A DNA stretch of 16,096 bases from Candidatus Heimdallarchaeota archaeon (lineage in GTDB: Archaea; Asgardarchaeota; Heimdallarchaeia; Hodarchaeales; Hodarchaeaceae): the NCBI GenBank assembly GCA_048881705.1, contig JBHLSH010000083.1:1-16096 (forward strand), given 5' to 3'. Positions 1 to 16,096 of the stretch are shown here, one piece after another. The notes under the pieces were generated by a model. The model made no database searches, was not told the DNA's origin, and was given only the letters and a program-made list of their open reading frames with translations. The position numbers and the translations under genes were made by a program. How positions within the stretch are numbered: position 1 is the first letter of the stretch; each line of letters opens with the position of its first letter.

Positions 1-60
1 AACAAAGAAAAAAAACCAAAAACTAGAAAACCTCGAGCTAAAACAGCAAAGAAAAAGTAA
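1..60 (+). CDS. 3' end of Lys-rich micropeptide, copy 1 (5'-truncated by the window): NKEKKPKTRKPRAKTAKKK*
   Basis: Frame 1 is open from base 1 to TAA at 58-60. 12 of 19 residues are identical to the complete 21-aa ORF at 703-768, and it sits the same 56 nt upstream of the acidic ORF. Confidence 0.7.
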   Translation, partial: NKEKKPKTRKPRAKTAKKK

Positions 61-116
61 CTAGGTTAGTCGAAATCTAAATCTATAAGCTTAATTATTT
101 GGAAAAGGTGAGATTT

Positions 117-227
117 ATGAACAAAAAGCCAAAGAAAAACCAATCTCCCAAAAAACCAGTCTATGAAGAAGAAGAAGAAGAAGAAGAGAACTGGGACGAC
201 GAAGATTGGGATGACGAAGACGAGTAA
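117..227 (+). CDS. 36-aa basic-head/acidic-tail micropeptide, copy 1: MNKKPKKNQSPKKPVYEEEEEEEENWDDEDWDDEDE
   Basis: ATG 117, TAA 225-227, RBS AGGTGAG at 106-112. Paralogous to 825-968 (28 identical nt, 148-175 vs 856-883). Below the ORF-track size cutoff. Confidence 0.75.
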   Translation: MNKKPKKNQSPKKPVYEEEEEEEENWDDEDWDDEDE

Positions 228-262
228 TCTAACCTAGCTGATATCTTTCTTAGTTGAGGAGC

Positions 263-289
263 GATTTTCCCAGCAATCTAGGGAAAATC
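263..289 (+). terminator. Stem-loop GATTTTCCC-N9-GGGAAAATC downstream of acidic peptide copy 1 (terminator or 3' stability hairpin)
   Basis: Perfect 9-bp inverted repeat, followed by a T-rich tract at about 307-334. The same stem recurs at 1005-1028. Confidence 0.55.
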
Positions 290-624
290 AAACCCCACCT
301 ATTCATTCTGATTTATATTTTCTTTTAATTTTTCGTAGCCAGAACAGGCTTTCTTTATTCGAATTTTTATTTCAAATCATGCAAAATCATGAAAAAACTG
401 ACCACCTGTATACATAGAAACACTCCTAGAGCCCTGCATGGTAGTTTATAGCAAGTCCTAGGGCTTTTGGCACTTTTGAGCACCAATTTGAACAGATAAG
501 AACCATTTTCTTTTTTTCTAAAACTCCATTTAACGGATTTAAATGTCATTTAGAATATAGGACAGAATTTATTGGTCGGTTTGAAACCGCACGTATCCGC
601 ACCAGCAGTAAAGCGGTGGTAACA

Positions 625-632
625 TTTAAATA
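625..632 (+). promoter_or_regulatory. Candidate archaeal TATA box (TTTAAATA) for micropeptide cassette copy 2
   Basis: Matches the archaeal TATA consensus, about 70 nt upstream of ATG 703, which has its own RBS. Consistent with a leadered transcript. Confidence 0.4.
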
Positions 633-702
633 GGCTCTAAAGTGGGCACCACATGGCCTGAAAAAGATGGCCAGAATGAATACATACAATTAGGTGAGAT
701 AC

Positions 703-768
703 ATGTCCAAAAAAGGAAAGAAATCAAAGGCAAAAAAACCACAAGCTAAAACAACAAAGAAAAAATGA
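703..768 (+). CDS. 21-aa Lys-rich micropeptide, copy 2: MSKKGKKSKAKKPQAKTTKKK
   Basis: ATG 703, TGA 766-768, RBS AGGTGAG at 692-698. 11 Lys, no acidic residues. Paralogous to the ORF ending at 60. Confidence 0.7.
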   Translation: MSKKGKKSKAKKPQAKTTKKK

Positions 769-824
769 ATTAATCAAACCAGATTCAGGTTGGCACGATC
801 TTAAGTTTGAAATAGGTGATTAAT

Positions 825-968
825 GTGAAATCGGGACCGAAAAGGAAACCAACTTCCAAAAAACCAGTCTATGAAGAAGAAGAGGAAAGAGAAGAAGAGG
901 ATTGGGACGATGAAGACTGGGATGACGAAGATTGGGACGACGAGGATTGGGATGAAGAAAACAATTAG
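825..968 (+). CDS. 47-aa basic-head/acidic-tail micropeptide, copy 2: MKSGPKRKPTSKKPVYEEEEEREEEDWDDEDWDDEDWDDEDWDEENN
   Basis: GTG 825, TAG 966-968, RBS AGGTGAT at 814-820. The 15-nt repeat units differ almost only at third codon positions of this frame. Confidence 0.75.
   Translation: MKSGPKRKPTSKKPVYEEEEEREEEDWDDEDWDDEDWDDEDWDEENN
900..959 (+). repeat. Four tandem 15-bp units encoding DWDD/EE (gattgggacgatgaa, gactgggatgacgaa, gattgggacgacgag, gattgggatgaagaa)
   Basis: Read directly from the sequence. Copy 1 carries two such units at 189-218. Confidence 0.85.
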
Positions 969-1004
969 CCAACAAGGTTTTTCGAAGTCGTAATAAAGCG
1001 TAGT

Positions 1005-1028
1005 ATTTTCCCATCTCCCTGGGAAAAT
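1005..1028 (+). terminator. Stem-loop ATTTTCCCA-N6-TGGGAAAAT downstream of acidic peptide copy 2
   Basis: Perfect 9-bp inverted repeat at the same distance from the stop codon as in copy 1. T-rich tract at about 1037-1048. Confidence 0.55.
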
Positions 1029-1175
1029 CACTGCTGCTTATTTATTTATGCCCAAGGGGAGTTCATTTTTGATATTTCGGCATAAATGACTGTAATATTT
1101 ACTTTATCCCATCTATGCAAGTTTAGATATTCATAACCATCTTATGGAAATGCTAGGGGAATTTAATTAGCAATC

Positions 1176-2183
1176 TTAGGCGGGAAGCTCAAGCAGATTC
1201 TCTGGACTTATCTCACGGGTTCCATTCTCAATTTCACGGGCAATCTCATAGATTTTCGTATTGATGGGGGTCGGTACTTCAAGTTTCTTCCCTTTAAGGG
1301 CGATATATCCGTTGAAATACTCAAGTTCAGATTTGCCCCCCCGTTCCAATGTTTGGAGACTAGACGACTTAAATCCACCAAAATATTCCCCTAGAGATTT
1401 AATATATTCATGGTTTTCTTCTATTAATTTAGCTGAATCAGAAAAGATTAAACGTGGCAAATCGACCGCTCCAAGTTTAACGAGGTTATAACCTAAACGC
1501 TCAGCAACGGATGCAGCCTCGGAGCCAATCCGCATTGCTAGTAGCCGCGTACGTCGAGAAGCGAACAAATCAGGGTAGGGAAGCCCGCAAATCGCTTGTA
1601 ATCCATTTGTCCATGCATTGTAGGTTAATTTGCTATATAGCATATCGTAAATATTCTCGGTTACCTCCACGGCTGAGCAATAATTTAGAAGAGTTGCCAC
1701 CTCATCTAGGCGTTCCTGGTTTCCATTCTCATCAAGTAATCCAACGAAAAAATTGCCACGGGATCCCCTTTTGATTACGCCAGAATCTAACATCGTTGAG
1801 GCCCAAAATACAATTCCTCCTATTACTCGGTTCCGGCCGACAATTGCCGCCACTTCATCTTCAACGATTCCATTTTGAAGAGTAACAACCACGCTATCGT
1901 CTTTCAGGTGCGGAAGTATGGCCCGCGCTGTCGGAACAACGTCAAACGCTTTCATGACAAAAAAGACGATATCAAAGGTTCCCTCGAGATCTGTGATCAA
2001 GGGTACGGCTTTCATCTTAACTAGTCGAGATTCCCCCTCTTCTTCGAGTTTTAATCCCTTATTCTGTATTTTTTTAGCTAGAGAGGGATATTTCGTCACA
2101 GCAGTAATATCTAGTCCGTTTTCTGCAAGATGGGCTGCGAGTGGCCCACCTATAGCTCCAATGCCAGCAACAACTATTCGCAT
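1176..2183 (-). CDS. panE: Ketopantoate reductase (PanE/ApbA) family protein
   Basis: N-terminal Rossmann motif MRIVVAGIGAIGG, TLQNG motif, SKLTYN (catalytic Lys position) and SELEYFNG (catalytic Glu position). Start placed at ATG 2183; ATG 2198 is the alternative. Confidence 0.85.
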   Translation of the reverse strand: MRIVVAGIGAIGGPLAAHLAENGLDITAVTKYPSLAKKIQNKGLKLEEEGESRLVKMKAVPLITDLEGTFDIVFFVMKAFDVVPTARAILPHLKDDSVVVTLQNGIVEDEVAAIVGRNRVIGGIVFWASTMLDSGVIKRGSRGNFFVGLLDENGNQERLDEVATLLNYCSAVEVTENIYDMLYSKLTYNAWTNGLQAICGLPYPDLFASRRTRLLAMRIGSEAASVAERLGYNLVKLGAVDLPRLIFSDSAKLIEENHEYIKSLGEYFGGFKSSSLQTLERGGKSELEYFNGYIALKGKKLEVPTPINTKIYEIAREIENGTREISPENLLELPA

Positions 2184-2201
2184 TGTCCGTACTCTCATTT
2201 T

Positions 2202-2459
2202 TTAGCTCTTAACAAAAGAAATCGGATGTGATTCGTGTCTTTTGAATCCGAATTCTACCCATAGATGATATTTTATTAGACCTATTTTTCCTCTGTCTTC
2301 TGTTTTTTGCTCAGGGCCACCAAGATCAAGAAAATCTAAACTGCTGTTAACCTCCGGTATGATAGAATCGGTATTACGAACAACTAGGCAAAACGATACA
2401 CAACTTGCGCGACTTAATTTCGAATAAGCTACTAGAAATTCAATACCTGACCATTCCAT
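2202..2459 (-). CDS. Possible 85-aa hypothetical protein (MEWSGIEF...)
   Basis: Fills the gap exactly: ATG is 2 nt after the upstream stop (2462) and the stop is 3 nt before ATG 2198. No recognisable motif. Confidence 0.3.
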   Translation of the reverse strand: MEWSGIEFLVAYSKLSRASCVSFCLVVRNTDSIIPEVNSSLDFLDLGGPEQKTEDRGKIGLIKYHLWVEFGFKRHESHPISFVKS

Positions 2460-2461
2460 AG

Positions 2462-2752
2462 TTATTTTCGTATTAGTCGTTGTAGGAAACCTTTTTTTTG
2501 AAAATGCTTTTTCCATTGGCGAAGTATTTCATCAGCCATATCATAGGGCCCAGTGAGAGCATAAAATTCGATGCCACTATTAGCAGCCATCTTTCGAAGT
2601 GTTTCTCTCGTGAATTCGGTTTCCGTAATCTGAAATGACTTGATCCTGTGGCCAGATCTAAACAGCTCAAATCCATAACCAACGGAAGTTCTCGACATTT
2701 CCAAAAAGTAATTCCTGCACGAAGGAACCTGAAATCTTACGTTTAACGCCAT
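2462..2752 (-). CDS. 96-aa hypothetical protein with C-terminal amphipathic basic helix (KKGFLQRLIRK)
   Basis: Protein-like ORF. A TTTATA box on the minus strand at 2780-2775 lies 23-28 nt upstream of ATG 2752, favouring this start over 2770. Confidence 0.7.
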   Translation of the reverse strand: MALNVRFQVPSCRNYFLEMSRTSVGYGFELFRSGHRIKSFQITETEFTRETLRKMAANSGIEFYALTGPYDMADEILRQWKKHFQKKGFLQRLIRK

Positions 2753-2772
2753 TTCCTTAATCTCTATCAATC

Positions 2773-2780
2773 TCTATAAA
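2773..2780 (-). promoter_or_regulatory. Candidate TATA box (TTTATAGA) for a leaderless transcript starting near ATG 2752
   Basis: Consensus sequence at the canonical archaeal spacing from the ATG. Confidence 0.4.
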
Positions 2781-2941
2781 CGAACTGGATTTATGAAGGA
2801 TTTTTCTCCTGGTAAGTCATACAAATGACGTTTTATCCTGAGAAATTATATGATTTTCATTTGTTGCGCCAGGAGAGCAAGCGTAATAAGCATAAGCAGA
2901 ATTTAAAATATAAATTTAAGGCAGGGGGATTGTGTAAGACC

Positions 2942-3490
2942 GTGGCGTTTCATCATTCTTGGAAATATGACAGGGTAATGGATCAATTGAAAATGCTTCA
3001 TCTCAAATCTGAAGCAATTTGGGTGGATGCTGGTTGCGGTACAGGTACTTTTACATTTCCTATGTCGACTCTAGTCAATAAAGTTATAGCGGTCGATCAG
3101 AGCGTATCAAGAATCACCCATTTGAGAAAATCTTTGCCTAGTAATGCCAATATCATTCCTCTTGTGAGTGATTTTAACCACGATAGATACACAATTGATC
3201 CTGTTGATGGAATCTTGTTCGGATTCTCACTTCATTATCAACAAAATCCTTTAATCGCTCTTAAAAACGCATACAACCAGATAAGGCCAGCGGGAAGTGT
3301 GGTAGTTTTTGAATACTGTAGGAAAACTCCTTTACCTTGGGTACCCCATCCTATTCCTGCTGGAAGAGGTAAAGCCTTACTTGCAGATTGTGGGTTTATT
3401 TCTAATGAGATGATTTTTCAAAATAAGCGATTTTACATAATAAAAGGAATAAAAAATCTTGTCAGCTCAAAATTTGGCCCCACAAGATGA
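2942..3490 (+). CDS. Class I SAM-dependent methyltransferase
   Basis: Motif I WVDAGCGTGTF, VIAVD acidic motif II, DGILFGFSLHY, VVFEY. Start placed at GTG 2942 because 2825-2940 is AT-rich and promoter-like (TTTAAAATATAAA about 2902-2914); the ORF track start is 2825. Overlaps the convergent ABC gene by 24 nt. Confidence 0.85.
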   Translation: MAFHHSWKYDRVMDQLKMLHLKSEAIWVDAGCGTGTFTFPMSTLVNKVIAVDQSVSRITHLRKSLPSNANIIPLVSDFNHDRYTIDPVDGILFGFSLHYQQNPLIALKNAYNQIRPAGSVVVFEYCRKTPLPWVPHPIPAGRGKALLADCGFISNEMIFQNKRFYIIKGIKNLVSSKFGPTR

Positions 3491-4492
3491 ACAAAACGAA
3501 GCATTGATAGGATTAAAAATACCACAAACGGGACACTCCTTCTGGTCTGTTGATTCATCTGTCACTTGGATGTCTTTTTCCGCAAGCGATTCAAGGGGGC
3601 TTAGTAGTATCCTCGACCCATCAATCACCTTAACATCCCATAATGAACTGAAGTTCTGCAACTGATTCACCACATTTTCCGGCAAACTAATACGATGGTC
3701 GCTATCCATTACAACCATCCGTGATAAATCTAATTTCATTAGATCTATGCCTTCTGCATGTTGACCAAGCAGAAGTCCATCTCGAAGTTCCAAGCTCCTA
3801 TCTGCATACTTTGCGACAAATGTACTATGAGTAGCGACCATAAACGCCATACCCGTCTCTCGATTAAGTTCTTTGAACAGTTCCAACAATCTGACGCTCG
3901 TTTTAAAGTCAACATTTCCCGTAGGCTCATCTGCAATAATCAATCGCGGCTGATTTGCCATTGCTCGAGCGATGGCTACGCGTTGACGTTCCCCACCCGA
4001 TAAACGAGTTGCCAATTGATTTTTTCGGTGGGAAACGCCAATCAATTCCAATAGCTCAATCGCTCTCTTCTTACGGAATCCATACTCAACCCCGTTGACC
4101 GCCAAACTTTGTATAATGTTATCAATTGCACTTAAATCTGGCAGAAGGTTACCTTCTTGGAATACAAAACCAATTTTCTCCCGGCGATAGTTCACTAAAT
4201 CTTCTTCGGGCGTGTGTGTAATATCTAGGCCATCAAAGAATATAGTTCCCGCTGTTGGTCGCATTAAGCCTCCTACAATTTCTAATAGTGATGATTTTCC
4301 AGATCCGCTAGGACCCACAATAGAGACAAATTCACCTTCCTGGATATCGAAGCTAACACCTTTGAGCGCTACAACCGACGCTCTTTCAGCCCTTCCACGG
4401 TAGATATGGTAAATGCTTTTGCACCGTAGCATTGCTTCTGATGGGATGTCTTTTTGGCCCATATCATTGATCTCTGTACTCAATTTAGGCAC
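3467..4492 (-). CDS. ABC transporter ATP-binding protein (LolD/MacB-like NBD) with C-terminal AbrB-like segment and zinc ribbon
   Basis: Walker A GPSGSGKSS, signature LSGGERQRV, Walker B IIADEPTGN, H-loop ATHS. C-terminus CPVCG...FCSSCG. Start is GTG 4492 or ATG 4462. Confidence 0.9.
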   Translation of the reverse strand: MPKLSTEINDMGQKDIPSEAMLRCKSIYHIYRGRAERASVVALKGVSFDIQEGEFVSIVGPSGSGKSSLLEIVGGLMRPTAGTIFFDGLDITHTPEEDLVNYRREKIGFVFQEGNLLPDLSAIDNIIQSLAVNGVEYGFRKKRAIELLELIGVSHRKNQLATRLSGGERQRVAIARAMANQPRLIIADEPTGNVDFKTSVRLLELFKELNRETGMAFMVATHSTFVAKYADRSLELRDGLLLGQHAEGIDLMKLDLSRMVVMDSDHRISLPENVVNQLQNFSSLWDVKVIDGSRILLSPLESLAEKDIQVTDESTDQKECPVCGIFNPINASFCSSCGAKF

Positions 4493-4493
4493 C

Positions 4494-7400
4494 TCATAAT
4501 TCCCTCACGACGACTGAGATCTTTGATGTCATTGCTCCACGAACACTAAGAAAAGTGGCAAACATCATAGCGAAAAAAGTAACTAGTATAGTTACGGTTA
4601 GAGACGGCCAATCAAATACTAATAAACGAGAAAGGCCAGTTCCTCCTCCAAACAAAGCACTTAGAGGCGTCACAAAGATATCAATAAACTCGAAAAATGC
4701 ATTGAATAAAATGGCTAGCCCGAGGCCAATCAACAATCCCCAAATCACTGATGTTAGGAGCATCACGATTGTTTCGCTAAATACAACCTTGTATATTTGC
4801 CGTCGGGAGGCCCCGTAGCTCTGTAGTATCGCAAATTCCTTTTTCCTCTGTTCCATGAGGATCGACATGAAGATAAAAGTCGCAAGAGTTGCAGCAATTA
4901 AAGAAATTATGAAATCAGCGGTGAGGAGTCCTGGAATGCCAAAATCCATTTGCTGTAGTTCCTGCGACCTACGAATTTCTCCAACAAGCGTGTTCACTGA
5001 AATCACCCAATTATGTTGGAGAAGAAGGTTTTTGATCTGGTCAACATTAGAATTGGGTTTTAACTTTAACAAATAATCCGTCGCCAAGAGTTCCTTTGGA
5101 TTACCTGTGTAAGAATCAAAGACATTATTGATGAAAGGAGGTAATTGATTCCTAAGCCCAGGAAAGCTGCTAACTAAAGTAACGAATGCGGAAAAGTCCA
5201 TTAGGTCATTGAGCAATTGATGATTGATAATTATATCACCGGGGCCGATCCCTGCAGGCGCATGGTGAAACGTCCCTACGATTGTAACATTACGAGGATG
5301 AAAACCAAATGAAATTAGGGTTTCATTCCTTCCGTAGCCAAGGAGTTCCAACGATATGGTTTGACCCACCTGCACATTCTTTTCGATAAGAGCATTCGAA
5401 CCGATTAAGCATCCATCCGGATTTTCTGAGAGTTTTTCCATTAACAAACTCGGACTAGTTCCAGGCAAAAGGGCATCACTTTGCCATATACCGATTGTAC
5501 CAAACGCATCCGCGTCTACGCTATGAATTAGAATAGGATCATTCCGGAGAAGCCCTGCATTGGATGAGATAGCCATGGCTCCTTCAATATCCGAGGAGGC
5601 TGCTAATAATTTGGTTATTGTCTGCGTAGAAAAGTTAATATTCGTTGTAACAGCGATATCTGCACCTATATCATATGTAATAAGTCTTTCCTTGTGAATT
5701 TCTCCGGTTGTACCTTGAATAGCCGCCAGCATAGCAAATGAAACTGTTAAGGAAATGATTAGAGCCAAACGAGGTATATCACCGGACTTCCTAAAGACAT
5801 TGCCTTTTACCAGAAGGGAAACATCCTTTAGAAAACCAATTCGCTTAATTATCGGATCAGTTTTCGATGGAATCCACACCACAAGACGTGAGACCATTGC
5901 AGAACCCCCGATCCAAAATAACACAGGGCCAATTAAGGCTAACAAGGGACCTACGGGGCCTAGATCCAAACTTACACGAACGTTTTGAAGTAATACAAGT
6001 ATTAGTACCAAGAGCCCTGTAACAAAAAAAATTATGTCAAGATTGTTGCGTCTTAGGAATCCCTCACGCTTTGAGTTTTCAACTTGTCGTACAGTTTCAA
6101 TTACTTCCATTTCAATGAATTTGTTTGATTTGCCGTTGATCATCAGCAGCAAGATGAGAACAACGAATCCTCCCACCAAGTAAAACGCAATTGGATCAAT
6201 ATTGGTCAATAATCTCGTAAAAGATGCAAGTTCGTCAAAAGCATTCTCACTCCATCTCATAAACCCAGAAGCTGTTCCAATAACCCACGCTCCAAAAACA
6301 GCGATTACATATCCAATAATCAAACCAGAAAAAGCCAAGATTAACGCTTCCATGATCACTTTGCGCTTTATCTGTCTCGGAGATGCTCCTTGAGTTTTTA
6401 AGACACCCACTTGGTAACGTCTCTCTTGTAATGAGATATCTAGCCCAAAGGAGAGTAAATATATGGAGAGAATCGCAACGGGAATTGTTAATATGGCATC
6501 GAAAACGAAAATGAAGACACTCATGATCTGAAAAGGTTCGAGTTTGCCCGCAACTGTATTTGTTCCAATAAGCCTATTGTCCTCGCCCTCAAACAGATTG
6601 ATGAGTTGACTTATTCGAGCGGAGATCCCCGTCGGATTTCCCAGTAGGCCGCTAAATTCAGGATGCGACATGTCAACTTTAAGCGCACAAAACCTCAGTT
6701 CATTGTCTTGGGCCGATTGGAGAAATGAAGATTGATTAGCATCCAAAACTAGCTCTACTGGCAAATAAATTAATCCTCCTTCTCCACCCTCGACGAAGTC
6801 GAAAGCGCTGCTGAATAAGCCAGCACTTGCCTCGCTTTCTGCAGCAAGTACTCCTGCAATGCTTACATTTTCTAGTGTTACTTTATTTACCGAACGTCGC
6901 TGAATCACATCTGGAAACCCGGGGGCGTTAGGATCCGCTACCTGGACTTCAAGCGTAAGATAGTTTAATCTATGGCCTCGTTGTAGCTTCGCTCGAGATG
7001 ACAAATCTTCGGAAATAAGAATTCCATGGTAATCAGGGCTTTCTTCTAAATATATTCCCGGATCACTGCCTGTTATCAGTAAATCGCGTATATCCCTCCC
7101 GATCTCGTTGTTATAGAAACTTCTATTAAAAATTCTTCCTTCTCCTGCGGAGAAAGTTTCGTTATTGTATTCTACAGTAATTTCTGCTTGAAGGAAGCTT
7201 GAAATGTACGTTTCGCTTCCGAACTGAGTAGCTTGAGATACCAAACGGCCGTTTCCATACAATAACTGGGCATCTGCTACCAGTTCATTGCTATCAAAAT
7301 ATTTCTGCATAGCCACGTATTCGCTTTCTGTTAATTTTCCTTCAAAATCCATCCGAATCTCAAAGGGGGAGCCTTCAATAATGCTTTCGTACACATTGCT

Positions 7401-7583
7401 CATTAATACATTTGTATAGATTGAAATTCCTGAGAGAATTGAAATACCAAGGATTAATCCTGCAATCATCGAGACCGAACGACGCTTGTTCCGTTTCAGG
7501 GATACAAGAGCCTGCCCGATATAGGAGAATCGATCTTTTATGCGAATTCGAGACGATCGAGGAAAAGCTTCCTGCCTCTTCAT
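4494..7583 (-). CDS. FtsX/MacB-family ABC permease with two tandem permease halves (1029 aa)
   Basis: Two repeats of TM + large extracytoplasmic domain + 3 TM, with coupling motifs QERRYQVGVLKTQGAS and EQRKKEFAILQSYGAS. ATGA overlap with the upstream ATPase stop. Confidence 0.9.
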   Translation of the reverse strand: MKRQEAFPRSSRIRIKDRFSYIGQALVSLKRNKRRSVSMIAGLILGISILSGISIYTNVLMSNVYESIIEGSPFEIRMDFEGKLTESEYVAMQKYFDSNELVADAQLLYGNGRLVSQATQFGSETYISSFLQAEITVEYNNETFSAGEGRIFNRSFYNNEIGRDIRDLLITGSDPGIYLEESPDYHGILISEDLSSRAKLQRGHRLNYLTLEVQVADPNAPGFPDVIQRRSVNKVTLENVSIAGVLAAESEASAGLFSSAFDFVEGGEGGLIYLPVELVLDANQSSFLQSAQDNELRFCALKVDMSHPEFSGLLGNPTGISARISQLINLFEGEDNRLIGTNTVAGKLEPFQIMSVFIFVFDAILTIPVAILSIYLLSFGLDISLQERRYQVGVLKTQGASPRQIKRKVIMEALILAFSGLIIGYVIAVFGAWVIGTASGFMRWSENAFDELASFTRLLTNIDPIAFYLVGGFVVLILLLMINGKSNKFIEMEVIETVRQVENSKREGFLRRNNLDIIFFVTGLLVLILVLLQNVRVSLDLGPVGPLLALIGPVLFWIGGSAMVSRLVVWIPSKTDPIIKRIGFLKDVSLLVKGNVFRKSGDIPRLALIISLTVSFAMLAAIQGTTGEIHKERLITYDIGADIAVTTNINFSTQTITKLLAASSDIEGAMAISSNAGLLRNDPILIHSVDADAFGTIGIWQSDALLPGTSPSLLMEKLSENPDGCLIGSNALIEKNVQVGQTISLELLGYGRNETLISFGFHPRNVTIVGTFHHAPAGIGPGDIIINHQLLNDLMDFSAFVTLVSSFPGLRNQLPPFINNVFDSYTGNPKELLATDYLLKLKPNSNVDQIKNLLLQHNWVISVNTLVGEIRRSQELQQMDFGIPGLLTADFIISLIAATLATFIFMSILMEQRKKEFAILQSYGASRRQIYKVVFSETIVMLLTSVIWGLLIGLGLAILFNAFFEFIDIFVTPLSALFGGGTGLSRLLVFDWPSLTVTILVTFFAMMFATFLSVRGAMTSKISVVVREL

Positions 7584-8272
7584 CCGATCTCCTCCATTAG
7601 TTCGTGTTCCTGGTGTAACCTACCGCCGCGTAAGATAAGTATCCGATCTGCTTGCTCTGCCATTGCCAGATCATGTGTCACCATTATCACAGTTATACCC
7701 TGTAGTGTCGTGATGTCCCGAAACAACTGGATTATTTGTTGTCCAGTTTTAGTATCTAGATTGCCGGTTGGTTCATCCGCTAGGAGAATTTTGGGAGAAT
7801 TTGCGAGTGCCCGAGCAATCCCAACCCTCTGCTGCTCTCCCCCGGATAAATCATCAGGCTTGTGATCCGCACGGTGTACAAGATTTACCCTAGTTAGCAA
7901 TTCAAGCGCATTTTTCCTTGCTTCATTCTCTTCTACCCCTATCAACATCATTGGAAACATTACATTTTCAACAGCTGTTAAGTGTGGCAGGAGATTGAAA
8001 TCTTGAAAAATAAGCGATGTAATATGCCGTCTATTTTCCACAAGGTTGGCTCGAGAGAGATCGACCTTATCTACGAGTACTGTTCCTTTAGTAATTTCCT
8101 CTATACTGGCTATTATGTTTAAAAGGGTTGATTTTCCCGATCCGCTTGGTCCCATTATAGCAATGAATTCCCCCTTTTGCACATTCATTGAAATGCCTTT
8201 TAAAACTTCAATATCTTCTGCCCGGGGAATAAAAAAGGTTTTATGGAGATCTGAGACTTCCAAAATCACCAT
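7580..8272 (-). CDS. ABC transporter ATP-binding protein (LolD/MacB-like NBD)
   Basis: GPSGSGKST, LSGGEQQRV, LLADEPTGNLD, VTHD. Confidence 0.92.
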   Translation of the reverse strand: MVILEVSDLHKTFFIPRAEDIEVLKGISMNVQKGEFIAIMGPSGSGKSTLLNIIASIEEITKGTVLVDKVDLSRANLVENRRHITSLIFQDFNLLPHLTAVENVMFPMMLIGVEENEARKNALELLTRVNLVHRADHKPDDLSGGEQQRVGIARALANSPKILLADEPTGNLDTKTGQQIIQLFRDITTLQGITVIMVTHDLAMAEQADRILILRGGRLHQEHELMEEIG

Positions 8273-8298
8273 TCAAATCAATCCACGAAAAACGAATG

Positions 8299-8324
8299 AA
8301 ATTACAGGTCTCGACCTGAAAATT
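8299..8324. promoter_or_regulatory. Palindrome CAGGTC-N2-GACCTG (10/12 extended arms), candidate operator of the ABC operon
   Basis: Perfect 6-bp arms at 8305-8310 and 8313-8318, directly downstream of a TTAAAAT box (8328-8322, minus strand) and upstream of ATG 8272. Confidence 0.4.
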
Positions 8325-8340
8325 TTAAGTATTATGGAGG

Positions 8341-8351
8341 AAAAAAAAAAA
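8341..8351 (-). terminator. Oligo-T (T11) archaeal-type terminator after the EamA gene
   Basis: An A11 run on the plus strand, 10 nt downstream of the EamA stop. Confidence 0.55.
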
Positions 8352-8361
8352 GCGTGATTAC

Positions 8362-9261
8362 TTACTCTTCATTATTAGGAAAGTTTATTACAAATATTCC
8401 GGCAATTATTAGGATTAATCCAATCACAAACGTCCATAGAATCTCTTCTTGGAGGAGGATCGTGGAAAATATGGTTCCGAAAATGGGAACAAGGTTGATG
8501 AAGATAGCAGCCCTTGTTGGACCTATTGATGCTACAGACACGAAATATAATGTAAAACTCATGAAAGTTACAAAAGCTCCAAGAATCAGAACACCTGACC
8601 AGAAAGTCATAGAGTTCAGAGCAGAAAGGTCCCATACCCCCTCTAAAATTGAACCTATACCAAAAAAAATCATTCCCATAAATACACCTCCCGCTGTAGC
8701 TTCGAATGCCGATATTCCATCTTGCATGGTCAGTTTACTCAAATTTGTATATAATCCCCAACATACCATTGCCATAAGAACTAACAGATTTCCAATCAGA
8801 TATTCCAAGCGAAAATCTAATAGGGATTGCACCCCTATCACAAAGATTATGCCCAAGAAACTTATGCCAAACCCTAAATACTGCCAAGTTTGTTGAAGTC
8901 TCTCTTTCAAAAAGTAATGGGCAAACAAGCTCACTATTGCTGGATTGGCTCCAGCAATAATACTACCTTGAGCTGCTGTTGTGAAGTTCAAACCCACCAA
9001 AAAAAATACACCATATCCAAATGCACCGGTAAGACCTAACAAAAGGAAATTCCTAAGATTTCTCCGTGTATATCGGATAGGGGAATATTTCCACAGGAGA
9101 ATTGGGAGAAAACAGCAGAATGCAAAAAAGAACCTAAAGAATCCTATCGTTAAAGGAGGCGCGATACCTACTAATATCTTACCTATTGGCCAGCTCAATC
9201 CCCAGCCGAGAGTTGCCAGTACCATGAACAAGTAATAGAGATTAACGGATCTTTGAACCAC
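8362..9261 (-). CDS. EamA/DMT family transporter
   Basis: About 10 hydrophobic segments in two EamA repeats. Motifs WGLSWP, IAFFRF-like IGFFRF, AGANP, FINLVPIFG. GTG start. Confidence 0.92.
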   Translation of the reverse strand: MVQRSVNLYYLFMVLATLGWGLSWPIGKILVGIAPPLTIGFFRFFFAFCCFLPILLWKYSPIRYTRRNLRNFLLLGLTGAFGYGVFFLVGLNFTTAAQGSIIAGANPAIVSLFAHYFLKERLQQTWQYLGFGISFLGIIFVIGVQSLLDFRLEYLIGNLLVLMAMVCWGLYTNLSKLTMQDGISAFEATAGGVFMGMIFFGIGSILEGVWDLSALNSMTFWSGVLILGAFVTFMSFTLYFVSVASIGPTRAAIFINLVPIFGTIFSTILLQEEILWTFVIGLILIIAGIFVINFPNNEE

Positions 9262-9653
9262 TTAAAGAAACCTCTATCAATGGAGAAAATAAATCATAAA
9301 AACGTTTTAATCATCGTTTATTAGCGTTAAACCCTATTTTTTTAAACAAGCTCCTTTAATTAAATGCACGATCAAATGCCACGGTACTTATCTTATCCTA
9401 TCGCAGGAGATGTGGTATCGTAGAAAGTAGCGAAAGCGAAACAAGAAGGGTAAAACTGGTTGGAAAATCCGGAAGTTAGATAGCAATTCCAATCCGGTTT
9501 TAGTTCTGATAGCCCAGATGGAAAGTACTTATGGTATACAAGAAAAGCCTTTCTTCAGGCATTAGAACGCAAATATTTAGATTTATTGGATTAAGTTTGC
9601 CATTTACTTGACTATTATTGTTCACATTCTTCTATCTGCAACGAGGTTGTTCA

Positions 9654-11765
9654 ATGACTTCTCACATCCCTGCGCGTTTGAAATATCTGGAACAATTGGC
9701 CAACAATTTACTTTGGGTTTGGCATTCTCCAACCAGGGACTTGTTCAAAAGATTAGACCATCCAACTTGGGTTTCGACTGGCCATAATCCTGTACGTATG
9801 TTGCAATTAATACCCGAGAATAGATTACGATATATTGCGGAAGATCCATCATTCTTAAAACGTTATGACGCTGTTATTCATAGATTCGAACGGGATTTAT
9901 CATTCCAGGATAATTGGTTTAAGCAGACGTACCCTGATCATAATTCTGAACAATTTGCATATATTTCAACTGAGTTTGGCCTCCACCAATCGTTGAACAT
10001 TTATTCAGGGGGATTGGGAGTGTTGTCGGGCGATCACGTAAAAGAGAGCAGCGATCTAGGGATTCCCCTTGTTGCATCAGGATTTGTATATCCTCAGGGC
10101 TATTTCAAGCAGGTTATGCCACGGAATGGATGGCAGCAGGCCCAATACGAGAATATTATTTTCGATCAAACCCCGATAAATCCCGTAACTGAGAATGGAA
10201 AGGATCAACTCCTGGTCGAAATCAATTTTCCAAAGCCAATTTGGCTTCGAATATGGAAGTTGCAAGTCGGCAGAACCCCTCTCATCTTGATGGACACGGA
10301 TATTCCCCAAAATGATCCATGGAATCGGGGGTTATCTTCAAGATTATACGGAGGGGATCAGGAAATGCGCATTCGACAAGAAATTGTCTTGGGGTTTGGA
10401 GCAGTTAGAGTTCTATCCTATTTAGGTTATAATCCTACCCTTTTTCATTTGAACGAAGGACATTCCGCATTCGTTGCCCTTGAACTTCTCCGTCGAGAAA
10501 TTGTAGATGGAGGAAAATCATTTGATGAAGCCAAGAGTCGTGTACGAGAAAGAATAATTTTCACAACTCATACACCAGTCCCCGCAGGGCACGACCAGTT
10601 TGTTTTTGAATTGGTTTCGAAGTATTTCCAAAATTATTGGGAGGATTTAGGTATCAGCCGTGATGAGTTCCTTGCATTAGGCGCATTTGATTGGGATCAA
10701 GGTCATGGATCCCGCTTTAATATGACCGCACTTGGCATAAGGTTTAGTCGTTATCAAAATGCGGTATCAAAGCATAATACTAAAGTGTGTCGTGAGATGT
10801 GGACACAGTTATATTCGTCTCTCGGGAGAAAAGATTACACCCCCATCCAAACCATTACGAATGGGGTTCATTTACCCACATGGGTATGTCGCCCTCTTCA
10901 GAAGCTTTATTCAAAGCATTTGGATAGTTGGCTAACCAACCATGATCAAGAGGGGATATGGAAGTCCATCGATGACATTTCCAGCAAGGAAATTTGGGAA
11001 GCAAGACTCAAGGCAAGAGAAAACATGTTCAGATTCATCAGAGAGCGAGCTAGATGGAAAAGGATGGAGGAAGGAAAGGATTCCCGCCAGACACTGGCAG
11101 CAGGCGCGCTCCTTGATCCAAACACATTGACCGTTGGCTTTGCTAGACGTTTTGCTACCTATAAGCGAGCTGGACTGGTTTTTCAAGACCTTGAACGCCT
11201 AAAAAAGAATCTTCTAGATCCCTACACTCCTATTCAGATCATTTTTGCTGGAAAAGCGCATCCTGCGGACGATCCAGGGAAACAAGTTCTTCAGAATGTT
11301 TATAATCGAGTGGTCGATCCTTCATTCGGTGGTCGGATAGCGTTTATTGAAGATTACGATTTGCAGGTAGCGCAGTATTTAGTTCAAGGTTGTGACATAT
11401 GGCTAAACACACCACGTAGGCCAATGGAAGCTTCAGGAACTTCTGGAATGAAGAGTGGTATCAATGGGGGAATAAATTTCTCAATACTTGACGGTTGGTG
11501 GAAAGAAGCATACGATGGCAGTAACGGCTGGTCTATTGGCGAAGATAAAGATTGGGATGACCCCAATGCCCAGGATGAAAGCGATCTGGTCTCTTTATAT
11601 ACAACCTTGGAAAAAGAAATCCGTCCACTATTCTATCGAAGAAACAACAACGATGTTCCCGAAGACTGGATAGATATAATGCGTAACTCTATTAAAACGA
11701 TCGCGCACTATTTCTCTGCACGTCGGATGATGAAGCAATACGCGAAAATTTATCTTACCAGATGA
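9654..11765 (+). CDS. glgP: Alpha-glucan (glycogen/maltodextrin) phosphorylase, 703 aa
   Basis: YSGGLGVLSGDH, HLNEGH, FTTHTPVPAGHD, ITNGVH, GFARRFATYKR, FAGKAHP and PLP-Lys motif EASGTSGMK. RBS GAGGT at 9643-9647 supports ATG 9654 over 9618. Confidence 0.96.
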   Translation: MTSHIPARLKYLEQLANNLLWVWHSPTRDLFKRLDHPTWVSTGHNPVRMLQLIPENRLRYIAEDPSFLKRYDAVIHRFERDLSFQDNWFKQTYPDHNSEQFAYISTEFGLHQSLNIYSGGLGVLSGDHVKESSDLGIPLVASGFVYPQGYFKQVMPRNGWQQAQYENIIFDQTPINPVTENGKDQLLVEINFPKPIWLRIWKLQVGRTPLILMDTDIPQNDPWNRGLSSRLYGGDQEMRIRQEIVLGFGAVRVLSYLGYNPTLFHLNEGHSAFVALELLRREIVDGGKSFDEAKSRVRERIIFTTHTPVPAGHDQFVFELVSKYFQNYWEDLGISRDEFLALGAFDWDQGHGSRFNMTALGIRFSRYQNAVSKHNTKVCREMWTQLYSSLGRKDYTPIQTITNGVHLPTWVCRPLQKLYSKHLDSWLTNHDQEGIWKSIDDISSKEIWEARLKARENMFRFIRERARWKRMEEGKDSRQTLAAGALLDPNTLTVGFARRFATYKRAGLVFQDLERLKKNLLDPYTPIQIIFAGKAHPADDPGKQVLQNVYNRVVDPSFGGRIAFIEDYDLQVAQYLVQGCDIWLNTPRRPMEASGTSGMKSGINGGINFSILDGWWKEAYDGSNGWSIGEDKDWDDPNAQDESDLVSLYTTLEKEIRPLFYRRNNNDVPEDWIDIMRNSIKTIAHYFSARRMMKQYAKIYLTR

Positions 11766-11792
11766 CTTTTCTTAACACGCCCGCTTTTAGGT

Positions 11793-12383
11793 TTAAGTGA
11801 TCATTTCTTTCGCGGTGGTTTGCCACTTCTTGATCTGTGCATCGGATTTTCGACCAATCAAGGTTGCAATCTCCTGACTGTGGTGTCTTAAAAGATCTTG
11901 TATGGTATTTATCCCCACTTCTGAAAGCTTTTCAAAGGCCGCCTTTCCAATACCCTTGACTTCGCTTACGGAAGTTGTTTTATCGAATTTAGCTTCAACT
12001 GTCACTGGTGCAGCTTCGGGTTCGGGAGGCGATAGCTCTGGTTTTTCTTTTTGTGGTTTTAATGCTTGACTTTTTGGAATTTTAGGTTTTGGAGCTGCTT
12101 TTATTGGTTTAGCCTTTTTTGCAACAATTTTAGTGCGTGATGGAGAAATCTTCGGGGATTTCTTGAAGAGCCTACCAGTAGTCATACATACCCAAAGGTG
12201 AGTCTGCTCGTGAGGTGAATCGGGGAGAAAATGTTCACCAATATCGTAGATGGCCCCAGGACAGCCAGACTCTTGATGATGGCTCTTTGAAATACGATCT
12301 TTCTTGGTGTATCTTTTCTTGACCCATCTTTTTCCAATGATATATGGATTCGTTGGCTTACCAAGAGTAATTTTCCAGGACAT
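11793..12383 (-). CDS. Hypothetical protein with C-terminal helix-hairpin-helix domain, Lys/Pro/Ala-rich linker and His/Cys-rich N-terminal domain
   Basis: VSEVKGIGKAAFEKLSEVGINTIQDLL matches the HhH pattern of RadA N-terminal-like domains. RBS GGAG lies just upstream of ATG 12383. Confidence 0.8.
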   Translation of the reverse strand: MSWKITLGKPTNPYIIGKRWVKKRYTKKDRISKSHHQESGCPGAIYDIGEHFLPDSPHEQTHLWVCMTTGRLFKKSPKISPSRTKIVAKKAKPIKAAPKPKIPKSQALKPQKEKPELSPPEPEAAPVTVEAKFDKTTSVSEVKGIGKAAFEKLSEVGINTIQDLLRHHSQEIATLIGRKSDAQIKKWQTTAKEMIT

Positions 12384-12480
12384 CCATGGTTTCTCCGATT
12401 AGCAATACGTGGTAAGAGTTTCAGGAGGATTGAAAAGAATTTAGATACAAAGTTAGGACCATCAGACCTGAGGGTACCGT

Positions 12481-13632
12481 GTGATTTCAGACGACACCGA
12501 CGAACTTTCCTCATTTTATTCAGCTTATTACCGTTTACTCAAGGCTGGTAAGAAAGCCGTAAATTTTATTAATCAATCTCCCCCTCCTTTAATGGAATTT
12601 TGCCAATATTTGTCCAAGGCAAAAGAAGAACAAAATCTTGTCCATATTGTGGGAATGGGACGCTCTGGAAAGGTAGGGATGTTATTAGGGGAGATTTTAA
12701 AGAACATAGGCTTTCGTATAAGTTACTTGGGCAAGAGTTTAGCAAAACCCGTTAGGAAGGATGACGTGGTCATCGGAGTTACCGGTTCGGGCTGGACCCC
12801 TTTCACCTGCAAGTCATTAGATGATTCCATACAACGTGGCGCAAAAATCCTCGTGATGACACGAGATCCCCGTTCTAAAGCTGCACGATTAGCAGACACC
12901 GTCATTGAAATCCCGTATCCCGTTATTGATGGATTCGAAGAAGAAAGCAGTTCAAACCACGCGCCACTCACTCCCATGGGAACCATGTTCGAGATGAACG
13001 CTCTATTGGTAGGAATGGGGATTTTTTCGGGATTAAATGATGATTCTACCATAAAGGGGTTTAACGACGGAGTTAATAGGGTTTTATCTGCTTCTGAATC
13101 CACATTGGCGTTTATACGAGATAATGAAGAAGTTCTCGCCAAATTCATCCGTTTGATTGAAAGATATTCTCATAAACCGCAGAAAAAAGTATACATCTAC
13201 GGTAGCGGCTTGGATGCCATCATCGGGAGTATGACATCGATCAGGTTGATCCATTGTTATGTGAACATAAAATCAAACTACGACTGGCGTTTCAGGGATG
13301 CGGATGACATGCTCATTGCCATCTCGGGATCAGGCAATTCGACTAGTACTCTAGAAAGAGTAGAAAGCGCAAAATCAGCAGAAATGAATGTTATTGGACT
13401 TACTTCATTTCCAGAATCACGATTAGCTCAAAATAGCGATATCTTCATTAAACTGGAGGGCAGAACCGAATCTCGAGCCGTCGAGCTACGTCAAATTTCT
13501 GACCTACGTATACTTTTGCCTTCTTTTGAATATGTAACCGCGATATTCATGGATTCCTGTGTGGCCCAATTAGCTCATGATCTCAAGATTTCGGAATCAG
13601 AGATGCGCAGAGAACACGCGAATATACAGTAA
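12481..13632 (+). CDS. hxlB: 6-phospho-3-hexuloisomerase (PHI) with two tandem SIS domains, 383 aa
   Basis: GMGRSG (aa 58-63), TGSG, PMGTMFE in half 1. RLIH, ISGSG, SFE and C-terminal MRREHANIQ (PHI-type HANLE end) in half 2. Upstream of an HPS-containing gene. GTG start with RBS GAGGGT. Confidence 0.85.
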   Translation: MISDDTDELSSFYSAYYRLLKAGKKAVNFINQSPPPLMEFCQYLSKAKEEQNLVHIVGMGRSGKVGMLLGEILKNIGFRISYLGKSLAKPVRKDDVVIGVTGSGWTPFTCKSLDDSIQRGAKILVMTRDPRSKAARLADTVIEIPYPVIDGFEEESSSNHAPLTPMGTMFEMNALLVGMGIFSGLNDDSTIKGFNDGVNRVLSASESTLAFIRDNEEVLAKFIRLIERYSHKPQKKVYIYGSGLDAIIGSMTSIRLIHCYVNIKSNYDWRFRDADDMLIAISGSGNSTSTLERVESAKSAEMNVIGLTSFPESRLAQNSDIFIKLEGRTESRAVELRQISDLRILLPSFEYVTAIFMDSCVAQLAHDLKISESEMRREHANIQ

Positions 13633-13904
13633 TATAGATCTCAAACCTTGAATTTCTGTTTTTCGATTTGAAACCTAAATCTGAAGGGATCTAATTTGGT
13701 CTCAAAGACCATGAAAGCTGGAGCTGAGTTGAATTGGGTGAATGAGGACAACCAAATTCAACATACCGCCGCAGAAACTAGGGCTTTGAAGATGGTCAGT
13801 CCAATCTAGATTTGAAATTCTTCCAGAAAACGATTTAGAGGTTATCAATTCATTCGCATTTGACCTTCGGAACCGAATATTCCACCCTCTGGCGGTATTA
13901 AAAC

Positions 13905-16096
13905 GTGACTTATCAAGGAAAACTAATACGAGTCCACCTAAAAGAAAAGAAAATCATAATAGAGCCTTTAAATATGGAATTTGCTCAACATTTCCTTGGA
14001 GGCCGGGGTTTGGGAGTCAAATTGCTATATGACGAACTCTTGCCGGGAATTGAACCTTTAGGCGAGAATAATAAGATAGCCCTGATGACAGGTCCAATGA
14101 CGGGGACAAACTCCATTACATCATCTAGATGGTCTATGGTTTTCAAAAGCCCCCTAACAGAGTACACACTTAACGATACCCATTGTGGGGGTAAATTGGG
14201 AATAGAATTAAAACGAGCTGGATTTGATGGCATTATAATAGAGGGGATCTCAGATGGACCGGTTTATCTAAAGGTAAAAGATGAAGAAGTTACCTTGGAA
14301 GATGCTTCGGAACTCTGGGGAAAACCGATTGATGAAACGGAGGCGATCCTAAGGTTTCGGCACCCTCAGCACTCGATTGCGGCAATTGGGCCTGCCGGGG
14401 AAAATCTAGTCCGATATGCGTGTGTAAAAAATGGACCCCGGACAGCTGGCCGTGGAGGGGTGGGAGCAGTCTGGGGTTCTAAAAAGCTGAAGGCAATCAT
14501 AGTTCATGGTACCAAACCAGTTACTATTGCAAATCCATTTGCCTACAGGCAAGCGAATAAGGAATTTGCTAAGGTCCTTAAAGGGCATCCTGTCACTGGT
14601 ACAGGCATGAGGCGTTATGGGACCTTAATCCTTGCCAACCTGGTTAATAAGCACGGTGCATTACCTGTTAAAAACTTTCAAGCGGGAGTATTTGAGGGTA
14701 TCAGAGAGGTCGCAGGAGAAACCGTTCGAGAATATCTCAAGAAAATTGAACCATGTCGTGCGTGTTCAATAGGCTGTGGACGTGTTAGTAGTTACGAGGG
14801 GGTAGAAACAGAGGGGCCAGAATTTGAAACCGTATGGGCATTCGGGCCTAATTGCCAGATTAGCAACTTAAAGCATATTTTTGAGGCCAATGAGCTCTGC
14901 AACACCCTTGGGTTGGATACAATCTCTACAGGGAACGCCATAGGATGGTACATGGAGTGTGGCGAAAGGGGCCTCGTTTCGAATGCGCCTCAGTTTGGAG
15001 ATGGAGAGAAACTTCTAGCTTTGGTTAGAAAGATTGCGTATCGCGAGGATGAGGGAAACCTATTGGCTGATGGGGTTCGGAAGGCTGCCCAAGAAATAGG
15101 GCACGATTCAGGAGACTTCGCTATACACGTCAAGGGCCTTGAGATGCCCGCGTATGATCCACGGGGGATCAGGGGAATGGCGCTAAGCTATGCTACCTCA
15201 ACAAGCGGGGCAACACACTTAAGGGCGTATACTATTATCCAAGAAGTACTGAGTCTCCCCCATTTTGTCGACCCATTTACAGATGACGGGAAAGCAGAAT
15301 TAGTCCGAAAAATGCAGGACATATTTGCCGTACTGGATTCTGCGGAATTTTGTAAATTTACAACAATGGCTACATTTTCTACGCTGGAATTAGAAATTGA
15401 TTTATTTGCCAGACTGCTGACAACGGCAACTGGTTTTTTTATTGACGTGAAGGAGTTTAAAAAGATAGGAGAACGAATTTATAATCTAGAGCGATTGTTT
15501 AATCTTAGAGAAGGATTAACTAGATTGGATGATTCATTACCTAAACGTTTCCTGGTTGAACCCCTAGATCAGGGCCCCGCCAAGGGTTTGTTAGCTGACA
15601 TTGATGCCCTGCTCTCTGAATATTATCGATTGCGAGGATGGGATGAGCTAGGTGTTCCCTCTGAACGAAAACTAGAGGAACTTTCGCTAAAGCCTCTCCG
15701 AACCGCTGCCAAGCTGCAGGTAGCTTTAGATCTGCGCGATACAGAAGAAGCCATCAAGATTGCCAAAAGAAGCGCATTGGGCGGAGTTGATTGGATTGAA
15801 GCTGGAACTCCTCTAATCAAAGCGGTAGGAATGGGTATAATCACGCAATTAAGGCAGTTATTCCCTCACAAGGTGATTGTAGCTGATCTAAAAACCATGG
15901 ATACGGGATTTCTCGAAACGGAAATGGCCGCTCTGGCTGGGGCGGATATAGTGTGCATCCTGGGAATTGCTCCAGATGAAACGCTTGAAGATGCCGTGGG
16001 TGCTGGAGAGAAGTTTGGCGTTAAGATTTTTGCAGATTTAATTGGAGTAAAAAATCCGATAGAGCGGGCAATTCAACTTGAAAAGATTGGAGTGGA
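13905..16096 (+). CDS. aor-hxlA: Fusion protein: aldehyde:ferredoxin oxidoreductase (W/Mo-bis-pterin AOR family, aa 1-595) + 3-hexulose-6-phosphate synthase (from aa 603; 3'-truncated by the window)
   Basis: Hand translation gives 730 codons with no stop from GTG 13905 (in-frame TAA at 13899). AOR motifs: GGRGLG, GRGGVGAVWGSKKLKA, CxxCxxxC (C284/287/291) plus C483, EGPEFET, LGLDTIS, HVKGLEMPAYDPRG, YYRLRGWD. After linker KPLRTAA, HPS motifs: KLQVALD, IEAGTPLIK, ADLKTMDTG, ADLIGV. Absent from the ORF track because it runs off the window. Confidence 0.92.
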   Translation, partial: MTYQGKLIRVHLKEKKIIIEPLNMEFAQHFLGGRGLGVKLLYDELLPGIEPLGENNKIALMTGPMTGTNSITSSRWSMVFKSPLTEYTLNDTHCGGKLGIELKRAGFDGIIIEGISDGPVYLKVKDEEVTLEDASELWGKPIDETEAILRFRHPQHSIAAIGPAGENLVRYACVKNGPRTAGRGGVGAVWGSKKLKAIIVHGTKPVTIANPFAYRQANKEFAKVLKGHPVTGTGMRRYGTLILANLVNKHGALPVKNFQAGVFEGIREVAGETVREYLKKIEPCRACSIGCGRVSSYEGVETEGPEFETVWAFGPNCQISNLKHIFEANELCNTLGLDTISTGNAIGWYMECGERGLVSNAPQFGDGEKLLALVRKIAYREDEGNLLADGVRKAAQEIGHDSGDFAIHVKGLEMPAYDPRGIRGMALSYATSTSGATHLRAYTIIQEVLSLPHFVDPFTDDGKAELVRKMQDIFAVLDSAEFCKFTTMATFSTLELEIDLFARLLTTATGFFIDVKEFKKIGERIYNLERLFNLREGLTRLDDSLPKRFLVEPLDQGPAKGLLADIDALLSEYYRLRGWDELGVPSERKLEELSLKPLRTAAKLQVALDLRDTEEAIKIAKRSALGGVDWIEAGTPLIKAVGMGIITQLRQLFPHKVIVADLKTMDTGFLETEMAALAGADIVCILGIAPDETLEDAVGAGEKFGVKIFADLIGVKNPIERAIQLEKIGV

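Follow-up and report, generated by a model that had tools for sequence, protein, structure and literature searches.

In a Candidatus Heimdallarchaeota archaeon, a Hodarchaeales-like member of the Asgard group, an aldehyde:ferredoxin oxidoreductase (AOR) is joined in frame to HPS (3-hexulose-6-phosphate synthase) within one gene, and the fusion is confirmed as genuine. Formaldehyde released by the HPS half is probably oxidised by the tethered AOR half, giving a route from fructose-6-phosphate (F6P) through hexulose-6-phosphate (Hu6P) to ribulose-5-phosphate (Ru5P) and formaldehyde, and from formaldehyde to formate and reduced ferredoxin. Of the readings weighed, oxidation of formaldehyde by the tethered AOR agrees best with the comparative evidence.

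The window analysed, 16,096 nt long, is the entire contig JBHLSH010000083.1 (C83) of a metagenome-assembled genome (MAG) that is 91% complete with 7.5% contamination. From a GTG at 13905, the plus strand is open for 730 codons to the contig end, and Pfam domains of both halves lie on the one chain, bearing out the initial annotation, which had described a fusion lacking stops and frameshifts. The extension of the contig that it proposed was achieved through a terminal overlap with a second contig, C17 (Table 1); the joined C83 and C17 reading frame encodes 815 aa, with the HPS barrel complete at the C-terminus. A sister genome, G070, agrees, with an 815-aa orthologue (95% identity) uninterrupted on a 515-kb contig, where the fusion gene is flanked on one side by the genes of C83 and opposite by those of C17, with gene order preserved. 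Truncation of the gene was rejected, since the 77-base overlap completes the reading frame and the G070 locus is unbroken. The DNA at the AOR/HPS junction is ordinary coding sequence. A false read-through, caused by an assembly chimera or a sequencing error, might be suspected because C83 stops within the gene and because of the contamination of the MAG. However, the junction lies ∼390 bases from the contig end, the G070 synteny spans the C83/C17 join, and the identical architecture is present in 80 of 80 independent loci, closed genomes among them. We regard an artefact as virtually impossible, and it was rejected on the grounds of this synteny and of the junction common to all 80 loci. As all of these fetched loci come from other species and carry the junction in one frame, a chance open frame or a misassembly is excluded.

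Table 1. Features of the fusion gene and its neighbourhood, in window coordinates (residue numbers are those of the fusion protein).
Feature	Position	Strand	Basis or remark
Alpha-glucan (maltodextrin/glycogen) phosphorylase	9618..11765	+	TIGR02094, 778 bits
Tandem-SIS 6-phospho-3-hexuloisomerase (PHI) candidate, 383 aa, HPS partner enzyme	12481..13632	+	Two stretches matching NCBIfam TIGR03127 HxlB, E 3e-41
AOR half, residues 1-595	13905..15689	+	Pfam; PDB phmmer; Foldseek; conservation in 38 fused homologues
AFOR_N, residues 5-203	13917-14513	+	Pfam E 1e-71
AFOR_C, residues 217-595	14553-15689	+	Pfam E 7e-137
Fe-S cysteines C284, C287, C291, C483	14754-14777 and 15351-15353	+	Aligned to 1AOR
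E308, equivalent of P. furiosus AOR Glu313	14826-14828	+	Aligned to 1AOR
H438, equivalent of P. furiosus AOR His448	15216-15218	+	Aligned to 1AOR
Linker KPLRTAA, 7 residues, 596-602	15690..15710	+	Between AOR end KLEELSL and HPS start KLQVALD
HPS barrel, N-terminal 128 residues	15711..16096	+	D609, E632, D661-x-K663-x-x-D666; rest on C17 (C17:51544 downwards) to stop
Terminal overlap	16020..16096	.	Exact 77-mer match to C17:51545-51621, reverse strand; assembly-graph overlap; marks the gene's continuation

The initial annotation had allowed that related genomes might lack the fusion. The same junction, always in one frame, was found in more than 80 species, belonging to the Asgard archaea, Methanomethylicia, Bathyarchaeia, Nezhaarchaeota and Brockarchaeota and including MAGs labelled as DPANN. 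The fusion, widespread among uncultured archaea, is neither rare nor local, which corrects the earlier account; it is present in public databases under generic names. Because a search of a library of representatives clustered at 50% identity recovered only about four fused proteins (P0138, P0139, P0047 and P0150), this library under-reports the spread of the family. Carriers include Ca. Methanosuratincola verstraetei (Methanomethylicia), whose genome is complete and through which the family may be experimentally reachable. In published Asgard and Brockarchaeota metabolic reconstructions (PMC10307638 supplement; PMC8065059), HPS, PHI and AFOR are given as separate functions, yet in at least one of the Brockarchaeota MAGs that they name, B48_G17, HPS and AFOR are one protein. 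Full-text searches of the openly accessible literature returned no description of an AOR-HPS fusion. In the AOR tree, the halves from fused proteins group as a single clade (SH-aLRT 99), the fused HPS halves all fall on one side of a branch (support 95), and the subclades of the two trees match. By these trees, the family descends from a single old fusion whose halves have co-evolved. In one genome, G065, the gene seems to be broken by 6 kb, but an insertion was rejected: the break is a run of N, a gap in the scaffold, and housekeeping genes follow it.

The AOR half is complete, as had been claimed. It matches both Pfam families of the pair PF02730 and PF01314 at full length (AFOR_N, 241 bits against a cut-off of 29.8, profile positions 1-199 of 199; AFOR_C, 457 bits against 27, positions 2-385 of 385), and all four Fe-S cysteines align with those of 1AOR. 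These cysteines, together with the catalytic E308 and H438, are invariant across 38 fused homologues whose mutual identity is only 47–70%. A Foldseek comparison returned the three-domain AOR fold, with a TM-score (target) of 0.95 and an rmsd of 1.2–1.4 Å to 9MQX_D and 1AOR_A. Sequence and predicted structure thus mark this half as a bona fide member of the tungsto/molybdopterin AOR family. Phmmer searches of the PDB ranked P. furiosus AOR (1AOR, 523 bits) above the W-AORs 9MQX (505), 9G7J (476) and 8C0Z (427) and formaldehyde:ferredoxin oxidoreductase (FOR; 1B25, 347). Identity to 1AOR and the three W-AORs is ∼45–50% across all 595 residues; the fold, the four cysteines and the Glu313 and His448 equivalents are shared with 1AOR, and a MoaD-like gene is often adjacent. 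Unlike these unfused enzymes, the fused proteins form a separate clade and carry an added C-terminal HPS barrel, and they have no genes for AorA/AorC-type electron-transfer subunits adjacent to them.

The AOR half is not of the FOR type whose activity the initial annotation invoked. FOR shares family and fold with the AOR half but is more distant from it than AOR is (36% versus 45% identity in structural alignments), and orthology to FOR was rejected, 1B25 scoring well below 1AOR. The AOR half sits in its own clade of fused proteins, and its affinity is with AOR enzymes of broad specificity and not with the enzyme named FOR, which counts against formaldehyde as its substrate. Seven further AOR paralogues are present in the source genome.

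The HPS half retains the motifs LQVALD, IEAGTP and DLKTMD, and D609, E632, D661, K663, D666, H736, Q742, G770, G771 and G791 are invariant in the 38 fused proteins, so the catalytic motifs are intact, as first described. From what is known of 3-keto-L-gulonate-6-phosphate decarboxylase (KGPDC) and HPS, we take the Asp of LQVALD, the Glu of IEAGTP, the D-x-K-x-x-D motif, the His of LHxGxD and the phosphate-binding GG loops to be the active-site elements of the suprafamily. The Pfam OMPdecase/HUMPS match covers residues 603-710 (E 9e-22). The HxlA model TIGR03128 scored 133.5 and 90.2 bits on the two contigs over which the source gene is split, 211 bits on the full-length G070 orthologue, above the 200-bit equivalog-domain cut-off, and 206–222 bits on other fused proteins. 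For the partial barrel, NCBIfam scores were 128–134 bits for HxlA as against 56–61 for UlaD and 28–33 for pyrF, and PRK07028 also scored far above the latter two. Scores against PDB entries were 213 bits for the HPS-PHI protein 9LJ9 and 150 and 112 for the HPS structures 3AJX and 3F4W, compared with at most 74 for KGPDC and at most 46 for OMPDC. Grouping of this domain with KGPDC, a doubt raised at the outset, was not seen: the scores of HPS models and structures exceed those of KGPDC two- to three-fold. KGPDC and OMPDC were both rejected on these scores, which identify the barrel as a true HPS.

Between the two halves, AFOR_C ends at residue 595 and OMPdecase/HUMPS begins at 603, which therefore defines a linker of seven residues exactly where the initial annotation had placed it. 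L593 and Q605 keep a spacing of 11 residues in 36 of the 38 divergent fused proteins. An AlphaFold model of the whole two-module chain had a pLDDT of 93 and a pTM of 0.90, with the linker at pLDDT 80–87. The parent enzymes of both modules are dimers.

The PHI candidate lies on the same strand as the fusion, 272 bases upstream, and within this genus its orthologues (57–93% identity) adjoin the fusion at 11 loci. PHI adjacency was not found outside the genus; the neighbours of the fusion in Methanomethylicia are unrelated (fumarase, Alba, methyltransferase), and there, as in other carriers, PHI is encoded elsewhere in the genome. The alpha-glucan phosphorylase is situated two to five genes away from the fusion in G070, G074, G071, G067, G072 and G075. 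As a conserved near neighbour of PHI and AOR-HPS in the genus, it is a possible source of hexose phosphate. Directly downstream of the fusion is a MoaD-like gene, and at 36 of 80 loci the fusion has next to it a MoaD/ThiS-like gene with a terminal GG; this association lends indirect support to the AOR half being an active pterin enzyme.

We propose that the 815-aa protein would act as a bifunctional enzyme of the reverse ribulose-monophosphate (RuMP) route to pentoses. The upstream tandem-SIS PHI would convert F6P to D-arabino-3-hexulose-6-phosphate, which the C-terminal HPS barrel would split to Ru5P and formaldehyde. The N-terminal tungsto-/molybdopterin [4Fe-4S] AOR would then oxidise the formaldehyde to formate and pass two electrons to ferredoxin, clearing a toxic product and pulling an unfavourable retro-aldol step. 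Pentose synthesis would in this way supply reductant at low potential, and the route would parallel the oxidative pentose phosphate pathway in an anaerobic, ferredoxin-linked form. We can only infer what the AOR half acts on, which way flux runs, which metal and electron acceptor are used and whether a physical channel exists; formaldehyde is named as the substrate because the fusion partner is HPS. More tentatively, and with some doubt, AOR-HPS and PHI might constitute a previously unrecognised anaerobic, ferredoxin-linked equivalent of the oxidative pentose phosphate pathway, turning a C6 phosphate into a C5 phosphate, formate and 2 reduced ferredoxin, with a tunnel within the protein by which formaldehyde would leave the HPS barrel, reach the tungsten site and never be cytoplasmic.

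The genomic complement of the carriers bears on this proposal. The fusion is the sole HPS in nine of ten carriers in which HPS copies were counted, in the source genome and 10 of the 11 relatives within its genus whose fusion is full-length, and in four of five non-Asgard carriers tested. Searches of five Asgard carriers, among them the source genome and two closed genomes, gave no Fae, transketolase, transaldolase or G6PD; Fae (PF08714) is absent from the fusion chain itself as well as from the source genome and the four other carriers. Across the genus, searches for transketolase and G6PD returned one transketolase fragment, on a small contig of G072, a MAG with 9% contamination. A strict either/or distribution of the fusion and Fae was not upheld: one Nezhaarchaeota carrier also has Fae and a second HPS, and the fusion is therefore no strict replacement for Fae. 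Eight genomes of the same genus lack the fusion and have a stand-alone HPS, from which it follows that the AOR tether is not obligatory for such a lifestyle; one search of these eight genomes gave no Fae-family match. Neither the formate dehydrogenase alpha subunit (FdhA) nor formate-THF ligase (FTHFS) was found in the 91%-complete source MAG. The closed sister genome G067 has the two of them, and G134 has FTHFS.

Several other functions could be envisaged for the protein. The fusion might serve co-expression, stoichiometry or assembly only, with the AOR half engaged in general aldehyde detoxification or amino-acid fermentation (with acetaldehyde and others as substrates) and formaldehyde reaching AOR or other enzymes by free diffusion. 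The closeness of the AOR half to the broad-specificity P. furiosus AOR, the seven paralogues in the source genome, the lack of PHI adjacency beyond this genus and the sufficiency of an untethered HPS in some relatives are all in keeping with this idea. We nevertheless consider it rather unlikely, because the fused AOR halves constitute a separate ancient clade that has diverged together with its HPS partner, the fusion has been retained across several archaeal phyla, and neither a linker length fixed in 36 of 38 proteins nor the whole-chain pTM would be expected of a loose tether. That the barrel acts on another sugar phosphate, releasing a different aldehyde or decarboxylating like KGPDC, with AOR oxidising the product, is highly improbable. 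Members of the OMPDC/KGPDC/HPS suprafamily share one active-site scaffold, and sequence is a poor guide to their specificity; but the full-length orthologue exceeds the curated HxlA cut-off, HPS models and structures outscore those of KGPDC, the partner PHI is adjacent, and the fusion is the sole HPS in genomes that need one.

The pathway might also operate in the opposite direction, AOR reducing formate to formaldehyde with reduced ferredoxin and HPS condensing it with Ru5P, either for C1 assimilation or to convert nucleoside pentose phosphate to hexose phosphate. AOR-family enzymes are able to reduce acids at low potential, and a tight tether would hold free formaldehyde low while the favourable condensation pulled the unfavourable reduction. 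HPS and PHI are reversible (PMC5241800), and formate metabolism is present in relatives (FTHFS in G067 and G134, formate dehydrogenase in G067). However, a search of five Asgard carriers for both transketolase and transaldolase yielded neither, the G072 fragment being the only transketolase found genus-wide, and Ru5P could consequently not be regenerated by a classical RuMP cycle. This makes the reverse, formate-assimilating RuMP route suggested in the initial annotation unlikely as a cycle. Moreover, no other pentose route was seen in these genomes, so the HPS reaction must, at any rate in biosynthesis, proceed in the direction of Ru5P. Taken together, operation in the opposite direction seems distinctly improbable.

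Many archaea run the RuMP pathway backwards to make pentoses, releasing one formaldehyde per pentose. In methanogens, Fae-HPS traps this formaldehyde on H4MPT, and in archaea without H4MPT its fate has been left open or loosely assigned to 'an AOR'. A conserved covalent link between a formaldehyde-releasing enzyme and an AOR would be a specific answer. If true, oxidation by the tethered AOR would settle the fate of formaldehyde in the archaeal reverse RuMP pathway; it would imply that reduced ferredoxin and formate are products of pentose synthesis, and would bear on models of Asgard syntrophy and on the tungsten or molybdenum need of carriers.

Fae-HPS (NF009833 / PRK13307; M. hungatei Mhun1628, M. 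barkeri), found in methanogens and further users of H4MPT, is considered in PMC5241800, where Goenrich et al. (2005) is cited, to capture formaldehyde immediately. It resembles AOR-HPS in pairing an HPS barrel with a formaldehyde-consuming module, the accepted rationale being immediate capture during conversion of F6P to Ru5P. AOR-HPS lies outside family NF009833, having no Fae domain on the chain, and would act analogously. Its partner module is an N-terminal 595-aa pterin/[4Fe-4S] oxidoreductase instead of the 160-aa Fae, its sink would be formate and reduced ferredoxin instead of condensation with H4MPT, and its HPS barrel belongs to another HPS subclade. HPS-PHI and Fae-HPS, listed in the initial annotation as the known HPS fusions, both exist, but the list was incomplete, as an HPS-MenG/RraA-like fusion (NCBIfam NF005442; M. 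hungatei Mhun0647; PMC5241800) was known already as a third. The HPS barrels closest to that of AOR-HPS are those of the Thermococcales HPS-PHI (9LJ9; NF041755), at 213 bits, and of HPS-MenG/RraA-like proteins, which are 60–64% identical to it. These proteins share its pathway role in archaea without a pentose phosphate pathway. In both, however, HPS is N-terminal, whereas it is C-terminal in AOR-HPS, and its partner, either an isomerase or a domain whose role is unknown, does not handle formaldehyde. AOR-HPS also falls outside the HPS-PHI family NF041755, the chain ending after the HPS barrel and PHI being a separate gene. Most other Asgard genomes carry the HPS-MenG/RraA-like form.

The reading frame of AOR-HPS, which joins an aldehyde:ferredoxin oxidoreductase (AOR) half to an HPS (3-hexulose-6-phosphate synthase) half, runs from a GTG codon at 13905 to the contig end. 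Its 730 codons contain no stop, bearing out the initial annotation that AOR continues into HPS without a stop or frameshift, and the DNA at the junction is ordinary coding sequence with nothing unusual. The window is the whole of a 16,096-base contig (C83), whose final 77 bases match, without a difference, the end of contig C17 on the reverse strand; both contigs belong to one MAG (3.96 Mb, 91% complete, 7.5% contamination). Extending the contig in this way, as had been proposed for recovering the C-terminus, gave an ORF of 815 aa that completes the HPS barrel and ends in a stop codon. In G070 (Ca. Thorarchaeota archaeon TM1M.79, same genus), a 515-kb contig carries the C83 genes, then an 815-aa orthologue (95% identity), then the C17 genes. 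The join is confirmed, because both gene sets flank one intact orthologue in that genome. The AOR-HPS fusion is real, conserved and complete after joining to C17.

Pfam domain limits placed the linker of 7 aa exactly where it had been annotated (see table). The AOR half aligned end to end with Pyrococcus furiosus AOR (1AOR, 523 bits) and also matched the W-AORs 9MQX (505 bits), 9G7J (476 bits) and 8C0Z (427 bits); FOR (1B25) and WOR5 reached only 347 and 210 bits. It keeps the equivalents of Glu313 and His448, and all four of the cluster cysteines claimed for it are present. The HPS half was compared using the full-length G070 orthologue. Its top match was an archaeal HPS-PHI structure (9LJ9, 213 bits), followed by M. 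gastri HPS (3AJX, 150 bits); matches to KGPDC, the alternative identity, did not exceed 74 bits, and the score on TIGR03128 was 211 bits against a curated cut-off of 200, upholding the assignment as HPS. An AlphaFold model built with 38 fused homologues had a mean pLDDT of 93, a pTM of 0.90 and a linker pLDDT of 80-87. In Foldseek searches, approximately residues 1-600 matched AOR structures (TM-score 0.95) and the barrel matched HPS structures (0.94), while no solved chain spanned both modules. AOR-HPS is a new domain architecture made from two known enzyme families.

Features of AOR-HPS and neighbouring genes
Feature	Position	Strand	Basis or remark
AFOR_N	residues 5-203	+	Pfam
AFOR_C	residues 217-595	+	Pfam
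Linker	residues 596-602 (15690-15710)	+	gap between Pfam domains
OMPdecase/HUMPS	residues 603-710	+	Pfam
Tandem-SIS PHI candidate, 383 aa	12481-13632	+	matches PHI (HxlB) twice; 272 bases upstream of fusion
MoaD/ThiS-like gene, 105-112 aa	C17, joined coordinates 16336-16674	+	overlaps fusion stop codon
MoaD/ThiS-like orthologue	L043:8920-9237

A word-indexed protein search limited to long proteins with an HPS segment returned about 50 clusters (90% identity) with AFOR_N, AFOR_C and OMPdecase, named, where a name was given, as Hodarchaeales, Hodarchaeota, Heimdallarchaeota, Promethearchaeota or Thorarchaeota. We also searched 400 genomes of the phylum with residues 450-730, a query that spans the junction. 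Within the window's genus this query matched at full length, in one stop-free frame, in 12 further genomes, and partially in a thirteenth (G065), where a scaffold gap cuts the gene. Outside the genus, one genome from a different family in the class gave a full match; so did three genomes of the genus that contains Ca. Harpocratesius repetitus, and another family besides. A pattern scan taking one genome per prokaryotic species yielded 105 relatives, with a single junction-spanning ORF in all 80 loci kept, so the fusion is not absent from relatives; its absence there had been named as an outcome that would refute it. A form of ~800-900 aa occurs in Methanomethylicia/Verstraetearchaeota (including the complete genome of Ca. 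Methanosuratincola verstraetei LCB70), Bathyarchaeia, Hecatellales, Nezhaarchaeota and the Brockarchaeota MAG B48_G17. It is also found in MAGs labelled Hydrothermarchaeota, Undinarchaeota and Micrarchaeota (the last at a locus cut by a contig end), and forms of ~990-1020 aa in MAGs labelled Nanohalarchaeota or Aenigmatarchaeota, these labels being as deposited and possibly imprecise.

The longer forms (P0004, P0021, P0037, P0038, P0138; L124-L134) consist of AOR, a degenerate HPS-like barrel that has lost LQVALD and AGTP while keeping D-x-K-x-x-D, and an intact HPS barrel. AOR-HPS of G065 (L056:10273-16730) appears in two pieces 6 kb apart. Where the gene breaks off there is a run of N, a scaffold gap, and beyond it lie housekeeping genes (eIF2-gamma, P-type ATPase); the 'single-contig' assembly was probably mis-scaffolded here. 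In G013 (L053:4692-7156) the orthologue lies in two overlapping frames of 161 and 681 aa, owing to a frameshift or an error of sequencing close to the N-terminus. In most other Asgard lineages HPS is instead fused to an RraA/MenG-like domain (~440-470 aa; L031-L042).

In a tree of AOR halves that included 34 of the closest unfused AORs and seven AOR paralogues of the window's genome, 35 of 36 fused proteins formed one clade (SH-aLRT 99), apart from the unfused AORs and six of the paralogues; the seventh, a long branch, was drawn within the clade at an unreliable position. The exception, P0150 (826 aa), has a linker 12 residues longer and may be a second independent fusion or a very divergent member. 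In the HPS-half tree, a branch with SH-aLRT 95 divided the fused proteins from HPS-RraA and stand-alone forms, and the same three subclades were common to both trees. Among 38 fused proteins (47-70% identity), catalytic, cluster-binding and metal-binding residues are invariant in both halves, and the spacing from AOR end to barrel start is 11 residues in 36. The matching trees, invariant residues and fixed spacing point to one ancient fusion, selected for both activities and the geometry between them. The seven paralogues lie on C84, C109, C21 (two copies), C57, C5 and C22, and C1 carries a short AOR-family fragment with a stop codon.

The best-supported reading, which we consider somewhat probable from the sequences, is that PHI would turn F6P into Hu6P, the HPS barrel would split Hu6P into Ru5P and formaldehyde, and the AOR module would oxidise formaldehyde, its putative substrate, to formate, yielding 2 reduced ferredoxin (putative acceptor). 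On general grounds, the AOR module could provide thermodynamic pull and detoxification. A loose fusion serving co-expression only is unlikely; a linker of fixed length, a confident model of the whole chain and halves that diverge together all sit badly with it. The fusion is the sole HPS-model match in 10 of 11 in-genus relatives with a full-length fusion (G072 has an additional weak copy) and the only HPS in four of five non-Asgard carriers checked; the window's genome and G065 have one HPS gene each, interrupted by a contig end in the former and by a scaffold gap in the latter. Searches of five Asgard carriers, two of them closed genomes, found no Fae, transaldolase or G6PD, and for transketolase one marginal partial match (G310, 26.7 bits); across the genus there was no G6PD, and no transketolase except one fragment in G072. 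A formate-assimilating cycle in the reverse direction is unlikely because Ru5P-regenerating enzymes were not found, and reverse operation for pentose-to-hexose conversion keeps a low probability.

The formaldehyde-oxidizing reading makes AOR-HPS, in predicted function, an analogue of Fae-HPS, in which HPS is likewise fused to a formaldehyde consumer and Fae is thought to capture formaldehyde at once (PMC5241800). Full-text literature searches found no published description of AOR-HPS. For Asgard ancestors, Eme et al. 2023 (PMC10307638) gave HPS, PHI and AFOR as separate entries and described the reverse RuMP pathway as supplying reducing power. In De Anda et al. 2021 (PMC8065059), too, HPS/PHI and AFOR of Brockarchaeota are distinct functions, also for B48_G17, a MAG in which they are fused. 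Public records name the fused protein '3-hexulose-6-phosphate synthase', 'orotidine 5'-phosphate decarboxylase' or 'aldehyde:ferredoxin oxidoreductase'. It is apparently an undescribed, recurring architecture, not peculiar to the window. Its main importance is that, through it, the way archaea dispose of formaldehyde in the reverse RuMP pathway can be put to a direct enzymological test.

At 11 loci in the genus an orthologue of the tandem-SIS PHI stands next to the fusion, with alpha-glucan phosphorylase nearby; in other carriers PHI is located elsewhere in the genome. PHI activity in M. hungatei depends on two distinct PHI proteins being present together (PMC5241800), and the tandem-SIS protein may be a fused equivalent of such a heteromer. 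Its form, two SIS halves in a single chain, is kept across the genus (353-408 aa). The neighbour conserved most widely, in 36 of 80 loci from Asgard and TACK lineages, is a MoaD/ThiS-like protein of ~95 aa ending in GG, a type that acts as a sulfur carrier in pterin cofactor synthesis; the flanking relatives end ...FPP(V/I)AGG.

Eight genomes of the genus lack the fusion (for example G058, L137:3963-6981, and G064, L138:3855-6873) and carry a stand-alone 247-aa HPS beside an orthologous tandem-SIS PHI gene (57% identity). This HPS belongs to the type seen in methanogen Fae-HPS (198 bits against the HPS part of PRK13307) and lacks a Fae domain; a 374-aa radical-SAM-like gene overlaps its start. 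It looks as though one HPS type has been replaced by another at a conserved locus.
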